From NCBI GenBank assembly GCA_963788485.1, contig CAWBIS010000206.1, positions 22,301 through 86,300 of the forward strand: a stretch of 64,000 nucleotides of DNA. Direction: 5' to 3'. The notes under the pieces are model-generated. The model saw only the letters and a program-made list of their open reading frames with translations, was not told the DNA's origin and did not search any database. Shown here piece after piece: positions 1 through 64,000 of this stretch. Each line of letters opens with the position of its first letter. Position 1 is the first letter of the stretch. Made by a program: the position numbers and the translations under genes. This DNA comes from Terriglobia bacterium. Its GTDB lineage: Bacteria; Acidobacteriota; Terriglobia; Bryobacterales; Bryobacteraceae.

Positions 1-695
1 TGGCCGCCGTTCTGGAAACACGCTTACATCAGGCGCAGACCGAGCCCATGGCGCCCATCGATCTGATCTCCTGCCTGATCTCCGATGAACTCACACGCCG
101 CGCCGATCGACTGCTGGAACGCCGCCGGAAGCAAGCCGGGTTTCGCGACGCCAACCGCTCGCTCGACGGTTTCGACTTCACCTTCAACCCGAAGATGAAT
201 CGCAGTCTGGTGTTCGACCTTGCCGCGTGCGCCTTCATCGCACGGCGCGAGGACGCTTTGTTTCTCGGCCCCGGGGGCACGGGCAAGAGTCATCTGGCGC
301 AGGCTATCGGCCAGTGCGCCATTCTGCAGGGTTATCGCGTCATCTATCGCGAAGCGCACGTGCTGTTGGAAGAACTCGCCGATGCCGTGGCCGAGAATCG
401 GCGTAAGTCTTACATCGAATCTCTGGCCTCTGTGCCGCTGCTGATCATCGACGACTTTGGCATGCGCAGACTGCCGCTCACCGCGGCCGAAGATCTGCTG
501 GAAATCGTCATGCGCCGTTACGAGCGCGCCAGCACACTGTTGACGTCGAATCGTCCGGTGGAAGACTGGGGCAAACTCCTCGGTGATACCGCGGCAGTCA
601 GCTCGATGCTCGACCGGCTGCTGCACCACGGCCATGTTCTCAAGTGCGGGCCGCGCAGCTGGCGCACCAAAGCCCTGCCTGCGAGCGCTGCATGA
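1..695 (+). CDS. istB: IS21-family transposition helper ATPase IstB (5' end probably outside the window)
   Basis: The frame is open from the window edge (AAVLETRLHQAQTEP precedes the first ATG at 48). Walker A is LGPGGTGKSHLA and Walker B is LLIIDDFG. The C-terminal LLTSNRPVEDWG...DRLLHH matches the IstB/DnaC-like family. Confidence 0.9.
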   Translation, partial: AAVLETRLHQAQTEPMAPIDLISCLISDELTRRADRLLERRRKQAGFRDANRSLDGFDFTFNPKMNRSLVFDLAACAFIARREDALFLGPGGTGKSHLAQAIGQCAILQGYRVIYREAHVLLEELADAVAENRRKSYIESLASVPLLIIDDFGMRRLPLTAAEDLLEIVMRRYERASTLLTSNRPVEDWGKLLGDTAAVSSMLDRLLHHGHVLKCGPRSWRTKALPASAA

Positions 696-940
696 AAACC
701 GGCCAAACCGCCTGCGGCGCAACGAAGTGGGTCGCCCCCTTTCCCGTTTCCCCCTCCGGGGGAAAGCCGGGGCGGGCGGGTGCCCCCCACGCCGCAAACT
801 GCGCGGCTCCCCCCACAAGAGGGCTCCGCCCCCTTGTGCATCCCCCGCCGACATCCGATGATTCCGGCGGCTTGTTGTTCAGGCTTGCCTTGACCTCGAG
901 ATCAGGGTAAAACTATGGCTTGTCCTGGCTCGTTCCCGTT

Positions 941-984
941 GGCCGGTTTTGAGGTGACCGCGACTGGCCGGTTTTGGGGTGACC
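941..984. repeat. Two direct copies of a 19-bp motif, probable IstA binding sites in the IS21 right end
   Basis: ggccggttttgaggtgacc (941-959) and ggccggttttggggtgacc (966-984) differ at one base. Confidence 0.6.
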
Positions 985-1311
985 ACCGAGGTCTATGAAG
1001 TGCCGCTTACGATCTTTCTTCTGCCATTGTTCGATTGGTGTGCCGACGCGATGCAAGTATACAAGCGTGACGACATACGTTACGAACGACGCGCCCGCGT
1101 CACAGTAGGCGATGTCTGGCTGATAGAACGTCGACGGCGTAAACCATTGTGGCGTGATCTTGAAGCAGCCGACAACAGTTGGCAGGAGGCCGATGAGTTC
1201 GATGCCTTGTTTGGCGGAGTAGACGAAACCTTTCGATTCTGCTTTCTTCTGCTCGTTGTCGCGTTGATTCACATCAGCGGCCACGCGGCGCCTGCCGGGC
1301 GGTCGGCACAT

Positions 1312-1803
1312 TCACGATGGCGAGCACGCCGTCCTTTGGAACTCCGCAATTTGAACCGGGATGCGAATCATCGATGGAAATGTTGCGGTGTCGATCGATG
1401 CTTTCTTATTCTCGCCAGGCTTGAGTCGCATCACACCGCGGTTCTCCAGTTTGGTCACGGCACCGTCGACCGGGAAATCAATGAGCGCGTCCTGCTTCGA
1501 CAGGTTTTCAATCGTGTACGTGATGCGATAACCAGGGTTGGTTTTTTCCAGCGTCGTGGTAACCTTCACCGCGAGTCCACGATTCTTCCCGTCTTTTGAC
1601 GAGATGATCGCCTGCGATGTGAGATTGAGCGTTTGACCGGCGTATGTGTCCCGCGTTGCTGCAGCGCCAGCGCTGTAGATCTCCGTCATCAGTGAAGACT
1701 GGTCCTGCCCGAAGAACAAAGGTCCGCTCGGATCGGTACGGTTCTTCTGCGCTTCGTGGCACGCAACCGCGAACTGTTGCGGTTTCAGGTTTTCCACGCG
1801 CAT
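1312..1803 (-). CDS. Hypothetical protein; possibly the body of a decayed secreted-protein gene (see findings)
   Basis: 163-aa ORF with coding-like composition. The upstream ORF 1508-2092 carries a signal peptide in another frame, and the ORF 913-1311 follows in the same frame after a single TGA. Confidence 0.4.
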   Translation of the reverse strand: MRVENLKPQQFAVACHEAQKNRTDPSGPLFFGQDQSSLMTEIYSAGAAATRDTYAGQTLNLTSQAIISSKDGKNRGLAVKVTTTLEKTNPGYRITYTIENLSKQDALIDFPVDGAVTKLENRGVMRLKPGENKKASIDTATFPSMIRIPVQIAEFQRTACSPS

Positions 1804-1820
1804 CCCGGCGACCGGCCAAC

Positions 1821-3146
1821 TCAGGTTCCGGGGCCCGCCCGAATCGAGATTTTACGATAAATGTCGAGGTGTTCCATAACCCTCCGACTGCCGGATCGAC
1901 AGTCGATCCCCATTCGACAATGTTGTTCTTGCCCGTCCGAAGCGGTTCGCTGTTGGTCGGCTTCCATTGGCAGACGCCGAGCTGCGCGAATGCCATCGAA
2001 GGTGCAACGGCCAGAACGATGAGAGTCAGGACGGAGACGACGCGCGCGCTGCGGATTTCCAATGGTCCTCCTCGTGAGCAGGGTGCTTGCACTTGGAGCG
2101 TAATCGCCCGTATCTGAAGCCTCGGGTATCGTAATCATGACGACGGAACGGAGGTCCACCCAGTTCTTAACTAAGCTTTCTATAGTCCGCGAGACCACAT
2201 CGAAGCCGTCGTGCGTAGGATTCAGGAGCACGCCTGGGATTTCACCTCCACGGATATCGACAATACTCTCGCCCTCTGGACTTTTCTGCAAATACAGATA
2301 CGGTGCGTATGCGACAATCTCGTGCACCGGGATACCACCAGGAGAAACTCGATCCAGGAGAAGCCCACGCACTGAGCCGGGTGCATCGTACACGTACAAG
2401 TGAAGCAGGGAATCCAGGTCAACTGTTCGATCAGAGAACTCAAGCCGGTTTCGCATCTGCTCAAGATTCTCCTTCAACCGTCTTAATTGGTAATCGCTGA
2501 TTATGTGTTTCGATTTCGGCGATATGACGAAGAGATAAGTATCCACCTCGCACCCGACAAGTCGCCGAACGAGATCAAGCGCATTCACGCCAGTGTACTG
2601 AATTACATAAGCTTTCCTCGTTCCGGCCGGCTGGGCATTGTTACTCAGATACTGATGCACCTGGTCCGCGAGAGACGCGTTGATATCGAACACAATTGCG
2701 GACTGGCGCCGGACGATGATCTCGAACAAACTCCCGAGCACAAGACGCGCGATTTCGTAGGGTTCGCTCCATGTTTGTGTTGTGTGTCGTCGCATCAGAT
2801 CGTGCACGAACTGTTGTTGAAGAGGATCACTTTCGGTACTCGAAGCATACTTGACAAAGACGATAATCGAGATGCCAAGCCTAACGGCTTCGTGATACTC
2901 CAATTCAACATAGGATTTACCTGATTCCTCGACGGTATCACCGTACCTGAAGCCTGCCATTAAGACGAAAAACTGACATGTGGCGAGCTTCTCGACGATT
3001 CGTTCCGTCGGCCGAGCGCTCGTTGCCGCCCAGTTCTCCATCGAAACAGGTGTACAGTTTGCAGCAAGCACTGCCCGGATCGCCTCAGCTCGTTCCGGCG
3101 CGAGATCGGACGTTGAACTGATGAAGACTCTATAATCACCCTTCAT
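1821..3146 (-). CDS. DUF4062-type (TIR/nucleoside-deoxyribosyltransferase-like fold) N-terminal domain protein with an uncharacterised C-terminal region
   Basis: The N-terminus YRVFISSTSDLAPERAEAIRAVL...CQFFVLMAGFRYG...SYVELEYHEAV...IIVFV matches the DUF4062 pattern from memory. The body (about 2137-3146) is visibly more AT-rich than its flanks. The last ~100 codons are Arg-rich and overlap another ORF's signal-peptide region, so the true 3' end is uncertain. Confidence 0.6.
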   Translation of the reverse strand: MKGDYRVFISSTSDLAPERAEAIRAVLAANCTPVSMENWAATSARPTERIVEKLATCQFFVLMAGFRYGDTVEESGKSYVELEYHEAVRLGISIIVFVKYASSTESDPLQQQFVHDLMRRHTTQTWSEPYEIARLVLGSLFEIIVRRQSAIVFDINASLADQVHQYLSNNAQPAGTRKAYVIQYTGVNALDLVRRLVGCEVDTYLFVISPKSKHIISDYQLRRLKENLEQMRNRLEFSDRTVDLDSLLHLYVYDAPGSVRGLLLDRVSPGGIPVHEIVAYAPYLYLQKSPEGESIVDIRGGEIPGVLLNPTHDGFDVVSRTIESLVKNWVDLRSVVMITIPEASDTGDYAPSASTLLTRRTIGNPQRARRLRPDSHRSGRCTFDGIRAARRLPMEADQQRTASDGQEQHCRMGIDCRSGSRRVMEHLDIYRKISIRAGPGT

Positions 3147-3348
3147 GCCCGGCTACTCCTGATCTTGAGGCTATTGTATCCGCTCCCGCATTCGCTGAGC
3201 GGGCACGTTGCAGACTGTCCTTGCCTATTTCACAGCGCTTTATTCGCAGCGCTTTGCCATAGCTGGCGATAACAGCCTTCCCGCCAGAAATGCTTGTTGG
3301 ACAGATCGAGTTAGAGGGTTAATCGACCGCGGAAATAGAAACGAACGT

Positions 3349-4695
3349 TCAGGCGGGTCGAGAATCGGCCCTGCGGTACAGTCTGTTTTCGATTTCCTCA
3401 ATCCACCTGCCTTCCTTACCTTGCCGGTCCCGATTCTCTCGAATCAGCTTTAAATTATCCGCCGTAGTCCTTGCACGGAAAAGCTCATCCCCAACCAACG
3501 GCAACGCATCCGCGAGGTGAGTCTCCGCCGCTTTCTTGTCATCGGCAAGAACCGCCAGTTCGAGCAAAGTCGCGTGGTCCCAGTAATCCGCACTCGCGGC
3601 CGCCTTCCGCGACGCGGCATAACGAACCACCGGAAGAATCGCAGCCTGACGGGGGTCCGGAGCCTCGGCCAGTTCCATCAGCGTGACCGCATTCACGCCG
3701 GGATACGCGTCCCGCCAATCCGCTTCGAAACCATCGAGGTAACAATCGATCGCCAGCTTCAGACAACCTCGCGCCATCAGGAAATCTCCCTCCGCCAGCG
3801 CAGCCCTATACCGATCCTTATAAACCCGGCCCAGTATCCCGTTCGTCTCGGGACTCGCGCCGTACTCCCTGATCACCTCTTTCAAAACCTTCTCCGCATC
3901 CTTCCACCGACCCGCCCGATTCAGCGCCAGCCCGAATTGCTCCCGCATCATGCGAACACGCTGCAGCGGGCGGGGCAACTCGTCGTAAAACTTCACCATT
4001 TCGCCGAAGGCCTCGACCGCGCGGAACGACAGAAATATCTGAATCACCACTCCCGATTCCACGTCCGCCAGATTCCCCAGGCTCTTCCGAATCGCCTGGA
4101 TGTCGGCGAGCCCGTGAGCCCCTTTCGCCGCAGCGTCGGAAAGCCGCCGGCGCACCTGGTTCGAGTGCTCCACCACCTTGCGGAAGATATCGGTCTTTGA
4201 ATGGTCGAGCCGCGGCCGAGGCAGATCCACCAGGAAGTTGTACACAGGACTGTCGTCCACGCACTGCCGCGCTTCTTCCAGCCTCTTGCTGAGCAGGTCG
4301 ATAAACCCCGGTGCATTTTTCATGCTGTAGGGAATGCCCCTCAGCGGGGCCACATCGAACGGCAGCACCGACCCTTCCTGAAAGATCACCACCGTACTGT
4401 AAGGCCGCAGGGCATGGCGGATTCCCAGCTCATAAAACACGTTCGGATTTTCGCCCGTCAGGTCCGCCACCGCATAGTCGCACAGCATCAGGCGCTCGAA
4501 CATCGGCTTGTGAATCCACCCGCCCACCAGTTCTTCGTCGGCCCGCACCGGTTCCATGTCCGCGGCGGCGATCGCCGGTTCGATCAGCTTTTTATACGCG
4601 GCGTCGAAATCGCGCAGCTTACCCGCGGAGTCCTTCTTCTTCCCGAACGGCATCAATACGAAGCAGAGGGGGCGCACAGGACCCCAGCATCGCAC
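3349..4695 (-). CDS. TIR-fold (nucleoside 2-deoxyribosyltransferase-like) N-terminal domain fused to a DUF4071 / MAP3K(ASK)-TRAF-binding-type TPR region
   Basis: N-terminus is CFVLMPFGKKKD...DFDAAYKKLIEPAI...CDYAVADLTGENPNVFYELGIRHAL. The helical repeat C-terminus is ...GILGRVYKDRY...AIDCYLDGFE...YPGVNAVTL. Start is ambiguous: GTG 4695, GTG 4677 or ATG 4653. Confidence 0.65.
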   Translation of the reverse strand: MRCWGPVRPLCFVLMPFGKKKDSAGKLRDFDAAYKKLIEPAIAAADMEPVRADEELVGGWIHKPMFERLMLCDYAVADLTGENPNVFYELGIRHALRPYSTVVIFQEGSVLPFDVAPLRGIPYSMKNAPGFIDLLSKRLEEARQCVDDSPVYNFLVDLPRPRLDHSKTDIFRKVVEHSNQVRRRLSDAAAKGAHGLADIQAIRKSLGNLADVESGVVIQIFLSFRAVEAFGEMVKFYDELPRPLQRVRMMREQFGLALNRAGRWKDAEKVLKEVIREYGASPETNGILGRVYKDRYRAALAEGDFLMARGCLKLAIDCYLDGFEADWRDAYPGVNAVTLMELAEAPDPRQAAILPVVRYAASRKAAASADYWDHATLLELAVLADDKKAAETHLADALPLVGDELFRARTTADNLKLIRENRDRQGKEGRWIEEIENRLYRRADSRPA

Positions 4696-5885
4696 AAATT
4701 ACAGATCGAAGACCGCGGGGAAATGCTGCTGCCGGACGAGTGCTTCCGCGGCTTTGCGGCCAATTTCGATAGCCGCTTGGCGTTCTCAGGACGGTCGATG
4801 TGCCTCAGGTCCCGAACTTCGTCCGGAGAAACCTCCAGTCCCAGCCGCTCCCGGAACCAATCGCGTTCGATCGGTGCGTCGTACCGCAGGTAATGCAGCA
4901 GGTTCTTCCCTCCCGGCAGGTCCCCGGAGCGGTCCCCCACCTCGCGGTTGATCCGAAGCGCGGTGGGCGACGAGCTCATCCGCTGCAACACGGCCTGCGC
5001 CAGCCAACTCGAATCGTTCATCGCCGAAAACAGCGCCTCGACCGCGAACTCCGCTGCCGACTCGCCGCGATATGACCGACCCCACAGCGGCGCGGGCTGC
5101 GAAGCGCCGGTTCCCAGGGAAAGCAGCATCGGATTCTCCTCGCCGATTCGGCCCTCGGAAGCCGTAGCCCTGCAACGTGGCCGGCATCGGCAGGAGCAGC
5201 GACGGGTTGTTGTGCGGGCCGACTCCGCCATCCGCGAACAGACCTTCCATGCCCGGCGCCACTTCCAGCAGCTGCAGCCCAAAATATGGCGGGGCGGCCG
5301 TGCCCGCGCGCAGCAGGTTTGCGATTTTGATATCGCGGTTTGGCGTGTGAGTACCCGCGGGGGATGACGCCCCGATAAACGCCCCATTCGGGTGATTGTG
5401 GAACAGCCAGACGCTGCCGGTATCCAGCCGTTTCGTAACGATGGCGAGCCCGCAGGCGACGCGGTCCGAACCCGGCGTATCCGGCCCGAACTCTCGGAGG
5501 ATGGCCTCACGCAGCGCTTCGTCGTCGAATTTGGGCATGAAGGCGCCGCCGAACCATTGAACCATTTGAGCCCGAACCATTCGCGGCGGACGAACGATTC
5601 GTGGGAGATGTGGAGGTAGAGGTCGATCAGTTCCGTGACGGTGTGGCCGATCGCCAGGCCGGCGGCAACGATGGCGCCGGTGGACGTGCCGCCGATCAGG
5701 GAGACGTAGTGGCAGAGGAGGAAATCGAGATATTGAGCAGGCGGAAGACGGGACTGCAGGAGGGCTTCGATGCGTTCGAGGAAGGCGAGGGAGATGACGC
5801 CGCGGACGCCCCCGCCATCGAGGGAAAGGATGCGCTTCGGGCCGGAGTCGAAGAGGTGATGGTGACGGAGTGCGGCCGGGCTCAT
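4653..5885 (-). pseudogene. Patatin-like phospholipase interrupted by two compensating frameshifts
   Basis: Frame A (5885 to ~5570) has DGGGVRG (oxyanion hole) and GGTSTGA (GxSxG). Frame B (~5570 to ~5150, inside ORF 4786-6345) has FGGAFMPKFDDEAL...FADGGVGPHNNP (catalytic DGG). Frame A resumes with RIGEENPMLLSLGTGAS... and runs to the stop at 4653. Shift 1 lies in a GAACCATT x3 cluster at 5551-5581. Shift 2 lies at about 5145-5165. Confidence 0.8.
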
Positions 5886-8791
5886 CAGTGCATCGCTTCG
5901 AGACAGCGCTGGTGGTTGGCTGCGAAGAGTTTCGTATTGGGATGTTCCGGTCCGAGAACTCGAAGGGCAGCTTCGAGAGCGCGGCGGTAGAGAGGCTCGG
6001 CGGCGGCGTAATCCCCCTGGCTCGCCAGCAGGTGCGCCAGATTGTTGACCGAAGCGAGGGTATCGGGATGCTCGGGCCCCAGCACGCGCTCCCTGGCCTC
6101 GAGAGCGCGGCGGTAGAGAGGCTCGGCGGCGGCGTAATCCCCCTGGCTCTCCAGCAGGTACGCCAGATTGTTGACCGAACCGAGGGTATCGGGATGCTGG
6201 GGTCCCAGCACGCGCTCCCTGGCTTCGAGAGCGCGGCGGTAGAGAGGCTCGGCGGCGGCGTAATTCCCCTGGCTCTCCAGCAGGCCCGCCAGATTGTTGA
6301 CCGAAGTGAGGGTATCGGGATGCTCGGCTCCCAGCACGCGCTCACTGGCTTCGAGAGCGCGGCGGTAGAGAGGCTCGGCGACGGCGTAATCCCCCTGTCT
6401 CTCCAGCAGGTACGCCAGATTGTTGACCGAACCGAGGGTATCGGGATGCTCGGGTCCCAGCACGCGCTCCCTGGCTTCGAGAGCGCGGCGGTAGAGAGGC
6501 TCGGCGGCGGCGTAATCCCCCTGGCTCGCCAGCAGGCCCGCCAGATTGTTGACCGAACCGAGGGTATCGGGATGCTCGGGTCCCAGCACGCGCTCCCTGG
6601 CTTCGAGAGCGCGGCGGTAGAGAGGCTCCGCGGCGGCGTAATCCCCCTGGCTCGCCAGCAGGCCCGCCAGATTGTTGATCGAAGTGAGGGTAGCGGGATG
6701 CTCGGGTCCCAGCACGCGCTCCCAGGCTTCGAGAGCGCGGCGGTAGAGAGGCTCGGCGGCGGTGTAATCCCCCTGACTCTTCAGCAGGTACGCCAGATTG
6801 TTGACCGAACCGAGGGTATCGGGATGCTCGGGTCCCAGCACGCGCTCACAGGCTTCGAGAGCGCGGCGGTAGAGAGGCTTGGCGGCTGCGTAATCCCCCT
6901 GTCTCGCCAGCAGGCCCGCCAGATTGTTGACCGAAGTGAGGGTATCGGGATGCTCGGGTCCCAGCACGCGCTCCCAGGCTTCGAGAGCGCGGCGGTAGAG
7001 AGGCTCGGCGGCGGCGTAATCCCCCTGGCTCTCCAGCATGCCCGCCAGATTGTTGACCGAACCGAGGGTATCGGGATGCTCGGCTCCCAGCACGCGCTCC
7101 CTGGCTTCGAGAGCGCGGCGGGCTGCCTCCGAGCCCTTGCGGTAGCTTCCGGCGTGGCGAAACGCGCTGGCCAGTTCCCCCCAGATCTTTGCCTGTAATT
7201 CTCTCTCGACCAAATCGCATCCGGCCAATGCGCGCGAATGGCTGACCAGTCCGGCCCAGATACGCTGGCTTTCGCGATCCCACGAGGGCGCCGGCGTCGC
7301 ACGAAAGTACATCTCGGCCGCTCTTTGCGCAACTTTCCCGGCGCGGTCGCCCATCTCGTGCCGTTCCACCGCCTGCACCAGCGCATGGACTAAAATGCAT
7401 CCGCCCGACTCCTGCTTCGCCATCGAATATCGCAGCAGGCTTTCCTTCCAGTCGCGAACGGCTTCCTCATCGGGAACATCCGTCGCCGCCTCTGCCGCCA
7501 GTTGTTCCGCCCCGGCAATATAGAGGCTGACGGGGAACGGTGTCGGCGCGAAGAATGCGTGCAGCCGCAACATCGCGCGCGCACCGGCCGGCAGCGCATC
7601 AAGTGTCGTCCTCCAGGTCAGATAAACCGAATCCGGATAGTCCGTCGCGCCCGGCGTCCGCCTCTTCAGATAATGTCGCTCATTTACCTCAAATCGCCGC
7701 GAATAGTCCGCAAACCCGACCTCGGGATGCTGCGCCACATATGCTGCCGCCTGCTCCAACGCCAACGGCAGGTACTGCAGTTTCTCCGCCACCCGATCCG
7801 CCGCCGCTTCCTCGCCCGCAATCCCTGCCCGCTCGCCGCGCCGGAGCAACAGCTCCCGCGCCGGCTCCGGGTCCAGTACCCAAACCGGATGCGTGGCAAT
7901 CCCCTCCGACCACTCCGTAAAGCGCGAAGTAATCAGCACGTGGCAATTCCCGGAAGCCGGGAGCCAGGGAAGAACGGACTTCTCATTCTCGGCGTTGTCG
8001 AGAATCAGCAGCCTCTGTTCCGAATACGGCTGCTCCAGTTCCTGTTTGGCCCGTTTGGCGCGAATCTCGACCTTAACGGCTTGCTCCTGTCCCGGGTTCA
8101 GCAGGTCGTAAATCTCCGCGAACCCGGTCTCCAGACCGGTGCGGCAATCCACCCAGAACATCTGGCGATAGCAGCGCCAGAACTTCTCCGCATAATGGCG
8201 CGCCAGGGTGGTCTTGCCGATGCCGCCCAGCGCCGGAAGCGCGATCACGCTGCCCTGCGTCAGCGCCGTCGGCCGGCTCAGAAACAGCTTCTCGTGCAGT
8301 TCGACCATGGTTGGGTCACGCCCGACGAAATGCTCGATCGGACGGTGTTTCAGGAGGGTTGCCCGGCCTTTTTCCCCACGCACGGGCCGCGGCTCATCGC
8401 GATAGGTCTGCAGGCGTGCGATCAACCGCTCCCAGTCGGAGGAGGTGGCGGACTCGTAAACCACCAGATCGCTCTGAAAGATTGAGAGGGGCGGCGTGAC
8501 CGCTTCCGTCCACGTGCCCCGAAGCAGCAAAGGAACCACGCGCGCCGCGCCGTAGGTTTCATAACGAGTCCAGAGCGAATTTTTCCATTGCGGCGTCAGT
8601 AGAGGAATCACGATGCGGCTGGCCTCGCAATGCCGTTCGATCTCCTCATGCCAGCGCATTTCGGGTGCGAGATAGGCCTTGTCCCACCAGACCTTGAAAC
8701 CTGCCGCAGTCAGGCGCGCGTGGATTTCTTCGGCCACGGCAGCATCTTCAGAACAATAGCTCAGGAAGCAATCGTAATATTCGGGAAACAC
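5885..8791 (-). CDS. TIR - NB-ARC (STAND NTPase) - TPR repeat protein
   Basis: TIR domain: YDCFLSYCSEDAAVAEEIHARLTAAGFKVWWDK ... NSLWTRYE (candidate catalytic Glu). NB-ARC domain: Walker A GGIGKTTLA (8207-8227), Walker B LLILDNAE, HVLITSR and YLPLALEQAA (GLPLAL-like). About ten 42-aa kinesin-light-chain-type TPR units follow (YRRALEARERVLGPEHPDTLGSVNNLAGLL.SQGDYAAAEPL). GTG start. Confidence 0.9.
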   Translation of the reverse strand: MFPEYYDCFLSYCSEDAAVAEEIHARLTAAGFKVWWDKAYLAPEMRWHEEIERHCEASRIVIPLLTPQWKNSLWTRYETYGAARVVPLLLRGTWTEAVTPPLSIFQSDLVVYESATSSDWERLIARLQTYRDEPRPVRGEKGRATLLKHRPIEHFVGRDPTMVELHEKLFLSRPTALTQGSVIALPALGGIGKTTLARHYAEKFWRCYRQMFWVDCRTGLETGFAEIYDLLNPGQEQAVKVEIRAKRAKQELEQPYSEQRLLILDNAENEKSVLPWLPASGNCHVLITSRFTEWSEGIATHPVWVLDPEPARELLLRRGERAGIAGEEAAADRVAEKLQYLPLALEQAAAYVAQHPEVGFADYSRRFEVNERHYLKRRTPGATDYPDSVYLTWRTTLDALPAGARAMLRLHAFFAPTPFPVSLYIAGAEQLAAEAATDVPDEEAVRDWKESLLRYSMAKQESGGCILVHALVQAVERHEMGDRAGKVAQRAAEMYFRATPAPSWDRESQRIWAGLVSHSRALAGCDLVERELQAKIWGELASAFRHAGSYRKGSEAARRALEARERVLGAEHPDTLGSVNNLAGMLESQGDYAAAEPLYRRALEAWERVLGPEHPDTLTSVNNLAGLLARQGDYAAAKPLYRRALEACERVLGPEHPDTLGSVNNLAYLLKSQGDYTAAEPLYRRALEAWERVLGPEHPATLTSINNLAGLLASQGDYAAAEPLYRRALEARERVLGPEHPDTLGSVNNLAGLLASQGDYAAAEPLYRRALEARERVLGPEHPDTLGSVNNLAYLLERQGDYAVAEPLYRRALEASERVLGAEHPDTLTSVNNLAGLLESQGNYAAAEPLYRRALEARERVLGPQHPDTLGSVNNLAYLLESQGDYAAAEPLYRRALEARERVLGPEHPDTLASVNNLAHLLASQGDYAAAEPLYRRALEAALRVLGPEHPNTKLFAANHQRCLEAMH
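5930..7140. repeat. Tandem 126-bp DNA repeats (about 10 units) encoding the TPR array
   Basis: The motif gagagcgcggcggtagagaggctcggcggcggcgtaatccccctg recurs at 5975, 6101, 6227, 6353, 6479, 6605, 6731, 6857, 6983 and (degenerate) 7109. The period is exactly 126 bp and nucleotide identity between units is high. Confidence 0.9.
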
Positions 8792-10486
8792 CTATTTCGC
8801 TCCCAGGTTGGCCGAAAGCTTTCGTTCGCGATGCATGGCCAGCCAGTCCGCGCTTTCGGCCAATGAATGGCAGCCCAGTTCCCGCAGGGTCTCCTCACAT
8901 TTGCCGAACTCTCCGTTGGATTCGAATTCCTCCAGATCCCGGTCGGCATCGTGAAACAAAGTGTGCATCTGTGCGTACTGCCGGGCCTCCTGCGTGAAGC
9001 CCCGGCGCTCGACGTAATCACACGCCAGCGCCGCCCACCACATGGCGACCGGAGCGGTGACTGCAGTCCACTCGCCGAAAGTGAAAAACCGGTTCAGCAG
9101 CGGCAGGGCGAGCCCGGTGATTCCGGCGATGGTGGCCAGAATATGGAAGGCGAGCTTTTTGCGCTTATGGCGCCTGCCGGTTTTCAGGAAATAGTTCCTC
9201 TGACTGACGACCCATTCGCGAGCCAGACGCAATCGGCCGGCGAGTCCCTCAATTTGCGCCGGACTCAGGCTGAGGACGCCCTCATACAGTGCGCATTCGC
9301 TGATGGCGTCGCGGATCCAGACCATTTCTCCGGCCTGTTTGCGAAGGTACTTATCGGCTGCGAGGTCGGGGAGGCCGGCCACCATCCAGAAAAACTGGAC
9401 ACGAAGGGCTTCCGCCAGTGCCCGGTAATCTTCGTGGCGGCCCCGCAGTTCGGCCCTTCGTTCGAGGAGAATAGGCAGGGCCGCAGCGGCGAGACAGGCG
9501 TAGTAGCCGTAAAGCAAATCGTTTTGGCCAGAGATATGGGAAAGCGCCAGGAACAGCCCCGCGAACGCCAGCATGACAAAGGCGAACTGCCAGCTGAGAA
9601 GACCGCGTTCGGCATAGCGGATGGCAAGGGCGTCGGCGCGCGAATAGGCCCCCATCACCCATTTCATAGCGGGCGTGAGGCCCACCGGTTCGCCTTTGGG
9701 GAACAGGTCCCTGCGGCTTCTGGCGACTGCTTTTGGGAAGTCTTTGCCGGCCTGGGCGACGTCCGCGTTGAACTTATCGAGCAAAAGGTAGCAGGCGTGA
9801 TAACCCGCCCATGTGGTCCCGTGGGGGACAGCTTCCTCGCATTTGAGCGCGGGAGTGGCGGAATGCCCGGATCCCGGAGTTCGGGCGGGGATGATGTATA
9901 CCGGGCCCGCGCCTTCGGCGTTGATTCGCGACCGGGAGAGGCGGTGATGGCGACTGTCTCGCCGGAGTTTCATGTCCACGACATCTGTGGCACCGCCTTC
10001 CTTGCGCGCGCGATCCCGGTCCCAGATGGCAATGAGGATCTGGCTGTAACGCACCAGGTATTCGCCGAGAAGGCGGTACTGATGTGCCCGCGGCTCGCCT
10101 GCAAGCCGAACCATCTCCGGGGTGACTCCGGGAGCAAGGGGCAGAGTGATGCATCGGACCGCGCGGTCGCGCATTTCGCAGAATTCCCGGTCGCTCGCTT
10201 CACTGGCGAATTCAGTGCGATAGAGATCTTCCGGCATGGGGAGGATCGCAGCGTAAGAAACCGCGATTTCCTTTTCCTGCGCCACGCGCACGGCGATTCG
10301 GTCGGCGCCTTCGGCCAGGCCGGAAAGCAGCAGGATCGGGGTATGGCGGTAGGCGTGTTTTAGTTTCTTAAAAATGACGCGGATTTCGGTTTCGTAACGC
10401 GGAATATCCTCGTCGATTAGTTTGAGGTGCCCGGTCACGGCTACCACCAGGGAGAGTGAGCCCTTTGTGAAGTCCTCGCTGGCCAT
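8792..10486 (-). CDS. SLOG (LOG/DprA/YpsA-like Rossmannoid) domain protein fused to two tandem 2-TM modules (SLATT/LSDAT-like)
   Basis: N-terminus is LVVAVTGHLKL...ILLLSGLAEGADRIAVRVAQE...ILIAIWDRDRARKEGGATDVV, a YpsA/LOG-like pattern. TM pair 1 is LLSWQFAFVMLAFAGLFLAL / LLYGYYACLAAAALPILL, followed by ELRGRHEDYRALAEALRVQFFW. TM pair 2 is LAFHILATIAGITGLALPLL / WTAVTAPVAMWWAALACDYV, preceded by QRNYFLKTGRRHKRKK. Confidence 0.6.
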   Translation of the reverse strand: MASEDFTKGSLSLVVAVTGHLKLIDEDIPRYETEIRVIFKKLKHAYRHTPILLLSGLAEGADRIAVRVAQEKEIAVSYAAILPMPEDLYRTEFASEASDREFCEMRDRAVRCITLPLAPGVTPEMVRLAGEPRAHQYRLLGEYLVRYSQILIAIWDRDRARKEGGATDVVDMKLRRDSRHHRLSRSRINAEGAGPVYIIPARTPGSGHSATPALKCEEAVPHGTTWAGYHACYLLLDKFNADVAQAGKDFPKAVARSRRDLFPKGEPVGLTPAMKWVMGAYSRADALAIRYAERGLLSWQFAFVMLAFAGLFLALSHISGQNDLLYGYYACLAAAALPILLERRAELRGRHEDYRALAEALRVQFFWMVAGLPDLAADKYLRKQAGEMVWIRDAISECALYEGVLSLSPAQIEGLAGRLRLAREWVVSQRNYFLKTGRRHKRKKLAFHILATIAGITGLALPLLNRFFTFGEWTAVTAPVAMWWAALACDYVERRGFTQEARQYAQMHTLFHDADRDLEEFESNGEFGKCEETLRELGCHSLAESADWLAMHRERKLSANLGAK

Positions 10487-10603
10487 CGGCGGGGTAGCTG
10501 CGATGGTAACACGGGAAATGGGAAAAGCCGGCGAAGCTGGACCGCACGAGTTGGCGACTGGGAGTCGGAAAGAAGGTCTTTCTTTACAGAGTTGAGGGTG
10601 CGG

Positions 10604-10632
10604 ATTATCCCGGAGAGGGCTTTACTTGTCGA
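10604..10632 (-). promoter_or_regulatory. sigma70-like promoter candidate for the SLOG/TIR operon
   Basis: The minus strand reads TCGACA-N17-GATAAT (-35 at 10627-10632, -10 at 10604-10609), about 120 nt upstream of ATG 10486. Confidence 0.3.
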
Positions 10633-10774
10633 AAGGGCTGTTATCAACAGGAATCATTCGCTAGGTGTGTGAGGTTGGACCGTTCCGTTTAGCTCCGGTC
10701 GCCGGGTTTAATCCCACCGCCTTTGAGGCGGCCAGCTTTGAGCAGCTTGGTTCCACGCCCAAGACAATGAGGGA

Positions 10775-10905
10775 GTGGCGGATTACAGGTATAGCACGCA
10801 CGCGGTGTTCGATTTGCAGTATCACGTGCTCTGGTGTACAAAGTACAGATACAAGATACTGCGCGGTCGAGTGGCGGAGTTGCGCGCACGAGCGTTGAGC
10901 CGGGC
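10775..10905 (+). pseudogene. N-terminal remnant of an IS200/IS605-family Y1 transposase (TnpA)
   Basis: YSTHAVFDLQYHVLWCTKYRYKILRGRVAELRAR matches the conserved N-terminus including the HxxYHxVW.TKYR motif. Similarity is lost after ~43 codons, and the catalytic HUH/Tyr parts are absent. Confidence 0.6.
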
Positions 10906-11176
10906 ACCTTCCAGACGGCTTCAGCCGTCCCCGCGCGAATTTAAGTCGTGTTGGATTCTAACGGCTTTAAGCCGGCAGTCGTTAGAAAACAACGGCGCGG
11001 GCGGCCACGCAAGCGCTGGCCATGTCTTGCCACATTCGCGGCACGGCGGAGCGCAGTCAGCGCCTCTTGCTCGGATGGCAGGCCCTTGCCTCGCGTGGTG
11101 CGCATGGCATGTCGGCTTTTCGTATCCCGCAGGTCGCATCGGCGTTGGATATGATATCTGATGTTTAAGACAGCCC

Positions 11177-14005
11177 GTGCTTCTATCCATTGTCAGGGCG
11201 GCAATCGTTCCGATCAAGCTCCTGTTTGGGTTTGACGCCTTCGTTTCCTACTCGCGCCGGGACGGAGCCAATTACTCTGAAGCCTTGGAACGGGAACTCG
11301 CCCGCCATATCTCTCCCCGCATGGACATCCAAGAGAGCAGGGCGGGCGAGACTATTCCACTGGGGCTAAAAATCAGCATAGCGTTCAGCAAAGTTTTTAT
11401 CCTAGTCGCTACCAGCGGCGCGTCGGACTCCAGGCATATCGAAGCCGAAGTCCTAACGTTTAAGAAATGGAGCAACGGCCCCATCATTCTCATCCAGCTT
11501 CCTGCCCCCGACGGGGAGGCCGTCTGGCGGACATATTTTAAAGGCCTCCCCGTCCTCGCGGAGACTGATCACAATCGAAGTTCCGGCCACCCTTCGGACT
11601 GCGTAATTCAGCGCATCCTAAATAATGTCGGCTATTGGCGCCGCAGCCGCCGGCAACGCCTCGCGACCACAGTTTTAACAATTGTGCTCGCCACTTTGGG
11701 AATTCTAGTAAGAAGTGCCTACGTTTCGCTGGGCCGAGCCACGACCGAAGCCAGAGCCCAACAAAGGGCTGCGCGAACCGCCAAAAGCGAAGCCGAGGCA
11801 GCCACCCAAGAGACCGCTCGCCAAGTCACAAATCTACGCGCAGCGGAGCGCGCTCGCGACAAGGCGAACGAAGCGCAGAGCAAAGCTGAAAGATTGACCG
11901 CCCAGAGTTCCGCCCGATACACGGAGGCCCTGTCGAAGTATCTTGCGATCAAGGCAGCTGACCCGGACGCGCCCCAGTTGCCGCTTTTTATCGAGTCCGT
12001 GCTTCGGAAGCCGGTCGATACGGGAGTAAGCGGGCTCATGACGCGCATCCCGCTTCAGCGGCGCATCATTGCGACGCTCCCGCACGCGGAGTCTTTGAAC
12101 GCCGTCGCGTTCAGCCCGGACGGCAAGACCCTCGCTACCGCCAGCAATGTGACCACGTGGCTGTGGGATGCTGTTTCCGGCCAGCTTCGCGCCACCCTTC
12201 AGGACGGTGGCGCCCGTGGCGCCGTCTCCGCCGTCGCTTTCAGCCCAGACGGCAGGACCGTTGCCACAGTTGACGGCTGGTCAACGCGACTGTGGGATAC
12301 CTCGACCGGTCGGCTCCGCGCGACCTTTGAGAGCGTACTGGCAGGCGCTGTTGCCTTCAGCCCTGACGGCAAAACCCTCGCTACGGTTTGGGCGGCATCC
12401 GACGTGCGTCTGTTGGATTTAGCCTCGAGACAGCCCGACGTCGCCCTCGGACACCACCAATCAAACGTAACTGCGATCGCATTTAGTCCGGACGGCAAGA
12501 CCGTCGGCACATCGAGTCTCGATCGGACCGCGCGGCTGTGGGATGCCTCCTCTGGACAGCTTCGGGTAACCCTTCAGCACCAAGGTGCTGTTTACGCCCT
12601 CGCTTTCAGCCCCGATGGCAGGGAGGTCGCCACGGGCGACGACAGCGCCGCACGGCTGTGGGATGCCGTTTCCGGCCAGCTTCGCGCCACCCTTCAACAA
12701 AAAGGGATTGTCCACGCTGTTGCCTTCAGCCCTGACGGCAGAATCGTCGCCGCGGGCGTCGACAACACCGCACGGCTATGGGATGTCGCCTCCGGCGAAC
12801 CGCGCGCCGCCCTTGAGCACCGAAACATCGTTCGCGCCATTGCCTTTAGCCCGAATGGAAAGATCATCGCGACGGCCGACGACAGGACAGCCACGCTGTG
12901 GGACGCCTCGTCTCGTGATCGCAGTGCGATCCTCCCGCAAAGCCTTAGCGCCGTAGCATTCAGCCCTGATGGTAAAACAGTCGCTACAGGCAATAGCGAC
13001 AATGCCGTGCGACTTTGGGATGCCGTCTCCGGCCAAATAGGAGTTACCCTTCAGCAGCGGTCGATCGTCTTAGCAGTCGCCTTTAGCCCGGACGGTAAGA
13101 CCGTCGGGACTCCGGACGGTCCCGTCTCGAGGCTGTGGGATGCCGTCTCAGGCAAGCCCCGCGTCACGCTCCCGCACGCCCCGTGGCCCCTCTGCGCCCC
13201 CGCCTTTAGCCCTGATAGCAGGATCGTCGCTACCGCCGATCTGGATAACGCTGCGCGGCTTTGGGATGCCTCTTCCGGCCAACTACGCGCTACCCTCCCG
13301 CACAAAGGCAACGTGGTCGCTGTCACCTTCGGCCCGGAAGGCAAAACCGTCGCCACCGCCAGTCTTGACAAGACCGCGCGGTTGTGGGATGCGTCTTCCG
13401 GCCAACTGCGCGCAACCCTCCAACACCAAGATTCCGTGCGCGCGGTGGCCTTCAGCCCGGACGGCAAGACTGTCGTAACCGCCAGTGACGACAAGACCGC
13501 GCGGCTTTGGGATGCGTTTTCCGGCGAACTGCGCGCAACCCTCCAACACCAAGATCGCGTGCGTGCGGTGGCCTTCAGCCCGGACGGTAAGACTGTCGCA
13601 ACCGCCGGTGACGACAAGACCGCGCGGCTTTGGGATGCGTTTTCCGGCCGGCTCCGCGCCGCCCTCCAGCACCAAGCCGGCGTGACAGCCGTTGCCTTCA
13701 GCCCGGACGGTAACACTGTCGCCACCGGGAGCTATGACAAGACTGCGTGGCTGTGGGATGTCGAGACCGGTCAGCCCCGTGCCGATCTTCAGTACCACGG
13801 CGCCGTCTACGCCGTCGCCTTTAGCCCGGATGGCAAGACTTTACTCGTGTCGTCCGACCGTGAGGCGCAGCTCTATCTTTACCATCCTGCAGACCTTATC
13901 GAGGCCGCTTGCGACTTCCTGCCATTCAATCTCACGCCGGCGCAATGGAAGATTTATTTGCCGGACGAGCCCTACAGAAAGACCTGCCCGAGAATTCGTA
14001 ACTGA
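11177..14005 (+). CDS. TIR - single TM - coiled coil - 15x WD40 repeat protein
   Basis: TIR domain: FDAFVSYSRRDGANYSEALERELAR ... SRHIEAEVLTF. The basic stretch WRRSRRQR is followed by TM helix LATTVLTIVLATLGILV (about 11660-11725) and an Ala/Glu/Arg-rich coiled coil (about 11732-11926). Fifteen units of AVAFSPDGKTVATAS.DKTARLWDA.SGQLRATLQH follow. GTG start. Confidence 0.85.
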   Translation: MLLSIVRAAIVPIKLLFGFDAFVSYSRRDGANYSEALERELARHISPRMDIQESRAGETIPLGLKISIAFSKVFILVATSGASDSRHIEAEVLTFKKWSNGPIILIQLPAPDGEAVWRTYFKGLPVLAETDHNRSSGHPSDCVIQRILNNVGYWRRSRRQRLATTVLTIVLATLGILVRSAYVSLGRATTEARAQQRAARTAKSEAEAATQETARQVTNLRAAERARDKANEAQSKAERLTAQSSARYTEALSKYLAIKAADPDAPQLPLFIESVLRKPVDTGVSGLMTRIPLQRRIIATLPHAESLNAVAFSPDGKTLATASNVTTWLWDAVSGQLRATLQDGGARGAVSAVAFSPDGRTVATVDGWSTRLWDTSTGRLRATFESVLAGAVAFSPDGKTLATVWAASDVRLLDLASRQPDVALGHHQSNVTAIAFSPDGKTVGTSSLDRTARLWDASSGQLRVTLQHQGAVYALAFSPDGREVATGDDSAARLWDAVSGQLRATLQQKGIVHAVAFSPDGRIVAAGVDNTARLWDVASGEPRAALEHRNIVRAIAFSPNGKIIATADDRTATLWDASSRDRSAILPQSLSAVAFSPDGKTVATGNSDNAVRLWDAVSGQIGVTLQQRSIVLAVAFSPDGKTVGTPDGPVSRLWDAVSGKPRVTLPHAPWPLCAPAFSPDSRIVATADLDNAARLWDASSGQLRATLPHKGNVVAVTFGPEGKTVATASLDKTARLWDASSGQLRATLQHQDSVRAVAFSPDGKTVVTASDDKTARLWDAFSGELRATLQHQDRVRAVAFSPDGKTVATAGDDKTARLWDAFSGRLRAALQHQAGVTAVAFSPDGNTVATGSYDKTAWLWDVETGQPRADLQYHGAVYAVAFSPDGKTLLVSSDREAQLYLYHPADLIEAACDFLPFNLTPAQWKIYLPDEPYRKTCPRIRN
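12070..13880. repeat. Tandem ~123-bp DNA repeats encoding the WD40 blades
   Basis: The 41-aa blade period is visible at DNA level. Units between about 13330 and 13740 are near-identical (gacaagaccgcgcggctttgggatgcgttttccggc...gccttcagcccggacggtaagactgtcg). Confidence 0.85.
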
Positions 14006-14445
14006 TTCAAATACAGAAGACTTCCAAACACGTGAGCGCTGCCTTTTCCGCAGGGACGTGTTTAGGGCGACCGAAGCGCCTGCGCGCTCGAGCCCTCGAC
14101 GAGCCCGCATACTCCGGTTGATTTGCGGCGCCAACACTCATTGAAACAAAAAGACCTTCTAGCTAGGTAAGAAGTGTCCGATAACTGTCGATAAATCCCC
14201 TTCCCACCAGAGCCCCAGTTCGGTATCAGACATGGTGTCAGGACCGTCGTCTGGGCGGTGTCCGTCAAACACTCCCGCGAGCTAGCCCAAAAACAGGGCC
14301 TTTTTGTGCCTCCAGAGCCGGCCATCGACAAAAATGCGATGCGCCAATCCACGTACTATCAATAATTTGGCAACATGATGGGATTCGAAATGCGATGCTC
14401 GTTCAGATCTGCAAACGATGTTAATCGGTTTATTTTCAATTATTT

Positions 14446-14521
14446 TGGTGAGCCGGGCGGGGCTCGAACCCGCGACCACCGCATTAAAAGTGCGATGCTC
14501 TACCAACTGAGCTACCGGCTC
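14446..14521 (-). tRNA. tRNA-Lys (anticodon TTT)
   Basis: The reverse complement GAGCCGGTAGCTCAGTTGGTAGAGCATCGCACTTTTAATGCGGTGGTCGCGGGTTCGAGCCCCGCCCGGCTCACCA folds as a cloverleaf with anticodon loop CTTTTAA and an encoded CCA. Confidence 0.95.
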
Positions 14522-14649
14522 CTGGGGAATGTAAGACTGGGCAGCGCCGCGACGTCCGTACCCGTCAGGTTAGCATAGGGGAGTCTGGCCGATCCCCTTT
14601 GCCAACCCGCTCGGCGGGCCCTGTTGCGAACAGAACCGCGGCGCACCGC

Positions 14650-14658
14650 TGTTATAAT
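14650..14658 (+). promoter_or_regulatory. Extended -10 element (TGTTATAAT) upstream of tRNA-Leu
   Basis: tgttataat ends 20 nt before the tRNA 5' end. No good -35 lies at 17-bp spacing. Confidence 0.35.
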
Positions 14659-14677
14659 CCAACCAGATCTTCCCAGT

Positions 14678-14764
14678 GCGGATGTGGCGAAACTGGCAGA
14701 CGCGCCAGATTTAGGTTCTGGTTTCCGAAAGGAAGTGAAGGTTCAAGTCCTTTCATCCGCACCA
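14678..14764 (+). tRNA. tRNA-Leu (anticodon TAG), class II with a long variable arm
   Basis: GCGGATGTGGCGAAACTGGCAGACGCGCCAGATTTAGGTTCTGGTTTCCGAAAGGAAGTGAAGGTTCAAGTCCTTTCATCCGCACCA has an anticodon arm CCAGA-TTTAGGT-TCTGG, a variable stem TTCC/GGAA and an encoded CCA. Confidence 0.95.
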
Positions 14765-14784
14765 GCAAAATCGCTGTTTGATTC

Positions 14785-16476
14785 TCACCGGCCGGGCGCA
14801 ATCTCTTCCGCTGTCGTGAAAATCGGCCGGATATCCACGGGCACTTTCCCCGCCGGGTGATCGATCGCGGCCAGCGTCGATTTCATCTCCGGCCGCAGGA
14901 CGCCGAATGTGTCCAGCATCCGTTTCGCACCGGCATAGTCTCCCCTCGCTTCGATCGTCAACAGGTCGTGCGCCAGATCGCGGACGGCGCCCCGCACCCT
15001 GGACTCATCCACCTCCCAGCCGTTTCCCCGGTGCACGAATGCCCCCTTGTCCACGAGATAGTTGAACTGCAGCGCCATCCCCTTCCCATGGGCTTCGTTG
15101 AGCCCGAAACGCAGCGTGCGGAAGGAGGACGCGAGAAACGTCGTGTAGAGCCTGTTCTCGTCGTGCTTCAGATAGCCGCGATCGGAAAACAGCTGCAGCA
15201 TAAAGAGCCCGAGCACATCGGCTTTGGCTTCTTCAACGGCGCTGTAGAGCTCCTTCAGTTCCTGCCGCGGCGTCGAGGCGCGGCCATTCACCGTGATTTG
15301 ATGCGGCCCGATGCCGTGACTCATCTCATGCGCCACAATATGGGTGAAGAACGAATCGAAACTCAGGGAACCGCGCGCCTGCGGCGTTAGTACGATCCTC
15401 GCGATCGGCTCCAGAGTGCTCTTGAACTTCGCGTCCTGCACGTTCTTCAGCATTACCCGCTTGCTGCCTTTTTCATGCACGACGCGCTCGTCATTGGGCA
15501 GATTGTAGGCCGCCGTCTGCACGCCGTGATCGCCATCGCCGGCGGCAAAAACCTCGTTCACTACGCGAATCGGCGAGAGGGCTCCGATTTTCGGGTTCCG
15601 GTATTCAGGCTCGATCGGGAGATTGTTCTCCACTTCCTGCATGTGATCGCCGAAAAACGTCAGCTTCGCGGTTTCGGCGTCGTCGCGCACGTTGATATAC
15701 GCCTCGAATGCGGCCTTGTAGCCGAACAACTCGTCGTTGTACGTCTCGTATGGCCCGATCGTGATGTCGAGCGGCGCATCCAGATCCATCCAGGCCACGT
15801 CGCTCGCGTAGTAATCGTTCGAAAGGAAGGCCGCAGCCCGCGTTTCGAGGAAACGCTTCAGTGTGGCATTGCCGGTGAGCTTCGCCGCGTCCCGCAGATC
15901 CTGGGCGCAGGCCGCAAGGTCCGTCTTATAGGCTTCCGAATACGGCACGGCGTGGAACTTGCCGTCCGGGCCGCTTCGAATCACCGTGAAAAAACTTTCA
16001 GCCTGCGCGCGCGCTTCGGGAGACAGTGTCTTTGCCCAGGCCTCGAAGCTTTCCCGAGTCGTATTTTCCGGATAGAAATTCGCGCCCAGCGGCTTCCGCT
16101 CCGGGACGCCCGGCAGGAACGCTTTGTGATCGTCCAGATCCGACCATGGCCCTTTGTTGAGTCGGAAGTATTCAAGCCTGGCTCTGCCGAGCGGTGAAGC
16201 ATCCTGCTTCAGCCTGTCGTAAAGAGCGAGATTTCCGCTCCAGACCTGCTGCAGAAAAATATGGTTGATGACGCGCCCGGCTTCGATCAGCTTTGCCAGC
16301 GCGGCCCGATCGCCGGGGGAAAGCCTGGACGTATCGACGGGCAGAGGCGCCGGGGCGAAGCGAGCGGCCATCTGCTGGAGCTCGGCCAGCGATGGAGTTT
16401 CGGCGGCCGAAGCGGAAGATGTCATGGAAAGTGTCATGAAAGTGGTCACAAGCGCGGCGTGGATTTGTTTTCTCAT
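14785..16476 (-). CDS. Secreted dipeptidyl-peptidase III (M49)-like zinc hydrolase
   Basis: Signal peptide is MRKQIHAALVTTFMTLSMTSSASA. Metal motifs are HEMSHGIGPH and EEAKADVLG, which resemble DPP3-family motifs. Confidence 0.6.
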   Translation of the reverse strand: MRKQIHAALVTTFMTLSMTSSASAAETPSLAELQQMAARFAPAPLPVDTSRLSPGDRAALAKLIEAGRVINHIFLQQVWSGNLALYDRLKQDASPLGRARLEYFRLNKGPWSDLDDHKAFLPGVPERKPLGANFYPENTTRESFEAWAKTLSPEARAQAESFFTVIRSGPDGKFHAVPYSEAYKTDLAACAQDLRDAAKLTGNATLKRFLETRAAAFLSNDYYASDVAWMDLDAPLDITIGPYETYNDELFGYKAAFEAYINVRDDAETAKLTFFGDHMQEVENNLPIEPEYRNPKIGALSPIRVVNEVFAAGDGDHGVQTAAYNLPNDERVVHEKGSKRVMLKNVQDAKFKSTLEPIARIVLTPQARGSLSFDSFFTHIVAHEMSHGIGPHQITVNGRASTPRQELKELYSAVEEAKADVLGLFMLQLFSDRGYLKHDENRLYTTFLASSFRTLRFGLNEAHGKGMALQFNYLVDKGAFVHRGNGWEVDESRVRGAVRDLAHDLLTIEARGDYAGAKRMLDTFGVLRPEMKSTLAAIDHPAGKVPVDIRPIFTTAEEIAPGR

Positions 16477-16537
16477 GAATCAGTTACTTACGGAGCAATC
16501 CGGCCCGATCCCGCATCTGCGAATCTAACATGGAGCC

Positions 16538-17167
16538 GTGAAGACATTGAGGCTTGAGATCATCGGATCGGCCGCGGCTGGAATCGCGCACGATATCAAT
16601 AACCAACTTACTATCATTGTGAATCATCTTTCGTCGGAGGATGTGGAAAGCGCAAGAGCCGCGGTTGAGCGCTGCTCGGCTCTGACTTCGAGCCTGCTCT
16701 CTTACTGCCGGGGCGAACCGCTGACGCTCAGCGCGGTCGACCCGGCTCCATTCCTCAGGCGCTTTACGGCCCAGCTTCGCCTGCCCGCGGGCGTCGATCT
16801 GGCGCTGAACATTCCCGCCGGGCTGCCCGCGATTGAAGCCAATACGCTGGCGGTGAAGCGCGCCTTGACGAACCTGATTTCGAACGCCTGCAGCGCCATG
16901 GAAGAAAGAGGAACGCTTCGCATCGTGGCGATGCCGGGAGCCATTGAAGTTGCCGATACCGGTCCCGGCATACCGTCCGAACAGAGGAAGGAAATCTTCA
17001 CGCCATTTTTCACCACGAAAGGCGCACGGGGCACCGGCCTCGGATTATCGATCGTGCGCGAACTCATGCGCCAGCAGGGCGGTTCCGTAAGCGTGCACGC
17101 CGAATCGGATCGCGGGGCGCGATTCACCCTGCACTTCCGGACGCACGCGCGCCAAATCACGGCGTAA
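16538..17167 (+). CDS. Small soluble histidine kinase (HisKA + HATPase_c only)
   Basis: H-box is AGIAHDINNQL, N-box LISNACSAM, G1 DTGPGIP and G2 GTGLGLSIV. There is no sensor domain and no adjacent response regulator. Confidence 0.75.
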   Translation: MKTLRLEIIGSAAAGIAHDINNQLTIIVNHLSSEDVESARAAVERCSALTSSLLSYCRGEPLTLSAVDPAPFLRRFTAQLRLPAGVDLALNIPAGLPAIEANTLAVKRALTNLISNACSAMEERGTLRIVAMPGAIEVADTGPGIPSEQRKEIFTPFFTTKGARGTGLGLSIVRELMRQQGGSVSVHAESDRGARFTLHFRTHARQITA

Positions 17168-19490
17168 CCGGCTTGAACACATCCCCGCGCATGATCCCGC
17201 CCGAAGCCTGAATGTGCCGCGTGCCGTCGCTGACCTTGATCACCAGCTGTCCGTTATCCTGCATCTCGGCGCTTCCCGAATACGTTTCCGCACCGGTTTT
17301 CATCACCAGTTGCGTCAACTTCAGCTTCGGATTTCGCGCATCCCATGCCCACTCGAACGAACCGGCCACCGAGTCATAAGAATCCAGCGCCGCCAGGTCG
17401 ATCTCTTTTCCCTCAAAGGACCCCTGCGCCCGCAGGTTCGCAAACAGGTCCTGCCCCATGCCCGAGGTCGCCAGCGTTCCGTCCGCGTCGATTGTCCCGT
17501 TGCGCCAGGGCAATCCGGTCAGCTTGCCTTCGACGCGGTAGGCCGGTTGCCGGCCGGCCAGCCGTATAGTCGCGCCTCCGGCGAATGCGGCATCGTCGAA
17601 CAGCGCCTGCAGTCCCGTGAATTCGATCCTGGTGCCTTCCCAGATCATGCGCGCGCGCACCTTTGTGAACTGGCTGCCGCCCAGATCGAGGGCGCTCGTT
17701 TGAATGATTCCGTCGGCCCGCATGTTGCGCAGCCAGTCGGGCTCCGGAACGCGCCCGAAATTGAAGGCATATGTAAGAAAATTACCGCGGCGCAGCGCCG
17801 GCAGCAGCAGCTTCTCGATGGCGGCGCCGCTCGCCGGCGCCACAGTGATGCGGAACCTGTGCGGACGCGCCGCTGTGGCATCGTAACGATACTCGCCCTG
17901 CGCGCCAATGCCGCCGACCACCAGATCGATGTGCTTCATTGCCAGCTCCGGCCCATCGATGGTGGCGTCCGCCGAAACCACGTGCACGGGCGCGGCGAAA
18001 GCTTCGAATGGAATATCGGCGTCGCCGAGGTTGATGGTCCCCGCCCATCCTCCGGTTTTGCCTGCAGCGCGGCTGTAGCGCAGATCGCCGCTCCACGTGC
18101 CCGAGGTCGCGTGGCTCAACAGCGGTATTCCGGCGAGCGAAACCTGGCGCCGCAGCGACCCGATGGCCATTCCATCGCTCGAAAGCTCGGCCTCGAATTT
18201 CTGCGTCGTGATATCCCAATCGCCCTGAATGGCCGCTGTTTCGTTGCTGTCGTTACGTATCTCGGTGGCTTCAAGTTTGATGGCGCTTCCGGCGAACCTC
18301 AGTTCAGCATTGGGCAGATGCAGCGGCGGCGAACCCGCCACGATCAGCGTGGAATTCGAAACATTCAGCGCTCCGTCCATGCGCGGCAAGCCTTCGGGAA
18401 CCGAATATCCCACCGCGCCATCCGCCGTGCCATCGAACTTGAAGTCGGCGGGTATGACAAATCCGAGATTGCGCGCAATCTCGGGAATTGGCGCCAGGGG
18501 AAAATGGTTCAGATTGACGGTGATCCCCCAGCGTGGACGCCGCAGATAGTCCGCCACGCGATAGCGAAGCTGCAGCGGCGACTGAGTTCGGGATATCTTC
18601 GTATTCGCGTTGAGATCGATCACCTGTCCCGGCGCGTTGATCGTGCCGCCGATCGAAAACCGCCATTCCTCACCCTCCGGCGGCGACTGGCTCCAGCCAT
18701 GGAGATTCGATACCGTCATACGCCCGGCCAGACCGATACGGTCGAGCGGGCCGGCGAGATGAGCCTCACCGGAAATATGCCCGTTAATGCCCGATCCGTA
18801 ACCGTTGAAAAGCGTCAGCATGTCGCCGAGTTCGCTCTGCTCCAGGCGCACGTCGAGCGTGGTCGAGCCGTTCGCCGGCAGCCACTGGCCGCGTGCGGTG
18901 AAGTTGCCAAAACCTCGTGCCGGACGGTCGGTGCGGGCAGGTTCAGCGTGCAACCGCAGCGTCCACGGTTCCTTCGCGGAACCCGGCGGCCATAAATCGA
19001 TGTCGGTGTTCACCAGGTAGAACAGGGATTTCGTATCGCCGAACTTGAAATTGATGCGCCCCCCGCGCATGTGGATGCTCGGAAAAGCCGTCAGCAGCTT
19101 CGGCTCCAGCAGAGAAGCGAAGTTCCAGCGCACGCCGCTCGAGGCGGAATCGACCCGCGTCAAATTGAGGTGAGCCTCGTCCAGATCGACCGACGCGAAT
19201 TCGAGCGGTCCTCCAAATAGCGCGGAAAAACGAGGCACGGCCTCGAGAGTCGTCACGTATGCCAGAGGCTCAATTCCGATAGCCGGGTCTTCTCCGATCT
19301 CTACGTCGTTGATAGTGATCGCGGGTTTCGGTAACAACTGGAATCGGACCTTGCCGATCTTGACCTTGCGGTGGAGAGCCCTTTCGAGCGCCACATGGGC
19401 CCGTTCCCGATAAGAGTCGGCGCTGATTCTGGGTACATACAGCGCGGCCGCAAGCAGCAGCACGACTGCCAGAAGCACCCAGCGCTTCAT
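17157..19490 (-). CDS. AsmA-family outer-membrane biogenesis protein
   Basis: An N-terminal anchor MKRWVLLAVVLLLAAALY is followed by the typical AsmA N-terminal region (VKIGKVRFQLLPKPAITINDVEIGED) and a long beta-rich body. Confidence 0.55.
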   Translation of the reverse strand: MKRWVLLAVVLLLAAALYVPRISADSYRERAHVALERALHRKVKIGKVRFQLLPKPAITINDVEIGEDPAIGIEPLAYVTTLEAVPRFSALFGGPLEFASVDLDEAHLNLTRVDSASSGVRWNFASLLEPKLLTAFPSIHMRGGRINFKFGDTKSLFYLVNTDIDLWPPGSAKEPWTLRLHAEPARTDRPARGFGNFTARGQWLPANGSTTLDVRLEQSELGDMLTLFNGYGSGINGHISGEAHLAGPLDRIGLAGRMTVSNLHGWSQSPPEGEEWRFSIGGTINAPGQVIDLNANTKISRTQSPLQLRYRVADYLRRPRWGITVNLNHFPLAPIPEIARNLGFVIPADFKFDGTADGAVGYSVPEGLPRMDGALNVSNSTLIVAGSPPLHLPNAELRFAGSAIKLEATEIRNDSNETAAIQGDWDITTQKFEAELSSDGMAIGSLRRQVSLAGIPLLSHATSGTWSGDLRYSRAAGKTGGWAGTINLGDADIPFEAFAAPVHVVSADATIDGPELAMKHIDLVVGGIGAQGEYRYDATAARPHRFRITVAPASGAAIEKLLLPALRRGNFLTYAFNFGRVPEPDWLRNMRADGIIQTSALDLGGSQFTKVRARMIWEGTRIEFTGLQALFDDAAFAGGATIRLAGRQPAYRVEGKLTGLPWRNGTIDADGTLATSGMGQDLFANLRAQGSFEGKEIDLAALDSYDSVAGSFEWAWDARNPKLKLTQLVMKTGAETYSGSAEMQDNGQLVIKVSDGTRHIQASGGIMRGDVFKPVTP

Positions 19491-20068
19491 AGCCGCGCCG
19501 CCTCCCGCGCCAGCAGTTTCTCATAGAGGACAGGGTCGTCGACGTCGTCCCAAATCCCCGGATCATGCACTTCGACGTAATCGATCTCGGCGGAATGCCG
19601 GTCGATCACATCGCGCACTTTCGACGTGACAGGCTCCCGCAGAAACTCCCCGGCGATCTCCCTGCGGATCAGCACCGGATGTCCCCGGCGATTCTCGCAG
19701 CGCGGGATCGCAATCATCGCGCTCGACTGCATGACGGCGTCAACAGTCTCAGGCATGACGGCGGGATGGTCGACCAAAGTGAACAAAATCGCGTCGCAGG
19801 CATCGGGAACGGCGCGCAAGCCCGCCTGCAACGACGTCAGCATTCCGTGTCTGTAGTCGGGGTTCTCGATCGGCATCACCCCCACCGGCGCGGACTGGCT
19901 GACTCGCGCCGCATCGAATCCGAACACGGCGATTACGGGCGAACAGCGGCGTCCCAGATTTTCGGCGATGGCGCTGACGAAGGTGCCTCCACGGAACGGA
20001 AGCGATGCTTTGGGCCGCCCCATGCGGCGCGACTCGCCGGCTGCGAGGATGATCGCGGCCGCGTTCAC
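19487..20068 (-). CDS. MobA/MocA-like nucleotidyltransferase (molybdenum cofactor cytidylyl/guanylyl-transferase family)
   Basis: AAIILAAGESRRMGRPKASLPF signature. It has a 4-nt overlap with the upstream XdhC gene. Confidence 0.75.
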   Translation of the reverse strand: MNAAAIILAAGESRRMGRPKASLPFRGGTFVSAIAENLGRRCSPVIAVFGFDAARVSQSAPVGVMPIENPDYRHGMLTSLQAGLRAVPDACDAILFTLVDHPAVMPETVDAVMQSSAMIAIPRCENRRGHPVLIRREIAGEFLREPVTSKVRDVIDRHSAEIDYVEVHDPGIWDDVDDPVLYEKLLAREAARL

Positions 20069-20913
20069 TGCGGGGTCGCGCGCATGTGCTCGCGAAGGTG
20101 TTCGTCGAAGAAGATCGATTTCGAGAGCGAGCGCCAGCTGCCTTCCGGATCGCGCCGCATGGCGATCATCTCGGCCCCGACGGAAATCGCGATCTCCTCA
20201 GGCGACACCGCGCCGATCTCGAGACCCATCGGCGCGTACACCCGCTCGAAGGCCTCATGCGGAACCCCTTCTTTTTCGAGTTCTTTCACCACCGCAATCA
20301 CCTTGCGCTTGCTGCCGATCATTGATATATAGCGGGCCTGGGTGGTGACGGCCCAGCGCAGCACCCGCATATCGTCGCGGTGCCCGCGGGTTACGATCAC
20401 GATGTAAGTCGATTCCGTGATGCCCAGTTTCGGATAAACCTCCTCGTACTCGCCGGCGTGCACTGCGGCGACGTCGGGGAAGCGCTCCCGATTGGCGAAG
20501 GCTTCGCGATTATCGATCACGGATACGCGAAAACCTGCCAGGTCGAGCACTTTCGCAAGGCTTTTCGAAATGTGTCCGCCGCCGAAAATCAGCGCCGCCG
20601 GCTGAGGCGTGATGCACTCGACGAAAACGTCCAACTGCCCTCCGCAAATCAGCCCGTTGTCGTAAGCCGCATCCTGGCCCAGGCTGAACGACATGTGACG
20701 GGGCTTGTTCGTGGCGATGACTTCGCGCGCGGCGTTCCAGACTTCCGCCTCCACGCAGCCGCCGCCGATTGTACCCACCATCGAGCCGTCCTCGCGCACC
20801 AGCAGCTTCGCGCTCTCGAAGCTGGGGATCGAGCCGCGCACCTGCACGATGGTGGCCAGCGCGCATTTCTGGCCCAGGTTACGAAGGTGGATGAGTTCGT
20901 CGAAAACGTCCAT
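20065..20913 (-). CDS. XdhC/CoxI-family molybdo-enzyme maturation factor
   Basis: MDVFDELIHLRNLGQKCALATIVQVRGSIPSFESAKLLV...GTIGGGCVE plus a Rossmann part IFGGGHISKSLAKVLDLAGFRVSVIDNRE. I chose the ATG at 20913; the longer ORF start at 21072 adds an Arg/Ala-rich extension that overlaps the divergent gene. Confidence 0.8.
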   Translation of the reverse strand: MDVFDELIHLRNLGQKCALATIVQVRGSIPSFESAKLLVREDGSMVGTIGGGCVEAEVWNAAREVIATNKPRHMSFSLGQDAAYDNGLICGGQLDVFVECITPQPAALIFGGGHISKSLAKVLDLAGFRVSVIDNREAFANRERFPDVAAVHAGEYEEVYPKLGITESTYIVIVTRGHRDDMRVLRWAVTTQARYISMIGSKRKVIAVVKELEKEGVPHEAFERVYAPMGLEIGAVSPEEIAISVGAEMIAMRRDPEGSWRSLSKSIFFDEHLREHMRATPQ

Positions 20914-20956
20914 TCGCCACCAATTATATCGGTCTTTCCGTGTTACTGTGACGGCA

Positions 20957-21538
20957 ATGACTCCCGGTCTGGTACTCACGCACGGCGCCGGTGGTAATTC
21001 CGAAGCGCCTCTGTTGATCGCTGTGGCGGGGGCCTTCACCGCGGCCGGATACCGCGTGCTCCGCTTCGACATGGCGTTCCGGCAGCGGCGACGGTTCGGT
21101 CCGCCTTCACCCGCGACCGCGGCGCAGGATCGCGACAGCCTGCGGCAGGCGGTAGCGGAGATGCGCCAGCGGGTCGACGGCCCGGTCGTTCTGGGTGGGC
21201 ATTCCTATGGAGGACGCCAGGCGACGATGCTGGCGGCGGAAGAGCCGTCGGTTGCGGACGCATTGCTGCTGCTCTCTTACCCGCTGCATCCACCCAACAA
21301 GCCGGATCAGTTGCGGATCGCCCATTTTCCCGCGTTGCGTACGCCGGCGCTATTCGTGCACGGTACGAAAGATCCATTCGGCACGATCGCGGAGATCCGC
21401 GCGGCAATTGCGACAATCCCCGCAAAGACAGAGCTTCTGGCACTGGACGGCCTCGGGCACGACCTTGGCCGCGGCCTTTTTGACTTGGCCCGGCTACCCC
21501 GGCTTCTCGCTGCCACGGAGGCGGAACATCACCCGTAA
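20957..21538 (+). CDS. Alpha/beta hydrolase (dienelactone-hydrolase/KANL3-like)
   Basis: LVLTHGAGGNSEAPLL, nucleophile elbow GGHSYGG and C-terminal FVHGTKDPFG...GHDL. ATG at 20957. Confidence 0.7.
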   Translation: MTPGLVLTHGAGGNSEAPLLIAVAGAFTAAGYRVLRFDMAFRQRRRFGPPSPATAAQDRDSLRQAVAEMRQRVDGPVVLGGHSYGGRQATMLAAEEPSVADALLLLSYPLHPPNKPDQLRIAHFPALRTPALFVHGTKDPFGTIAEIRAAIATIPAKTELLALDGLGHDLGRGLFDLARLPRLLAATEAEHHP

Positions 21539-22957
21539 GCCGCTGCGCCAGTCGGCGGCCAGCCCGATGCGGGTGATGTCGATCTCCGGCGAAAACGCTG
21601 CCAGTACAGTTTCGGTCGTCGAGTGGAATTCGAGCGCGGGAGCCACGAGCAAAATCCGCGGCGATTCGCGAGCGATAACGTGACCCACGAAATAGCCGAG
21701 CCTCTCGAAGTCTCCCGCAACCAGGTGCTTTCGCACGCGCAGCCAATAATCGAGCGCCTGGAAAGGAAGCTGCAGATCGGCGGTGGCTTTGAGTTCGATC
21801 ACCGCCAGACGGCCGGTGTGATCGATGCCAAGCAGGTCGATGACGCCGCGGTCCGCGGCACTGAAAATTGGGACCTGCCCGTAGATTGGCACCGGGCGAA
21901 GCGCTGCGTCGATGGCCTGCGGATGCGCTCGCACCTGCGCCTCCAGCCAGCCTTCGGGATAAAGCGAGTAGAGCGGATGCTGGCGATCGCCGCTGTCGGG
22001 ATGCCGCACGCGGGCGATTTCGGCCGCCATCGCCTGAACCTCCTGGATACTGGCCCGTTTTCGTCTGGCGATACCGCAGGTGAGTTTGCCTCCGGCGGCG
22101 CGGGCGAATTCGAGGCCGCGTACCTGAAAGCTGATCGAGCCGTCGGATCGTTCGACGACATCCACGTCGGTAAGCTGCGGCAGTGTCTCCACGTACGTAT
22201 TGGGCAACCCGGCGCGCCGGCAGGGTGGCAGCGTGGATTCGACATTACCGGCGTCGGCAAAATCGATTACTCCGGCGCGGTCCTTTTCATCGAACGCGAA
22301 CAACTGGCATGCCACCACGTTCGGATTGAGACATGCGGCGCGGAACGCGACTTCGCTCTCGCGACCCAGAGGCACGAAGAGCAGTAATCGTGCCAGCGAA
22401 AGCGTTTTTTCGCGACGGCGAAGATAATCGAGCCAGATCAAACCGAATGCCGCGATACCCGCGCACTCGGCGCCCGGCGCGGCCCCCATGACGGCAATAC
22501 CCGAATTTCCGAGCCGCAGAAACGCGCGCGTATACGACGGCGAAAGGCTTTGCTCGAGGTCTGCCTCGGAGCTGATGTCTTCGATGCGCCAGCCCGGAAA
22601 TTCACGCGCCAGCATCAGGTAGAAGCGTTCGCGGAAGGCCAGGCGTGTGGTCCTTCGCTCCATCTCGCGTCCGTTCGGCGAATCGAGATCGGCGATTTGC
22701 AGCTCTCCTTCGGATTTTGGGAAGCGCTCCACGAGGAAAATGATCCGGTCCCGGCGGCGTTCCTTCAGGCCGACGATTTTGCGCACCAGGTTGCGTTCGC
22801 GGTCCCAGGCCTGCAGCACGAGGCGGCCATTCCATTCGGAGGCGCTCCACTGATCGGCGATCAGAGAAAGCGGTTCTTCGCCCTGATCCAGCACCGCCGG
22901 TTGAGCCGCCGCGGCGACGAAGCTCTGGATAAGACTTTGAAGATCCGAGGGCGACAC
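21494..22957 (-). CDS. Conserved hypothetical protein with a C-terminal PD-(D/E)xK nuclease-like motif
   Basis: 487-aa ORF. The C-terminal [20 protein letters not shown]...ALDYWLRV resembles the D...E-x-K core of restriction-endonuclease-fold proteins. Confidence 0.5.
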
Positions 22958-23037
22958 GCGCTGATGAGGCTAACATCTCACGGCGGTCATTCGGCTATGC
23001 CGGGCTGTCGCAGGTTATAGTCGTTAGGACAAAGACT

Positions 23038-23796
23038 ATGGTAGGGACCGGAAAGATTGCGCTCGTCACGGGCGCCGGCAGTGGCATCGGCAAGGCAGCC
23101 AGCCTGGCCTTGCAGGCGGCGGGATATTCGGTGGTCGTGGCCGGCCGGCGCGCGCCGGAGCTGGAAAAGACCGCGGCTGCGGCGGACCCGAACGGCGGCA
23201 GGATGTTTGTCGTTCCCGCCGACGTCAGCAAACAGGAATCGGTGCGGGCGCTGTTCGCGCGCGTGGGCGAAATGTTCGGGCGGCTCGATGTGCTCTTTAA
23301 TAATGCCGGTTACGGCGGCCGGGCGATACCCGTGGAAGATCTCACCCTCGATCAGTGGAATGCCGTCATCGGCGTGAACCTCACCGGCGCGTTTCTATGC
23401 GCGCAGGAAGCAATCAAGCTGATGAAGGCCCAGCAACCGCGGGGAGGCCGGATTATCAACAATGGATCTCTTTCAGCGCATGCGCCCCGCCCGAATTCTG
23501 CGCCTTACACGGCCAGCAAACACGCCATGACCGGCCTGACCAAATCCATTTCGCTCGATTGCCGCAAGTATGATATCGCCTGCGGCCAGATCGACATCGG
23601 CAACGCCGAGACCGAAATGACCCAGCGGATGTCGAGCGGCATTATCCAGGCAAACGGCGAGACGATGCAGGAACCGCGCATGGCGGTCAGCCACGTCGCC
23701 GACGCCGTTGTCTATATGGCGAATCTGCCGCTCAACGCCAACGTTCAATTCATGACGCTGATGGCCACCGCGATGCCGTTTATCGGGCGTGGGTGA
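23038..23796 (+). CDS. Short-chain dehydrogenase/reductase (SDR)
   Basis: [11 protein letters not shown] cofactor motif, NNAG, and catalytic YTASKHA. Confidence 0.9.
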
Positions 23797-23814
23797 TACA
23801 ATCCCACTGGTTCG

Positions 23815-25053
23815 ATGACCGCGGCCGCCAAACCTCTCAGCCTTCGAAGCTGGCTGACGCTGTTCACTTCCTTCGTGATCCTGACGGTCGCTTTCGCATT
23901 CGGATTATTCTGCTGGCCCGCGATTTATCGCCCGCTTACCAGAGCCTTCGGCTGGAATTTCAGCCAGGCGAATGCGGGCGGGTCCATTGTTCTGTTTCTG
24001 ATCGGAATCCTGTCCCCGTTCGTGGGTACGCTGGTGGATAAATTCAGACCGAAGCGAGTGATTCTGGGCGGCACGCTCATCATCGCGGTGGCGCTGGGAC
24101 TGCTTTCCACCATCCATTCGCTTGCGCAGTATTATGCGTTTTGCTTTCTCCTCGGCATTGGCGCTTCAGCCGTTTCCATTCTGCCCACCTCGATTCTGAT
24201 CGGTCCTTTCTTTTCCCAGTGGCGCGGACTGGCGGTGGGCTTCATCAATGCGGGAATCGGCCTGGGCGGGTTCATTGCGCCCCGTTTGGCTACGGCGCAG
24301 ATTGCCCGGCGGGGGCTCCCGGGCACCTTCCTGGTGCTTGCCTCGTGTATGGCGATTCCGTTTGTGTTGACGATGATTATCGTTAGAGACGAGACGAGCG
24401 GCGCGCTGCGTCCGAAGTCACCTTCCGGACAGGTTCCCACGCTGGGCGAACTCGTGCGCATGCGGATGTTCTGGATCTTCGGCACTGCGCTTTTCTTCAG
24501 CGCCCACGCGATGCTGGGTGTCCAGCAGAACCTGATCTCCTATCTGACGGGCGAGCATGTTTCACCCAAAACCGCCGCGCTGATCCTCGCCATCGCACTC
24601 GGCGCCGCGGCGCCGGGGAAACTGATCAGCGGCATTCTCGCCGACAAGATCAATGCGCGCGCGGGCATGATTTTCAGCGTGATCTGCGTAACGCTGGGAG
24701 TCCTCGCCCTGCTCAACACCGCGCCGCAATCGGACAGGGTCTACTGGCTGGCCATCCTCTTCGGAATGGGATATGGCGGGATCTTCAATGCGGCCCCGAC
24801 GATCATTTTCGAGTACTTCGGAACGCATCAGGTGGGCAAATGTCTGGGTCTCTTCTACGTGTTTTTCGGCCTCGGCACCGCGAGCGGCGGCGAGGTGGCA
24901 GGCTATCTTTTTGACCAGACACACCGCTGGTCAACCCCGTTCACAGTGGATCTGGGACTCGCCTGCGCCGGGCTGCTCCTGCTTCTGGTGAGCGCCAGGC
25001 AAACTCGCGCGGCGGCAATTCCGGCGAGGCGACAAGCTCTTTCCGCGACTTAA
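23815..25053 (+). CDS. MFS transporter
   Basis: 412 aa with about 12 hydrophobic helices and a typical loop 2-3 motif (GTLVDKFRPKRV). Confidence 0.8.
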   Translation: MTAAAKPLSLRSWLTLFTSFVILTVAFAFGLFCWPAIYRPLTRAFGWNFSQANAGGSIVLFLIGILSPFVGTLVDKFRPKRVILGGTLIIAVALGLLSTIHSLAQYYAFCFLLGIGASAVSILPTSILIGPFFSQWRGLAVGFINAGIGLGGFIAPRLATAQIARRGLPGTFLVLASCMAIPFVLTMIIVRDETSGALRPKSPSGQVPTLGELVRMRMFWIFGTALFFSAHAMLGVQQNLISYLTGEHVSPKTAALILAIALGAAAPGKLISGILADKINARAGMIFSVICVTLGVLALLNTAPQSDRVYWLAILFGMGYGGIFNAAPTIIFEYFGTHQVGKCLGLFYVFFGLGTASGGEVAGYLFDQTHRWSTPFTVDLGLACAGLLLLLVSARQTRAAAIPARRQALSAT

Positions 25054-25062
25054 ATAACATCC

Positions 25063-25587
25063 ATGGCAGACAGACTCGTCTTCGAAGGTAACTGCTGGAA
25101 GTTCGGGAATAACATACCCACGGACCTGATTACCCCGACTCATATCATGTGGAAGACTCCGCGGGAAATGGCCAAGCACGTTCTCGAAACGGCGAACCCC
25201 GAATTCCCGCTGAAGGTGCAGCCGGGGGACATCCTCGTGGCGGGACGGAATTTCGGCTGCTCCTCGGGCCGGGCGCTGGCGGCAAAGGCTTTGAAAGCGA
25301 CCGGCCTCGGCGCAATTCTGGCGGAATTGTTCGCCCGAACTTTCTACCGCAACGGGCACGAGATCGGGCTGCCGCTTCTTGAAATCGGCGGGGTGCACAA
25401 CCTGGTGGAAACGGGCGACCGCGTGCGGGTCGATATAACGCGTGCCAGCGTGGAGAATCTGACTTCGGGCAAATCGATTCAGGGGACGCCGCCATCTGAC
25501 TTTCTGCTCGAAATGGTGCAGGCGGGCGGCCTGATTCCTCTGCTGAAATCCGGGTCGAAGCACTTTGAGACGATAGCCCGGCGATGA
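25063..25587 (+). CDS. Aconitase-family small subunit (LeuD/HacB-like)
   Basis: DILVAGRNFGCSSGRALAAKAL matches the LeuD signature G.NFGCGSSRE. Confidence 0.8.
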   Translation: MADRLVFEGNCWKFGNNIPTDLITPTHIMWKTPREMAKHVLETANPEFPLKVQPGDILVAGRNFGCSSGRALAAKALKATGLGAILAELFARTFYRNGHEIGLPLLEIGGVHNLVETGDRVRVDITRASVENLTSGKSIQGTPPSDFLLEMVQAGGLIPLLKSGSKHFETIARR

Positions 25588-26657
25588 TCCTTCTGAACAA
25601 TGAGGAAGTGGAGAAGGCGCTGACTCCACAGGACGCGATCGGCGCCACTGAGATCATCTATCGCGAACTGGCCGAAGGCAAAGCCATCAACCGGCCGCGT
25701 AGTCAGACTTACATGCCGGTGGAATCGAAAGAGAATCCCGGTTTCCGTTACCGCTTCAAATCGCAGGAAGGCAGCGGCGTAACCAGCGGCGTGTGGGCGC
25801 TGCGGATCACGTCCGATATGGCCGGGTTCTCCTTCACCGCGGGTGTGAAGCGGCGAAGAATCCTGCCTGTCGCGACCGGCAATCGGTATTGCGGCCTGGT
25901 GATTCTGTTCGATCTCGAGCGCATCGAACCGATCGCGATTATGCCGGATGGAGTGATTCAAAAAGTTCGCGTGGCGGCGCTGAGCGTGGTCGGCGCGAGA
26001 TATCTGGCCCCGGAGAAGCCAAAGGTTCTGGGATTATTCGGCAGCGGCTGGCAGGCGGGCGCGCACCTCGAGTTTCTTTGCAGCGAATACCAGTTCGACA
26101 GAGTCAAAGTCTTCAGCCCGAATCAGGAACATTGCCGGGAGTTTTGCGCGAAGATGAGCGCCCAGCTGAGCCGGAGTATCGAGCCGGTGGATTCGCCGGG
26201 CAAAGCGGTCGAGGGCAGCGATTTTGTCCAGGCTGCGACTGCGGCGTGGGACGCGGTCTTCGATGGACATCTGGTCGAGAAGGGGATGTATGTTGCGTCC
26301 ATCGGCGGGTCGGACGCCAGCAACAAGCGCCGCGAGATTGACGATGAAACCATCCGTCGGGCGGATTTGTATGTGGTGCATTCGAAGGAAGTCGCGCGTC
26401 TGGATCAATCGCCCGATGTCTGGGAGGTCGCGCAGAACGGGATCAAGTCGTGGGAGTCGATTGTCGAAGTACAGGATCTCATCGCCGGGAAAATTCGGGG
26501 TCGCACGAGCGCGGATCAGATTACGGTGTTCAATAACAATACGGGCGCGGGTACGCAGTTCGCCGCGGTGGGAGCGGCGGTTTTGAAGCGCGCGCGTGCC
26601 ATGGGCCTTGGCCGGGAGCTTCCCGCGGAGTGGTTCCTCGAGGACGTATCGCCCTAG
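25584..26657 (+). CDS. Ornithine cyclodeaminase / mu-crystallin family protein
   Basis: Length and pattern fit the family (Rossmann segment LGLFGSGWQAGAHLEFL). ATGA overlap with the upstream gene. Confidence 0.7.
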   Translation: MILLNNEEVEKALTPQDAIGATEIIYRELAEGKAINRPRSQTYMPVESKENPGFRYRFKSQEGSGVTSGVWALRITSDMAGFSFTAGVKRRRILPVATGNRYCGLVILFDLERIEPIAIMPDGVIQKVRVAALSVVGARYLAPEKPKVLGLFGSGWQAGAHLEFLCSEYQFDRVKVFSPNQEHCREFCAKMSAQLSRSIEPVDSPGKAVEGSDFVQAATAAWDAVFDGHLVEKGMYVASIGGSDASNKRREIDDETIRRADLYVVHSKEVARLDQSPDVWEVAQNGIKSWESIVEVQDLIAGKIRGRTSADQITVFNNNTGAGTQFAAVGAAVLKRARAMGLGRELPAEWFLEDVSP

Positions 26658-26735
26658 CTCCAGGGCAGATTGTCAATCTGCCTCCGCGTGCTCGCGACAA
26701 GGCCGGGTGGGTTACCAACTCGCACCATAAATTTG

Positions 26736-27815
26736 ATGACGATTAACACGAAACATCTCGCCCGGCTGACCAGCCTGATGGCTGAAAACAGCTGGGACTT
26801 GCTCTTGTTATACGGACACACGTGGCGGAAAGATTTCTTCCGCTATCTGGCAAACGTGAACTTCTCCGGCCCTCACGCCGCGGTTGCGCTGGACAGATCT
26901 GGCGAGGTTCGCGTCCTCGTATCGGACCCATGGGATTTCGAAGCGCTGTCAGACAGCGATCATGTAGCGTTCACACCCGATTTCACCTCCGGTTTAAAGC
27001 GCCTCGCGTCGCAATCGCAGCATGCCAACGTAGCTGTCGCCGGGATGGAGCTGATGCAGCTGCGGTTCATCGAAGCGCTGAAACAGCCGGTTTCGGCGAC
27101 GGTCGCGGTCGAGGAATTACGCCGGGTCAAGGACCCCGAAGAGCTCAGCAGCATCCGCAGAGCGGCGGAGTTATCCGACCGGGGATATCAACGGTTCGTC
27201 GAGGCGGCCGAGCCCGGGATGACGGAGTATGAGTTAGTCGCGGAAGTCGAAGCTTTTCTGAAAGCACACGGGGCCGAAGATAACTTCATGTTGATTGCCT
27301 CGGGCGGCACGGAAGTCACCGGCATGAAACCGCCGACGGGGCGCAAGTTACAACCGGGCGATTCAGTAACCACCGAACTGACGCCGCAAATCGACGGATA
27401 CTGGGCGCAGATCTGCCGGACTCTCGTCATCGGCGAACCCAGCTCGAAGCAACTCGAAGCGTTTGCCATATTTGCCGAGGCACAGAAGGCGGCGGAGGAG
27501 TTGCTCAGGCCGGGTGTGAATATCGCCGATGTTGCGCGGGTCCAGAATGACGTTTTCCGTAAGTACGGGTATGGCGATTACACAGGTCCGAAATACACAC
27601 GCGTGCGCGGGCATAACCTCGGCCTGCATCCGGATGAGAACCCTTACGTGCTGGAGGATGTCAATTACATCGTGAAAGAGGGCATGGTGGTGATCGCGCA
27701 TCCCAACACCTATCTCCCGTTGTCCGGATACATGGTTTTCGGAGATACTCTGCTGGTGACCGCGGTTGGCTGCGTGGCGCTGAATTCCACCGAAAGGAAG
27801 TTATTCCGGAAATGA
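26736..27815 (+). CDS. M24-family metallopeptidase (Xaa-Pro peptidase/creatinase fold)
   Basis: Creatinase-like N-domain is followed by a pita-bread domain (KDPEELSSIRRAAELSDRG, ...HNLGLHPDE..., VIAHPNTY). ATG at 26736. Confidence 0.75.
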   Translation: MTINTKHLARLTSLMAENSWDLLLLYGHTWRKDFFRYLANVNFSGPHAAVALDRSGEVRVLVSDPWDFEALSDSDHVAFTPDFTSGLKRLASQSQHANVAVAGMELMQLRFIEALKQPVSATVAVEELRRVKDPEELSSIRRAAELSDRGYQRFVEAAEPGMTEYELVAEVEAFLKAHGAEDNFMLIASGGTEVTGMKPPTGRKLQPGDSVTTELTPQIDGYWAQICRTLVIGEPSSKQLEAFAIFAEAQKAAEELLRPGVNIADVARVQNDVFRKYGYGDYTGPKYTRVRGHNLGLHPDENPYVLEDVNYIVKEGMVVIAHPNTYLPLSGYMVFGDTLLVTAVGCVALNSTERKLFRK

Positions 27816-28720
27816 AGCGAGGCTGGATCACGTGGGATAAGGCGGAGATTCCTCCGGCGGCCTTTGAGAAGCGGCTCGACGTGGCGCGAAATCATCTGGC
27901 CGCGCGCGATCTTCCGGCGCTGGTGGTCTATACCGACGTGTGGCGCTCCAATCAGGGCCGGCATTTTTCCAACTTCATGCCCTATTGGAACCGGGCACTG
28001 CTGGTAATCCCGCGGGACGGCGCACCCGTCCTGCTCTGTGGGCTGTCGCCGCGGGTTTATCCGTGGATTCGCTCGGTGACTATTCTGGAAGAAATCCAGC
28101 CGAGCCCCAATCTCGCGCAGCAGTTGCAGAAGATGTGCGGCGACAAGGGGTGGACGCGCATCGGGGTGCTCGATCTGCCGCAACTCCCATCCGATCTCGC
28201 GGCGCCGAATGCGGTCGACGTGCCCTGGGTCGCGGTCCATCCGACTCCGGATGAGAGTGAATTGAAGATGTACCGCCGCGCGGCGAAAATGGCGCGCGAA
28301 ATCCTGGAAGCGGAGATGGCGTACGGGGCGGGGATGGTCGATCACGAATTTGTCGGTCGGCTGGAACTGAAATACCGGCGAGCCGGCGCGGAGGATCTGG
28401 TGATTCTGGCGACGAACGGCGACACTCCACCCCTGCCTCCTGGCGGGGCAACACTCGGCGATTCGTTTTCGCTGGCGGTGGCGCTCGAGTATCGCGGTCA
28501 TTGGGCGAAAGTCGCGCGATGTCTGGCGCCGAACTCAGGCGCGGCCCGGGAAGCAAAAATCGAACTGCTTTCCGGTCCTTACCCTTATGAATTCTGCGAC
28601 CGCGCCGATCTGGACGATGGCGCCATCTTCGCACTCCACACCGAATTCCAGAAAGACGGGAAACGGTTGTTTTCAAGCGACAGCTGGAGACAGGCGCCGG
28701 GTAAAGCCGAACTTCTATGA
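27812..28720 (+). CDS. M24-like (creatinase/prolidase fold) protein, possibly non-catalytic
   Basis: Layout resembles the preceding gene (ESELKMYRRAAKMAREILEAE), but it is shorter and the metal-ligand motifs are not obvious. 4-nt overlaps on both sides. Confidence 0.5.
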   Translation: MKRGWITWDKAEIPPAAFEKRLDVARNHLAARDLPALVVYTDVWRSNQGRHFSNFMPYWNRALLVIPRDGAPVLLCGLSPRVYPWIRSVTILEEIQPSPNLAQQLQKMCGDKGWTRIGVLDLPQLPSDLAAPNAVDVPWVAVHPTPDESELKMYRRAAKMAREILEAEMAYGAGMVDHEFVGRLELKYRRAGAEDLVILATNGDTPPLPPGGATLGDSFSLAVALEYRGHWAKVARCLAPNSGAAREAKIELLSGPYPYEFCDRADLDDGAIFALHTEFQKDGKRLFSSDSWRQAPGKAELL

Positions 28721-29973
28721 ACGTGATCGAGAAAATCCTGGCCAGAGCCAGCGGCCATAAGGAAGTGCGCCCGGGGGATGTGGTGGTGGCGAACGTCGAT
28801 CTGATGGTGATGCACGATCTAAGCTCCAATTTCGTGATGAAGGTGTTCGAGAACGAGATGGAGAATGCAAAGATCGCGGACCCGTCCCGCATCACCTTCG
28901 TGTTCGATCACAACTTCGCGCCCGCGACCCAGCAGGCGGCCGAGGCGCTCGCGGCAGTGCGAAAATTCGCCGCAAAACATGACATCCGGCACGTATTCGA
29001 CTGCGGCCAGGGGAGCGTGCATCACGCCATCATCGAAAGCGGACTGTGGAAGCCGGGCCAGGTGATCATCGGTTGCGATTCGCATACGCCAATTTACGGC
29101 GCGCTCGGTGTGTTTGCGACCGGCGTCGGCAATAATTCGATGGCCGCGCTGGGTTTTCAGCACAGCCTGGGGTGGTTCCGGATTCCCGAAACGATTCAGG
29201 CTTTCTTCCGGGGAGAAACGGGACCGGGCGTGACGCCGCGCGATATTTCGCAGTATCTTGTGGGACGGCTGGGAGAAGACGGCGCCGTCTATAAAGCAAT
29301 AGAATACGCCGGCCCTTACATGCAGGGTCTGCCCGTGGTCGACCGGATGCTGTTTCCGCTCATGTCGATCGATGTTGGCGCCAAGTGCGGGTTCATCAAT
29401 CCCGATGAGAAGACCGTGGCGTTCGCGAAGGCGCATTCCGGCGCGAAAGAATTTGAAATGCCCGTCAACGATCCGGGAATCGTTTACAAAGATGTGCTGG
29501 AAATCGACGTGACTCGAATCGGTCCGCAGGTGGCGTGCCCTCCAACTGTGGGCAACGTAAGACCGGTCGAGGAAGCGGCGGGGATTCCAGTGAATATCGC
29601 CGAAGTCGGTGGCAGCACCGGCGGACGCATCGAAGACATTCGCCTGCTCGCGCGCTGTTTCGAAGGACGCAAAGTCCACCCTGACGTCCGTCTGCAGGTT
29701 GTGCCGGTGAGCCGGGGAACTTACAGCATGGCGTTGCGCGAGGGTCTGTTCCAGATTCTGCACGACGCCGGCGCAAATATTTTCCCTCCCAGCGCGGGAT
29801 CGAATCAGGCGTTCAACATGGGTGCGATGGCGGAGGATGAGGTCATGATTTCGACCCAGGCGCGCAATTTCCCGGGACGCAACGGTCATCCGAAAGCGCG
29901 GCATTACCTTGGGTCGACGCTTACGGTTGCGGCGTCGGCGATCGAGGGGCGCATCACCGATCCACGAAGCTGA
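28717..29973 (+). CDS. Aconitase-family large subunit (LeuC/HacA-like, 418 aa archaeal-type)
   Basis: MNVIEKILARASG...DLMVMHD..., Fe-S ligand region IGCDSHTPIYGALG. Confidence 0.85.
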   Translation: MNVIEKILARASGHKEVRPGDVVVANVDLMVMHDLSSNFVMKVFENEMENAKIADPSRITFVFDHNFAPATQQAAEALAAVRKFAAKHDIRHVFDCGQGSVHHAIIESGLWKPGQVIIGCDSHTPIYGALGVFATGVGNNSMAALGFQHSLGWFRIPETIQAFFRGETGPGVTPRDISQYLVGRLGEDGAVYKAIEYAGPYMQGLPVVDRMLFPLMSIDVGAKCGFINPDEKTVAFAKAHSGAKEFEMPVNDPGIVYKDVLEIDVTRIGPQVACPPTVGNVRPVEEAAGIPVNIAEVGGSTGGRIEDIRLLARCFEGRKVHPDVRLQVVPVSRGTYSMALREGLFQILHDAGANIFPPSAGSNQAFNMGAMAEDEVMISTQARNFPGRNGHPKARHYLGSTLTVAASAIEGRITDPRS

Positions 29974-29975
29974 GG

Positions 29976-30203
29976 CTACCGGGAGTTCGGTGCGTTATTC
30001 ACACCGCCAGGATCGCTCCCTGCGTCGGGGCCGGGATTCCCGTTGGCAGGCCCCAATGCATTGCTCTCTCCGTTGCCCTGTTTGAACGCGCCGCCCCCGG
30101 TCGAGTTGTTCTCCGTCTGGGTGCCGCAGTTCATCAACGCGACAGCCAGCGCAGTCATTGCCAAAGTCCGAAGGAATCGTCTGCCGGCAAACCCTCTGAT
30201 CAT
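29976..30203 (-). CDS. Small putative lipoprotein
   Basis: Signal sequence plus lipobox (LAVALMNCG), then a Gly/Asn/Pro-rich tail. Weak call. Confidence 0.35.
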   Translation of the reverse strand: MIRGFAGRRFLRTLAMTALAVALMNCGTQTENNSTGGGAFKQGNGESNALGPANGNPGPDAGSDPGGVNNAPNSR

Positions 30204-30355
30204 GATTAATCTCTCGCGCCTGACGCCGCACCCATCGGGCCATTGTCCAGTCCCACACGAGAGCTAAAAAACTCAAAACCTGATCCAGCAGTTGCAGAGG
30301 CAGATGGTTTCCGCCCCTGCTCCCGCTGAAATGAGAACCCCTTTCGTAATGGGCT

Positions 30356-30631
30356 CTACCGTGGCAGTCGTGAATACAGGTATATCGCCGCAAGGATCAG
30401 GCCGCCGCCGACCGTTAACGCGGTCAATCCTTCGCCCCAGCGATCGATGCTATCCATCACTCGATAGAAGGCCTGTTGCCTGGGGATCATCGCTTCCTCG
30501 CCGGTCGCGATGTGCAGATTATCGTCTTCGTGCAGCGCCATCAGGTTGCGGTAGAGAGCCAGCGCCAACACGATCGCGGCCAGGACCGCCCAAGTCACTA
30601 CGTAAGGGGTGAATCTCATAAAAATCAACAA
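30356..30631 (-). CDS. Small two-TM membrane protein
   Basis: Two hydrophobic helices (YVVTWAVLAAIVLALALY and LTALTVGGGLILAAIYLY) flank a polar loop. Confidence 0.45.
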   Translation of the reverse strand: MLIFMRFTPYVVTWAVLAAIVLALALYRNLMALHEDDNLHIATGEEAMIPRQQAFYRVMDSIDRWGEGLTALTVGGGLILAAIYLYSRLPR

Positions 30632-31357
30632 CCTCCGCGCAGTCAGATTGCATTTGCCTCGCCAACAAATGCAACGGCGCTTTGGAGGCCCGCGGCAACA
30701 GGCTTCATACTGCGATTTTTCAAGGCGATGGATGAGGTTTTTGGCAGGATCCTGCGAGCTTCATCTGGCGGGCTCATCAGCCTGATTGTTCCCGTAATGG
30801 CTCTCCCGCGATGCCAAAACACGCTGCCTTATCGCGTAGTCCTGCGCGTTATGGCTCAAAAGGGCGCGGGCGCTTTGGCAAGCCTGAGCCGGGCGGCGGA
30901 GATGCCGGCGACAAATGCCCGCTTGAACTCGAATCGGCTTTTAGTCGCCTGGGTAAAATTTGCGGCGGCTCGCAGGCTGTGGCGACTGCTCCCACCGATC
31001 GCTAACCGAAGCTGTTTGTTAGGGCTAAGCCGGTCTGGCGAAACCACCTCGTATGCCATCCGGCAAAAAGGCAGAGGCCGTTCACCTCCCGCCAGTCAAG
31101 CGCCTTATTAAAACGAGTCGGCCGGCATCCTGAGGTCGAAGCAAACGGGCGGAGACTTGCAAAACGAAAGACTCACGTTTTCAGGAGGGCGTTTATGTTC
31201 GATCAAATGTTGCTTTCCAACGGCCATGCGCAACAGGGGCGATGTGCCATATTCGGGTTCACCGGCGAGCTGGGTCTGCTGGCGATCGCCACCCTGGTGA
31301 TGGCTTACTCTGACCTGGTACCGATGCAGGCTGCATCAGTCCGTTATCCCTATCGCC

Positions 31358-31978
31358 TTGATGGCGCCGCCTCCACCACCCCCCGCGCCGGCAGCCGCGC
31401 CTCGTGCGCCGGCCCGAACGGCTGCAGTCAAGTCCATGCCAAAGACGTTCGTCGCCCCGGTTCTCATCGCGCCTCAATCGGCCCCGCAACACGCGATGAT
31501 GATCACCGATGCCGAGCCCCCCGCGGATATGTCTCCGGGCGGCGTAATCGGCGGGGTGCCTGGCGGCGTCCCCGGAGGCGTCCCCGGCGGTTCATTGAAC
31601 GTCATATTGGGATCTCTTCCCATTCCGCCTCCGGTCAAGGCTCCGCCCAAGCCTGTCGCGGCCCCGGCGCCAGCCACGCCGACGCGGATCCGACTGGGCG
31701 GCGCCGTGGAGGCAGCCCTCCTGACTCACCAGGTTGTTCCTGTCTATCCCCTCCTTGCCAAGCGTTCGCGGATTGAGGGCACGGTTCGCCTCACCGCCAT
31801 AATTGCATCCGATGGAACCGTAAAGGACCTGAGCGTGGTCAGCGGAAATCCTCTGCTGATCGAAGCTGCGTTGAACGCGGTGAAGCAATGGAAGTACCGC
31901 CCCACCATTCTCAACGGCACCGCAGTCGAAGTGCTGACTGAGGTCGACGTTGAGTTCAGTCTGGTTCAGGGCGGATAG
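31358..31978 (+). CDS. TonB-family C-terminal domain protein (its N-terminal anchor appears to be in another frame, 31195-31350)
   Basis: A Pro-rich spacer (PPPPPPAPAAAP, PPPVKAPPKPVAAPAP) is followed by a TonB_C fold (VVPVYPLLAKRSRIEGTVRLTAIIASDGTVKDLSVVSGNPLLIEAALNAVKQWKYRP). Confidence 0.75.
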   Translation: MMAPPPPPPAPAAAPRAPARTAAVKSMPKTFVAPVLIAPQSAPQHAMMITDAEPPADMSPGGVIGGVPGGVPGGVPGGSLNVILGSLPIPPPVKAPPKPVAAPAPATPTRIRLGGAVEAALLTHQVVPVYPLLAKRSRIEGTVRLTAIIASDGTVKDLSVVSGNPLLIEAALNAVKQWKYRPTILNGTAVEVLTEVDVEFSLVQGG

Positions 31979-32079
31979 CGCATCGGCTGGTAAGCGGCAT
32001 AGCTGGTAAGCGGCGGCGCGCATTGCATATGTGGTCGGTCGGATCGCCTTCCCGTTGCCGTGCGTAGGAAAATGAAGCA

Positions 32080-32952
32080 ATGCAGCTAACCAGAAGCCTT
32101 TTGGTTCTGGCCGCGTTCGCCGCCGCAACCGTTTTCGCGCAACAAAACCCCATACTCGGGGAAAGTACGGTCAGGATCTCCGATCACGTGTGGGCGATCA
32201 TGGGTTTCCCCAACATCGCCATTGTCGTGGGCAAGCGAGCCACTCTGGCCGTGGATACCGGTCTCGGTCCGCAAAACGGCGCGACCATCGCGCACGTGGC
32301 CGCGAAGCTTTCGGCGCCGAACGCGAAGCTCTATCTGACCACCACGCATTTCCACCCCGAACACGCTGCCGGAGACGCCGGATTTCCCGCGGGGACTATC
32401 CTGATTCGAAATGCCGTGCAGCAACAGGAGATGGATCTCCACGGGAAAGAACTGATCGCCACTTTCAGCAGCCGCAATGCGCAGTGGAAAGAACTCCTGG
32501 CGGACGTCAACCTGCGTACGCCCGATGTCATCTACAACGATGAAGCGAAGATCGACCTCGGCGGCGCGATCGTCCGGCTGCTCTGGTTTGGCGCCGCCCA
32601 TACCAAAGGCGACGAACTGATATTTGTCGAGCCCGACCGCGCCCTGATCTCGGGCGACGTGGTGCAGAACAAAACCGCGCCGAACATCGCCGCCGACGGT
32701 GGCACACCGGCGACCTGGCTCGCCGTACTCGACAAAATCGCAACGCTGAACGCGCTTCACGTTCTGCCGGACCACAGCGCCCCGGGCGACGGTTCGCTGG
32801 TGGCGCAGGAAAAAGCCCTCATCACCGAACTGCGGACGCGCGCGCAGGCGCTGAAGAAGCAGGGCGTTACGGCCGACGACGCAGGCAGGCAACTCTCCGC
32901 CGAATGGAAAATGAACGTGGCCGGTTTCGTGAAGAGCGTGTACGCCGAATGA
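32080..32952 (+). CDS. Secreted MBL-fold metallo-hydrolase
   Basis: Signal peptide MQLTRSLLVLAAFAAATVFA, and THFHPEH (HxHxDH-type) and HTKGD motifs. Confidence 0.8.
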   Translation: MQLTRSLLVLAAFAAATVFAQQNPILGESTVRISDHVWAIMGFPNIAIVVGKRATLAVDTGLGPQNGATIAHVAAKLSAPNAKLYLTTTHFHPEHAAGDAGFPAGTILIRNAVQQQEMDLHGKELIATFSSRNAQWKELLADVNLRTPDVIYNDEAKIDLGGAIVRLLWFGAAHTKGDELIFVEPDRALISGDVVQNKTAPNIAADGGTPATWLAVLDKIATLNALHVLPDHSAPGDGSLVAQEKALITELRTRAQALKKQGVTADDAGRQLSAEWKMNVAGFVKSVYAE

Positions 32953-32955
32953 AAT

Positions 32956-34266
32956 CTATTGTCCGGTGAAACTCGCCCGCATGGCCGCGCGGTCGAGCTT
33001 GTTGCCTCGCAGATAAACATCGGCGATCCGTCTTGTGTTGTCGATATTTTCGAGAGGATTCGCGTCAAGCACCATGAAATCGGCGCTTTTGCCCACCGCC
33101 ACTGTTCCAAGTTGACTCAGCCTGACCATCTCGGCCGCAGTCTTTGTCGCCGCCGTGATGACCTGCGCGGGAGTCATGCCCGCGGCCACCATGTCGGTCA
33201 GCTCCTGGTGGTCGTTCCAGCCCACATCCGTACTGGAGTCGGTTCCGAAAACGATCCTGACGCCTGCCGCATTGAACCTCGCCAGATTGCGCGACTGCAC
33301 GCCCCAGGCTTCACGCGCTGTTTTCGCGGCAGCCGGCGTGACGGCCGCCAGAGCTTCGCGTATCTGTTTCATTCGGGCCGGGGGAACGGTTTCGCCCTCG
33401 AAGCGGAGATCCGCTTCCGTGGTTTCACGGTCGGGCAGTGTCGTCATCACATACACGTTGGGATGCTGTTTCAAAAGCGCCATCAGTTCGTCGTCGACGT
33501 CGCGATCGCGCACGAGGTGAGCCAGGATATCGACCCCGGATCGCAACAGCTCCTTGGCATCGGCCAGATAGTAAATATGCGCGGCGACGCGGAGACGATT
33601 CCTGTGCGCTTCGTCGATGATCGCCCGATAGAGCTGCGGCGTCAGTTTCGGCACCGTGCCGTTTCGATCGTCCACCCAGATCTTCACCAGATCGACCTTT
33701 TTCGCCGCCAGTTCGCGGACATCCGCTCTCGCTTCGGCTTCGGTTGAAACGCCGTAGGCGACGGGCCTCCAGTATTCCCGGCCGGGGCCGGCATTCGGCA
33801 TAGCCATCCCGCGGCCCGCGGTTCGAAACAAAGCGGCGTCCGGGGTCGGATTCGCGCGCACCTCATAAGGGATTTCTCCCTTATCGATTCCCATGCTTTG
33901 AACCGCCGCTATACCGTAATACGCGGCGCGCCTCAGGTGATCGGTGAGATTTTCCAGCGTGTAAGTATCGGCTCCGATGCGACCGGTTTTGATGACCTGC
34001 CATCCATAATGCGTGTGCGAGTCGACGAGCGCCGGCATCACGGTCTTTCCGGTGAGGTCGACGCGCGTGGCCCCGGCCGGCAGTTTCAAATTCCCTTTGC
34101 TGCCGACCCTGGTGATTTTGCCGTTCTCGATCACAAAAGCGGAGTTTTCGACCACGCGGCCGTCGCCCACAATCAGGCGAGCGCCCTCGAACAAAACCGG
34201 CCGTTGTTGGCCGGCCGCGACGGATAAAAGGATGGCGGCCAGGCAGAGACTACGTAACGGGCGCAT
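32956..34266 (-). CDS. Secreted amidohydrolase-family protein
   Basis: Signal peptide MRPLRSLCLAAILLSVAA, metal motif LVDSHTHY and C-terminal GTDS...ADFMVLDANPL. Confidence 0.85.
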   Translation of the reverse strand: MRPLRSLCLAAILLSVAAGQQRPVLFEGARLIVGDGRVVENSAFVIENGKITRVGSKGNLKLPAGATRVDLTGKTVMPALVDSHTHYGWQVIKTGRIGADTYTLENLTDHLRRAAYYGIAAVQSMGIDKGEIPYEVRANPTPDAALFRTAGRGMAMPNAGPGREYWRPVAYGVSTEAEARADVRELAAKKVDLVKIWVDDRNGTVPKLTPQLYRAIIDEAHRNRLRVAAHIYYLADAKELLRSGVDILAHLVRDRDVDDELMALLKQHPNVYVMTTLPDRETTEADLRFEGETVPPARMKQIREALAAVTPAAAKTAREAWGVQSRNLARFNAAGVRIVFGTDSSTDVGWNDHQELTDMVAAGMTPAQVITAATKTAAEMVRLSQLGTVAVGKSADFMVLDANPLENIDNTRRIADVYLRGNKLDRAAMRASFTGQ

Positions 34267-34536
34267 GAGTCCTCCTCAAGTCAGCCATCTTATACTGCCC
34301 GCGAGATGCGCCAGGACGTTCCGCGCGACGGCACTTTCCCGGGGCCGCGGGAACCATCGAGCCCCATCGCATTCCAGACGGTGGGTTTACTGCCCCGCTG
34401 CGACGCTTTCACACCCGCGGTTGCAAGCAGTCGTGATTGTTGTCTGCTCAAAAAGATAACAAATTATTTCTCCATAAGGATGATGCCCACGTGAAGCGGT
34501 GACCGCCCTGGCGGTTTCGCGGAGCAAGCTTGCAGT

Positions 34537-34552
34537 TTCGCAATTTTGCGAA
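34537..34552. promoter_or_regulatory. Perfect 7-bp inverted repeat TTCGCAA-TT-TTGCGAA, candidate operator of the HigBA-like module
   Basis: ttcgcaattttgcgaa lies directly upstream of the toxin-homologous frame. Confidence 0.35.
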
Positions 34553-34560
34553 TAGACTAA

Positions 34561-34935
34561 GGTCGAGCGCCCAGGACCAAAGTCGCTTTCTTCCGAGAGG
34601 AAGACGGATCATGCCCGTTCATCGAGTTGTTCGACAAGTTGCCGGCGAAAGTGCAGGACGAGTGATATCTCCGGTTGGAGCGCCTGCGCGAGATGGGCCA
34701 CGAACTGCGTCGGCCCGAGGCGGACTTCCTGCGAGACGGCATCTACGAACTGCGCGCCAGCCTGGGAGGCGTTCATTACCGGATCCTGTACTTCTTCCAC
34801 GGCGCGGTGGCGGCCGTGGTCTCTCACGGTCTTGCGAAAGAGCGGGTGGTCCCGCCGAAAGAGACCGACCGGGCCGTCGAACGCAAGAAGCGGTTTGAGG
34901 CGAATCCTGAGAAGCACACTTATGAGGAGGCTTGA
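34561..34935 (+). pseudogene. Degenerate RelE/ParE-superfamily toxin (phage Gp49/HigB-like)
   Basis: The frame reads KVAFFREEDGSCPFIELFDKLPAKVQDE-TGA-YLRLERLREMGHELRRPEADFLRDGIYELRASLGGVHYRILYFFHGAVAAVVSHGLAKE. There is no start codon between the upstream TAA (34558-34560) and this homology. An in-frame TGA sits at 34663-34665. Only a TTG-initiated 86-aa remnant (34675) stays open. Confidence 0.6.
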
Positions 34936-35269
34936 CCATGCCAGAAAAAAAACCAAGGCCCTGAAGGCGACCAGCGATGCGGTGGAGATCCTTCACCGCC
35001 GGTTCTACGAAGGCAAGCCAGCCCGGCTGAAGAACCTGGAAGAGGCGCGCGCGAACGAAGAGATCGCCCTCAAAATTCAGGAACTGAGGGCTGAGGCAGC
35101 CCTCACCCAAACTCAGCTTGCCAGGCTCATCGGCACCACCGCATCGGTCATCTGCCGCCTGGAGGATGCCGATTACGAGGGCCACTCCCTGGCGATGTTG
35201 CGCAGGATAGCGGGCGCGCTGGATCAGCGAGTCGAGATCCGTTTTGTACCGATCCGGCGGTCGGCGTAG
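34922..35269 (+). CDS. XRE-family HTH antitoxin (HigA-like)
   Basis: The HTH segment is LTQTQLARLIGTTASVICRLED. The gene immediately follows and overlaps the toxin remnant. Start is uncertain: ATG 34922 is in frame, whereas the ATG with a good SD (GAGGAGG-N7-ATG 34938) is out of frame across an A8 run. Confidence 0.7.
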   Translation: MRRLDHARKKTKALKATSDAVEILHRRFYEGKPARLKNLEEARANEEIALKIQELRAEAALTQTQLARLIGTTASVICRLEDADYEGHSLAMLRRIAGALDQRVEIRFVPIRRSA

Positions 35270-35290
35270 GTCGGGGCATTAAATCCTTGG

Positions 35291-35665
35291 TCAGGAAGGG
35301 CGTGGCGCGCTTCCTGGCCGATAGATTGTAGGGCCGCCCCAGTCGAAAACAATAAGCCCGAGCGAATTCGCCGTTCGGACAAGGAATGGCAACACCTCAT
35401 CCACCCGCGACCAGATCATGCCGAGGACGGCGGCGCGGTGGCTGAAGTCGTTCCACAGTGGCCCGTCGCTCCAAACACCTTCCTCATCCACCTTGTCGTC
35501 GGGAAGGGTGCAGATGCACGGATACCGTGCCGTTAGCGCGTCGTGTAACTCGCGGAAAATAGGTGGAGGCGGGCCCTGGTCCTTGATAAGGCTGTCGAGC
35601 GCTTCCCACGCTGCGGTGTCATCGGCGGGGACAGGCGGGGTGCAGATAGCGACGTTGTAGCTCAT
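35291..35665 (-). CDS. Hypothetical protein (124 aa)
   Basis: The coding-like part starts at ATG 35665 (MSYNVAICTPPVPADD...). The longer ORF to 35887 would run through the tRNA-Ala gene. Confidence 0.45.
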   Translation of the reverse strand: MSYNVAICTPPVPADDTAAWEALDSLIKDQGPPPPIFRELHDALTARYPCICTLPDDKVDEEGVWSDGPLWNDFSHRAAVLGMIWSRVDEVLPFLVRTANSLGLIVFDWGGPTIYRPGSAPRPS

Positions 35666-35809
35666 TGCATTTCGGGCAAGACATCCGATGCCGCCTGCCG
35701 GAGTCCAAATTTCCCCCGTTTTGGACTCCAAATGGACTCCGCGCGACCTCTTCCGCGACGCGGACGCGCGCAAGAATTTTCGTAACTCTATGTTTTGTCG
35801 GGTTTGTTT

Positions 35810-35885
35810 TGGTGGACCTGAAGGGATTCGAACCCTTGACCTCTTCCATGCCATGGAAGCGCGCTCCCAACTGCGCCACAGGCCC
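35810..35885 (-). tRNA. tRNA-Ala (anticodon GGC)
   Basis: The reverse complement GGGCCTGTGGCGCAGTTGGGAGCGCGCTTCCATGGCATGGAAGAGGTCAAGGGTTCGAATCCCTTCAGGTCCACCA has anticodon loop ATGGCAT. The G3:U70 alanine identity pair is present and CCA is encoded. Confidence 0.95.
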
Positions 35886-35989
35886 ACGCTGAAACGACTC
35901 TCCCATCATAGCTCACCGTATTGTGACCGGCATCGCAGTCGCATCTGTCCCGAATCCCCTTTCGATTCAATGCATCCTACAATGAAACG

Positions 35990-36886
35990 ATGCCCATACC
36001 GCGCCGGCTGGTTCCGGCGATCCTCGTCATCCTGCTGGGCCTCACATCCAGTTCGTGCATCATCACCCGTCGGGTTATTGTGCGGCACCACAAGGCCGTG
36101 ACCCCCGGCTCCGCGCCGCCGCTGCTCACGGCGACGCGCGACGAGCTGAATACCCGTATCGCCAATATTTACAATGCCATCGACTCTTTCCAGGCGAACG
36201 TCGAGCTGACTCCCTCGGTCGGTAGCGTTTACACGGGCCAGATTACTGAAATTCGGGACGTCAGCGCCTTTGTCCTGTTCCGCAAGCCCGCGGACATCCG
36301 TATCATCGGCAACACCCCGGTGATCGGTACGCGCGCCTTCGACATGGTTTCGGACGGCGCCCAATTCAAGCTCCAGCTGGTTTCGAAGAATCTCTTCATC
36401 GAGGGCGCCAACAATGCACCCGCCACGTCCAAAAACAAACTCGAGAACCTGCGCCCGGATGCCTTTCTTTCCTCGATGCTGATCCGCCCGGACGACCCGC
36501 AAACCGAGTCCCCCATGCTGGAGGATTTTACCGATGAGGATAACGCCTTTTATATTCTTAATTTTGTGAAGAAAGCGCCGGACGGATCCTTGATGCTGGC
36601 GCGGACCGTGTGGTTTGATCGTCTGGATCTCACCATCGTGCGCCAGATGGTATTCGATCCCAAAGGCGAGATCGTCAGCGACACCCGCTACTCGAAATGG
36701 CAGGTTTACAGCGGCGTGATGTTTCCCTCCCACATCGATATCAATCGTGTGCAGGATGGATATGGTCTGGTGCTCGATATCCCCGACATGAGCGACATGA
36801 AGATGAACGTCGACCTGCCCAACGACAAGTTCGTTCTCAAGCAGCCCGCGGGTTACAAGCTGCAGGTGATCGGAGCCCCGCAATAG
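35990..36886 (+). CDS. Lipoprotein, LolA/outer-membrane-lipoprotein-sorting-like
   Basis: Lipobox LLGLTSSSC. Size and position directly upstream of an FtsX-type permease and ABC ATPase fit this call. Confidence 0.4.
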   Translation: MPIPRRLVPAILVILLGLTSSSCIITRRVIVRHHKAVTPGSAPPLLTATRDELNTRIANIYNAIDSFQANVELTPSVGSVYTGQITEIRDVSAFVLFRKPADIRIIGNTPVIGTRAFDMVSDGAQFKLQLVSKNLFIEGANNAPATSKNKLENLRPDAFLSSMLIRPDDPQTESPMLEDFTDEDNAFYILNFVKKAPDGSLMLARTVWFDRLDLTIVRQMVFDPKGEIVSDTRYSKWQVYSGVMFPSHIDINRVQDGYGLVLDIPDMSDMKMNVDLPNDKFVLKQPAGYKLQVIGAPQ

Positions 36887-36887
36887 C

Positions 36888-37988
36888 GTGACCTTCCGAC
36901 TCGTCTGGGAAAACATCAGCTTCCGGCCTGTCCGCACCTTGCTCAGCATTCTGCTGATCGCCGTTCCCGTCATGCTCATTCTGACGCTCGTTGGCCTCAG
37001 TCACGGCTTTTTCGAGGACTCAGAACGGCGTGCGCAGGGCGTCGGCGCGGATATCCTCTTTCGTCCGCCGGGGACCTCCATCCTGGGTTCTTTCAGCGGC
37101 GCGCCCCTTCCCGAGGCACTCGTCGACAAACTGGCGAAACAACCGCACGTCGCAGCGGCCACCGGCGTTGCCATGCAACTCATCGGCGGGACGTTCGATT
37201 CCGTGACTGGCATCGATCCCGCGTCCTTTACCCGCTTGAGCGGACCTTTCGTTTTCCTCTCCGGTCATGGCCTCGAAAAACCGGACGACATACTGCTCGA
37301 CCAGGATTATGCCGATCAGCGCCACGTCCGCGTCGGCCAGACGATCAAAGTGCTCAACCGGGAATGGAACGTTGCCGGAATCGTGGAACCAGGCAAACTG
37401 GCGCATCTCTACGTGCTGCTCCCTGTGCTGCAGGATCTGATGAGCGCCACCGGCAAGGTCAGTCAGGTTTTCCTCAAGCTCGACAACCCGGCAAACACCC
37501 AGTTGGTGATCGATCAGTTAAAACAGAAATTTCCAGGCTATCCGACCTACCCCGTGAAAGAACTCGCCAGCTATTACCAGGTCAGCAATATTCCCCTGCT
37601 GCAGGGCTTCATTGACGCGGTCCTCGGCATGGGAGTACTTTTCGGTTTCTTCGTCGTTGCACTCTCGATGTATATGGCGGTCCTGCAGCGCACTCGTGAG
37701 ATCGGCATATTAAAATCCCTGGGCGCATCGAGGGGCTTCGTGATGCGTATCATCCTCTATGAGTCCTGCGGGCTCGGCGTGGGCGGAACCATCGTGGGCA
37801 TAGGCTTCAGCTTCGTCACCCGCTGGATCATGCATCTCCTCATGCCTGCCTCGCTGCCGCAGGCAATTGTCGTATCCTGGTGGCCGATTGCCGGTGCGGT
37901 GGCGATGGGCGCTGCGCTGCTGGGCGCGCTTTACCCCGGTATGATCGCCGTGCGTCAGGACCCGGTGGAGGCGCTGGCATATGAGTAG
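36888..37988 (+). CDS. ABC transporter permease, FtsX/MacB/LolC family
   Basis: An N-terminal TM is followed by a large periplasmic domain and three C-terminal TMs with the conserved REIGILKSLGA motif. Confidence 0.8.
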   Translation: MTFRLVWENISFRPVRTLLSILLIAVPVMLILTLVGLSHGFFEDSERRAQGVGADILFRPPGTSILGSFSGAPLPEALVDKLAKQPHVAAATGVAMQLIGGTFDSVTGIDPASFTRLSGPFVFLSGHGLEKPDDILLDQDYADQRHVRVGQTIKVLNREWNVAGIVEPGKLAHLYVLLPVLQDLMSATGKVSQVFLKLDNPANTQLVIDQLKQKFPGYPTYPVKELASYYQVSNIPLLQGFIDAVLGMGVLFGFFVVALSMYMAVLQRTREIGILKSLGASRGFVMRIILYESCGLGVGGTIVGIGFSFVTRWIMHLLMPASLPQAIVVSWWPIAGAVAMGAALLGALYPGMIAVRQDPVEALAYE

Positions 37989-38685
37989 CGCTGCAACGCC
38001 AACGATCATCCGTGTGCGCGGGCTGCGCAAGGTCTACCGCACGGGCAAGGTGGACGTTGAAGCTCTCCGGGGAGTGGATCTGGACGTGCCCGAGGGCGAG
38101 TTTCTGTCGATCGTCGGTCCTTCCGGTTCAGGCAAGTCGACGTTGTTTCACATCATCGGGGGGCTGACGCCGCCCACCTCGGGCGAGGTGCTGGTAGCCG
38201 GTCGCGACGTCTCGGCTGTAGGCGACGCCGGGCGGACCGAACTGCGGCGCAGGTATGTCAGCTTCGTCTTTCAGAAATTCAATCTGCTGCCCAATCTGAC
38301 CGCCCGGGATAACATTCGCACGGCGCTCTTCATCGCCGGATTGCCGGTGAGCCAGTTTGATGCCGCGCTCCGGAGCATCATCGACCTCCTCGGCATTTCG
38401 GGCCGCCTCAATCATAAACCGAGCGAATTATCCGGCGGCGAGCAGCAGCGGGTGGCGATCGCCCGGGCTCTGGCCACCCGCCCGGCGATCCTGCTGGCCG
38501 ACGAACCGACCGGTAATCTCGATTCCCGCAACTCCCTGGCCGTGCTCGACATTCTCCGCGATCTCAACGCGCGCTTGAATCAGACCATTCTCATGATCAC
38601 GCACAATGCGGATGCGGCCGCCTGCGCGCATCGCATCATGCACATGCGCGACGGCCAGATCGCGGAAAAACCACAGCCGGAATAA
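37981..38685 (+). CDS. ABC transporter ATP-binding protein (MacB/LolD type)
   Basis: Walker [10 protein letters not shown], signature [15 protein letters not shown] and Walker [13 protein letters not shown]. Confidence 0.9.
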
Positions 38686-38823
38686 GGACCGGTACTAGGA
38701 CCGGTTTAGCCTCCAGGGATCGTAAATCTGGTGATTTTTGGGCGTGGATGGACTAGATTGAAACTTCAGCCACCAGCGTGAAAGGTGGATTGGACACGGT
38801 TCCGAATCACGGAGGAGACTCTT

Positions 38824-39723
38824 ATGAACAAGTTTTTCTGGACGGCAATCTTGGGTGGCGCAATGCTTATGGCGATGCCCGCCTCCGCCTCAACTACAAC
38901 TTTCAACTTTTTGAATTGCGGCGATACAGGTAATCCGGCGTGCAATAGCGATGTCAGTTCCTACTCTGTTACCAATACCCTTGGCTCAAGCAACGTTACA
39001 GCTACGGCGACCGCATTCTTTGTGACGGGCACTTCGAGCGGCCCCACTACTTCGGCCGATTTCGCTGCAGGCCAGGTTGGATCCTACTCTGGAGCGGGTC
39101 TGGGTATCTGCGAGACGAACGTGAATACGAACGGCGACGATTGCGCCTCCCCGGACCATCAGATCAATAATGGCGCGGATACAACGCTGAGCGGCGGCAA
39201 CGGCTCCGGCACCGATTATTACGAATTCATGCTGATCCAGTTCAGCGCTGCGGTCGATCTTAGCCAGATCACCCTGGGCAACTACGGCTCAACCAGCACA
39301 AGCGGCACCAATAATCCCTTCTCTTCGACTTACTACACTTCGACCAGCAGTTCCAGCCTCACAGCAATGGAAACGGCTCTCGAAGCGACGACCCTCAGCT
39401 CGATGACCGGAACCGGCTTTGGCACGACGGGATCGCAGGAAGGCTGCACTACGGGCTCCACGACTTCGACACTCACCAGCAATTCCGCCTGCGCCATCAA
39501 CGACACCGGAATCAATGAAAACCTGAACGGCACGGGTGTGACTTATCTGTTGATCGGAGCTTCGACGACCACGAACCTGAACTATGATTTCTTCAAGATC
39601 CAGGACCTGAGCGTCAGCTCTTATCAGGCTCCGGGCACGCCCGAACCGGCTACCTTTGCCCTGTTCGGTCTCGCTCTGACCGGCCTCGGAATCTACGGCC
39701 GCAAACGTAAATCGAGCAACTAA
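38824..39723 (+). CDS. PEP-CTERM sorting-domain secreted protein
   Basis: Signal peptide MNKFFWTAILGGAMLMAMPASA, a Ser/Thr/Gly-rich body, and C-terminal PEPATFALFGLALTGLGIYGRKRK. Confidence 0.85.
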   Translation: MNKFFWTAILGGAMLMAMPASASTTTFNFLNCGDTGNPACNSDVSSYSVTNTLGSSNVTATATAFFVTGTSSGPTTSADFAAGQVGSYSGAGLGICETNVNTNGDDCASPDHQINNGADTTLSGGNGSGTDYYEFMLIQFSAAVDLSQITLGNYGSTSTSGTNNPFSSTYYTSTSSSSLTAMETALEATTLSSMTGTGFGTTGSQEGCTTGSTTSTLTSNSACAINDTGINENLNGTGVTYLLIGASTTTNLNYDFFKIQDLSVSSYQAPGTPEPATFALFGLALTGLGIYGRKRKSSN

Positions 39724-39787
39724 GATATCCCTCCACGTGAAGTCTCCTGGAAGCGGGTCCCAGGTTCTCCTGGGACCCGCTTGCCGT

Positions 39788-40576
39788 TTACAGCAGCAAT
39801 TCGACAACTTCACCGGGCCGCATGCCCAGCACCGCCGCCGCGCTCCTCTGATTCATCGAAACCTCCAGATATCCCGCGCTGCCCGCAATCACGAATAATT
39901 CCCCCACATCCACCTCCGCGTAATTCGTCGCAACGCGCGAGATCGAATGCGAGCCGATCCTCATCTCGAATGGCTGCTGCGCCAGCCGCTTCCATATGTC
40001 TGATTCAAAGTTCGTGATCACATTCCCGAATCGATCGACCTTAAGAATTGAACCCGTCCACCTTTTGTCCTCGGCTTGTCTCGGCCGAGCGAAATCGAGC
40101 CGTAGATAATCGTCGATCCGTTTGCCGAGCTTCGCCGGCGCGAGGCCCGTTGCCAGGTATGCTGCCGCCGGCGCAAAGATATCGCGTCCATGGAACGTCC
40201 GGCTGACTGGCTTGCGGAAATAGCGCGAAGCCGTAATCTCCCGCGCTTTATGATTCACTGCCGCATCGAACACCATCGTCAACACGCCGTTGTCCGGCGC
40301 CACAAAGCAATGACCGGCCGCTTCCACGACCATCGGCCGCCGCGTGCTTCCAACGCCCGGATCGACAACGATCAGATGAACCGAGCCTGTGGGGAAACAG
40401 GCCCACGCCTGCGCCACCGTATAGGCCGCTTCGACAATCGCAAAGGGCGCGATCTCATTTGAAATGTCGACCATTTGCGCGGCCGGACAGATTCCCAGCA
40501 TCACGCCTTTCATTGCGGCGACGTAGTGATCCATGGATCCAAAATCGGTAAGCAGAGTAATGACCGGGCGTTTCAT
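39788..40576 (-). CDS. SAM hydrolase / SAM-dependent halogenase family protein (DUF62)
   Basis: ITLLTDFGSMDHYVAAMKGVMLGI N-terminal signature. Length is 262 aa. Confidence 0.8.
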   Translation of the reverse strand: MKRPVITLLTDFGSMDHYVAAMKGVMLGICPAAQMVDISNEIAPFAIVEAAYTVAQAWACFPTGSVHLIVVDPGVGSTRRPMVVEAAGHCFVAPDNGVLTMVFDAAVNHKAREITASRYFRKPVSRTFHGRDIFAPAAAYLATGLAPAKLGKRIDDYLRLDFARPRQAEDKRWTGSILKVDRFGNVITNFESDIWKRLAQQPFEMRIGSHSISRVATNYAEVDVGELFVIAGSAGYLEVSMNQRSAAAVLGMRPGEVVELLL

Positions 40577-40605
40577 CGGCGGAGTTCTCGGTACACTGAA
40601 GTTAA

Positions 40606-41778
40606 ATGCAGCGGTTCTATTTCGACCACAACGCGACGACGCCGGTCGCGCCTGAGGTGCTGCGCGACCTCACGGAAACTCTGGTCGAAGTTTGCGGTAA
40701 CGCGTCCAGTATCCACCATTTCGGGCAGGCCGCCAAACAGCGCCTCGAAGCCTCGCGTCGCGAAATCGCCGCCCGCATCGGCTCCGATCCCAGGGAGATC
40801 GTGTTTACCAGCGGCGGCACCGAGTCGGATAATCTGGCGATCTTCGGTATTGTGCGCAAAAGTCTCGCGGCCGGCAATGCCGGTGGTCGCGTGCGCAACC
40901 ACGTCATCACCAGCGCCGTGGAACATCCCGCGGTTCTGAATGCCTGCGCGCAACTCTCGCGCGAGGGCGCGGAAGTGGCTTATCTGCCGGTGAGCGCCGA
41001 TGGAATCGTGCGCCTCGAAGACCTCAAGCGGACGGTTCGCCCCACTACGGCGCTCGTGACCATCATGCACGCAAACAACGAAACCGGGACCCTGCAGCCA
41101 GTGCGCGAAATCGCCACGCTGGCGCATTCCGCCGGCGCGGTCTTCCACTGCGACGGCGTCCAGGTGGCGGGGCGTTTCCCCGTCAATGTGCGCGAACTCG
41201 GCGTCGATCTGTATTCCATCAGCGGACACAAGTTCGGCGCCCCCAAGGGAATTGGCGCGCTTTACGTACGCAAGGGCATCGCGCTCGATCCCATGTTGTT
41301 CGGCGGCCATCACGAGCGCGACCGCCGTGCAGGCACCGAAAATGTTCCAGGCGCATCGGCTCTGGGCCGCGCTGCCGCACTCGGTACGAACTGGACGGAC
41401 ATCGCCGCACTGCGCGATCGGCTGGAGCGTGGCATTCTGGATCGCGTTCCCGGCGCTACCGTGAATGGCTCTCTCGAGCGCCGCATATCGAACACTACCA
41501 ATATCTGTTTCGACGGCATCGAAGGCGAAGCTCTGGTCATCGCTCTCGATCTGCGCGGATACGCTGTCTCAAGTGGTTCTGCCTGCTCCAGCGGTGCCGT
41601 TGAGCCGTCGCATGTTCTGCTCGCCATGGGGCTCGCGCCCGAAGCCGCAAGATCCAGCCTGCGATTTTCGCTGGGACCGGCAAACTCCGAGGCCGAGGTC
41701 GGCGGGCTGATCGAAGCGGTCGAAGCGAGCGTCGCCCATCTGCGGCGCATCTCGCCGGCGGCGGCGAAGTATGCCTGA
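40606..41778 (+). CDS. Cysteine desulfurase (NifS/IscS class V aminotransferase)
   Basis: PLP-lysine motif [17 protein letters not shown] and catalytic loop SSGSACSSG. Confidence 0.9.
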
Positions 41779-42877
41779 TCTGATTGCGGTCGCCATGTCG
41801 GGCGGCGTCGACAGCTCCACCGTAGCCGCCCTGCTCAAGCGCGAAGGCCACAACATCGCCGGCCTGACCATGCAGCTCTGGAATCAGCGCCGTCTGCCCG
41901 AGGTTGCCAATACCGCAGAAGCGCCGACCGGCCGCTGCTGCTCGCTCGACGACGTCTACGATGCGCGCCGCGTGGCCGAACACGTCGGTATTCCGTACTA
42001 CGTGGTGAATCTCGAGCGGCAGTTCGAGAAGAGCGTGGTCGAGCCGTTTGTCGACGAATACCTTGCCGGACGCACGCCCGTCCCCTGTACGCTGTGCAAT
42101 ACCTTCATCAAGTTCGACCAGTTCCTCGATCTGGCGGATTCGATCGGCGCCGCCGCCGTGGCCACGGGCCATTACGCACGCATCACCCGCCATCCCGAGA
42201 CGGGCCGCTATGAGATGCGGACCGCCGTCGATCGTTCAAAAGATCAGACCTACTTCCTCTGGGGTCTGGCTCAGGAGCAGCTTGCGCGCACCCTGTTCCC
42301 GCTGGGAGAGATGACCAAAGCCGAAGTGCGCGCGCTCGCAGCCGAGTTCGATCTGCCGGTGGCCGCCAAGCATGAAAGCTACGAAATCTGCTTCGTGCCG
42401 AATGGAGATTATGCGGCATTCATGGACGCATATCTGCGCGAAAAAGGGATCGCGGCCGCTACGACCGAAGGCGCTATCGTCAATGCCCAAGGCCGCGAAC
42501 TGGGCCGTCACGCCGGTGCGCACCACTTTACGGTAGGCCAGCGCAAAGGCCTGGGAATCGCGGCCAGAGAGCCGCTCTACGTGATCGCTACCGATCCGCG
42601 ATCGCAAACCGTAACCGTCGGTTCGAACGACGATCTCCTGCGTCCCGGTCTGATCGCGCGCGATATCCGCTGGTTGTCCTGGTCCGGCCTCGCCGCACCC
42701 GCGCGGGTGCGTGTGCGCATCCGCAATCGTCACGTTCCCGCCGAAGCGACGCTCTATCCGCTTTCCGAGACCCGCGCCGAAGTCCGTTTCGACGAACCCC
42801 AAAGAGCCGTGACTCCCGGGCAGGCCGCCGTGTTCTATTCGGGTGACCTCGTCGCGGGCGGCGGCTGGATTGAATAA
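41771..42877 (+). CDS. mnmA: tRNA 2-thiouridine(34) synthase
   Basis: PP-loop [10 protein letters not shown], and CC..DD / TGHYAR / KDQTYFL motifs. Confidence 0.9.
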
Positions 42878-43799
42878 AGGGGACGTCCCCGACCGATCAG
42901 GCAAACGCTCGGGATTCCGCAATGCTTTCGAAGCCGCAATCGCGCGAGTTCTTGTCGCAACCCTGGAGTATGCCCCGAGGCCGCTGGCGAACTGGCTCGG
43001 ACACGTTTCCGCGCGGGTACTCGATAGCTGCATACCGCGGCTGCGCCGCATCGCCGAGCGCAACCTGACGCTGGCGTATCCCGATTGCGATGCGCGATGG
43101 CGAAGCCGGACGATCGACGGCGTGTTCGAATCCGTTGGCCGGCTCCTCGTGGCATTCGCCCGTTTTCCCGAAATCACCAAAGCCAATGTGGGCGAGTGGA
43201 TCCGCTATGAGGGCTTCGAACATTACCGTCGCGCCAAGGAGCGCGGCTGCGGTGTCCTGTTCGCGACAGCGCATCTCGGCAACTGGGAGTTGAGCGCCTA
43301 CGCCCACGCGCTGCTGACCGAACCGATGAACGTGGTGGTGCGGCCGCTGGACAATACGCTGATTGACGACATTGTCGAGCGCCGCCGCGCGCTATCGGGC
43401 AACAAGCTGCTTTCGAAGCGCGACTTCGCCCGTTCGATCTTTCATGCCCTGCGCGCCAATGAACCGGTGGGAATCCTGCTGGATCAGAACAGCTCGGCCG
43501 AGAATGGCGCATTCGTCCCCTTTTTCGGCATTCCGGCCTGCGCGAACCTCACGTTTGCCAAACTCGCCGCCCGCAGCGGCGCCGCTGTCATCCCGGGCTT
43601 CGCCGTCTGGAACGCGACCGAACGGAAGTATGTACTGAAGTTCTATCCCGAGGTCGACATGACCGGCGAGGCCGTCGAAGACACCCGCCGGATTCAGACG
43701 GCGATCGAAGCCGCGATCCGCGAAACGCCCGATCAGTGGCTCTGGATTCATCGCCGCTGGAAAACGCGTCCGGAAGGCGAACCGCCATTGTACGACTGA
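42843..43799 (+). CDS. Lipid A biosynthesis lauroyl/LpxL-family (lysophospholipid) acyltransferase
   Basis: HLGNWE acyltransferase motif and C-terminal [12 protein letters not shown]. The start is uncertain because the GTG at 42843 overlaps mnmA by 35 nt. Confidence 0.75.
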
Positions 43800-43955
43800 G
43801 GCTCGGCCTGCGTGAATTCGCGCAGACGCCGCGCGAGGCAACACCGCCAACTATTCCGCCACAGACGTAAGACATTTATGCGAAGGGTTTTAACGGCTTC
43901 TCATGGTGGTGAGGCGAATGCATCGGTATAACGCCGAAAGAAGGAAACGCCACCC

Positions 43956-44240
43956 ATGAAACTAACGAATGCCGAATTCTTAACGCTGGCGAAATCCCAC
44001 AAGACGTCAGCCGATCATCTGAAACTTGCGGAACATTTCACCGCTCACGCCGCCGAACACGAAGAAGACGCCAAAATTCAGGAAGAATTGGCCACGCCCT
44101 ACGAGAAGACCGAACCCAGGCTCGCCGGTGAGGCCCGGCATTACGCGGCGCATTCGCGCGAGGCCGCGGAGGCCATGCGCAGTCTGGCCAGCATCCATCA
44201 GGACCTTGCCAAAGAACATACGCACCACAGCCACGCTTGA
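43956..44240 (+). CDS. Small helical His-rich hypothetical protein
   Basis: 94 aa with repeated HxxAHAAEHEED / ARHYAAHSREAAEA elements, ending KEHTHHSHA. It lies directly upstream of the metal ATPase. Confidence 0.5.
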   Translation: MKLTNAEFLTLAKSHKTSADHLKLAEHFTAHAAEHEEDAKIQEELATPYEKTEPRLAGEARHYAAHSREAAEAMRSLASIHQDLAKEHTHHSHA

Positions 44241-44357
44241 CATTCCCCTGTGCAGGGCAGGTTGTTAACCTGCGGCGGATTGGCAATCCGCCTGGTCTCC
44301 CGATCGATAAAGCTGAGGCCGAGAGCCAATCGGCCGCCGATTCACAAGGGTACAGCC

Positions 44358-46274
44358 ATGGCAGACGGACACGCGCAAGCGGTTGAAGAAGTGGCAGTCG
44401 GCGTTTCTCATCACGAAGAACCTCACGATGAGGAGCACGGCGAGCATGAGCAGCACGATCGCGAATGGGTTCGGGTCGGTTTTGTAGCCCTCGTGATCGG
44501 CGTCGTGTGGTCGGGACTGGTTCCCCGCTTCCACGGCGTGGACCTGCTCGCGCTGGCGGGCATCCTGATCGGCGGGTACCCCATATTCAAAGAAGCCTTC
44601 GCCGATCTGGCCAAAGGCCGCATGACCATGGAGCTCTCCATGACCATCGCCCTGGTCGCGGCCTCCGCAATCGGCGAATTCTTTACCGCGCTGCTGATCA
44701 CCGTCTTTGTATTGATCGCTGAAATCATCGAAGGCATGACCGTCGGGCGCGGGCGCGGCGCCATCCGCCAACTACTCGATCTGTTACCGCAGACCGTCGA
44801 AGTTCGCGCGGATGGCGAGGTAGCGTCGCGCGATCTTTCCGGCCTGCACATCGGGGATGTGGTTCTGGTGCGGCCGGGAGGCCATGTTCCCGTGGATGGC
44901 GTGGTGGTGAACGGCCATTCCTTCGTCGATCAGGCGAACATCACCGGTGAGTCGATGCCGGTCGAAAAGGTTTCCGGCTCGCAGGTTTTCGCCGGAACCA
45001 TGAATCAGTCCGGCGTTCTCGAAATTCAGACGGAGAAGATCGGACACGACACCGCATTCGGCCGTATCATCGAACTGGTCGAAAGGGCCGAGCGCTCCCG
45101 CGCGCCGATCGAGAAAATTGCCGACCGTCTCGCGGGCTATCTCGTTTACTTCGCGCTGGCCTGCGCAGTCCTGACTTTCTGGATCACGCGCGATGCCCGC
45201 TCGACAATCTCCGTCATCGTGGTCGCGGGCGCCTGCGGCATCGCGGCGGGTACGCCTCTCGCGATTCTCGGCGCCATCGGCCGCGCCGCCCAGAAGGGCA
45301 TGATCATCAAGGGCGGCCGCTATCTGGAGGGCCTCAGCAACGTAAATGTAGTCGTGCTCGACAAGACGGGCACACTGACGCTCGGTACCCCCGAAGTGGT
45401 GAACGTAACGCCGGCGGAAGGCGTCCTCCCCGAAGATGTCATACGTATTGCGGCATCCGCCGAACGCTTTTCAGAACATCCTTTGGCCAGGGCGATCGTC
45501 CAGAAAGCCAACGCCGGTTCGATCGCCATCGCCGAGCCGGAAGACTTCCAGTATTTCCCGGGCAAGGGCATCGTATGCCAGGTTGCCGGCTCCCGCACCA
45601 TCGTCGGCACTCGCGCCCTGATGGCGCTCGAAGGAATTTCGGTACCGGCGCCCGACGGCCAGGTGCAGGAATCCTCCGAAGTCCTGGTTGCCGCGGCCGC
45701 GGAATACCTCGGCTCCATCCATATCGTGGACGTTGTGCGCAAAGAAGCCGGCGCGGCGATCCGCGAAATCAAAGCCATCGGCTGCCGCACGGTTCTTCTC
45801 ACGGGTGACCGCAAGGAAATCGGCGAGGCCATCGCGCGCGAGCTGGGGGTGGACGAAGTCCAGTGCCAACTCCTCCCGGAAGAAAAAGTGGAATGGGTGC
45901 GCGACCTTCGTCTCAAAGGCAAGTATGTGGTCATGCTGGGCGACGGCGTCAACGATGCCCCGGCGCTGAACGAGGCGGACGTAGGTGTCGCGATGGGCTC
46001 CGGAACCGACGTCGCTCGCGAAACCGCATCCGCAGTGTTGCTGGGTAACGATCTGCTGCGTTTCGCCGAAGTACTGAGGGTCGCGCGGCGGTGCCGGAAC
46101 ATCATCTACGCGAATTTCGCCGGAACCCTCATCGTGGATGGCGCGGGGGTGCTGCTCGCCGCCTTCGGCATGCTGAATCCGGTGCTGGCGGCGCTGATCC
46201 ATGTTTCCTCGGAGCTGTTGTTTATCGGCAACTCGGCCCGTCTGCTGCCGAGTCTGGCGGGAGGCAAGGACTAG
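44358..46274 (+). CDS. P1B-type (heavy-metal) P-type ATPase with a His-rich N-terminus
   Basis: DKTGTLT, TGD, GDGVNDAP and TGES motifs. The N-terminus is HHEEPHDEEHGEHEQHD. ATG at 44358. Confidence 0.85.
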   Translation: MADGHAQAVEEVAVGVSHHEEPHDEEHGEHEQHDREWVRVGFVALVIGVVWSGLVPRFHGVDLLALAGILIGGYPIFKEAFADLAKGRMTMELSMTIALVAASAIGEFFTALLITVFVLIAEIIEGMTVGRGRGAIRQLLDLLPQTVEVRADGEVASRDLSGLHIGDVVLVRPGGHVPVDGVVVNGHSFVDQANITGESMPVEKVSGSQVFAGTMNQSGVLEIQTEKIGHDTAFGRIIELVERAERSRAPIEKIADRLAGYLVYFALACAVLTFWITRDARSTISVIVVAGACGIAAGTPLAILGAIGRAAQKGMIIKGGRYLEGLSNVNVVVLDKTGTLTLGTPEVVNVTPAEGVLPEDVIRIAASAERFSEHPLARAIVQKANAGSIAIAEPEDFQYFPGKGIVCQVAGSRTIVGTRALMALEGISVPAPDGQVQESSEVLVAAAAEYLGSIHIVDVVRKEAGAAIREIKAIGCRTVLLTGDRKEIGEAIARELGVDEVQCQLLPEEKVEWVRDLRLKGKYVVMLGDGVNDAPALNEADVGVAMGSGTDVARETASAVLLGNDLLRFAEVLRVARRCRNIIYANFAGTLIVDGAGVLLAAFGMLNPVLAALIHVSSELLFIGNSARLLPSLAGGKD

Positions 46275-46277
46275 CGG

Positions 46278-48014
46278 ATGCACATTTCCGAAGGATTCCT
46301 GCCAATTGCGCACTGCATCGGCTGGGGTCTCGCGTCGCTCCCGCCCACTATCCTGAGCGTTCGCGCCATTACGAAGCAGATGGAGAGCAAACGCGAGAAT
46401 CGCGTGCTCCTTGCAGCCTCGGCGGCATTCCTTTTCACGCTGAGTTCCCTGCGCATGCCTTCCATCACCGGCAGTTCCTCGCATCCAACGGGAACCGCGG
46501 TCGGAACTTATTTGTTCGGACCCGAAGCCATGCCCGCTCTGGCGCTGATCACGCTGGTGTTCCAGGCTCTGCTGCTGGCGCATGGCGGATTGACTACCCT
46601 CGGAGCCAACCTGTTTTCTCTCGGCATCGTGGGGCCGTGGGTCACGTGGTTTTTTCTGAAATTCACCGCGAGATCCGGGCGTAACGGCAGCCGCGGAATC
46701 TTCGTCGCCACCGTCGCCGGCGACCTTGCGACTTACTTCACCACCGCAGTCCAGCTGGGCCTGGCCTATCCGTCGGCTCACGGCGGATTCAAAGCCTCGT
46801 TCCTCAAATTTTCGGGAATCTTCATGATCACCCAGATTCCCATTTCGATCGCCGAAGGGATGCTCACCGTCGCGCTGCTGGGCGCGCTTTCCGCGAGCCG
46901 TATGGAGGGTCTACAAGGCTCTTCCAACGCGGACGCGAAGCAACGGAAAACGGGTCTTCGAGCCCTGGCGGCGATCGGCCTCCTCGCCGCCATCGTAATC
47001 GCGCTGTTCTTCGCCAACGGCGTCACCAGGCCTCATGTGGGCAGCGACGATCAGGCGGAAGGGGCCGTATTGGTCCTGCGCCCCAACTACCACCCCATCG
47101 CTGTGCCGATCTGGACTCCCGGCCCATTGGCCGAGGGCGTATTGTTCGCCGCCCAGGGAGCGATCGGCGTGGGCATTCTCTGGTGGGCCGTCATAAGACT
47201 GCGTCGTTCCCATCGACCCGATTCCGGACCCGCCGCCGCTCATCACCACCTCCACATGCATCCGCATCTGAGCGATATCGCGTTCACCAATCAATGGCGA
47301 AACCGCAATCCGTGGGAAAAGGTTCTCTTCGGTGGCGGCTTTCTCGCGGTCACGCTGCTGATCCCACCCATGCCCGGGGCTATCGTAATCGCGGTGATTG
47401 TTTCGCTCGCCGCCATCGCCGGGGCGAAGATCCCACTCGCGAGCTGGCTGACCGTCCTTTCCATCCCGGTATCGTTCGCGATCCTGACAGCGGTCGGGAT
47501 CATGATTCAGATCGGCGGGACCGGTTCCGGATTTCCCGTGAGCGTCGACTGGAACAGTTTTCCGCTCGCCCTTGGCCTGCTCCTCCGCTCGACCGCCGCC
47601 ATCTCATGCCTCGCGTTCATCGGCTGGACGACGCCGCTGATGGAACTGATCCCCGTCTTCGGGCGCATCGGCATTCCAACCGTTCTCATCGATCTCGCGT
47701 TGATGATCTACCACTTCCTGTTCGTGACCGCGACTACGCTTGGCGAAATGCGCAGAGCCCAATCGTGGCGTCTGGGCCGCGCCGATTACCGCAGCCGTCT
47801 GCGGGCGCTCTCCATGCTCGCCAGCGGATTGTTCATTCGCTGCATCCAGCGTTTCCGGCGCCTCGAGGACGGCATGGCGTCGCGCGGCTATGAAGGGCGG
47901 CTCTGGGTGCTCGCACCCGACCGCGGCCCTTCGGCGGCATTCATCGGCGTGACACTCGCCCTGCAAGTCGGTCTGCTGGCGGCCGGTCTCGTCCTCTGGA
48001 GAGGAATTTTATGA
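46278..48014 (+). CDS. Fused ECF-type cobalt/nickel transporter components CbiM-CbiN-CbiQ
   Basis: N-terminus MHISEGFLP...HPTGTAVG...LLLAHGGLTTLGAN is CbiM-like. The middle part RKTGLRALAAIGLLAAIVIALFF...YHPIAVPIWTPGPLAEGVLFAAQGAIGVGILWW is CbiN-like. The C-terminal ~260 aa multi-TM part is CbiQ-like (T component). Confidence 0.7.
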   Translation: MHISEGFLPIAHCIGWGLASLPPTILSVRAITKQMESKRENRVLLAASAAFLFTLSSLRMPSITGSSSHPTGTAVGTYLFGPEAMPALALITLVFQALLLAHGGLTTLGANLFSLGIVGPWVTWFFLKFTARSGRNGSRGIFVATVAGDLATYFTTAVQLGLAYPSAHGGFKASFLKFSGIFMITQIPISIAEGMLTVALLGALSASRMEGLQGSSNADAKQRKTGLRALAAIGLLAAIVIALFFANGVTRPHVGSDDQAEGAVLVLRPNYHPIAVPIWTPGPLAEGVLFAAQGAIGVGILWWAVIRLRRSHRPDSGPAAAHHHLHMHPHLSDIAFTNQWRNRNPWEKVLFGGGFLAVTLLIPPMPGAIVIAVIVSLAAIAGAKIPLASWLTVLSIPVSFAILTAVGIMIQIGGTGSGFPVSVDWNSFPLALGLLLRSTAAISCLAFIGWTTPLMELIPVFGRIGIPTVLIDLALMIYHFLFVTATTLGEMRRAQSWRLGRADYRSRLRALSMLASGLFIRCIQRFRRLEDGMASRGYEGRLWVLAPDRGPSAAFIGVTLALQVGLLAAGLVLWRGIL

Positions 48015-48841
48015 CTTCGATTCTGGAAGCCCGCGGCGTGTCCTTTGCCTATGGACCCGGCAAATGGGCCGTTCACGATCTCAACTTCGCCTTGAAAAAA
48101 CCCGAACGCATTGCCCTGCTCGGAGCCAATGGCGTCGGCAAGTCCACCCTGATGCTGCTGCTGAACGGGACGCACCGGCCGCAGGAAGGGGAACTCTTCG
48201 TGCTCGGTGAACCCATCGACTACTCGCGTGCGGGCCTGCACAAGCTGCGGCGCCAGGTTGGAATGGTTCTTCAGGATCCGGACGACCAGCTCTTCGGCGC
48301 CACGGTGGAGCAGGACGTCGCTTTCGGCCCGTTGAACAATGGACTGGCGTCGGCGGAAGCGCGGGTGCTCGTGGACCAAACTCTGGAAAGGCTCGGCATC
48401 ACTCACCTCGCCGAACGGCCCATTCACGAACTCAGTCTGGGAGAAAAGAAGCGCGTGGCTCTCGCCGGTATCCTGGTGCTGCGGCCTCGCATCATCCTGC
48501 TCGACGAACCGACGGCCGGCCTCGACTTCGCCGGCGTCACCGCGATGCTGGGATTGCTCAGTGAACTCCACCGTGCCGGGACCACGCTCGTGATCAGCAC
48601 GCACGATACCGACCTGGCTTACGAATGGGCGAACGAATCCTGGGTGCTGGGAGACGGCCATATAGCCGCGCAGGGTCCGATGGCCGAGGTTCTGCGCGAT
48701 CGCGCCACGCTGCGGGAAGCGCATTTGAAAATACCCTGGCTCGTCGAGATGGGGCTGGCAATCGGCGCAGAGCCGCTGCCCGCTACGCACGACGAGTTGA
48801 TCCAGCGCATCCGGGAGCTCCGCCTCGCTTCAGTGGCGTAA
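48011..48841 (+). CDS. cbiO: ECF transporter ATPase (CbiO-like)
   Basis: Walker A GANGVGKST, signature LSLGEKKRVALAGIL and Walker B ILLDEPTAGLD. 4-nt overlap with the upstream gene. Confidence 0.85.
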   Translation: MTSILEARGVSFAYGPGKWAVHDLNFALKKPERIALLGANGVGKSTLMLLLNGTHRPQEGELFVLGEPIDYSRAGLHKLRRQVGMVLQDPDDQLFGATVEQDVAFGPLNNGLASAEARVLVDQTLERLGITHLAERPIHELSLGEKKRVALAGILVLRPRIILLDEPTAGLDFAGVTAMLGLLSELHRAGTTLVISTHDTDLAYEWANESWVLGDGHIAAQGPMAEVLRDRATLREAHLKIPWLVEMGLAIGAEPLPATHDELIQRIRELRLASVA

Positions 48842-48900
48842 TTCGGCAATCAGCGGAAGCGCGCCAATTATTTTGGTGTCGAGCAGGACAGGAGTCACAT

Positions 48901-49938
48901 CTATTTCGCCGTTATCGCGCCCCGCAGTTCCATCAGCAATCCATCCAGCGCAATCGTTTTCTGAATATTCCGCCGCAACAGCCCCGCGATTTCATCCACG
49001 CTCTTGACCGCGTGAATAATCCACGGCCGCGAAACCTTCTGCGCCAGCCCGCTCAACTCGTTGCGCAGATCGAAATTGCGAATCGCCGTGCCGCCTTCGC
49101 GCAGCACCGTGAGATCCCGCAGCAGATCGTAGAGCAGCTTCAGATATAACTCCAGCTTCTCGCTCCGGCTGCGGCCGAGCGTCTCCGAAACCGGCAGCCA
49201 TGCCGCATAGGTCGACGCTCCCGCGCCGGTCTTGAGCAACGCCAGCATCGCCGCCCGCCGCTTCTGAAACAGCTCGATGTCGAGCGAGGCCGCCACGCCC
49301 GGACTGCCTCCCGAAAGCGCGATCCGCCGCTCGGCATTATCCAGCTTGCGTGCGTGCGCGAACGCCTCCATCTCCTCGTTCGCAAGTGGCGAAAAATTGA
49401 GGATCACCGATCGCGAACGAATCGTCGGCAGGAGATCGTAAACGTTCTCCGCCGTGAGAATCAGGATCAGATGATCCGGCGGTTCTTCGAGCGTCTTCAA
49501 CAGCGAATTAGCGGCCTGTTCACCCGCGCGATCCGCCTGATCGATCAGGAATACGCGCCGATCCCCATGCAGCGGTTTATACTGCGCGAATTCCTTCAGT
49601 AATCGCATCTGCGGGATGCCGATCTGCCGCAGCGGGCCGTCCGGCGCGAAAGTCAGAAAATCGGGATGCGAGCCGAAGAACAACGGATCGTCGTTGCGTT
49701 TGTCGGCCGGTAGTTTCTCCCGCCCAACAATGGCTTCCACGTTCTCGGGGAGGCTCAGATCGTCATGCTCGATCTTTTCGGGCGATCCCAGCAGCCGCGC
49801 GGCAAATCGCCGCGCCAGCGTGGCTTTTCCCAAACCTTCGAGTCCGGCGAAAAGCATGGTCTGCTGAATTCGCTCCCGCACGATCATGCCCTCGAGCGCG
49901 TTCTGGACATGCAAATTGCCATGGAAATTCTCAAACAA
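48901..49938 (-). CDS. holB: DNA polymerase III subunit delta prime
   Basis: QQTMLFAGLEGLGKATLARRFAARLL, VFLIDQADRAGEQAANSLLKTLEEPP and IRSRS motifs. Confidence 0.85.
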   Translation of the reverse strand: MFENFHGNLHVQNALEGMIVRERIQQTMLFAGLEGLGKATLARRFAARLLGSPEKIEHDDLSLPENVEAIVGREKLPADKRNDDPLFFGSHPDFLTFAPDGPLRQIGIPQMRLLKEFAQYKPLHGDRRVFLIDQADRAGEQAANSLLKTLEEPPDHLILILTAENVYDLLPTIRSRSVILNFSPLANEEMEAFAHARKLDNAERRIALSGGSPGVAASLDIELFQKRRAAMLALLKTGAGASTYAAWLPVSETLGRSRSEKLELYLKLLYDLLRDLTVLREGGTAIRNFDLRNELSGLAQKVSRPWIIHAVKSVDEIAGLLRRNIQKTIALDGLLMELRGAITAK

Positions 49939-50578
49939 GATTGCCCACCGCCTCCCGGGTCTTTTCTCTGATCAGAGCCCCGACTTCGCCAATCCCGCCG
50001 CGCCCGTCGATCACCACGAAGCGTTCCGGCTCGGTCTCCGCCAGCGCCAGATATCCCTGCCGTACGCGTTCGTGAAACGCCGCGCTCTCCTCATCGATCC
50101 GCGACTCCGAAGCGCCCACCCGCTCATTGCGCCGCTTCGCCCGCATCAGACTGGTGTCGAGATCGATGTCGATCAGAAACGTGAGATCGGGCTTCAAACC
50201 CCGGCAGGCAATCAGGTCGAGCTCCAGCACCACGCTCACGTCGAGGCCGCGCCCGGCCCCCTGATAGACCAGCGTCGAATCCGTGAAACGATCGCACAAG
50301 ACAATGCGACCCGCATCGAGCCCGGGTCGAATCACCTGCTCCACATTCTGCGCGCGGCTGGCGAAATAAAGCAGCAGTTCCGTGCGCGGCTGAATCTCGG
50401 CGTTGGCGGGATCGAGCAGAATCTTTCGGATCTGCTGCCCGATGGCCGTTCCGCCCGGTTCCACCGTTTCCACCACCTCCATGCCGCGGTCTCGCAGCCA
50501 CGCGCCCAGCATGCGGAACTGAGTGGTCTTGCCGCATCCGTCGATACCTTCGAAAGTAATGAAGAGGCCGCGTGGCAT
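49931..50578 (-). CDS. tmk: dTMP kinase
   Basis: FITFEGIDGCGKTTQ P-loop and DRFTDSTLVYQG. ATG at 50578; the longer ORF to 50782 overlaps uppS. Confidence 0.9.
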   Translation of the reverse strand: MPRGLFITFEGIDGCGKTTQFRMLGAWLRDRGMEVVETVEPGGTAIGQQIRKILLDPANAEIQPRTELLLYFASRAQNVEQVIRPGLDAGRIVLCDRFTDSTLVYQGAGRGLDVSVVLELDLIACRGLKPDLTFLIDIDLDTSLMRAKRRNERVGASESRIDEESAAFHERVRQGYLALAETEPERFVVIDGRGGIGEVGALIREKTREAVGNLV

Positions 50579-50619
50579 TCTGTGTGCGAAATCGGAAGGA
50601 ACTCCGATTTTCGCAAACG

Positions 50620-51351
50620 TCAACGCAGCCAGCGCTCGTGGATCGCCTCGGGCGCCTGCGGCACCGCGCCGAAACGCCGCTCGCGCCGCGCGAACTCCAG
50701 CACCGTGCGCTCCAGATCGGCCGGACCGAAATCCGGCCACATGAGATTTGTGAACACGAGTTCCGCATAGGCGCACTCCCACAGCAGAAAATCGCTGAGA
50801 CGCTGTTCGCCGCCGGTGCGGATCAGAATATCGACGGGCCGAGTGTCACCCAGCAGTTTTTCGAATTTTTCGCGCGTGACGGGTTCGCCGGATTTCTCCG
50901 ACGCCTGCCGGCTTGCGCTCAGAATCGAATCGCGCGCCGAATAGTCGACGGCGATGCGCAGACTGAGACCCACGCAACCTTGTGTAGCGCGTTCTGCCGC
51001 TTCAATCGAATCGACCAGCGAACGCGGCAGCCGGTCGCGCCGTCCGATGATCGTCATCCGCACATCATTCGCCAGACATCGCGCGGTTTCGCTTTCGAGG
51101 TATCCGGCCAGCAGCGCCATCAACGCCTCCACTTCGAACGGCGGACGCTTCCAGTTATCCGAAGAAAATGCATAAACCGTGAGAACGCCGACGCCGCACG
51201 CGGGAGCGGCTTCCACGATGCGCCGCAAAGCCTCGGCCCCGGCCCGATGTCCCGCGACGCGAGGCAGTCCGCGGCCTGTCGCCCAACGGCCATTGCCATC
51301 CATGATGACGGCGAGGTGCAGATTACTTTGTGATGTAAAGTGACCGCGCAA
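50620..51351 (-). CDS. uppS: Isoprenyl transferase (undecaprenyl-diphosphate synthase family)
   Basis: [13 protein letters not shown] and [19 protein letters not shown] signatures. Confidence 0.9.
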
Positions 51352-51368
51352 AAAATTTTCCTCCGTGC

Positions 51369-51743
51369 TTAGGCCTGCCGGGTAGCGCGTATCAGCGCTT
51401 CCATGTGGGTCAGGTATTTTTCCAGCGCGGTACGTCCCGCATCCGTTAATTTGTACTCGGTTCGGGGCAAACGCCCTTCAAACTTTTTCTCGCAGCCGAT
51501 ATAGCCGGCTTCTTCCAGCTTGCGCGCATGCACGCTCAGATTGCCGTCCGTGGTGTCGAGAATCTTCTTCAGTTCCCGGAACGTCAGGCTCTCATTCACC
51601 GACAGCGCGCTCACGATTCCCAGACGCAGGCGTTCGTGAATGATTCGATCGAGCGCGCGCGCTCCCGCACCGGCCGCAACCACCGCGGGTCCACTGCCGT
51701 GAACCTTCGCCGCGCTTTGTCTACCCACCGTAACGCCTCGCAA
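51369..51743 (-). CDS. Winged-helix transcriptional regulator
   Basis: [49 protein letters not shown] is a wHTH pattern. The exact start is uncertain. Confidence 0.65.
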
Positions 51744-52374
51744 TCAACCACCCGAAAACAATATGAAACCCGCCGAACCCGAGCGCCAGCACGGCATCGG
51801 CGTAATTCGCCGGCGTGACCGCCGCGATCGAGCCAAGCGCCAGAAACGACATCCCCATCACCGGAACCACGCGCACCGAGAACGCGCCGCCGGACGTAAT
51901 CCCGGCACCGTAAAGCAGCAGCCACATCGCCGGTATCAGTTGCTGCACACTCTCGCGGTAGAGAACGAAAGTCAATACCGCGCCCACCAATACCGACGGC
52001 GCCACCGCCAGCACGAATCGCCGGAACGGTTTCGAAAGCAGTGGCGTGCAGCTTCTGGTCGCCTTGCGATGCGAAAAGACCAGGCCGATTACAAATGCGA
52101 GAACCGCTTCTCCCATCCAGACGGCGAGCCACGCTCGTGGACTCTTGCTGACGTGCGCCGCGAAGGCAGCGAACAGTGCCGTCGCTCCCATCAGAATTCC
52201 ACCCTGGCCGGGTACCGCCGTGAAGGACCCCGCGCTCTCCATCGTGCTCCGGATGAACCGCAGGTTGTCCATGGCCTGCGCGTGCAAACCCACCGGTTCC
52301 ACGGGTTGGGAGCGAATTGGCCGGACAGCCGCCATAGCCGGATTATAAGCCGATAGCCGAGAACTTTGCAACAT
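51721..52374 (-). CDS. Integral membrane protein (about 6 TM), unknown function
   Basis: Hydrophobic helices run throughout. Co-oriented with, and overlapping, the downstream wHTH regulator. Confidence 0.55.
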   Translation of the reverse strand: MLQSSRLSAYNPAMAAVRPIRSQPVEPVGLHAQAMDNLRFIRSTMESAGSFTAVPGQGGILMGATALFAAFAAHVSKSPRAWLAVWMGEAVLAFVIGLVFSHRKATRSCTPLLSKPFRRFVLAVAPSVLVGAVLTFVLYRESVQQLIPAMWLLLYGAGITSGGAFSVRVVPVMGMSFLALGSIAAVTPANYADAVLALGFGGFHIVFGWLIARRYGG

Positions 52375-52421
52375 AAAGCTGCATCGTTTCCGCGAGATCC
52401 TGCACAGAGCGAAAATGGGTC

Positions 52422-52964
52422 ATGTTCCCTCGTAGCATCATTCCGGCAATCTGCATCGCCCTGTATGCGGCCGTCGGCGCATTCGGTCAAGTATCCGCAA
52501 ACAGCCCCGCGACTTCCACGTCGAGCTTTCCTCCGGTTGGACTCGCTTCCAGCGAAACGGCTCAAGTGAACGTTGTCAACACCGCTGTCGCCCCTTCGGG
52601 TTCTCCTGCGCCCTCATGTACCGGATCCATTGCCTGGTACAACGCGTCCGGATCGCTGATCGGCAGCGCCACCCCGTTCACCGTGGGGAGCGGCCAGATC
52701 TTTTCGGCTCCGCTGCCGTACGCTGCCGCCGCGCCGGCGGAAACGGCGCGCATCGTGGTGCGGGCGGAGATCGTTCTCACCTTCCCGGTCACTATTGCCT
52801 CCGCGAGCGCAATCAGTTCCGCGCCCGCATGTCTGCTCTCTTCCTCGTTGGGAACATATGACAGCATGAGCGGTGTGACGCATCTCTTTTTCGCGGGCGC
52901 GACTCCCCAGATCCTGCCGATCCTCCGGTCCGGGCAAATCACCGGCGTCGTTCCGGGCCGATGA
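52422..52964 (+). CDS. Secreted hypothetical protein
   Basis: Signal peptide MFPRSIIPAICIALYAAVGAFG, Ser/Ala/Thr-rich. Confidence 0.45.
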   Translation: MFPRSIIPAICIALYAAVGAFGQVSANSPATSTSSFPPVGLASSETAQVNVVNTAVAPSGSPAPSCTGSIAWYNASGSLIGSATPFTVGSGQIFSAPLPYAAAAPAETARIVVRAEIVLTFPVTIASASAISSAPACLLSSSLGTYDSMSGVTHLFFAGATPQILPILRSGQITGVVPGR

Positions 52965-53410
52965 GTACGCTCGCCGACCCAGCGGTTCGCCATTCCTGCA
53001 TCGCGCGTCTGGCGAGTCTGGATCCGTCCACCAGGCCCCGATGGGGCCGCATGTCGGCGCATCAAATGATGTGTCACCTGACCGATTCCTTCGCTGTCGG
53101 CGCCGGGACGAAATATGCCAGCCCCGCCACCGGGATCCTGCAACGAACGTTGGTGAAATGGATCGCGCTGCGTGGCCCGTTTCGCTGGCCGGGCGGCCTT
53201 CCCACCAGACCGGAGATTGATCAGAAGCGCGGTGGAACGCCGCCGGTGGACTGGGAGACCGATCGCTCTGCCCTGCGCCGATCCATGATCGAGTTTTCGG
53301 AACTACGCGCCTTTGGCGTTCATCCGATTTTCGGCTCCATGAGCCGCACCGACTGGTTGATATGGGGATACCGGCACGTGGATCATCATCTGCGGCAATT
53401 TCGCGTCTGA
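52961..53410 (+). CDS. DinB-superfamily / DUF1569-like protein
   Basis: RWGRMSAHQMMCHLTD ... HPIFGSMSRTDWLIWGYRHVDHHLRQF. Confidence 0.65.
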   Translation: MSTLADPAVRHSCIARLASLDPSTRPRWGRMSAHQMMCHLTDSFAVGAGTKYASPATGILQRTLVKWIALRGPFRWPGGLPTRPEIDQKRGGTPPVDWETDRSALRRSMIEFSELRAFGVHPIFGSMSRTDWLIWGYRHVDHHLRQFRV

Positions 53411-53416
53411 CGCGCG

Positions 53417-54241
53417 TCAGTTCTCCGAAGGCTTCGCCGCGCGGTCGACGATGAGAATATCCACCGGCCCCTTCTGCGATTCGAGTTTGAGGCCGAGTTG
53501 CTCCTGAAAAGCGGTGAAGATCGAGGGCCCTGTACTATCCGGTGGCGGAGTCTGCGCATTCGCCGGCAGCCGCAAAGCCTGCGTTTCGTCGGGAGTCCAT
53601 TCCACGCTGATGTTGAAATTCCCCGTCAAACCCGTCTTGTCGATCACGCTGCGCCCGAGCAGGCGCGAAAGCATCGGGGTCATCCCGGAAACGGGTATGC
53701 CAACGGCTGTGAGGTGATTGATACCCATCATCATCTGGCCGCAAAAGCGCGCAGGAGCCACGCCAGGCTGCGGTGGCGCGGGAGCGCTCAGCGGGTCGGG
53801 CTGCACGCAATCCCCGTCTTTCGATTCGTTGAGCTCGGGGCCTAACCGGCCGTCTTTTCGCGCCATGACCAGCGCATAAATGGGAAGCTCTTTCTTTTCG
53901 CGATGCACCTTCACCTGAAATCGGTTCTCGATGAGCGCCTGGAGCATCTCCGGGATTGCGCTTTGTTTGGGTTTCGTCTCCGGTTTCGCCACGATATCGT
54001 AGTGAACCGAGTCGAGCCATGCCGGTCCGCCGGAGATCTGAAAAGGCTGAACGCGCCAGGCAAGGACAATCAGCTCTTTCAAAGTCATATTGGTTATGCT
54101 GACTCCGCCTCCTGGACCGGGACGAATGTACATGCCGCGCGCGTCGGGCGCCGCGGGCTTGATGGATGCAACCTCAAACTCAGGCCTGGCATTGGTCTGC
54201 GCGCCTGCGGCGCAGCCAGAAAGCAGGAACAGGCAGACCAT
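53417..54241 (-). CDS. TIGR03435-type (soil/Acidobacteria-associated) secreted protein
   Basis: FEVASIKPAAPDARG...ITNMTLKELIVLAWRVQPFQISGGPAWLDSVHYDIVAKPE and C-terminal VDILIVDRAAKPSEN. ATG at 54241 gives a signal peptide MVCLFLLSGCAAGA. Confidence 0.7.
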   Translation of the reverse strand: MVCLFLLSGCAAGAQTNARPEFEVASIKPAAPDARGMYIRPGPGGGVSITNMTLKELIVLAWRVQPFQISGGPAWLDSVHYDIVAKPETKPKQSAIPEMLQALIENRFQVKVHREKKELPIYALVMARKDGRLGPELNESKDGDCVQPDPLSAPAPPQPGVAPARFCGQMMMGINHLTAVGIPVSGMTPMLSRLLGRSVIDKTGLTGNFNISVEWTPDETQALRLPANAQTPPPDSTGPSIFTAFQEQLGLKLESQKGPVDILIVDRAAKPSEN

Positions 54242-54446
54242 CCGGAACAGCGGCCTCAAAGCTGACGCCTCCACCAGATCACAATAACAGTCTGGAACGC
54301 CCGCACAATTCCTGTTCAAGGCGGTCTTGCCTGGATGTACAGTATAGGTGAACTCAAACCCTACCAGGTGGAACTCTGACTTGAGCACAGCAACCGCCGT
54401 AAATACCACAAGCGCAAAGGCCGAAGGGTCCGCTTTGCGCGATCAA

Positions 54447-55913
54447 ATGATAGAGACCAGATTATTTATCGGAGGTGAGTTCGTCCCCGCAGCCGAGGGC
54501 GGGCTTATCCCCGTTTATAACCCGCACGACAACAGTCTTCTCGCCAAAGTCGCCGAAGCCACGGCGGTCGATATAGACCGCGCCGTCGCGGCTGCGCGAA
54601 AGGCGTTTCCCGCCTGGAAACGCATGGCGGCGGCCGATCGAGGCCGTCTTCTGTTGAAGCTGGCGGACGCAATCGAAGCGGACGCTCCATACCTGAGCGA
54701 ACTGGAGAGCCTCGATACCGGCCATCCCATTCGCGATACAAAGAATCTCGATGTGCCGCGCACGGCCGCCGCCTTCCGCTACTTCGGAGGCATCGCCGAC
54801 AAGGTCCGGGGCGCGGTCGTCCCGGTCGAGAGCGGTTTTCTGAATTACGTCACACGCGAGCCTGTCGGGGTGGTAGGCGCCATCGTGCCATGGAATTTTC
54901 CGCTGCTCTTCACCAGCTGGAAAATGGGTCCCGCGCTGGCAGCCGGTAATACGGTGGTCTTGAAACAGGCGGAACTGACGCCGCTGAGTACGCTGCGCAT
55001 TGCGAGGCTGATAGCGGATATCGGCATTCCCGCCGGAGTCGTGAACATCGTTCCCGGCTACGGACACACGGCCGGCCAGTACCTCGCCGAGCACAAAGGC
55101 GTCAACAAAATCGCCTTCACCGGTTCCACCGTCACCGGGCGAAAAATCGTTCAGGCTTCGGCGGGAAATCTCAAACGCGTGCAACTCGAACTCGGGGGCA
55201 AGGGCGCGAACATCGTCTTCGACGACGCGCCGCTCGACGCCGCGGTGGGCGGGTCCGCCTTCGCCATTTTCCATAATCAGGGCCAGGCCTGCATCGCCGG
55301 CTCGCGTCTGCTGCTGCAGGAGAACATCGCCGACGCCTTCCTCGAAAGATTCCTCGCTTTGACCAGATCCATTCGCATCGGTAACCCGCTCGATCCCGAA
55401 ACCGAGATGGGTCCGCTGACCTCGACCGGCCATCGGGACCGCGTCCTCAAATACATCGAAGTCGCGAAGGAGCAGGGGAGCACGCTCCTCGCCGGCGGTG
55501 GTCCGCCCGCTGACCCGGCGCTTCAGGCGGGATGCTACGTCATGCCGACCGTCGTCACCGCTCAGCCCGGCGATCGTGTCTGCCAGGAAGAAGTCTTCGG
55601 CCCGTTCGTCAGCGTCACCCGTTTCAAAGACGAAGCCGAAGTGATCGATATTGCCAACGCCACCGAATACGGCCTCGGCGGCGGCCTCTGGACCCGTGAC
55701 CTGCAACGCGGCCATCGCGTCGCGGCCGCCATCAACACCGGCATGGTGTGGGTCAACAGTTACAAACGCGTCAACCCCGGATCGCCGTTCGGCGGCGTCG
55801 GACAATCGGGCTACGGACGGGAAATGGGTTTCGAAACCATGCACGATTACACCGATGCCAAATCGGTCTGGATCAACGTGGACGCGCAAATCCCGCCATT
55901 CTACAAACGGTAA
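54447..55913 (+). CDS. NAD(P)-dependent aldehyde dehydrogenase
   Basis: MIETRLFIGGEFV start, ELGGKGANIVFDDA and catalytic FHNQGQACIAGSR. Confidence 0.9.
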   Translation: MIETRLFIGGEFVPAAEGGLIPVYNPHDNSLLAKVAEATAVDIDRAVAAARKAFPAWKRMAAADRGRLLLKLADAIEADAPYLSELESLDTGHPIRDTKNLDVPRTAAAFRYFGGIADKVRGAVVPVESGFLNYVTREPVGVVGAIVPWNFPLLFTSWKMGPALAAGNTVVLKQAELTPLSTLRIARLIADIGIPAGVVNIVPGYGHTAGQYLAEHKGVNKIAFTGSTVTGRKIVQASAGNLKRVQLELGGKGANIVFDDAPLDAAVGGSAFAIFHNQGQACIAGSRLLLQENIADAFLERFLALTRSIRIGNPLDPETEMGPLTSTGHRDRVLKYIEVAKEQGSTLLAGGGPPADPALQAGCYVMPTVVTAQPGDRVCQEEVFGPFVSVTRFKDEAEVIDIANATEYGLGGGLWTRDLQRGHRVAAAINTGMVWVNSYKRVNPGSPFGGVGQSGYGREMGFETMHDYTDAKSVWINVDAQIPPFYKR

Positions 55914-55919
55914 ACAGCC

Positions 55920-56819
55920 ATGGAGAATTCAGCCGCGCTTCCAGCGAAAACAAGGTTCACCACCGAAGACGACATTACCTCGGAGGTGCTGCGGCGCTTC
56001 GAACGCACCGAAGACCCGCGCCTGCGCGAGATCATGACGAGCCTGACCCGCCACATCCATGCTTTTGTGAAGGACGTGCGGCTCAAGGAATCCGAATGGT
56101 GGAAGGGTATCGAATTCCTCACCTCAACCGGTCAGATGTGTTCGGACAAACGCCAGGAATTCATCCTGCTCTCGGACACATTGGGCGTTTCGATGCTGGT
56201 GGATCTGATCAGCAACGGCAAACCCCCAGGCGCCACTGAATCGACCGTATTCGGACCCTTCTATCGCGAAGGCGGTCCCGAAATGCCCGAAGGCGGGGAC
56301 GTCGCTGAAGGCGCTGAAGGTGGCACGCCGACGATCGTCTACGGGCGCGTGCTCGATATGCAGGGCAACCCGATCGCGGGCGCGGCGCTCGATGTCTGGC
56401 AGGCCGACCCCGAAGGTTTATACGATTCGCAGCGGCCCGATATCGCGGACGAGCTTCGTATGCGGGGCATCTTCCACAGCGGCCCGGATGGGCGCTACGT
56501 GATTCGCACCATGCGCCCGGTGCACTACCAGATCCCTACTGACGGGCCTGTCGGCAGGATGCTCGCCGCCACCAGGCGTCATCCGTGGCGCCCCGCGCAT
56601 ATTCACTTCAAAGTGACCGCCGGCGGCTATCAGCCGCTGACCACGCATCTCTTCGATAATGTCGATGAATACCTCGACTCCGACGCCGTATTCGGCGTGA
56701 AGGATTCGCTCATCTGCGAGTTCCCGCTGCACACGACGCGCGATGAGGAATCGATCCGCTTCGCCGTCGATCCCCCATTCTGCACGGCCAGATACGATTT
56801 CGTACTGGCGCCCGTCTGA
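55920..56819 (+). CDS. Intradiol ring-cleavage dioxygenase (hydroxyquinol/catechol 1,2-dioxygenase)
   Basis: N-terminal helical linker domain. Iron-ligand region is GPFYREG...YGRVLD...RPAHIHFKV. Confidence 0.85.
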   Translation: MENSAALPAKTRFTTEDDITSEVLRRFERTEDPRLREIMTSLTRHIHAFVKDVRLKESEWWKGIEFLTSTGQMCSDKRQEFILLSDTLGVSMLVDLISNGKPPGATESTVFGPFYREGGPEMPEGGDVAEGAEGGTPTIVYGRVLDMQGNPIAGAALDVWQADPEGLYDSQRPDIADELRMRGIFHSGPDGRYVIRTMRPVHYQIPTDGPVGRMLAATRRHPWRPAHIHFKVTAGGYQPLTTHLFDNVDEYLDSDAVFGVKDSLICEFPLHTTRDEESIRFAVDPPFCTARYDFVLAPV

Positions 56820-56832
56820 GCGCGCGGCTCGA

Positions 56833-58524
56833 TTACCGGGCTACTGAAGCCGTAATCGTTTCCAGCCGTCTCAGCCTGAAGTGAAGCAGCGCCTGACCCT
56901 CCACCGGTCCGTTATCGTTTCGCGCCGGCTCGAAGGTCCATTGTCTGGCCGCTTTCACAAATGCATAGGCAACCCGGTCGTCGACATCGTGCGCTTTCAA
57001 TTCCGTTTTCGCCACGTCACCCTTGCGGCTGATCGTCACCTTGACCTCGACATCGCGCGCTCCGTGCACATCGGATATCAGCTCGGGCGGCAGCTGTGGC
57101 TCAACCTCTCGCAGTGCCCTTGCAGGAATTGCACGGTTCTCCTGGTCGTCGTGAAAAAGGCGCTCGGGCGACAACTTGCTCATCATGCGCCTGAAGCCGG
57201 ACTTGCCAACCGGTTCCACGTCGACCGACGTCACCAGCCTCGGGCCGGCGGCGGTCACCGGCGCAGGCGCGGGCTTCTGAATCGGCGGGTCCGGCGCCTC
57301 AGGTTTCAGCGGGAATTGCAGAGGCGGTGCGGCCGCAATCAGAGGCAGCGCGGGCTCGCCGGTTCCCCCGGGCGCCGCCGGCGGCGCCGGTGTACGAGAT
57401 CTGGCGGGTGCTTGTTCGCGAGGCGGCGGCGCCAATTCGAAACCCGGTGGTTCAGTTGAAGTGTCAGCCACATTGACTTCGGGCGCCGTGCCGACCGCCA
57501 GCAACCGGATCGATTCAGTGGACGTGTGACCCGGAGCGAACAACTGCATCTGGAAACTGACATCCTTGCCTTCCGGCACATAAACCACGCGCCCCGTCTG
57601 CAGCTCCGTCCGGTCGAGACGCAGTTCCTGTCGTTTGTCGCCATCGAGGATCAGGAGTTGCCCGAAGTCCGCCTGCTGCACCGCCGCAGCCGAATGGTTC
57701 CAGCTGAGAATCGCGCTGCTGTCCTTTTGTTCGACGCTCAGCGACATTCCCGCTCCCGTTACCGGCGGCGTGGCCGGCGCCTTCTGCGCTGCCGGTGGCG
57801 CCGCCGTCGCACGCGTGCGGCCGGGCGCCCAGATCAGAAAGGCCACGAAGAACATGGCCGCCGCGGCGCCCAGCAGCACCCATGAGTTTTGCAGCCATTT
57901 TTCGTATCGCGAAGTTTGCACTTCGCCGGGCGGCATCGGAGCCGCGATCATGGGCGCTTCGTCCTGTTGCAGCGCGCCGGCCTCAAACGGAAACGGCTCC
58001 AACGACTCGAACTTCTCCTGCGACCAGACCGCCATCCTGGCGGTGACAGAATGATCCACCGCCGGCTTCACCAGCAGGCAAACCGAGGGTTCCTTATTGA
58101 AGAAATCACCCGCAATAGCGTTATCCTGTTCGTCGAATTCGATGCCCGCGCGCGTCTGACTGCGGAAGAATCCGACTGGCCGCAGTTCCCCGGGAGGCTG
58201 ATTGCGCCGGCGGGAAACCGCCTGCTCGAACAGCAGCAGATCCCGCTCCGTCAGAAGATATGAAGGTCCGTATAGATGCTCGGATTCGACCGGCTCGTAA
58301 GCCTGCACGAAGATCGCGCCATCCTCCACCCGCCCCAGCAAAATCCCGCCGATCTCAAGGCCGCGTTTGGCTGCCGAGCTGAAAGCGTCGATCGACTCGA
58401 CGCCGAGTTGTTCCACCAGGGCACGGCGAAGCTGGATTGTCAGGCGCGACTCGGGTGCGTCAACAGCGAAAAAAGAGTCCGGTGTCTGCGACATAACGAA
58501 CGTACGGCGTGTGGTTCGCAGCAC
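56833..58524 (-). CDS. Membrane protein: MPN/JAB-like (no JAMM motif) N-domain, one TM, Pro-rich linker, TonB_C-like C-domain
   Basis: LEIGGILLGRVEDGAIFVQAYEPV...PVGFFRSQTRAG; TM helix WVLLGAAAAMFFVAFLIWAP; linker PPAAPGGTGEPALPLIAAAPPLQFPLKPEAPDPPIQKPAPAP; C-terminal VEVKVTISRKGDVAKTELK...AFVKAARQWTFEPA. Confidence 0.45.
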   Translation of the reverse strand: MLRTTRRTFVMSQTPDSFFAVDAPESRLTIQLRRALVEQLGVESIDAFSSAAKRGLEIGGILLGRVEDGAIFVQAYEPVESEHLYGPSYLLTERDLLLFEQAVSRRRNQPPGELRPVGFFRSQTRAGIEFDEQDNAIAGDFFNKEPSVCLLVKPAVDHSVTARMAVWSQEKFESLEPFPFEAGALQQDEAPMIAAPMPPGEVQTSRYEKWLQNSWVLLGAAAAMFFVAFLIWAPGRTRATAAPPAAQKAPATPPVTGAGMSLSVEQKDSSAILSWNHSAAAVQQADFGQLLILDGDKRQELRLDRTELQTGRVVYVPEGKDVSFQMQLFAPGHTSTESIRLLAVGTAPEVNVADTSTEPPGFELAPPPREQAPARSRTPAPPAAPGGTGEPALPLIAAAPPLQFPLKPEAPDPPIQKPAPAPVTAAGPRLVTSVDVEPVGKSGFRRMMSKLSPERLFHDDQENRAIPARALREVEPQLPPELISDVHGARDVEVKVTISRKGDVAKTELKAHDVDDRVAYAFVKAARQWTFEPARNDNGPVEGQALLHFRLRRLETITASVAR

Positions 58525-58543
58525 GTTTACTGCCTAACCGCAA

Positions 58544-59989
58544 CTATTGAGCGGCCTTGATCTTGTCCCCATCGGATGGAGTAATCCAATGTTCTTTCAC
58601 CATCCGGTTCACCGACTGTGCAATTTTGTCCGAGTAATTTTGGTGATTGCCGTAAAGCGCTTCGAGACGTGCCCAATCGTACGGAATGGTGCGTCCCAGT
58701 TCGCGGCAGGTGCCGGGTCCGGCGTTGGTCGTCGTGTACGTTGCTGCGGGCACGTCCACATAGGGGTTGCGTACACCGCCGGTCACGACGTCGCCCTTGA
58801 TGGTGATTCGTTCGGCTCTGGGTGGTGCAACGCCCTTGCTCGCCCACACTTCCAGGTTCGCCACCGCGCCGTCCAGGATGTACTTCAAGAGCGGATGTTC
58901 CTGCAGCAGGATCTCCGGCGTGCAGCGAACGTTGAATGGCCAGTCGGGCGTTCCCTGGCCCGGAGCGCCGGCCGCGGCCAGTTGATCCGGAAATCCGGGC
59001 ATATCCTGGTAGGCCCATTTGTCGATATGCGCGGCGCCGGCCACTTCATAGATGCGGAAACGGTCGTTCGGCTCATCGCTGTCCGGACGCTGATAGGCCT
59101 CGCCGATCTCGCCCTGCGCCACCACGAGCATTACCGGGACGCCGGCTTTCTCAATCTTCTGCCGCGGATCGTTTCGCGGCACGTTCGCGCCGCAGCGGCG
59201 GATGCGACCCACGCCGCCCGGCGTTTTGATGAGGAAGCCATCGTAGATGGGCTTGCCGTTATCGAGCGACGCATGAGGCTGAACCGCCGCGAGGTAGGTC
59301 TGGATATCGGCACCCTGCGCGGTCATGTAAAGATAACGCGCGTTGAGCACCGCCTTGCTCTTCAGCGCCGCGCCCACCTGGCTGATCATGTCCCAGCGCA
59401 GGCCATCCTCTTCGTCCGAGGTCGCCGGCGCCGCATTGCCCCTGCCCGCCGCGCACCCCTCCGAAGGATTCGGATTCGCAAATGAGAGCGAAGCGTAGCG
59501 CGTGGGATTAAACTTCTGCAGCGCTTTGACCGACGCCGGCATCGTGATCCCAACCCAGGCGTCGCCGCGTTCGATCAGCGACTCGCGCAGATAGCCCGAC
59601 ATCATGCCCCAATCGAAACGCCGCGCCGGATTCAGCAATTCGACGACGGCGTGTCCGCTGAAGCGCGCGCCATCGGCCGGGCGCCGCACCAGAATGCGCG
59701 TGGCGTACGGGGCATTCGGCGTTTTTACCGTCAACGAACCGTCCGCGCCCCAGTCGTACACATTGGCCGAGCCGCTGATAATGAACTCTTCCTCGACGTA
59801 TCCGGCCTTCTGCAAATCGATCGGCTGAAGATTTCGATTCGCCGCCATGAAGGGATAGGAATCGGCTGTGACGGGAATCGGGCCGGTCACCTTTGGCATT
59901 GTGGTCGGGGGCGAACCGGCGACAGGCGCGGCGACGATCGCGGTGGCGGCGCAGAGCGTGGCGAAGGCAATTCTCAGGGACTGTCTCAT
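58544..59989 (-). CDS. Secreted hypothetical protein (possibly alpha/beta-hydrolase-like)
   Basis: Signal peptide MRQSLRIAFATLCAATAIVAAPVAG. 481-aa ORF with good coding character. Function not recognised. Confidence 0.5.
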   Translation of the reverse strand: MRQSLRIAFATLCAATAIVAAPVAGSPPTTMPKVTGPIPVTADSYPFMAANRNLQPIDLQKAGYVEEEFIISGSANVYDWGADGSLTVKTPNAPYATRILVRRPADGARFSGHAVVELLNPARRFDWGMMSGYLRESLIERGDAWVGITMPASVKALQKFNPTRYASLSFANPNPSEGCAAGRGNAAPATSDEEDGLRWDMISQVGAALKSKAVLNARYLYMTAQGADIQTYLAAVQPHASLDNGKPIYDGFLIKTPGGVGRIRRCGANVPRNDPRQKIEKAGVPVMLVVAQGEIGEAYQRPDSDEPNDRFRIYEVAGAAHIDKWAYQDMPGFPDQLAAAGAPGQGTPDWPFNVRCTPEILLQEHPLLKYILDGAVANLEVWASKGVAPPRAERITIKGDVVTGGVRNPYVDVPAATYTTTNAGPGTCRELGRTIPYDWARLEALYGNHQNYSDKIAQSVNRMVKEHWITPSDGDKIKAAQ

Positions 59990-60046
59990 TGCCTATCCAG
60001 CGTACAACGTTTTTCGATATCGTCAGGGGGTGTACAACACCCGGCC

Positions 60047-60781
60047 CTACCGTTCGAGGCGAATATCCCACGGGCTCCTGACGCCCGCCTTCGTCTCGAT
60101 ATGCATACTCCAGCCTCGATAATTCTTCGCGTAGGCCGCCAGCACCCAATTTCCGGGCAATGCCGAAAACGTAAAGCTTCCATCCGAGGCGGTGGTGCTG
60201 TGCAGCGACACGCTTCCATCTTCCTTCAACAGCCAGACCGCGATTCCGGCAAAAGGCAGTCCGCTCGGGCCCTTTACCACTCCGCTGACAGTCCCGAAGA
60301 TCGACTGTATCCCACGAATCTCCTGCTCGAGTTCGGTCGGCCGCAGCGCCATCTGCATACCCAGCTTCGTGAAATCGTTTTGAATCGGAACCAGCCGCGC
60401 GGGCGGAGCCGTGAACAATGCATTCATATCGTTCCTCGTGCCCAACAACAAAGGCTTGTTCAGTCCGGCCGCGCCACTGAGGCCTTGTGGCGGCGCGTCG
60501 CACCATTCAAGATTCTGCCGCTCCACCGGCGTGAGTTTATTGACGTAATCGTAGACTTCCTTGGCCAGCGCAGCGCCTTCGGCGGCCATGGCGATACGCG
60601 GATTCTCCTTCACGATCCCGATAATGGCAATCACATGGCTGGCGGGCCCGATCGCGCCAATCAATTTATCCATGAGCGTTGGATCGTTGACGGACGCAAC
60701 CGCGAAATTGTGGCAAGCCGCTTCGAGCGAAGCTGTGGCAGGAGAGAAAAGCAAAGCTGCGAATAAAACTACACGCGTCAC
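60047..60781 (-). CDS. Secreted protein with a C-terminal carboxypeptidase-regulatory-like (Ig-like) domain
   Basis: Signal peptide MTRVVLFAALLFSPATA. C-terminus is GTVSGVVKGPSGLPFAGIAVWLLKEDGSVSLHSTTASDGSFTFSALPGNWVLAAY. Confidence 0.55.
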   Translation of the reverse strand: MTRVVLFAALLFSPATASLEAACHNFAVASVNDPTLMDKLIGAIGPASHVIAIIGIVKENPRIAMAAEGAALAKEVYDYVNKLTPVERQNLEWCDAPPQGLSGAAGLNKPLLLGTRNDMNALFTAPPARLVPIQNDFTKLGMQMALRPTELEQEIRGIQSIFGTVSGVVKGPSGLPFAGIAVWLLKEDGSVSLHSTTASDGSFTFSALPGNWVLAAYAKNYRGWSMHIETKAGVRSPWDIRLER

Positions 60782-60821
60782 AAGTAGATTTTTCGCTCGA
60801 CAAGCCCGCTTGTCAAGGATT

Positions 60822-61979
60822 TTAATACCGGTTGAGTTCGGCTACCAGAGCCGCCAGGCCCTTCTTCGAGTAAATATCCGCCAGCCGCTGCTCTTCCGGC
60901 GAAGGCGCAGTCACCCGCAGCAGAGGCGACGAATCCAGATCCTTCCGCGACGGTACCCACACGTGTCCGTCCGCAAACTCCACCTTGCTGACATAACCGG
61001 TCATGCCGTCGATCTCGATCGGCCGCCCGGTGCGCGAAAACCTCAGCGCCGTGTCCTGCAGGAGCTTCGTACGCCGGCCCGAAGCCAGCAGCAGCGTCGA
61101 GTCCGACGCCGGCACCGACCCCGCCAGATACTCCTGTCCCTGTTTGTCCTTTACCAGCCAGCCGATCTCAACATACCGTACGATTTTGCCGGAGTTATTG
61201 ACTATTTCAATCTGCGGCGACCGCGCCTCGTTTCCCGAAATCGCCGCCCATCCTTCGAGCGGCTGCACCGGCTCATTCGGCAGATTCAGAAATGCGAACT
61301 GCGCGACCCGGTCGGTCGATGGCACCGTCCCGCCCACCGCCCGTCCATTGCGCGTCAGCGACACATCCAGCTGCGGGCGATCCGCCTGTCGCGCCAGGCT
61401 CTTCCGCATCTCTTCGCCCAGCCCGTTCTCACCTCGGGCCTGCAGCGTCTGCTTGAAATAAGCCCGGTCGCGCTGCGCCTCCACTTCCCAGAAGGTCAGC
61501 GCGCGTTGCGAATTGAGCTTGTTCGGTCCGAAAAAACTCAGGTCGTCGAAAAGAACGCCATCCAATTGCACGTGCACCAGCGGACCCGCCGACTGCTGCA
61601 CCGGACGCACCAGCCGGATATCCACCGGGAGCGTGAACGTCTGTCCCGGCGCCACATCGATCGATGGACGCGCTACCGATCCTTTGCCGCCCGGGGCGAA
61701 TTCCTGCGCCGTCACCAGCAGAGTCACCCCCCGGATGTGTTTGAATCCGGAATTGCGCAGCGTCAGGCCCATATGGAGGTCGAGCACAATGGCGCCACCG
61801 CGCGCTGTGGCGCGCGAATCGCCCATGGAGTTCGATATCAATTCGAGCGGTGAACCGGACGGCAGGTCGACCTTGACCGAATTGGCCGGATCGAGCGCCG
61901 TTTCCTGGCCGGCCAGTGGCAGCACGAAGGCCACGAATGCTCCCGCGAGCCACCCAAACTTATTGCTGCAGGTAAACAT
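60822..61979 (-). CDS. Secreted hypothetical protein
   Basis: Signal/anchor FGWLAGAFVAFVLPLAG. 385 aa, located downstream of the ECF sigma/anti-sigma pair. Confidence 0.5.
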   Translation of the reverse strand: MFTCSNKFGWLAGAFVAFVLPLAGQETALDPANSVKVDLPSGSPLELISNSMGDSRATARGGAIVLDLHMGLTLRNSGFKHIRGVTLLVTAQEFAPGGKGSVARPSIDVAPGQTFTLPVDIRLVRPVQQSAGPLVHVQLDGVLFDDLSFFGPNKLNSQRALTFWEVEAQRDRAYFKQTLQARGENGLGEEMRKSLARQADRPQLDVSLTRNGRAVGGTVPSTDRVAQFAFLNLPNEPVQPLEGWAAISGNEARSPQIEIVNNSGKIVRYVEIGWLVKDKQGQEYLAGSVPASDSTLLLASGRRTKLLQDTALRFSRTGRPIEIDGMTGYVSKVEFADGHVWVPSRKDLDSSPLLRVTAPSPEEQRLADIYSKKGLAALVAELNRY

Positions 61980-62556
61980 TGGTAATCGTCACCGAGCCCG
62001 TTTCGCCGTTGACAGTGCGCCTCTCGATCGCGCCCTGCGCGTTCACCGTCTGGTCCGCCCTGATCCCTTGCCGGTCCATTAAGGCGAAGCTGTCCTTCCC
62101 CTGCGACAATTCGATCCCGGAACCGGTCGCCTGCAACACCGCCACGGCTGTTTCCGGCGCCCTTGCCCGGTGAGGCGCCGATTCCGTTGCGAGGAAACTC
62201 GCTCCTGCAACCAGCAGCATACTCGCCAGGGCGACCGTCAGCCTCGGGCTCCAGACGCTTGCCGCGGCAGGTGTGCGCACGCAGGCCCCGGCTTCGAGGC
62301 CCACGCGGATATTCGCGCGCATCTCGAGCGCCAGGAAATTCCAGTTCAAATCGGGCATTTCGGCTGCGGCCAGTCGCTCGCGCACATGCCGGAAGGCCTC
62401 CACCTTCTCCTGGCAAACCTCGCAGTTGCGCAAGTGCCGGTCCAGAAAGAAGCGGTGGACGACGCCGATTTCGCCGCCTGCCAGCAATGCCAGATCCTGT
62501 TCATCCGGGTGTGTCATCGCTTGTACCTTGCGCTCATCTCTTCCGCTTCCCGGCAA
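61960..62556 (-). CDS. Anti-sigma factor (zf-HC2 type) with one TM
   Basis: HLRNCEVCQEKVEAF zinc-finger motif, TM helix PRLTVALASMLLVAGASFLA. Overlaps the sigma gene. Confidence 0.75.
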   Translation of the reverse strand: MPGSGRDERKVQAMTHPDEQDLALLAGGEIGVVHRFFLDRHLRNCEVCQEKVEAFRHVRERLAAAEMPDLNWNFLALEMRANIRVGLEAGACVRTPAAASVWSPRLTVALASMLLVAGASFLATESAPHRARAPETAVAVLQATGSGIELSQGKDSFALMDRQGIRADQTVNAQGAIERRTVNGETGSVTITNVYLQQ

Positions 62557-63109
62557 ACTTCCTCAACTTGATTCGCGCATTGGCGATATGCGAACGCACG
62601 GTGGCTTTCGAGCAGTCCAGTCTCCGCGCCACCTCCTCCGCCGGCAGATCTTCCATATCGCGCAGCACCAAAGCCGCCCGCTCGCGCGGCGTCAAACGTT
62701 CGAGGCCTGCGGCCAGCCACATGCGCTCCTCGGTACGCAGCACCGTCGCTTCCGGCGTCTCCATGTGGCTTTCGGGCGCGTCGGTGATCTCGCAAAAGCT
62801 CACCCGGCCATGGCGGCGCAGAAAGTCGATTGCCGTATTCGTGGCGATCCGCGACAGCCAGTGCGCGGCCTTCTGCTCGTCCTTGAGTTGTTCCTGCCGC
62901 TGCAGCGCCTTGATGAATGCTTCCTGGGTCAGGTCCTGCGCGTCGTGCACGTTGCCCACGATCCGGTAGATCTGACGGAACACCCGCCGCAGATTGTCGT
63001 TGACGAAGCGGTCCTGCAGCTCCCGCTCACTCAGGTCCGACGCGCTCGCCGCTTCGACCAGCGCTGGGTCGTGCTCTCTCATTCTGACCTGCGGCGCAAG
63101 AGTTGGCAT
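62534..63109 (-). CDS. ECF-family RNA polymerase sigma-70 factor
   Basis: Region 2 is VHDAQDLTQEAFIKAL. Region 4 is LPAEEVARRLDCSKATVRSHIANARIKLR. Confidence 0.9.
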   Translation of the reverse strand: MPTLAPQVRMREHDPALVEAASASDLSERELQDRFVNDNLRRVFRQIYRIVGNVHDAQDLTQEAFIKALQRQEQLKDEQKAAHWLSRIATNTAIDFLRRHGRVSFCEITDAPESHMETPEATVLRTEERMWLAAGLERLTPRERAALVLRDMEDLPAEEVARRLDCSKATVRSHIANARIKLRKFAGKRKR

Positions 63110-63209
63110 CCCTTGTAAGGAATGACGTCCATTCCCGCCAGACGTGGAAAGGAACTTTGCGCGCTATCCTTGAGTATAGGTCCTCGATGACAGCTCCGGG
63201 AGTGCGCAG

Positions 63210-64000
63210 ATGAGCGATTTCAGGCAGGTCGCGATCGTGGGAGCGGGGAAAACCCCGTTCGGCGCATTTCCCGATCGGGATCTGCGCGCGCTGGCCGTGG
63301 CGGCGGGTGAAAAGGCTCTCCAGAACGCGAATATCGGCCCGGAGGCCATCGAATCCTTTTACCTCGGCAATTTCGCCGGCCCCGAATTTACCAGCCAGAA
63401 CCATCTCGCTCCTTACATATCGACGGCGCTCGGCATGACCGGCATCCCTTCGACTCGCTTCGAGGCCGCCTGCGCTTCGAGCGGTGCGGCGTTTTTTCAG
63501 GCCTTCATGGGCGTGGCCAGCGGAATTTACGACGTCGTGATGGTAGCCGGCGTTGAGAAAATGACCTGCCAGCCGACTCCGCGCGTCACCGAAATCCTGG
63601 CTGGGGCGGGGGATTGCGCCACCGAGGTCAAAGCCGGCTCGACTTTCCCCTCGCTCTTCGCCATGATTGCGCGCCGCCACATGCACGATTTCGGCACCAC
63701 CCGGGAGCATCTTTCGGCCGTAGCCGTCAAGAACCACGCCAACGGGGCGCTCAACCCGGATGCCCAGATGCGCAAGGTCATCACCCTCGAACAGGCCATG
63801 AACGCACGCCCCATCGCCGAGCCCTTGAATCTGTACGATTGCTCTCTCATCAGCGATGGCGCGGCCGCGGTAGTGCTTTGCGCGGCCGATCGCGCGCGCG
63901 AACTCGGCTCGCATCATCCAGTAAAGGTTCTCGGTGTGGCGCAGGCCTCCGACTATGTGGCGCTCGATCGAAAACCCGACATCACCACCTTCGCCGCAGT
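63210..64000 (+). CDS. Thiolase-family (SCP-x/acetyl-CoA acetyltransferase-like) protein, 3' end beyond the window
   Basis: Translated by hand from ATG 63210: MSDFRQVAIVGAGKTPFG...STRFEAACASSGAAF (active-site Cys)...VVMVAGVEKM...AVKNHANGALNP. The frame is open to the window end. Confidence 0.8.
   Translation, partial: MSDFRQVAIVGAGKTPFGAFPDRDLRALAVAAGEKALQNANIGPEAIESFYLGNFAGPEFTSQNHLAPYISTALGMTGIPSTRFEAACASSGAAFFQAFMGVASGIYDVVMVAGVEKMTCQPTPRVTEILAGAGDCATEVKAGSTFPSLFAMIARRHMHDFGTTREHLSAVAVKNHANGALNPDAQMRKVITLEQAMNARPIAEPLNLYDCSLISDGAAAVVLCAADRARELGSHHPVKVLGVAQASDYVALDRKPDITTFAA

What the first reader, a model, noticed from the sequence alone, without database searches (positions are those of the whole stretch)
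3349..10632. Gap-free operon SLOG-4TM / TIR-NB-ARC-TPR / patatin / TIR-fold-DUF4071-TPR: candidate uncharacterised nucleotide-signalling immune system
Seen in sequence:
- Four minus-strand ORFs are packed without intergenic DNA. The TAG of the SLOG gene (8792-8794) abuts the GTG of the TIR gene (8789-8791).
- The TIR stop and the patatin start share one base (TGATG, 5883-5887).
- The patatin stop (4653-4655) overlaps the next ORF. The overlap is 43 nt if that ORF starts at GTG 4695, or another TGATG if it starts at ATG 4653.
- A TCGACA-N17-GATAAT promoter candidate sits upstream at 10604-10632.

Established knowledge:
- In Thoeris, TIR proteins make cyclic-ADPR-type signals that are sensed by the SLOG domain of ThsA.
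- In CBASS, a patatin phospholipase (CapV) is a nucleotide-activated effector.
- STAND NTPases with TPR sensors (Avs-like) recognise phage proteins.

Inference: this operon combines those three logics. The proposed parts are a TPR-STAND sensor whose TIR could act as signal generator, a SLOG receptor wired to a 4-TM membrane effector, a lipase, and a second TIR-fold/TPR protein. As far as I know this four-gene combination is not one of the named defence systems. Three further TIR-fold genes flank it.
Basis: partly seen in the sequence, partly recalled or inferred. Interest (0 to 1): 0.9.

Follow-up and report, generated by a model that had tools for sequence, protein, structure and literature searches.

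The report
Multi-effector TIR signalling defence operon
This is a tightly packed bacterial operon that most likely works as a Thoeris-like anti-phage alarm: a TIR enzyme fused to an NLR-like sensor, plus a small-molecule-gated membrane pore, a nucleotide hydrolase and a now-dead lipase. All its building blocks and their pairings have been described before, so it is a new variant rather than a new kind of system.

Summary

- **A (8792-10486):** a YpsA-like SLOG domain, confirmed by fold, fused to a double-SLATT 4-TM module.
- **B (5885-8791):** TIR–NB-ARC–TPR. It keeps the catalytic Glu and a P-loop and has a hypervariable 126-nt repeat array.
- **C:** a CapV-like patatin, but a pseudogene with three indels. 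Its ancestral stop is TAA 4701-4699.
- **D (3349-4695):** a DNPH1-like N-domain plus DUF4071/TPR-S.

Across 80 species-level loci, TIR genes are 9-fold enriched within 3 kb of SLOG-4TM genes (35/80 loci, p≈1e-10). Partner architectures vary, patatin and D co-occur only occasionally, and the closest homologues (66-67% identity) stand alone.

The novelty claim is only partly right. TPR-S systems with TIR, YspA-SLOG and patatin partners were catalogued in 2020. A December 2025 preprint validates TIR+SLATT (type VII Thoeris) and TIR+"CMP hydrolase-TPR" (type VIII), both using cADPR. It also lists "SLOG and 4TM" as a predicted type that gave no defence in E. coli.

Best reading: a composite Thoeris-like system with a STAND-fused TIR as sensor and signal generator. 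It is a new variant of a known kind, of moderate interest.

The parts
10604..10632 (-). Sigma-70-like promoter candidate TCGACA-N17-GATAAT, 118-146 nt upstream of the ATG of gene A
   Evidence: 10/12 match and the best in the region, but the count of such sites is not above shuffles. Sequence seen.
8792..10486 (-). Gene A: SLOG (YpsA-like, aa ~12-220) fused to a double-SLATT 4-TM module (aa ~279-551). Predicted signal-gated membrane effector.
   Evidence: Pfam YAcAr 27 bits and SLATT_1 25.4 bits, both just under the cut-offs. At family level, 20/29 members hit YAcAr, 9 SLATT_1, 9 DUF4231 and 4 SLATT_3. AF2 pLDDT 84. Foldseek hits YpsA, DprA and LOG. TM hairpins at 301-344 and 445-490. hhalign to a SLATT_3+SLATT_1 protein gives prob 82%, E 1e-5.
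5885..8791 (-). Gene B: TIR (aa 9-102; ~8486-8767), NB-ARC STAND NTPase (aa 179-354; ~7730-8257) and a TPR_10/12 array (aa 556-968). Predicted invader sensor and NAD+-derived signal generator.
   Evidence: Pfam TIR_2 6.6e-17, NB-ARC 25.1 bits (above the 23.5 cut-off), TPR_10/12 x10. E78 and F9 are invariant among 49 TIR partners. P-loop GGIGKTT and Walker B LLILD are visible in the translation.
5970..7121 (-). Tandem array inside B: 9.1 copies of a 126-nt (42-aa TPR) unit at 93% DNA identity, with variation confined to five positions per repeat
   Evidence: TRF score 2010. (variable positions 9, 22, 29, 32, 33; 203 nonsynonymous against 37 synonymous codon differences among repeat pairs).
4699..5885 (-). 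Gene C: CapV-like patatin phospholipase, now a pseudogene with an 8-nt duplication at 5551-5566, +1 nt at ~5147 and -1 nt at ~4771. Ancestral stop TAA 4701-4699.
   Evidence: Split Pfam and PADLOC hits in two frames. tblastn against the intact L002 orthologue. Frame views. In-silico repair gives 392 aa, 61% identical to L002 over the full length. NCBIfam CBASS_lipase 84.8 bits, below the 200 cut-off.
3349..4695 (-). Gene D: DNPH1/CMP-hydrolase-like (DrHyd) N-domain (aa ~9-145, invariant YELG Glu89) plus DUF4071/MAP3K_TRAF_bd with a TPR-S sensor. Predicted ThsI-like signal-activated nucleotide hydrolase. The public annotation starts it at ATG 4653.
   Evidence: Pfam MAP3K_TRAF_bd 8e-31 and TPR-S 81.6 bits (above 27.6). 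PDB profile hits ASK1 at 4.6e-13. The N-domain profile's top hits are all Rcl/DNPH1 at E 0.03-0.9, aligned on YELG. Foldseek hits ASK1. P0121 is 434 aa.
1821..3146 (-). Gene E: DUF4062 (TIR-like) protein, 202 nt downstream of D on the same strand. Possibly associated; membership of the operon is uncertain.
   Evidence: Pfam DUF4062 4.3e-20. DUF4062-NACHT-TPR proteins also neighbour SLOG-4TM homologues. GC drops to 0.549 in 2001-4000.
11177..14005 (+). Gene F: TIR - TM helix - coiled coil - 14 WD40 repeats, divergent from A. A possible second sensor or generator.
   Evidence: TIR_2 1.7e-5; own TIR HMM 5.8e-6; TM 162-180. An identical F-A-B arrangement occurs in an independent Logan contig, L001.
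14446..14764 (.). tRNA-Lys (14446-14521, -) and tRNA-Leu (14678-14764, +) bounding the TIR gene cluster on the right

Best explanation
The operon is a composite, multi-effector TIR-signalling (Thoeris-like) abortive-infection system.

**Inferred mechanism**
1. The hypervariable TPR array of B binds an invader-derived ligand.
2. The NB-ARC NTPase oligomerises. This brings the N-terminal TIR domains together, so that they cleave NAD+ into a cyclic-ADPR-type messenger. Canonical cADPR is the best guess, because that is the ligand of the validated D-like and SLATT effectors.
3. The messenger is read in parallel by two intact effectors.
   - The cytosolic YpsA-like SLOG domain of A gates or assembles its double-SLATT 4-TM module into a membrane-breaching pore.
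   - The TPR-S domain of D switches on its DNPH1-like N-glycosidase domain to deplete nucleotides.
4. A CapV-like patatin was a third effector but has been inactivated by three indels.

**Shown:** the gene order and junctions, the domain and fold identities, the conserved catalytic residues, the statistical TIR linkage, and the pseudogene.

**Inferred:** which protein makes the signal, what the signal is, and that A and D respond to it.
For: **Operon structure.** Stop and start codons abut or overlap, which points to co-transcription and translational coupling.

**TIR linkage of A.**
- TIR ORFs are 9.3-fold denser within 3 kb of SLOG-4TM genes than 3-10 kb away, in 35/80 species-level loci (binomial p 1.6e-10).
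- All 49 partners hit Pfam TIR_2, and 24 also hit ThsB_TIR.
- All keep the catalytic Glu.
- Partner architectures vary (TIR-only, TIR-TPR, TIR-WD40, TIR-STAND). That fits coupling through a diffusible molecule rather than through a fixed protein contact.
- In the whole 64-kb window the TIR profile hits only B and F, both next to A.

**Recurrence of the same families in distant genomes.**
- L053 has patatin, TIR-Sel1, SLOG-4TM and D (56% identical).
- L049 has A→patatin→TIR.
- L085 has a patatin and a 959-aa TIR-TPR protein next to A.
- L034 has a B-type TIR-NB-ARC-TPR directly upstream of A.

**Domain identities.**
- A's N-domain has the SLOG fold. SLOG is the cADPR-isomer sensor of type I ThsA.
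- A's C-half is collinear with a SLATT_3+SLATT_1 protein.
- D carries TPR-S and a DNPH1-like domain.
- A 49%-identical D homologue on a Rhizobium plasmid sits in the order D→double-SLATT→ThsB-type TIR. That TIR is 37% identical to a verified type VII ThsB.

**Published experiments.** TIR+SLATT and TIR+CMP-hydrolase-TPR systems defend against phage and respond to cADPR, and some operons carry both effectors.

**B as a sensor.** Its repeats are 93% identical at the DNA level, with variation concentrated at five positions. This is the pattern expected of a diversifying sensor.
Against: - The closest A homologues (66-67% identity) sit alone among housekeeping genes, with no TIR, patatin or D within 10 kb.
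- A whole Ignavibacteria/Kapaibacterium clade lies in a conserved FBPase/dUTPase context without TIR.
- 45 of 80 loci have no TIR within 3 kb.
- Of the seven D-family loci inspected, the four with an adjacent TIR gene are the window, L053 (found as a neighbour of an A homologue), L097 and L105. L096 has a TIR-TPR gene about 3 kb away, beyond two intervening genes. Among the six loci fetched as D homologues, L082, L083 and L098 have none.
- TIR-STAND proteins are usually read as self-contained Avs-type NADase effectors, and the 2025 survey excluded Avs TIRs.
- Two 'SLOG and 4TM' operons gave no defence in E. coli.
- B's TIR is a classical TIR_2 type. It is closest to type III Thoeris TIR4 (31%, 5e-9) and not to the ThsB cluster of types VII and VIII.
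- PADLOC has no model for A.
- A's own Pfam scores are just below the cut-offs.
- One effector is a pseudogene, so the system may be decaying.
- No biochemistry was possible.
Confidence: 0.6

Rival explanations
1. This is a defence islet of independent modules. B is a self-contained Avs-like STAND whose TIR is the NAD+-depleting effector. A, D and the patatin are separate effectors or orphans. They either answer to other TIRs (F, E or genes elsewhere) or are no longer wired to anything.
For: - TIR-STANDs are treated as Avs-type effectors, and the 2025 survey removed them as non-signalling.
- The closest A homologues are solitary, and many D homologues are solitary (29/78 'Tpr alone'; also L082, L083 and L098).
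- The cluster lies next to two tRNA genes, and an IS200-like fragment lies in the A/F intergenic region.
- The patatin is decayed.
Against: - The abutting and overlapping stop/start codons argue for one transcription and translation unit.
- TIR enrichment next to SLOG-4TM is strong.
- The same four families recur together in L053, and three of them in L049 and L085.
- A B-type protein is again adjacent to A in the planctomycete locus L034.
- A and D each carry a recognised small-molecule sensor domain but no invader sensor of their own.
Confidence: 0.25
2. The wiring is different. The SLOG domain of A or the DNPH1-like domain of D is the enzyme that makes or processes the nucleotide signal. 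This follows the BcTir/Tpr claim that the Tpr protein, not the TIR, makes a cADPR isomer. The TIR of B would then act as receptor, adaptor or NADase effector.
For: - The 2023 BcTir/Tpr preprint reports that BcTpr, not BcTir, consumes NAD+ and makes a cADPR isomer.
- D's YELG Glu89 and many N-domain residues are invariant, as expected of an enzyme.
- SLOG and DrHyd families include enzymes.
Against: - The TIR catalytic Glu is invariant in all 49 partners. In BcTir it is naturally replaced by Lys.
- The 2025 study shows that the TIRs of types VII and VIII themselves make cADPR on infection and that the effectors respond to added cADPR.
- A's SLOG resembles the non-enzymatic YpsA/DprA branch more than it resembles LOG.
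Confidence: 0.1
3. This is not an immune system. The SLOG-4TM family would be a housekeeping nucleotide-gated membrane protein, and the TIR, TPR and patatin neighbours would reflect physiological or developmental signalling.
For: - A homologues in Ignavibacteria/Kapaibacterium and the closest relatives lie in stable housekeeping neighbourhoods.
- The rest of the window is metabolic.
- The family is essentially absent from plasmids and viral contigs.
Against: - The partner families (TIR with catalytic Glu, STAND with hypervariable repeats, CapV-like patatin, TPR-S/ThsI-like) are all hallmark conflict-system parts.
- Related two-gene systems defend against phage experimentally.
Confidence: 0.05

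Closest known systems
Type VII Thoeris (ThsB TIR + SLATT effector ThsH; canonical cADPR), bioRxiv 10.64898/2025.12.03.692087
   Same: A TIR gene sits next to a SLATT membrane effector. A's residues 279-551 are collinear with a full SLATT_3+SLATT_1 protein that lies in a D+SLATT+ThsB operon (hhalign prob 82%, E 1e-5). The predicted logic is the same: a TIR product triggers a membrane-breaching assembly.
   Different: A carries an extra N-terminal YpsA-like SLOG domain that ThsH, annotated 'SLATT' only, is not reported to have. The TIR here is a TIR_2 type fused to NB-ARC-TPR rather than a small ThsB. The signal is unknown, and there is no experimental support.
Type VIII Thoeris (ThsB TIR + ThsI 'CMP hydrolase and TPR'; cADPR) = TIR/TPR-S systems of Burroughs & Aravind 2020; BcTir/BcTpr (bioRxiv 10.1101/2023.05.26.542521)
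   Same: D has the TPR-S domain above the Pfam cut-off and a DNPH1-like N-domain with an invariant YELG Glu. It lies in a TIR-containing operon. The 2020 catalogue already lists TIR, YspA (SLOG) and patatin as partners of the TPR-S core, and operons with both ThsH and ThsI are reported.
   Different: I could not compare D with a verified ThsI sequence. The N-domain match to DNPH1 is marginal (E 0.03). The TIR is STAND-fused, and D is the last of four genes rather than half of a two-gene operon.
'SLOG and 4TM' putative Thoeris effector (Streptomyces sp. GKU 895, Ca. Nitrospira nitrosa COMA1; Table S2 of the 2025 preprint)
   Same: The architecture label is identical (SLOG + 4 TM effector next to a TIR gene), and it was already proposed as one of 29 putative Thoeris types.
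   Different: The two tested examples gave no defence in E. coli. Their effector sequences are not in the held supplement, so homology to A is untested. Their TIRs are small stand-alone proteins.
Type I Thoeris (ThsA SIR2-SLOG + ThsB)
   Same: A TIR signal generator is paired with an effector that has a SLOG sensor.
   Different: A has no SIR2 domain. PADLOC ThsA models do not hit A. A's SLOG is at the N-terminus and drives a membrane module.
Avs/AVAST and plant TNL receptors (TIR-NB-ARC-repeat STAND proteins)
   Same: B has an N-terminal TIR, a central NB-ARC P-loop NTPase and a C-terminal repeat sensor. Like plant TNLs, it may make a small-molecule signal that activates a downstream membrane channel.
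   Different: No PADLOC Avs model hits B. Avs TIRs are regarded as terminal NADase effectors. The repeats are TPR rather than LRR. NCBIfam would name B an 'FxSxx-COOH system TPR protein' (479.9 bits, cut-off 300), but I found no FxsA or FxsB partner among the ORFs scanned.
CBASS with CapV patatin effector
   Same: The patatin matches CBASS phospholipase effector profiles. PADLOC gives 1.3e-21 for the N-part and 3.5e-40 for the intact L002 orthologue. NCBIfam CBASS_lipase gives 84.8 bits for the repaired protein.
   Different: There is no CD-NTase in the operon. The NCBIfam score is far below the 200-bit equivalog cut-off. The gene is a pseudogene here.

Membership tests
Thoeris (generic: TIR signal generator + ligand-activated effector) | A TIR-domain gene with the catalytic Glu lies adjacent to the effector gene | tested here: met
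   B has TIR_2 at 6.6e-17. E78 is invariant in 49 TIR partners. A and B abut. The enrichment is 9.3-fold, p 1.6e-10.
Thoeris (generic: TIR signal generator + ligand-activated effector) | The effector carries a recognised small-molecule sensor domain | tested here: met
   A has the SLOG fold (20/29 members hit YAcAr). D has TPR-S at 81.6 bits.
Thoeris (generic: TIR signal generator + ligand-activated effector) | The TIR makes an ADPR-derived messenger on infection, and the system protects against phage | not testable with these tools
   This needs LC-MS and plaque assays. The published 'SLOG and 4TM' tests were negative in E. coli.
Type I Thoeris | The effector ThsA has a SIR2 (or N-terminal TM) domain plus a C-terminal SLOG | tested here: not met
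   No SIR2 hit in Pfam and no ThsA hit in PADLOC for A. The domain order is SLOG at the N-terminus and TM at the C-terminus.
Type VII Thoeris | The effector is a SLATT-domain membrane protein | tested here: met
   SLATT_1 scores 25.4 bits, just under the 26.3 cut-off. At family level there are hits to SLATT_1, DUF4231 and SLATT_3. hhalign to a SLATT_3+SLATT_1 protein gives E 1e-5.
Type VII Thoeris | A small stand-alone ThsB TIR partner and a cADPR signal | tested here: not met
   B is a 968-aa TIR-NB-ARC-TPR protein. Its TIR is closest to type III TIR4, not to type VII ThsBs. The signal is not testable.
Type VIII Thoeris / TPR-S systems | The effector has the TPR-S domain | tested here: met
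   PF20308 at 7.1e-23 and 81.6 bits, above the 27.6 cut-off. The ASK1 central regulatory region matches at 4.6e-13.
Type VIII Thoeris / TPR-S systems | The effector has a CMP-hydrolase/DNPH1-type N-domain | tested here: inconclusive
   The N-domain profile's top PDB hits are all Rcl/DNPH1 but at E 0.03-0.9, aligned on the invariant YELG. Pfam finds nothing in aa 1-150. PADLOC's 'TIR effector' model scores 7e-10.
Type VIII Thoeris / TPR-S systems | Sequence homology to a verified ThsI (Yersinia or Pseudomonas) | not testable with these tools
   Effector sequences are not in the held supplements. There is indirect support: a 49%-identical Rhizobium homologue lies beside a double-SLATT gene and a ThsB-type TIR gene.
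'SLOG and 4TM' putative Thoeris type | A SLOG + 4 TM effector lies next to a TIR gene | tested here: met
   Direct comparison with IMG genes 2862473379 and 2691454910 was not possible (led nowhere).
Avs/AVAST | A STAND NTPase with an N-terminal effector and a C-terminal TPR sensor | tested here: met
   NB-ARC at 25.1 bits (cut-off 23.5), a P-loop, and TPR x10.
Avs/AVAST | A match to a defined Avs family model | tested here: not met
   PADLOC hits for B are TIR-domain models only (SAVED_TIR, PDC-S66, ThsB). No Avs model hits.
CBASS | A CD-NTase cyclase in the operon | tested here: not met
   No cyclase hit in Pfam, PADLOC or NCBIfam for any ORF scanned between 24 and 14005.
FxSxx-COOH system (NCBIfam) | The TPR protein scores above the model cut-off | tested here: met
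   NF040586 at 479.9 bits against a cut-off of 300. The score is probably inflated by ten near-identical TPR repeats.
FxSxx-COOH system (NCBIfam) | Companion FxsA peptide and FxsB radical-SAM genes nearby | tested here: not met
   No such NCBIfam hit among the ten neighbouring ORFs scanned.

The most novel reading that the evidence does not exclude
B is a bacterial counterpart of a plant TNL receptor. In this reading a TIR–NB-ARC–repeat STAND protein does not kill by draining NAD+. Instead it broadcasts a diffusible NAD+-derived messenger to several unrelated effectors encoded in the same operon: a SLOG-gated double-SLATT pore, a TPR-S-gated nucleotide hydrolase and, ancestrally, a lipase. That would make STAND-TIR proteins signal generators of Thoeris-type immunity. 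It would also give the so far unverified 'SLOG-4TM' effector class a working context.
Probability: 0.35. Interest if true: 0.7.

Novelty: new variant of a known kind. Interest (0 to 1): 0.45.

Why it matters
If B really signals to A and D, three things follow.
- It would link two large branches of bacterial immunity that are usually treated separately: STAND/Avs-type sensors and Thoeris-type TIR signalling.
- It would offer a bacterial parallel to the plant TNL → small molecule → membrane-channel pathway.
- It would supply a natural context in which to retest the 'SLOG and 4TM' effector class, which failed in E. coli when paired with small TIRs.

The operon also shows one TIR coupled to three effector types, one of which is caught in the act of decay.

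Set against this, every component and most pairings are already catalogued, the four-gene set is rare, and nothing here is shown biochemically.

Tried and rejected
1. **Sequence search of the A family against the PDB.** Only chance-level CorA and occludin matches. The fold search was needed instead.
2. **Retrieving the published 'SLOG and 4TM' locus.** I searched with the Ca. Nitrospira nitrosa TIR sequence from Table S1. The exact protein is not in the database. The nearest relative (59% identity, L099) is not next to a SLOG-4TM gene. Direct homology to the published candidates therefore stays untested.
3. **Metagenome scan with A alone.** It gave only 9 loci. They were useful but few.
4. **Plasmid and viral collections for A.** No plasmid match and one partial viral match. 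A mobile-element origin was not pursued.
5. **Patatin frameshift as sequencing error or programmed shift.** Rejected. There are three separate indels, one of them an 8-nt tandem duplication, while the 7.1 kb of flanking genes A, B and D are intact. No independent assembly covers the region, so an assembly artefact cannot be fully excluded.
6. **CBASS membership.** Rejected because there is no cyclase.
7. **FxSxx-COOH membership for B.** Considered because of the NCBIfam score. Rejected as a system call because there are no companion genes.
8. **Typing B's TIR by similarity to 18 reference Thoeris TIRs.** The similarities are too weak to assign a signal type.
9. **Reading Burroughs & Aravind 2020 directly.** The paper is not held. 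I relied on two preprints that summarise it.
10. **ORFs 24-854, 913-1311 and 1312-1803.** No family hits and out-of-frame-looking composition. They are not counted as TIR-fold genes.

Full report
**1. Observation**

The ORF scan finds four minus-strand ORFs:
- A, 8792-10486 (564 aa)
- B, 5885-8791 (968 aa)
- a 410-aa ORF at 4653-5885
- D, 3349-4695 (448 aa)

A 519-aa ORF in another frame (4786-6345) overlaps the third.
- AAA-TAG-GTG at 8794-8789
- TGATG at 5887-5883
- TTGATG at 4656-4651

The promoter-like TCGACA-N17-GATAAT at 10632-10604 is present and is the best match between 1500 and 11400. The number of such matches is not above shuffled sequence, however.

**2. Domains**

Pfam, PADLOC and NCBIfam give the following.
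- **A:** YAcAr/YspA SLOG (27.0 bits, cut-off 28.2; aa 14-76) and SLATT_1 (25.4 bits, cut-off 26.3; aa 426-512).
- **B:** TIR_2 (6.6e-17), NB-ARC (25.1 bits, cut-off 23.5), DUF7779 and ten TPR_10/12 repeats.
- **Patatin:** split between two frames. Profile positions 1-85 fall in one ORF and 88-186 in the other.
- **D:** MAP3K_TRAF_bd/DUF4071 (8e-31) and TPR-S (81.6 bits).

Because A's scores are sub-threshold, I tested it three further ways.
- Among 29 diverse homologues, 20 hit YAcAr, 5 hit DprA, 9 hit SLATT_1, 9 hit DUF4231 and 4 hit SLATT_3.
- An AlphaFold2 model built on that alignment is confident (pLDDT 84, pTM 0.84).
- Foldseek against the PDB returns YpsA (2nx2; E 4e-5, TM 0.67 on the target), then DprA, ShosA, TM1055 and LOG proteins. 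All of these are SLOG-superfamily folds.

Two hydrophobic hairpins (301-344 and 445-490) give four TM helices. A profile-profile comparison aligns A residues 279-551 with almost the whole of a 293-aa SLATT_3+SLATT_1 protein (probability 82%, E 1e-5). A is therefore a YpsA-like SLOG domain fused to a complete double-SLATT module.

**3. The patatin is a pseudogene**

An intact orthologue lies directly upstream of the SLOG-4TM gene in a Bryobacterales MAG (L002; 397 aa in one frame). Aligning it to the window shows three frame changes:
- an 8-nt tandem duplication, AATGGTTC|AATGGTTC, at 5566-5551
- one extra A near 5147
- a 1-nt loss near 4771

The first two sum to +9. The ORF from ATG 5885 therefore stays open, but it reads about 147 codons out of frame, including the catalytic Asp of the DGG motif.

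Undoing the three changes yields a 392-aa protein that is 61% identical over its full length to the L002 patatin. It ends at TAA 4701-4699, three bases before the GTG of D. It matches CBASS lipase profiles (PADLOC 1e-21 to 4e-40; NCBIfam CBASS_lipase 84.8 bits, below the 200 equivalog cut-off).

A, B and D (7.1 kb) are intact, and an 8-nt duplication is not a typical read error, so I treat this as real decay. No independent assembly covers the region.

**4. B looks like an active enzyme and a diversifying sensor**

- In an alignment of B with 48 TIR proteins found next to SLOG-4TM homologues, only F9 and E78 are invariant. E78 sits in the S-x-W-x-x-x-E position of the catalytic Glu (motif assignment from my own knowledge of TIR enzymes).
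- All 49 proteins hit Pfam TIR_2, and 24 also hit ThsB_TIR.
- B has the P-loop GGIGKTT and Walker B LLILD.
- Its TPR region is a 9.1-copy, 126-nt tandem array at 93% DNA identity.
- Differences among the repeats fall at positions 9, 22, 29, 32 and 33 of the 42-aa unit. There are 203 nonsynonymous and 37 synonymous codon differences among repeat pairs.

**5. D**

- The C-terminal two thirds match the ASK1 central regulatory region by sequence (4.6e-13) and by fold.
- A profile of the N-terminal 150 residues finds, as its best PDB matches, only Rcl/DNPH1 N-glycosidases. These are marginal (E 0.03-0.9) but consistently aligned on the family-invariant YELG (Glu89).
- This is the architecture the 2025 preprint calls 'CMP hydrolase and TPR' (ThsI). 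That preprint cites DNPH1 work and attributes the TPR to Burroughs & Aravind 2020.

**6. Synteny**

A profile scan of one genome per species found at least 413 loci encoding a relative of A, and I kept 80. The neighbours are not conserved at the sequence level. At domain level the results are as follows.
- An iteratively built TIR profile, later validated 49/49 by Pfam, finds a TIR ORF within 3 kb in 35 of the 80 loci.
- TIR density is 0.084 per kb near the gene and 0.009 per kb at 3-10 kb (binomial p 1.6e-10).
- Partner architectures range from ~230-aa TIR-only proteins through TIR-TPR (~740 aa) and TIR-WD40 to DUF4062-NACHT-TPR and TIR-nSTAND-WD40.

The other window families recur only occasionally:
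- L053 (a deltaproteobacterial MAG) has patatin, TIR-Sel1, SLOG-4TM and a D homologue (56% identical).
- L049 has A→patatin→TIR.
- L085 has a patatin and a 959-aa TIR-TPR protein beside A.
- L034 (Gimesia) has a B-type TIR-NB-ARC-TPR (43-45% identical) just upstream of A.

Against an obligate system:
- The closest A homologues (66-67% identity) are solitary among housekeeping genes.
- An Ignavibacteria/Kapaibacterium clade sits next to FBPase and dUTPase genes with no TIR.
- D homologues are mixed. L097 and L105 have an adjacent TIR gene, and L096 has a TIR-TPR gene about 3 kb away beyond two intervening genes. L082, L083 and L098 have none.

On a Rhizobium plasmid a 49%-identical D homologue is followed by a SLATT_3+SLATT_1 gene and a 143-aa TIR gene. 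That TIR is 37% identical to a verified type VII ThsB. This is the 'both effectors in one operon' arrangement that the preprint reports.

**7. Context in the window**

- The TIR-type genes (E, D, B and F) occupy about 1.8-14.0 kb.
- F (TIR, one TM helix, coiled coil, 14 WD40 repeats) is divergent from A. The F-A-B stretch is identical in an independent Logan contig.
- tRNA-Lys and tRNA-Leu lie just beyond F.
- An IS200-like fragment lies in the A/F spacer.
- The rest of the window is metabolic.
- In all 64 kb the TIR profile hits only B and F.

**8. Literature**

*bioRxiv 10.64898/2025.12.03.692087*
- It defines type VII Thoeris (TIR + SLATT ThsH) and type VIII (TIR + CMP-hydrolase-TPR ThsI).
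- Both are activated by canonical cADPR made by the TIR on infection.
- It notes rare operons with both effectors.
- It lists 29 putative effector types.
- Table S2 shows that 'SLOG and 4TM' (two operons) and 'SLOG Patatin' (two operons) were cloned in E. coli and gave no defence.
- The authors excluded Avs-type TIRs from the survey.

*bioRxiv 10.1101/2023.05.26.542521*
- It reports phage defence by a Bacillus TIR/TPR pair.
- It summarises the 78 TPR-S operons of Burroughs & Aravind 2020: alone 29, with TIR 28, with YspA 5, with patatin 4, and also with LSDAT and calcineurin. [quoted passage not shown]
- I could not obtain the 2020 paper itself.

**9. Interpretation**

The best-supported model is a composite Thoeris-like system.
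- B senses the invader through its TPR array, oligomerises through NB-ARC, and makes the signal with its TIR.
- A (SLOG-gated double-SLATT pore) and D (TPR-S-gated DNPH1-like hydrolase) are parallel effectors.
- The patatin is a lost third effector.

Anatomy, folds, catalytic residues, linkage statistics and the pseudogene are shown. The direction of signalling, the identity of the messenger and the effector responses are inferred by analogy with types I, VII and VIII.

The main rival is that B is a self-contained Avs-like NADase and the neighbours are independent. That reading is favoured by the solitary close homologues and by convention. It is disfavoured by the coupled junctions, by the recurrence of the same families together, and by the fact that A and D have ligand sensors but no invader sensor of their own.

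**10. Verdict**

- The functional inference is reasonable.
- The novelty claim is overstated. This is a new variant, made of a STAND-fused TIR, a SLOG-fused double SLATT and a ThsI-like effector in one operon, of a known and recently expanded kind.
- Interest is 0.45. It would rise if a STAND-TIR were shown to act as a signal generator.

Noticed in passing
L053:13320-16070 and L096:6954-7499: RyR-domain (PF02026) proteins lie next to D-family (DUF4071/TPR-S) genes in two of the seven D-family loci inspected. One is fused to a P-loop NTPase. cADPR is the classical modulator of animal ryanodine receptors (own knowledge), so this could be a lead to another cADPR-responsive module or a coincidence.
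   Followed up: no
window 5970-7121: Nine near-identical 126-nt TPR repeats (93% DNA identity, no indels) lie inside B. Variation is restricted to five positions per 42-aa unit, and nonsynonymous differences are in excess (203 against 37).
   Followed up: partly
window 14446-14764: tRNA-Lys(ttt) and tRNA-Leu(tag) lie immediately right of the TIR gene cluster. GC falls to 0.549 in 2001-4000 against about 0.61 elsewhere. Together these suggest an acquired islet. I did not look for an integrase or for attachment-site repeats.
   Followed up: no
window 10775-11161 (+): An ORF in the 690-nt spacer between A and F has a short IS200/Y1 transposase-like match (23.1 bits, aa 11-35). It may be a transposase remnant or a RAYT-like fragment.
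   Followed up: no
window 11177-14005 (+): Gene F encodes a TIR domain, one TM helix (162-180), a coiled coil and 14 WD40 repeats built from 120-123-nt tandem units (72-83% identity). It is a second repeat-sensor TIR protein, divergent from the operon. Similar TIR-WD40 proteins neighbour SLOG-4TM genes in L019 and L084.
   Followed up: partly
window 1821-3146 (-): Gene E has an N-terminal DUF4062 (TIR-like) domain and ~320 residues with no family hit. Its last ~90 residues look out of frame (rich in R, G and S). A ≥90%-identical Logan relative is only 348 aa, so the true C-terminus may lie earlier.
   Followed up: no
L003, L007, L009, L012 (Ignavibacteria/Kapaibacterium MAGs): SLOG-4TM homologues (31-33% identity) sit in a conserved housekeeping context directly after a fructose-1,6-bisphosphatase gene and near dUTPase, with no TIR gene. 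This hints that part of the family is not a mobile defence gene.
   Followed up: partly
L105 (Rhizobium sophoriradicis plasmid NZ_CP104156, 13157-24440): This is a dense TIR locus. It holds a D homologue, a double-SLATT protein and a ThsB-type TIR on one strand. On the other strand it holds two more TIR proteins, an HhH-GPD N-glycosylase, a QueC-like 7-cyano-7-deazaguanine synthase and a carbohydrate kinase.
   Followed up: partly
window 5885-8791 (-): NCBIfam would name B an 'FxSxx-COOH system tetratricopeptide repeat protein' (479.9 bits, cut-off 300), although no FxsA or FxsB genes are nearby. This is a likely source of misleading automatic annotation for repeat-rich NB-ARC-TPR proteins.
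   Followed up: partly

Follow-up and report, generated by a model that had tools for sequence, protein, structure and literature searches.

Judged by its sequence, a locus in the 64,000-nucleotide stretch of DNA analysed here (the window), from a soil-dwelling Terriglobia bacterium, looks like a version of known Thoeris anti-phage signalling onto which a sensor has been fused. Our explanation, to which we give an even chance, is that it encodes Thoeris-like TIR signalling, with the signal-making TIR and an NB-ARC/TPR STAND switch joined in a single protein (P0001). Established here are the domain make-up, catalytic residues and folds, the operon junctions and a recurrent gene association. Environmental bacteria have the TIR/NB-ARC/TPR architecture in abundance and it has been noted in print before, so it is not new in itself; more interesting is its gene context, with a SLOG-SLATT gene (P0002) upstream and a DNPH1-like/TPR-S gene downstream. 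The literature searched, whose coverage stopped short of the text of Burroughs et al. 2015 and Burroughs & Aravind 2020, yielded no printed account of a SLOG-2xSLATT, TIR-NB-ARC-TPR, patatin, DrHyd-TPR-S operon. The genome is a metagenome assembly of 5.9 Mb in 312 contigs, 86% complete.

A TIR/NB-ARC/TPR protein with conserved catalytic residues

The central gene and its parts lie as follows.

5885..8791, minus strand: P0001, TIR/NB-ARC/TPR STAND protein, 968 aa, GTG start
8387..8791, minus strand: TIR domain, residues 1-135 (Pfam, AbTir alignment)
8660-8662, minus strand: codon (GAA) of the deviant BB-loop E44
8570-8572, minus strand: codon of W74 in the TIR
8558-8560, minus strand: codon of E78 in the TIR
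7352..8344, minus strand: NB-ARC module, residues about 150-480 (Pfam, motifs, Foldseek)
8213-8215, minus strand: codon of Walker A K193
5888..7138, minus strand: TPR array, residues 552-968, ten 42-aa units (Pfam)

An earlier note had read a TIR/NB-ARC protein with ten 42-aa TPR units here, and the open reading frame, the Pfam domains and every motif it listed are present. Pfam places TIR_2 at residues 9-102 (E 6.6e-17; 62.6 bits, cut-off 28), NB-ARC at residues 179-354, barely over its cut-off (E 1.2e-5; 25.1 against 23.5 bits), and TPR_10 in 10 stretches (E 2.3e-133). The motifs are WTRYE (residues 74-78), the P-loop GGIGKTT (189-195, with Walker A K193), LLILDNAE (261-268, with Walker B D265), HVLITSR (284-290, with the sensor Arg R290) and YLPLAL (340-345; LPLAL at 341-345), and the NB-ARC module also contains an MHD-like His469. 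By predicted fold the ATPase belongs with the NB-ARC/AP-ATPases: the top Foldseek matches of the AlphaFold model (pLDDT 91.6) are RPP1, Apaf-1, CED-4, ZAR1 and NRC, with RPP1 the best (7dfv_B, E 1.3e-14, 540 columns).

Alignment of the TIR with AbTir sets E78, the Glu of WTRYE that had been put forward as catalytic, on the catalytic E208, and the WxxxE Trp W74 on W204, the Trp tied to cyclisation (AbTir residue roles from the accessible part of bioRxiv 10.1101/2022.05.07.491051). Among 47 aligned P0001-family members, E78, W74, K193 and H469 are each found in 47, and D265 and R290 each in 46. Judged by this alignment, the TIR has the residues predicted to be needed for catalysis and cyclisation. 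The catalytic Glu put forward in the earlier note is thus borne out; at the BB-loop position equivalent to AbTir G174, Gly in 45 of the 47 relatives, P0001 has Glu (E44).

The TPR array is presumed to be the trigger-binding sensor. Its first unit is degenerate and its last shortened and diverged; the underlying 126-bp tandem array (9.1 copies, 93% matches, 5970-7121) is in frame. Across the eight middle units the amino acid varies at 13 of 42 columns, most of all at columns 13, 26, 33, 36 and 37, and merely three codon columns vary solely synonymously. This array also carries the best stretch (residues 665-966) of a match to the NCBIfam model NF040586 (479.9 bits, cut-off 300), a name that would assign P0001, as TPR component, to a system for FxSxx-COOH peptide maturation. 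We consider that very improbable: the name leaves the N-terminal TIR unexplained, and the FxsB radical-SAM model reaches at most 73 bits against 370, on another contig of this incomplete (86%) genome.

A SLOG-SLATT membrane protein abutting the TIR gene

Directly upstream lies a second gene of the proposed system.

8792..10486, minus strand: P0002, 564 aa, SLOG domain and two SLATT-type membrane hairpins
10604..10632, minus strand: promoter-like site about 120 nt upstream of P0002, 10/12 matches

The earlier note had called this a SLOG gene, and on its predicted structure P0002 really has the SLOG fold: the AlphaFold model (pLDDT 88.5, pTM 0.89) matches YpsA (2nx2, E 7e-5), DprA and ShosA in Foldseek. 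The SLOG domain is N-terminal (about residues 10-200) and is followed by SLATT-type two-helix membrane hairpins at about residues 295-345 and 445-495. Pfam scores for P0002 fall just short of the curated cut-offs (YAcAr 27.0 against 28.2 bits; SLATT_1 25.4 against 26.3), a point against the Thoeris-like explanation, and a scan of 59 family members returned DUF4231 in 23, SLATT_1 in 17, SLATT_3 in 13, YAcAr in 9 and DprA in 3. We propose that P0002 is a signal receptor and membrane effector in one.

Gene coupling is tight at both junctions of P0001, which supports the Thoeris-like explanation. The TAG stop of P0002 abuts the GTG start of P0001 with zero spacing (GGGAG lies 9 nt upstream), and the P0001 stop TGA and the ATG of the patatin gene share a single base. 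The promoter-like site is weak, because the count of such sites in the region equals chance expectation.

Other genes of the island

4653..5885, minus strand: patatin-like phospholipase gene, open ORF with two frame changes relative to intact homologues
5574-5837, minus strand: patatin N-terminal piece (GGxR, GTSTG)
5164-5541, minus strand: patatin middle piece with the DGG Asp, other frame
4842-5144, minus strand: patatin C-terminal piece, first frame again
3349..4695, minus strand: P0004, 448 aa, DNPH1/Rcl-like N-terminal domain and ASK1-like TPR-S domain
1821..3146, minus strand: P0005, DUF4062 (TIR-like) protein (Pfam DUF4062, 72.1 bits)
11177..14005, plus strand: P0006, divergent, with a weak TIR-like N-terminus, hydrophobic stretch, coiled coil and WD40 array

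P0004 combines a deoxyribohydrolase-type N-terminal domain with a C-terminus scoring 107.8 bits for MAP3K_TRAF_bd and 81.6 bits for TPR-S (Pfam), and its family profile matches ASK1 (E 3.3e-13) and Rcl/DNPH1 (E 9e-4) in the PDB. On published descriptions, it is similar to ThsI, the effector of Thoeris type VIII. Counting against the Thoeris-like explanation, TIR (Pfam) was absent among 20 scanned flanking ORFs of seven P0004-family loci in the phylum. P0005 may be part of the same island. In the atlas it sits near DUF4062 and TIR-like clusters; we treat these as leads only. In P0006 the WD40 array is clear (E 7.6e-117, Pfam), and the N-terminal 208 residues score 25.4 bits for TIR_2 against a cut-off of 28.

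Compared with intact homologues, the patatin ORF falls into three pieces in two frames; the first frame change is at an imperfect triple repeat of AATGGTTC and resembles a 23-nt insertion. Together with E44 in the P0001 BB-loop and two substitutions in the P0002 SLOG domain, G16A and R21L, at residues common to 11 of 12 relatives, the broken patatin counts against a functioning signalling system and raises the alternative that this copy is partly or wholly inactive and decaying in its lineage. An Ala mutant of the AbTir residue equivalent to E44 (G174A) had no or very low activity (accessible part of bioRxiv 10.1101/2022.05.07.491051). Against decay, of the 115 columns conserved to 90% or more P0001 deviates at just one, where the family median is two, and so is under constraint; the 968-codon and 564-codon frames are intact, the repeat array stays in frame and one further member of the family carries Lys at position 44. 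The patatin indels could, moreover, be assembly errors, the genome being a metagenome assembly. We regard decay as unlikely.

SLOG-SLATT genes of this type recur beside TIR genes

A TIR HMM applied at E <= 1e-5 to 80 P0002-family metagenome loci (579 kb) found 35 ORFs, in 30 of the 80 loci, and five ORFs in the 5.9 Mb of the bacterium's own genome; 17 of the 30 TIR-positive loci had contributed no training sequence to the HMM. At 20 loci a TIR ORF lies on the same strand within 300 bp, six of these ORFs being long fusions. By Pfam, a TIR-NB-ARC-TPR gene stands immediately 3' of the P0002-family gene at L118, L122 and L149, TIR-nSTAND1 occurs at L093 and L098, and DUF4062-STAND-TPR at L139 and L150. 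SLOG-SLATT proteins of the P0002 type thus show a strong association with TIR genes, whether the TIR stands free or is fused to a STAND, which favours a signal and its receptor. The earlier note had argued for signalling from the position between a SLOG and a lipase gene; this association sustains the SLOG half of that argument, whereas the lipase half is weakened, with the patatin gene frame-changed here and patatin found in 0 of 37 genome loci of the P0001 family.

From the side of P0001 the picture is more divided. A P0002-family gene is present at five of those 37 loci (L006, L007, L019, L025 and L036), and the records of these loci give different phyla. Five in 516 kb against one in the 5.9 Mb of the own genome corresponds to a SLOG-SLATT density about 57-fold higher, on a single-genome background and uncorrected for kinship. 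The gene was not found at the other 32 loci. FHA and LpxC genes lie around L001, the closest P0001 relative with context (64% identity), and L091, which is closest to P0002 (66%), has neighbours of the AcrB/HlyD kind and gave no TIR match; as both are without the partner, the pairing is not co-inherited among near relatives. TIRs adjoining SLOG-SLATT genes form no single clade with the P0001 family.

These absences keep alive an alternative to which we give perhaps one chance in four: that P0001 is a self-contained, Avs-like abortive-infection protein, oligomerising on a TPR trigger, whose TIR simply depletes NAD+ and whose neighbours are separate systems clustered with it, as defence genes are in islands. 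The lack of patatin at all 37 loci and the housekeeping-type neighbours of L001 are in keeping with it, as is the island-like character of the region, where genes for a Mu-type transposase, an Mrr-like nuclease and a nucleotidyltransferase border the window on its left and housekeeping genes begin past 14 kb. The accessible part of a Thoeris survey (bioRxiv 10.64898/2025.12.03.692087) likewise excluded Avs TIRs together with TIRs taken as NAD+-depleting effectors. NAD+ depletion alone sits poorly with the zero-spacing coupling of P0002 and P0001, with the SLOG-SLATT-to-long-TIR-fusion order at independent metagenome loci, with the density ratio, read with the same reservations, and with the invariance of the Trp tied to cyclisation.

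Some neighbourhoods would fit a role outside immunity. At L107, L161 and L165 the SLOG-SLATT-family gene comes after a gene encoding a TIR alone and one for a Tll0287-like/HAMP sensor, and elsewhere the family adjoins RyR-domain and channel-type proteins, as might be expected of a non-immune cell-signalling or kin-conflict module in which a cellular or environmental cue yields an NAD-derived second messenger that gates a membrane protein. We hold this improbable here: invader sensors are, from the sources at hand, typically built from a STAND ATPase and a diversifying repeat array, transposase and nuclease genes lie nearby, and phage defence has been shown for TIR plus SLATT (accessible part of bioRxiv 10.64898/2025.12.03.692087).

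Proposed mechanism

For the Thoeris-like system we infer every step of the following course, including STAND-driven TIR clustering and signal production in P0001. The near-identical TPR units, with their few hypervariable positions, would bind an invader-derived trigger, upon which the NB-ARC module would exchange nucleotide and then oligomerise. The clustered TIRs would build composite active sites converting NAD+ to a cyclic ADP-ribose-type product, with W74 and E78 as the residues that would matter for the conversion. The SLOG domain of the co-translated P0002 would sense this product, and the SLATT hairpins would breach or gate the membrane, leading to growth arrest or cell death. P0004, and formerly the patatin too, would also receive this signal.

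Comparison with known systems

P0001 shares with plant TNL resistosomes (RPP1, ROQ1) and TNPs the order TIR then NB-ARC, a P-loop, an RNBS-B-like TSR, a GLPL-like LPLAL and an MHD-like His; RPP1 is its best structural match and Roq1 and WRR4A are among the Foldseek matches listed, at 14-16% sequence identity to solved plant chains. Unlike TNLs it has no LRR or C-JID domain, and the locus encodes no EDS1-type receiver, the candidate receiver being the SLOG-SLATT protein. The earlier note's choice of plant TNLs as comparator therefore does not hold: with TPRs in place of LRRs, P0001 matches plant TNPs (TIR-NBARC-TPR) and many bacterial TIR-NB-TPR proteins. The latter are mentioned as TNP look-alikes in the accessible part of PMC9806590, which places the similarity in the NB domain, not the TIR or TPRs.

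With Avs (AVAST) and bNACHT proteins P0001 shares an N-terminal effector, a STAND ATPase and a C-terminal repeat sensor, a layout in which one gene can suffice. Its ATPase, unlike theirs, belongs to the NB-ARC/AP-ATPase clade. PADLOC Avs and bNACHT models gave no match at E <= 0.01, Pfam NACHT none, and the 49 Foldseek matches listed name neither an Avs nor a bacterial NACHT protein.

Burroughs et al. 2015 and Burroughs & Aravind 2020 are said to have predicted nucleotide-centred conflict systems built from TIR, DrHyd, SLOG and SLATT domains. The accessible part of Kaur et al. 2020 (PMC7159879) notes TIR and AP-ATPase fusions in such predicted systems and reads tandem TIR/DrHyd/SLOG arrays as predicted signal makers and sensors; these are general predictions, as against the specific P0002-P0001-patatin-P0004 operon here.

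Thoeris type I pairs ThsB with the SIR2-SLOG protein ThsA, and type III several TIRs with a SLOG effector. In both, as here, the TIR product is presumed to be received by a SLOG domain, and as in type III the island has several TIR-like genes (P0001, P0005 with DUF4062 and the P0006 N-terminus); unlike type I, the output is SLATT membrane hairpins, not SIR2. NCBIfam Thoeris models gave no match to P0002 at E <= 0.01, and the type III model ThcB4 scores 27.5 bits against the P0001 TIR (cut-off 220).

Closest are types VII and VIII, described in the accessible part of bioRxiv 10.64898/2025.12.03.692087 as TIR ThsB with the SLATT effector ThsH, and TIR with the CMP-hydrolase/TPR effector ThsI; canonical cADPR is the signal for both, and the two effectors occur together in rare operons. 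That survey removed TIRs of Avs proteins, so fusions of the present kind probably lay outside its scope. Here, likewise, a TIR gene shares an operon with a SLATT-type membrane protein and a DNPH1-like/TPR-S protein, a likeness to ThsH and ThsI judged by printed descriptions and Pfam names, and the logic would be the same: the TIR produces a signal that the effector senses. Unlike the free ThsB, the TIR forms the N-terminal domain of a 968-aa NB-ARC/TPR STAND protein, and, unlike in type VII, the membrane protein adds a SLOG domain and has two SLATT hairpins.

A TIR domain on an NB-ARC switch

P0001, a TIR/NB-ARC/TPR protein, is encoded in a tightly packed minus-strand group of genes, beside which P0006 is divergent. 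P0001 starts (GTG) directly after the TAG of P0002, a predicted SLOG–SLATT protein, and GGGAG lies nine bases ahead of this start; a promoter and terminator scan of the region gave counts equal to chance expectation.

Genes of the island
1821-3146, minus strand: P0005, Pfam DUF4062 (TIR-like)
3349..4695, minus strand: P0004, DNPH1-like/TPR-S protein, Pfam MAP3K_TRAF_bd 107.8 bits and TPR-S 81.6 bits
4653..5885, minus strand: patatin open reading frame
5885..8791, minus strand: P0001, GTG start, 968 residues encoded
8792..10486, minus strand: P0002, 564 amino acids, upstream of P0001
11177-14005, plus strand: P0006, 942 amino acids, WD40 protein transcribed divergently from the operon

Domains and motifs of P0001
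Residues 9-102: TIR_2, Pfam 62.6 bits against a cut-off of 28
Residues 179-354: NB-ARC, Pfam 25.1 bits against a cut-off of 23.5, marginal
Residues 397-482: DUF7779, Pfam, sub-threshold
Ten stretches: TPR_10, Pfam E 2.3e-133
Motifs: WTRYE 74-78; GGIGKTT 189-195; LLILDNAE 261-268; HVLITSR 284-290; YLPLAL 340-345

Every motif named in the earlier note is present, between residues 74 and 345, as are the ten 42-residue TPR units that it counted (residues 552-968), of which unit 1 is degenerate and unit 10 shortened. At the DNA level the array is a 126-bp repeat of 9.1 copies with 93% identity. Among the eight middle units, amino acid changes occur at 13 of 42 columns, mostly at five positions, and purely silent variation at only 3 codon columns, a pattern compatible with a putative diversifying binding surface.

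Residues 5-82 align with solved bacterial TIR domains including AbTIR (phmmer against the PDB: 7uxr, 3h16, 7uwg and 8g83). In the phmmer alignment WTRYE superposes on WTNYE of AbTIR, with W74, T75, Y77 and E78 corresponding to AbTir W204, T205, Y207 and E208, and E44 to G174. The accessible portion of the AbTir study describes E208 as catalytic and W204 of the WxxxE motif as required for ADPR cyclization, with activity lowered by T205A, abolished by Y207A and absent or very low in the BB-loop mutants G174A and S176A (bioRxiv 10.1101/2022.05.07.491051). As WTRYE aligns with WTNYE and E78, like W74, is invariant in 47 of 47 aligned relatives, the proposed catalytic glutamate is confirmed. The BB loop differs: the glycine that matches AbTir G174, a residue needed for head-to-tail assembly and activity, is replaced by glutamate (E44). 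Of the 47 relatives, 45 have Gly at position 44 and one has Lys; only P0001 has Glu, encoded by GAA, which is one transition away from GGA. Judged by this alignment, the P0001 copy has an apparently unusual BB loop.

The ATPase module contains a Walker A motif (GGIGKTT, K193), a Walker B motif (LLILD, D265), a sensor-1 arginine (ITSR, R290) and a GLPL-type YLPLAL motif; K193 and the LPLA core are conserved in 47/47 relatives, and D265 and R290 in 46/47 each. His469 is invariant (47/47) within V-H-A-L, with G, P, A, S or T at the neighbouring Asp position, and we read it from the alignment as the putative MHD equivalent.

For residues 1-560, the AlphaFold model derived from a 47-row alignment (mean pLDDT 91.6, pTM 0.87) contains the NBD–HD1–WHD fold according to its Foldseek matches. 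The plant TNL RPP1 is the top match in the PDB (E 1.3e-14, 540 columns over TIR and NB-ARC); Apaf-1 (7.7e-12), CED-4 (8.1e-12), ZAR1, NRC2/3/4, Sr35, Roq1 and WRR4A also score highly, and MalT and an archaeal STAND–TPR protein rank far below. No Avs or bacterial NACHT entry is named among the 49 Foldseek matches listed, and neither the Avs/bNACHT models of PADLOC (E <= 0.01) nor Pfam NACHT matches P0001; PADLOC gives six significant matches on the TIR part and one weak CARF_TM match at residues 564-641. The NB-ARC part found nothing at E <= 1 among PDB sequences by phmmer. Given the Foldseek ranking and the silence of the Avs, bNACHT and NACHT models, P0001 belongs to the NB-ARC/AP-ATPase clade of STAND proteins, as its motifs had led the earlier note to say.

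The earlier note's choice of plant TNLs as comparator does not hold. A C-terminal LRR sensor (with C-JID) is a TNL feature, and P0001 carries TPRs there, Pfam listing TPR_10 and TPR_12 and no LRR family in the C terminus. Because TPRs stand in place of LRRs, the TNP class is the right plant comparator; bacterial TIR–NB–TPR proteins are already mentioned in the plant TNP literature (PMC9806590, available part).

Distribution of the P0001 family

The architecture alone is ordinary. Of 8000 candidates scored with residues 1-560 as the query, 655 proteins passed E <= 1e-3, with identities of 63-68% for the nearest. These relatives bear source names of TPR-repeat, TIR-domain or FxSxx-COOH-system proteins and come from Bryobacterales, Deltaproteobacteria, Eisenbacteria, Kiritimatiellia, Tepidisphaeraceae and Bacteroidales, among others. 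When one genome per species was scanned, 37 family loci in many phyla came up, the best from a Bryobacterales MAG (64%), and the genome of the window itself (5.9 Mb, 312 contigs, 86% complete) holds one full copy.

One of these source names would make P0001 a component of an FxSxx-COOH system. NCBIfam NF040586 (FxSxx-COOH system TPR protein) does score P0001 at 479.9 bits against a cut-off of 300, with the TPR array as the best stretch; the FxsB radical-SAM model (TIGR04269) has three matches in the 86%-complete genome, none above its cut-off. Since the match is carried by the TPRs and FxsB was not found above cut-off, we reject the name, and regard membership of such a system as extremely improbable.

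The predicted SLOG–SLATT protein P0002

For P0002 itself, two Pfam families fall just short of their cut-offs: YAcAr, a SLOG family (27.0 against 28.2 bits), and SLATT_1 (25.4 against 26.3). Among 59 relatives at E <= 0.01, DUF4231 is matched by 23, SLATT_1 by 17, SLATT_3 by 13, YAcAr by 9 and DprA by 3. A structure model built on the rows of these relatives (pLDDT 88.5, pTM 0.89) comprises an N-terminal α/β domain followed by long helical hairpins. The best Foldseek matches of the N-terminal domain are YpsA (2nx2, E 7e-5, TM 0.66 on the target), DprA and ShosA, which we take to be SLOG-superfamily proteins, and P0002 is accordingly modelled with a SLOG fold; TRPM channels are matched too, with low probability. 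A family profile found nothing meaningful among PDB sequences (best E 0.19). Within its SLOG domain, P0002 departs from its relatives at two positions (G16A and R21L).

The patatin gene and the limits of the island

The patatin gene shares one base with the P0001 stop codon. Its reading frame is open for 410 codons, yet the alignment with an intact homologue breaks into three: 5837-5574 and 5144-4842 share a frame, 5541-5164 has a different one, and the Ser motif and Asp motif are therefore mutually out of frame. At the first shift (about 5545-5580), AATGGTTC is repeated imperfectly three times, and the change has the look of a 23-nt insertion; a second shift (about 5144-5164) puts the frame right again. 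Among the sequencing runs listed there is none of RNA; three soil-metagenome DNA runs from one study contained 6-14% of sampled words, and their contigs miss both frame-change sites as well as codon 44 of P0001.

The window copy thus carries apparent blemishes, and it might be inactive: G44E in the P0001 TIR, the broken patatin gene, and G16A and R21L in P0002 all favour this reading, but among 115 conserved columns P0001 is off at just one, and we hold inactivity to be improbable.

Further along the minus strand, a six-member family profile of P0004 matches the ASK1 regulatory region in the PDB (E 3.3e-13) and, with its N-terminal part, Rcl/DNPH1 (E about 1e-3). The final ~80 residues of P0005 are Arg-rich and apparently out of frame, and the G+C content around this gene (2-4 kb) is 0.549, against about 0.6 for the rest of the window. 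On the other side, the N terminus of P0006 is weakly TIR-like (TIR_2 25.4 bits against 28); the rest of the protein includes a hydrophobic segment, a coiled coil and some 14 WD40 blades, whose DNA repeats measure 120/123 bp.

Housekeeping genes occupy the window to the right of 14 kb. To the left of the window lies the contig stretch L071.

Features of the contig just left of the window
L071, 11207-15952: Mu-type transposase (rve, Mu-transpos_C_2), Mrr_cat-like nuclease and NTP_transf_8 nucleotidyltransferase

The transposase, nuclease and nucleotidyltransferase genes suggest a mobile or defence island as the setting of the TIR operon. A signalling role for the locus outside immunity, set against this surrounding, appears to us distinctly improbable.

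Neighbourhoods of the two families

For 36 of the 37 loci, flanks of the P0001 family were read from crude gene calls that took the longest ORFs without overlap; 126 flanking ORFs were scanned. SLATT/DUF4231 proteins lie directly downstream of the P0001-family gene in L006, L025 and L036, additional TIR genes occur in nine loci and large RyR-domain proteins in six. A P0002-family HMM finds a member in 5 of the 37 loci (L006, L007, L019, L025 and L036), three of which gave training rows, and one member in the 5.9 Mb of the window's own genome. Patatin is found in 0 of the 37 by tblastn and in none of the flanking ORFs scanned.

Several large or composite proteins were seen in passing. RyR-domain C termini are borne by large proteins beside TIR–NB-ARC–TPR or SLOG genes in L004, L007, L008, L015, L025, L036, L062, L063, L067-L069, L162 and L170, often together with AAA/MoxR-like, RelA_SpoT, NUDIX or LSDAT-type SLOG domains. 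An FtsZ/tubulin GTPase with a C-terminal TIR (L006, 12884-14941) comes directly after a SLOG–SLATT gene that itself follows a TIR–NB-ARC–TPR gene. In L003 (11726-15571), a P0001 homologue adjoins a protein in which a ParA-like NTPase, TIR, STAND ATPase and TPRs are fused; this fusion matches the ParA–TIR–STAND class described in the accessible text of bioRxiv 10.64898/2026.10.19.760177.

Seen from the other side, the P0002 family is rare in the phylum (19 of 401 sampled genomes at E <= 1e-3, most matching the SLOG part only), and a TIR gene is adjacent in 5 of 12 loci examined there, three of the five from one genus. In metagenomes, a three-member alignment as the query found at least 561 relatives, of which 80 loci were kept. 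A TIR HMM (E <= 1e-5) detected 35 ORFs in 30 of these 80 loci (579 kb), compared with 5 in the window's own genome; 17 of the 30 positive loci contributed no training sequence. In twenty loci a TIR ORF lies on the same strand as the P0002-family gene and no more than 300 bp from it: fourteen are TIR-only proteins (~235 aa, just upstream, many apparently of one lineage) and six are long fusions. The SLOG–SLATT/TIR association lies far above what would be expected by chance, in a comparison that ignores kinship, takes its background from a single genome and includes many short contigs. Where a long TIR fusion follows the SLOG–SLATT gene, the metagenome gene order is that of the window. Fifty selected neighbours were scanned with Pfam.

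Neighbours and operons of P0002-family genes in metagenome and further loci
TIR–NB-ARC–TPR neighbour (Pfam): L118, L122, L149
TIR–nSTAND1 neighbour (Pfam): L093, L098
DUF4062–STAND–TPR neighbour (Pfam): L139, L150
AAA_35 neighbour (Pfam): L142, L152, L157
Operon of Tll0287-like/HAMP sensor, then TIR-only protein (~230 aa), then SLOG–SLATT: L107 602-3989; L161 4151-7594; L165 5094-8638; L153
Operon of unknown protein (490-555 aa), then SLOG–SLATT-like protein (~500 aa), then 361-aa patatin, then long protein: L066 6269-12619; L097 2-6870; L121 3-5520

By size pattern, the operon with the Tll0287-like/HAMP sensor also occurs in L106, L108, L109, L111, L113, L117 and L120. The long last protein of the patatin-type operon is a 2xTIR–AAA_35 protein in L066 and has no Pfam match in L097 and L121, where the operon adjoins a closer P0002 homologue.

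The nearest relatives are placed otherwise. L001, the nearest P0001 relative with context, has FHA and LpxC as neighbours, and L091, the nearest P0002 relative (66%), has efflux-pump neighbours and no TIR. In a TIR tree the 47 P0001-family domains group in a clade (support 0.78) that excludes 20 TIRs neighbouring SLOG–SLATT genes. At seven P0004-family loci in the phylum there is no Pfam TIR beside the gene; one such locus, from the same family of organisms, has patatin followed by a P0004-like gene. Because these contexts, the tree and the P0004 loci argue against co-inheritance, the island looks assembled from modules that also occur separately: SLOG–SLATT with a TIR fusion, patatin with DrHyd/TPR-S, and SLOG–SLATT-like with patatin (L066, L097 and L121). 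Elsewhere, a P0004-like DrHyd/TPR-S protein (L089, 6021-7976, minus strand) has a C-terminal extension with SLOG-like motifs (GGACGGD..., WNG...GGT) and, on these motifs, is a predicted fusion of both candidate sensor types.

The usual view makes the TIR domains of bacterial STAND proteins terminal NAD+-depleting effectors. P0001 might likewise be a NADase that works by itself, beside genes that only happen to share the place, a reading that sits easily with the context of L001; weighed with the SLOG–SLATT/TIR association, we think it rather unlikely.

A signalling reading and its relation to known systems

The earlier note had read the SLOG and lipase neighbours as pointing to signalling. Its sequence observation stands, and its interpretation is reasonable and in part supported. 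We give an even chance to a Thoeris-like model of the locus with a STAND-gated TIR: the TPRs of P0001 would bind a trigger, P0001 would oligomerize, and its TIR would make a product, predicted to be of the cyclic ADP-ribose type, that would gate P0002. A STAND-fused TIR coupled to a SLOG–SLATT receiver is plausibly a new variant of TIR signalling systems.

Thoeris offers the closest ground for comparison. In the available part of a December 2025 survey, pairs of TIR with a SLATT effector (type VII) or with a CMP-hydrolase/TPR effector (type VIII) act in phage defence, both effectors responding to canonical cADPR and occasionally sharing one operon, and SLOG-bearing effectors occur in types I and III (bioRxiv 10.64898/2025.12.03.692087). 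The same part indicates that the survey left out TIRs regarded as effectors that deplete NAD+ (CBASS, Pycsar and TIR-pAgo), those in Avs proteins and stand-alone TIRs (bioRxiv 10.64898/2025.12.03.692087). A literature search found no detailed description of the type III effector, and a search by name found no paper on TIRs fused to STAND-type ATPases. The window operon resembles Thoeris in joining a TIR gene to an effector with a ligand-sensing type of domain (SLOG in P0002, and TPR-S in P0004 downstream). It differs in that Thoeris uses a free ThsB-type TIR, whereas the TIR here is fused to NB-ARC and TPRs, and in that the membrane protein P0002 unites SLOG with SLATT. Because the logic is the same but the TIR is placed on a STAND switch and SLOG is joined to SLATT, we file the operon as a variant of the Thoeris kind and not as type VII or VIII, ThsH and ThsI being compared by description only.

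Tentatively, at somewhat less than an even chance, the locus may represent a bacterial two-tier pathway of TNL type, in which a resistosome-like TIR/NB-ARC/TPR oligomer would detect an invader and release a cyclic ADPR-type messenger for a separate, SLOG-gated membrane protein to read; one signal may reach several effectors (SLATT pore, nucleotidase and lipase). If true, STAND-fused TIRs would serve to generate a signal and not to deplete NAD+, the role in which the survey, in its available part, appears to see the TIRs of Avs proteins, and bacteria would own a direct counterpart of the plant sequence from NLR oligomer to small molecule to separate receptor. This would bear on the origin of plant TNL signalling and widen the known TIR signalling systems; the operon is small, with two to four genes, and direct testing in a laboratory host is feasible. 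In outline the two-tier pathway resembles both plant TNL-to-helper-channel signalling and the way in which ADPR gates TRPM2-type channels; the N-terminal domain of such channels is a low-probability fold match of P0002.

What the first reader, a model, noticed from the sequence alone, without database searches (positions are those of the whole stretch)
8792..10486. SLOG domain fused to two tandem 2-TM modules: possible ligand-gated membrane effector
Seen in sequence:
- aa 12-200 have the YpsA/LOG-like pattern (VAVTGH..., SGLAEGADRIA, AIWD....EGGATDVV).
- aa ~276-365 and ~425-515 each consist of a polar helix, two hydrophobic helices and a conserved-looking amphipathic helix (YRALAEALRVQFFW, and QYAQMHTLFHDADRDLEEF).

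Established knowledge: SLOG domains bind nucleotide-derived ligands (ThsA, the TRPM N-terminus). SLATT/LSDAT 2-TM modules have been predicted as pore or membrane-perturbing effectors associated with SLOG and SMODS.

Inference: this would be a ThsA analogue in which the SIR2 effector is replaced by a duplicated 2-TM effector.
Basis: partly seen in the sequence, partly recalled or inferred. Interest (0 to 1): 0.75.

Follow-up and report, generated by a model that had tools for sequence, protein, structure and literature searches.

The report
Nucleotide-sensing membrane effector beside TIR-NLR
This gene encodes an inner-membrane protein with a cytoplasmic nucleotide-binding (SLOG) head and two pairs of membrane helices (SLATT modules); it is butted against a TIR-NLR-like gene and most likely acts as the membrane-damaging receiver of a TIR-made NAD-derived alarm signal, a predicted but untested relative of Thoeris anti-phage systems.

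Summary
The ORF (window 8792-10486, minus strand, 564 aa) is real. It has a SLOG domain of the YpsA/YAcAr/DprA clade (aa ~12-200) and two SLATT-type 2-TM hairpins (aa ~272-369 and ~415-554). This rests on near-threshold Pfam hits that recur across the family, a confident AlphaFold model (pLDDT 86) and Foldseek (best solved match YpsA).

It belongs to a large unnamed family: at least 4,171 clusters at 50% identity, found in many phyla, all annotated "hypothetical". No solved structure, PADLOC or PHROG model matches.

In the window its stop codon abuts the start of a TIR-NB-ARC-TPR gene. A broken patatin gene and a DNPH1-like/TPR-S gene follow.

Across 68 distant loci, a TIR gene with the catalytic Glu intact is the only recurrent neighbour: 15 adjacent plus one in-frame TIR-NB-ARC-TPR-SLOG-SLATT fusion (adjacent vs distal odds ratio 11, p = 6e-8). 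About three quarters of family members have no adjacent TIR.

Best reading: a Thoeris-like receiver that combines the SLOG sensor logic of types I and III with the SLATT effector of type VII, here paired with a STAND-type TIR.

The architecture was anticipated computationally, so I rate it a new variant of a known kind. Function is untested.

The parts
8792..10486 (-). SLOG-2xSLATT gene (564 aa), the finding itself
   Evidence: ORF. Over 155 full-length homologues. 4,171 clusters at 50% identity with E<=1e-30. AF2 pLDDT 86.
9887..10453 (-). SLOG domain, aa ~12-200 (YpsA/YAcAr/DprA clade); predicted cytoplasmic nucleotide-ligand sensor
   Evidence: Pfam YAcAr E 3.9e-6; 29/49 members hit YAcAr and 9/49 hit DprA. 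Foldseek finds YpsA 2nx2 (E 8e-5), DprA, ShosA and LOG, and phage DprA-like/YAcAr proteins. Near-invariant G19 H20, A58 G60 A61 D62, W155, G164 T166.
9380..9673 (-). First 2-TM module, aa ~272-369: TM1 ~299-319, TM2 ~324-344, then the near-invariant amphipathic helix DYRALAEALRVQFFW
   Evidence: NCBIfam SLATT_3 aa 280-362, E 0.025. DUF4231 in 16/49 and SLATT_3 in 6/49 members. AF2 helices 272-319, 322-345, 347-369. Invariant R355, A358, E359. Hydrophobicity conserved across the family.
8825..9244 (-). Second 2-TM module, aa ~415-554: TM3 ~446-466, TM4 ~474-494, then two cytoplasmic helices ending in the conserved E544/W548/H552/R553 motif
   Evidence: Pfam SLATT_1 aa 426-512, E 1.6e-5; 14/49 members hit it. 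AF2 helices 415-468, 473-495, 497-523, 527-554. Invariant columns.
5885..8791 (-). TIR-NB-ARC-TPR (STAND/NLR-like) gene, 968 aa; predicted sensor and signal generator
   Evidence: Pfam TIR_2 aa 9-102 (E 6.6e-17), NB-ARC aa 179-354, ten TPR_10/12 repeats. The GTG start follows the TAG stop of the SLOG-SLATT gene with no gap. Glu78 aligns with a Glu present in all 28 aligned TIR domains.
4653..5885 (-). Patatin-like phospholipase gene, disrupted by two frameshifts; its ATG overlaps the upstream stop by 1 nt. Possible second, now broken, effector
   Evidence: Patatin hits split over two frames. PADLOC phospholipase effector E 1e-21. 8-nt tandem duplication at 5551-5566 and a second shift at 5132-5158.
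3349..4695 (-). DNPH1/Rcl-like (TIR-related N-glycosidase fold) + TPR-S / MAP3K_TRAF_bd protein, 448 aa; same strand, last clear member of the cluster
   Evidence: Pfam MAP3K_TRAF_bd E 8e-31 and TPR-S E 7e-23. PADLOC 'Effector TIR' E 7e-10. PDB Rcl/DNPH1 E 0.003. An orthologue lies directly downstream of the SLOG-SLATT homologue in L055 (E 3e-59).
10604..10632 (-). Promoter-like site (TCGACA-17-GATAAT) about 118 nt upstream of the ATG
   Evidence: It is a consensus match only: 2 sites found against 1.3 expected in shuffles.
11177..14005 (+). Divergently oriented TIR-(TM helix)-coiled coil-WD40 protein, 942 aa; a second TIR-bearing candidate sensor in the island
   Evidence: TIR_2 aa 22-109, E 1.6e-5. 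13 WD40 repeats. Hydrophobic stretch at aa ~165-186 read from the translation.

Best explanation
The protein is an inner-membrane receiver and effector of a TIR-based immune signalling module.

Shown by computation:
- It has a cytoplasmic SLOG domain of the YpsA/YAcAr/DprA clade on top of two SLATT-type helical hairpins, with N and C termini in the cytoplasm.
- It is the first gene of a tightly packed same-strand cluster whose second gene is a TIR-NB-ARC-TPR STAND protein with the catalytic Glu intact.
- Across phyla the family's one recurrent partner is a TIR protein carrying a variable sensor region.

Inferred mechanism:
1. The TPR (or, in other loci, WD40, SH3 or STAND) part of the TIR protein detects infection.
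2. The STAND module oligomerises and brings the TIR domains together.
3. The TIR domains convert NAD+ into an ADP-ribose-derived messenger, such as a cADPR isomer.
4. The messenger binds the SLOG pocket, which is formed by the G-H loop, the AEGAD helix cap and the GGT loop.
5. This changes the packing or oligomeric state of the conserved juxta-membrane helices (DYRALAEALRVQFFW and E..W...HR).
6. The four TM helices then breach or depolarise the membrane, stopping growth before phage release.

The patatin and DNPH1-like/TPR-S genes downstream may be additional effectors, or independent systems in the same island.
For: Domain identities.

Topology with K/R-rich cytoplasmic flanks.

Operon junctions: TAG|GTG with no gap, and a 1-nt stop/start overlap between the TIR gene and the patatin gene.

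TIR association in 68 GTDB loci, mostly 26-33% identical (L001 53%):
- Pfam TIR_2 in 8/64 downstream and 7/62 upstream neighbours. It is the top family in both lists; everything else is lineage-specific synteny.
- A local iterated TIR HMM gives the same 15 adjacent genes plus 1 fusion. Adjacent 15/126 against distal 8/680, odds ratio 11.4, p = 6e-8.

Fusion: L034 (Gimesia) has one 1,604-aa ORF, TIR-NB-ARC-TPR-SLOG-2xSLATT, with no stop at the junction. Its TIR is the closest relative of the window's TIR (E 8e-36).

Close homologues (42-53% identity) recur with TIR-nSTAND1 and patatin: P0015, P0024, P0035. P0015 lies beside a type III CRISPR locus.

Partner TIRs all keep the catalytic Glu (28/28) and carry diverse sensor regions. 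That is the Thoeris logic.

Precedents in the literature:
- SLOG of ThsA binds 3'cADPR.
- Type VII Thoeris pairs a TIR with a SLATT effector and uses cADPR.
- Type II uses a TM effector (bioRxiv 10.64898/2025.12.03.692087).
- Type III uses a DprA-type SLOG effector with several TIR proteins (PMC13276650).
Against: - No adjacent TIR in about 76% of the loci surveyed.
- The closest homologues, P0003 and P0004 (67% identity), and P0010 sit among housekeeping genes in conserved synteny.
- No PADLOC model matches, and there are no plasmid or phage copies.
- TIR domains on STAND proteins are usually taken to be NAD+-depleting effectors, not signal generators.
- The in-frame fusion in L034 would not need a diffusible messenger.
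- One family member is fused to a histidine kinase (L066), which suits a transducer better than a pore.
- All individual Pfam hits in the query are just below the gathering cut-off.
- No ligand, toxicity or defence data exist.
Confidence: 0.55

Rival explanations
1. Autonomous nucleotide-gated membrane protein. The family senses an endogenous metabolite, such as NAD+, ADPR or another nucleotide whose level changes under stress or NAD+ depletion, and adjusts membrane permeability on its own. TIR adjacency in a minority of genomes would be secondary recruitment into defence islands. In the window, the TIR on the STAND protein would be a plain NADase whose product (ADPR) or NAD+ loss is merely sensed downstream.
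For: - 52 of 68 loci lack an adjacent TIR.
- P0003/P0004 keep the same housekeeping neighbours (Oxidored_molyb, lactonase-like) in different samples. P0010 and P0017 also lack a TIR.
- The family is very large and vertically spread over many phyla, with no phage or plasmid copies.
- YpsA, the best structural match, is a housekeeping SLOG protein linked to NAD/ADPR binding (PMC6459960).
Against: - The adjacency enrichment (p = 6e-8), the tight coupling in the window and the in-frame fusion are hard to explain by chance co-location.
- Orphan receivers could still respond to TIR genes encoded elsewhere in the genome, which was not tested.
Confidence: 0.2
2. The SLOG domain is an enzyme rather than a sensor. 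In this reading it is a membrane-tethered N-glycosidase or ADPR-derivative-processing enzyme that makes, matures or degrades the TIR product, for example to set a threshold and prevent autoimmunity. The TM region would only anchor it.
For: - LOG-clade SLOG domains are N-glycosidases, and SLOG domains in conflict systems have been proposed to act as signal generators or processors as well as sensors (PMC9503650, PMC6459960).
- Polar residues are near-invariant at the predicted pocket: H20, D62, T166.
- The cluster also encodes a DNPH1-like N-glycosidase-fold protein.
Against: - The Glu of the LOG 'PGGxGTxxE' catalytic motif is not conserved after the family's GGT loop (consensus GGTxxVV).
- The most conserved parts of the protein are the juxta-membrane helices of the SLATT modules, not just the SLOG. 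That is unexpected for a passive anchor.
- SLATT modules are effector domains in CBASS, type VII Thoeris and DRT10 contexts (10.64898/2025.12.03.692087; 10.64898/2026.04.29.721553).
Confidence: 0.1
3. Non-lethal transmembrane signal transducer or scaffold. Ligand binding to SLOG would be relayed through the four-helix membrane module to partner proteins such as STAND, kinases or patatin, without forming a pore. It might also tether the TIR-STAND complex to the membrane.
For: - L066 (Bacteroidales) carries the whole SLOG-2xSLATT unit fused to HisKA + HATPase_c.
- Some variants have a 120-140 aa insert in the outer loop between TM1 and TM2, which could be an extracytoplasmic sensing domain.
- The L034 fusion physically joins it to the STAND protein.
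Against: - Only one kinase fusion was seen among hundreds of members.
- The outer loops are 4-15 residues in most members, leaving no room for an external sensor.
- The precedent for SLATT modules is as toxic effectors.
Confidence: 0.1

Closest known systems
Type I Thoeris effector ThsA (SIR2-SLOG) with ThsB (TIR)
   Same: Same two-gene logic: a TIR protein next to an effector whose SLOG domain is the receptor for the TIR-made ADPR derivative. The partner TIRs keep the catalytic Glu.
   Different: - The output domain is two SLATT hairpins instead of a SIR2 NADase.
- The SLOG belongs to the YpsA/YAcAr/DprA clade. ThsA is not among the top 50 structural matches, and there is no PADLOC ThsA hit.
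- Domain order is reversed: the SLOG is N-terminal.
- The TIR partner is a STAND NTPase.
Type VII Thoeris effector ThsH (SLATT protein; cADPR signal), bioRxiv 10.64898/2025.12.03.692087
   Same: A TIR gene beside a SLATT-domain membrane effector. Membrane breach on binding of the signal is the proposed mechanism.
   Different: - ThsH is described only as a SLATT protein whose ligand pockets are predicted between SLATT protomers. No SLOG domain is reported.
- Here a separate SLOG head and two SLATT modules sit in one chain.
- That survey removed TIRs found in Avs/STAND proteins, so this pairing was outside its scope.
Type III Thoeris (van den Berg et al. 2024; several TIR proteins plus an effector with an SMF/DprA-type SLOG), as summarised in PMC13276650
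   Same: Same SLOG clade: 9/49 family members hit Pfam DprA, and Foldseek finds DprA. The same island also holds several TIR or TIR-like genes: 5885-8791, 11177-14005, 3349-4695 and 1821-3146.
   Different: - The effector matches no NCBIfam Thoeris type III model at E<=0.1.
- The window's TIRs hit ThcB4 only at 27 bits against a cut-off of 220.
- The papers read here do not describe a SLATT/TM output for type III. The primary paper was not available.
SLATT effectors of CBASS/SMODS systems and the SLOG-SLATT associations predicted by Burroughs et al. 2015 (NAR 43:10633)
   Same: [quoted passage not shown]
   Different: - Still a prediction only.
- This specific full-length family (YAcAr-type SLOG + DUF4231/SLATT_3-like + SLATT_1-like modules) has no dedicated model in Pfam, NCBIfam, PADLOC or PHROGs.
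- The 2015 paper could not be read here, so whether it drew this exact tandem architecture is from memory and unverified.
B. subtilis YpsA (PDB 2nx2) and DprA
   Same: Best structural matches to the N-domain. The motif pattern is shared: xTGH/Y after strand 1, an acidic helix cap after strand 2, and a W/Y-D after strand 5.
   Different: YpsA and DprA are soluble proteins acting in cell division and in ssDNA handling. They have no TM module and no TIR context.
TRPM2 (ADPR-gated cation channel with an N-terminal SLOG-like MHR1/2 domain)
   Same: Same design principle, a SLOG-fold ADPR sensor on a membrane permeability device. There are weak whole-chain Foldseek hits (8sra E 0.026, probability 0.38).
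   Different: No detectable homology of the membrane parts. TRPM has a 6-TM tetrameric channel. The match is not significant, so this is an analogy only.
Plant TIR-NLR to EDS1 to helper-NLR Ca2+ channel pathway
   Same: In both, a STAND-embedded TIR makes a small NAD-derived signal that is read by a separate protein acting at the membrane. For this locus that is inferred.
   Different: The receptor and effector are unrelated in sequence and fold. The bacterial case is entirely untested.

Membership tests
SLOG superfamily (YpsA/YAcAr/DprA clade) | Rossmannoid three-layer alpha/beta fold with a parallel sheet, structurally matching known SLOG proteins | tested here: met
   AF2 strands 13-19, 51-55, 77-82, 111-114, 150-155 and 196-200 with intervening helices. 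Foldseek: YpsA E 8e-5 (TM 0.64), then DprA, ShosA, MCP and LOG. Viral DprA-like/YAcAr proteins E 1.5e-6 to 1e-4.
SLOG superfamily (YpsA/YAcAr/DprA clade) | Profile match to a curated SLOG family at its gathering threshold | tested here: inconclusive
   YAcAr scores 27.0 bits against a cut-off of 28.2 in the query. At E<0.01, 29/49 members hit YAcAr, 9/49 hit DprA and 1/49 hits YpsA.
SLOG superfamily (YpsA/YAcAr/DprA clade) | Conserved Gly-rich or polar loops after strand 1, at the helix cap after strand 2 and after strand 5, forming the nucleotide pocket | tested here: met
   G19 H20, L57 A58 G60 A61 D62, W155, G164 T166 are invariant or at least 90% conserved. Their position in the pocket is inferred, because model coordinates could not be inspected.
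SLOG superfamily (YpsA/YAcAr/DprA clade) | Binds a nucleotide-derived ligand | not testable with these tools
   Needs binding assays.
SLATT (2-TM effector) family | Profile match to SLATT-family models | tested here: inconclusive
   Module 2: SLATT_1 25.4 bits against a cut-off of 26.3; NCBIfam SLATT_1 E 0.0017. Module 1: NCBIfam SLATT_3 E 0.025. Family-wide: DUF4231 16/49, SLATT_1 14/49, SLATT_3 6/49. The hits are consistent but individually sub-threshold.
SLATT (2-TM effector) family | Helical hairpin of two TM helices with a very short outer loop, flanked by cytoplasmic helices | tested here: met
   AF2 helices. Conserved hydrophobic segments with K/R-rich inner flanks, and outer loops of about 4 and about 15 residues.
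SLATT (2-TM effector) family | Two modules arose by internal duplication | tested here: inconclusive
   hhalign of module 1 against module 2: E 1.3e-3, probability 18%, aligning TM2+DYR with TM4+RQY. Weak cross-hits of the module HMMs.
SLATT (2-TM effector) family | Membrane permeabilisation or toxicity on activation | not testable with these tools
   Needs expression and membrane-potential assays.
Thoeris-type TIR signalling system | TIR-domain gene adjacent to the effector gene, conserved across relatives | tested here: met
   Zero-gap junction in the window. 15 adjacent genes plus 1 fusion in 68 loci, odds ratio 11.4, p = 6e-8 (Pfam counts). This holds for only about 24% of loci.
Thoeris-type TIR signalling system | TIR retains the catalytic glutamate | tested here: met
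   Glu78 of the window TIR lies in a column that is Glu in 28/28 aligned TIRs.
Thoeris-type TIR signalling system | Match to models of known Thoeris effectors (ThsA and others) | tested here: not met
   No PADLOC hit for the effector. No NCBIfam Thoeris model at E<=0.1. Sequences of the newer ThsD and ThsH effectors were not available.
Thoeris-type TIR signalling system | TIR produces a signalling molecule that activates the effector; the system defends against phage | not testable with these tools
   Needs LC-MS of infected lysates and plaque assays.
Avs/bacterial NLR-like STAND with TIR (the partner gene) | N-terminal TIR + NB-ARC/STAND NTPase + C-terminal repeat sensor | tested here: met
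   TIR_2 aa 9-102, NB-ARC aa 179-354, DUF7779 aa 397-482 and TPR_10/12 x10.

The most novel reading that the evidence does not exclude
A bacterial TIR-NLR (TIR-NB-ARC-TPR) does not simply burn NAD+. On activation it emits a diffusible NAD-derived messenger that opens a dedicated SLOG-gated, SLATT-based membrane pore. That would be a prokaryotic counterpart of the plant TIR-NLR to helper-channel relay.

The very large and mostly 'orphan' SLOG-2xSLATT family (at least 4,000 clusters at 50% identity) would then be a general receiver for TIR signals made in trans. This class was missed by published Thoeris surveys because they excluded STAND-embedded TIRs.
Probability: 0.3. Interest if true: 0.75.

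Novelty: new variant of a known kind. Interest (0 to 1): 0.55.

Why it matters
If the reading is right, three consequences follow.

1. TIR domains embedded in bacterial NLR-like STAND proteins can act as signal generators feeding a separate effector, not only as terminal NADases. That changes how a very common class of bacterial immune genes is interpreted, and it tightens the parallel with plant TIR-NLR signalling.

2. It adds an effector type that joins the two halves already validated separately in Thoeris systems: a SLOG receptor and a SLATT membrane output. The family is large, phylogenetically broad and so far unannotated, and is found mainly in soil and freshwater phyla that defence-system screens under-sample.

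3. It gives a clean experimental handle on how SLATT modules, which have no solved structure, are gated by a ligand.

If the rival 'autonomous sensor' reading is right instead, the family would be a widespread nucleotide-gated membrane protein of unknown physiology. That is also worth knowing.

Tried and rejected
- **Shadow ORF.** The 498-aa ORF on the plus strand (8867-10363) overlaps the gene. I rejected it as a high-GC shadow, because the minus-strand product has hundreds of full-length homologues and a confident fold.
- **Solved relatives by sequence.** Single-sequence and profile searches of the PDB found nothing meaningful.
- **Fold match for the TM part.** Only non-significant ABC-transporter, TRPM and ClyA-type hits with rmsd above 20 A. 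No inference drawn from them.
- **PADLOC and PHROGs.** No match for the effector.
- **Mobile-element carriage.** tblastn against 72,556 plasmids and 50,697 phages found nothing.
- **Other conserved neighbours.** All-vs-all clustering of ORFs in 80 loci found no recurrent family apart from TIR. FBPase, secreted Por_Secre_tail proteins, Tll0287/HAMP and the rest are lineage-specific synteny.
- **Patatin as a conserved partner.** It recurs in 3 of 10 close-clade contexts (window). However, the patatins are not orthologous and none was detected in the 80 GTDB loci with those queries. I left this as a weak lead.
- **Internal duplication.** Profile-profile support is only weak.
- **Burroughs et al. 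2015.** I tried to read the paper to check whether this exact tandem architecture was drawn there, but it is not held.
- **Recent papers.** Two recent papers on STAND receptors and domain-centric defence discovery mention neither SLOG nor SLATT.
Full report

A 498-aa ORF on the opposite strand overlaps it. The minus-strand product, however, has more than 155 full-length homologues in the 5.8-billion-protein set. A profile of 49 of them recovers 4,171 clusters at 50% identity with E<=1e-30 and 9,193 with E<=1e-10. The best 150 are nearly all full-length matches, mostly 560-650 aa. The gene is therefore real, and the opposite-strand ORF is a high-GC shadow.

**2. Domain anatomy**

*SLOG domain.*
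- Pfam gives YAcAr ('YspA, cpYpsA-related SLOG family') over aa 14-76, E 3.9e-6, 27.0 bits against a cut-off of 28.2.
- Scanning all 49 aligned members one by one gives YAcAr in 29, DprA in 9 and YpsA in 1, so the assignment recurs across the family.
- AlphaFold2 on the 49-sequence alignment gave a confident model: mean pLDDT 86, pTM 0.86. It shows an alpha/beta domain over aa 13-200.
- Foldseek against the PDB puts B. subtilis YpsA first (2nx2, E 8e-5, TM 0.64 on the target). DprA, ShosA, the Moco carrier protein and LOG enzymes follow, all SLOG-superfamily folds.
- Against viral models the best matches are phage DprA-like and 'YspA cpYpsA-related SLOG' proteins.

*Membrane modules.*
- SLATT_1 matches aa 426-512 (E 1.6e-5, 25.4 bits against 26.3).
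- NCBIfam adds SLATT_3 over aa 280-362 (E 0.025).
- Family-wide, DUF4231 hits 16 members, SLATT_1 hits 14 and SLATT_3 hits 6.
- In the model a helical linker is followed by two similar units: helices 272-319, 322-345 and 347-369, then 415-468, 473-495, 497-523 and 527-554.

*Topology.*
- The four hydrophobic segments are conserved across the family, with mean Kyte-Doolittle values of 1.57, 1.16, 1.28 and 0.94.
- Their cytoplasmic flanks carry 2.3-5.1 K+R per 16 residues, and the outer loops are short.
- This fits N-in/C-in with two hairpins.
- The most conserved stretches of the whole protein are the helix just after TM2 (DYRALAEALRVQFFW; R355, A358 and E359 invariant) and the C-terminal E544-W548-H552-R553 motif.

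*Caveats.*
- Every curated-model hit in the query itself is just under threshold.
- Direct evidence that the two modules are duplicates is weak (hhalign E 1.3e-3, probability 18%).
- No dedicated TM predictor could be run.
- No solved structure is related by sequence, and nothing significant matches the membrane part by fold.

**3. Surroundings in the window**

- The TAG stop of the gene is followed immediately by the GTG start of a 968-aa TIR-NB-ARC-TPR protein at 5885-8791.
- That gene's stop overlaps by one base the ATG of a patatin-like phospholipase gene.
- A 448-aa protein follows on the same strand. Its N-domain resembles Rcl/DNPH1 N-glycosidases (PDB E 0.003) and its C-terminal part is TPR-S/MAP3K_TRAF_bd.
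- A DUF4062 protein comes next.
- Divergently upstream lies a TIR-WD40 protein.
- An IS200-like fragment, an IstB gene and two tRNA genes bound the region.
- The only promoter-like site near the gene lies about 118 nt upstream of its ATG, but such sites are not enriched over shuffles.

The target is therefore the first gene of a tightly packed cluster in what looks like an NLR-rich immune island.

**4. Comparative context**

*Distant relatives.* A pattern scan of one genome per GTDB species found at least 442 loci encoding relatives, in Acidobacteriota, Ignavibacteriota/Kapaibacteria, Planctomycetota, Verrucomicrobiota, Eremiobacterota, Gamma- and Deltaproteobacteria and others. I called ORFs in the best 80 loci and could place the homologue in 68.

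- Pfam scans of the immediate neighbours put TIR_2 at the top of both lists: 8 of 64 downstream and 7 of 62 upstream. Everything else was lineage-specific synteny.
- An independent iterated TIR HMM found the same 15 adjacent genes plus one fusion. TIR ORFs are 15 of 126 adjacent positions against 8 of 680 more distal ones (odds ratio 11.4, Fisher p = 6e-8).
- All-vs-all clustering found no other recurrent partner.
- The partner TIRs carry very different second halves: none recognisable, SH3, TPR, NACHT/NB-ARC-TPR, or NACHT-WD40. All keep the catalytic glutamate, 28 of 28 aligned.
- In a Gimesia MAG (L034) a single 1,604-aa ORF reads TIR-NB-ARC-TPR-SLOG-SLATT-SLATT with no stop at the junction. 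Its TIR is the closest relative of the window's TIR. This is a fusion of the two window genes in the opposite order.

*Closer relatives (42-67% identity).* The picture is mixed.
- P0015 is flanked by patatin and TIR-nSTAND1, next to a type III CRISPR locus.
- P0024 follows TIR and nSTAND1 genes.
- P0035 is followed by patatin and TIR-nSTAND1.
- P0045 has nSTAND1-ankyrin neighbours.
- P0003, P0004, P0010 and P0017 sit among ordinary genes.

The TIR link is therefore real and strong, but it holds for roughly a quarter of members.

**5. Most likely mechanism**

*Shown by computation.*
- A cytoplasmic SLOG head sits on two SLATT hairpins.
- The gene is tightly coupled to a catalytically competent STAND-embedded TIR.
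- The pairing recurs across phyla, and one locus has the two proteins fused.

*Inferred.*
1. The repeat sensor of the TIR protein detects infection.
2. STAND oligomerisation assembles the TIR active sites.
3. NAD+ is converted to an ADPR-derived messenger.
4. The SLOG binds the messenger.
5. The conserved juxta-membrane helices re-pack or oligomerise.
6. The TM helices breach the membrane.

*Precedents.*
- ThsA's SLOG binds 3'cADPR.
- Type II Thoeris uses a TM effector.
- The newly described type VII Thoeris pairs a TIR with a SLATT effector (ThsH) and uses canonical cADPR (bioRxiv 10.64898/2025.12.03.692087).
- Type III Thoeris uses a DprA-type SLOG effector with several TIR proteins (PMC13276650).
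[quoted passage not shown] 2015).

I put this explanation at about 0.55.

*Rivals.*
- An autonomous nucleotide-gated membrane protein, secondarily recruited next to TIRs (0.2). The many orphan members in conserved housekeeping synteny favour it.
- A SLOG that is an enzyme processing the signal (0.1). Against it, the LOG catalytic Glu is missing after the GGT loop, and the SLATT helices are strongly conserved.
- A non-lethal transducer or scaffold (0.1). One histidine-kinase fusion (L066) and variants with a large outer-loop insert hint at it.

**6. Comparison with what is known**

It works like a Thoeris effector, but it is not a member of any described effector family that I could test.
- There is no PADLOC, PHROG or NCBIfam Thoeris match.
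- ThsA is absent from the top 50 structural hits.
- It differs from ThsA in output domain, SLOG clade and domain order.
- It differs from ThsH in having a separate SLOG head and two SLATT modules.
- It differs from type III, as far as the papers read here describe that system, in having a membrane output.

The association of SLOG with SLATT is written into the domain's name and was predicted in 2015, so the kind is known. I could not read that paper and do not know whether this exact tandem architecture was drawn there. The 2025 Thoeris survey explicitly removed TIRs in Avs/STAND proteins, so the STAND pairing seen here was outside its scope.

**7. Verdict**

- Novelty: a new variant of a known kind. 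It is a large, unannotated, experimentally untouched SLOG-2xSLATT family that is a candidate receiver for TIR signals, notably from NLR-like TIR proteins.
- Interest: 0.55. A specialist would find it expected in outline, but it makes a specific question directly testable: do bacterial TIR-NLRs signal rather than merely deplete NAD+?

Noticed in passing
window 4653-5885 (-), especially 5551-5566 and 5132-5158: The patatin-like phospholipase gene is broken by two compensating frameshifts. The first is a perfect tandem duplication of the 8-mer AATGGTTC at 5551-5566; removing one copy restores the frame into the patatin middle region. The second shift lies between 5132 and 5158. The N-terminal GGGxRG/GxSxG part and the C-terminal part are in one frame, while the DGG (catalytic Asp) part is in another. 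This is either a pseudogene or an assembly error.
   Followed up: partly
window 3349-4695 (-); L055 9819-11153: The 448-aa protein has an N-domain resembling Rcl/DNPH1 2'-deoxynucleoside 5'-phosphate N-hydrolases (PDB 2klh E 0.003; PADLOC 'Effector TIR') and a TPR-S/MAP3K_TRAF_bd C-terminal part. Its orthologue (E 3e-59) lies directly downstream of the SLOG-SLATT homologue in a deltaproteobacterial MAG. A 'CMP hydrolase'/DNPH1-like domain is the reported effector of type VIII Thoeris, so this may be a second receiver or effector of the same signal.
   Followed up: partly
window 11177-14005 (+), TM-like stretch about 11669-11734: The divergent 942-aa protein has an N-terminal TIR (E 1.6e-5), then a hydrophobic stretch (LATTVLTIVLATLGILV, aa ~165-186), an Ala/Gln/Arg-rich stretch that looks like a coiled coil, and about 13 WD40 repeats. 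If the stretch spans the membrane, the propeller would be outside the cytoplasm, which would be unusual for a TIR sensor.
   Followed up: no
window 1821-3146 (-): A 441-aa protein with an N-terminal DUF4062 domain (E 4e-20), on the same strand just beyond the cluster. I recall DUF4062 being regarded as TIR-like, but did not check that here. The region also has lower GC (0.52-0.56 against about 0.61).
   Followed up: no
window 48-695 (+), 10775-10880 (+), 14446-14521 (-), 14678-14764 (+): An IstB (IS21 helper) gene, a truncated IS200-type transposase fragment (only the first ~35 aa match Y1_Tnp), and tRNA-Lys and tRNA-Leu genes bracket the TIR/SLOG-SLATT region. This suggests an insertion hotspot or mobile island.
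   Followed up: no
L034 4905-9719 (Gimesia sp. MAG): A single 1,604-aa ORF fuses TIR-NB-ARC-TPR to SLOG-2xSLATT. An in-frame Met lies just before the SLOG (..AHHMSQRLAFLIGVTGHRD..), so an internal start could also yield the free effector.
   Followed up: yes
L066 7968-10541 (Bacteroidales MAG): A family member is fused at its C-terminus to HisKA + HATPase_c (a histidine kinase). This is the only such case seen. It hints that the module can act as a transducer.
   Followed up: partly
P0062, P0063, P0065, P0067, P0071, P0121 (about 840 aa); P0143, P0168, P0222, P0257 (684-739 aa): The ~840-aa variants carry two tandem SLOG domains (each E about 1e-57 to 1e-64) before the two SLATT modules. The 684-739-aa variants have an insert of about 50-140 aa splitting the first module between TM1 and TM2, presumably an extracytoplasmic domain.
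   Followed up: partly
L034 1744-4869; L055 11320-14070: Large RyR-domain proteins (Pfam RyR E 1e-22 to 4e-39) sit next to the TIR/SLOG-SLATT genes in two unrelated genomes. L035 also has a related 111-aa fragment. The connection is unexplained.
   Followed up: no
L090 7849-8598; L093 7843-8721: SapC-family genes lie immediately next to the family member in two close-clade contexts that lack a TIR. In L093 the neighbours also include ankyrin and nSTAND1-ankyrin proteins and a phage-type integrase.
   Followed up: no
L087-L089 (contexts of P0015): The SLOG-SLATT, patatin and TIR-nSTAND1 trio lies beside a type III CRISPR-Cas (Cas10/Csm) locus, which is a defence-island setting.
   Followed up: no
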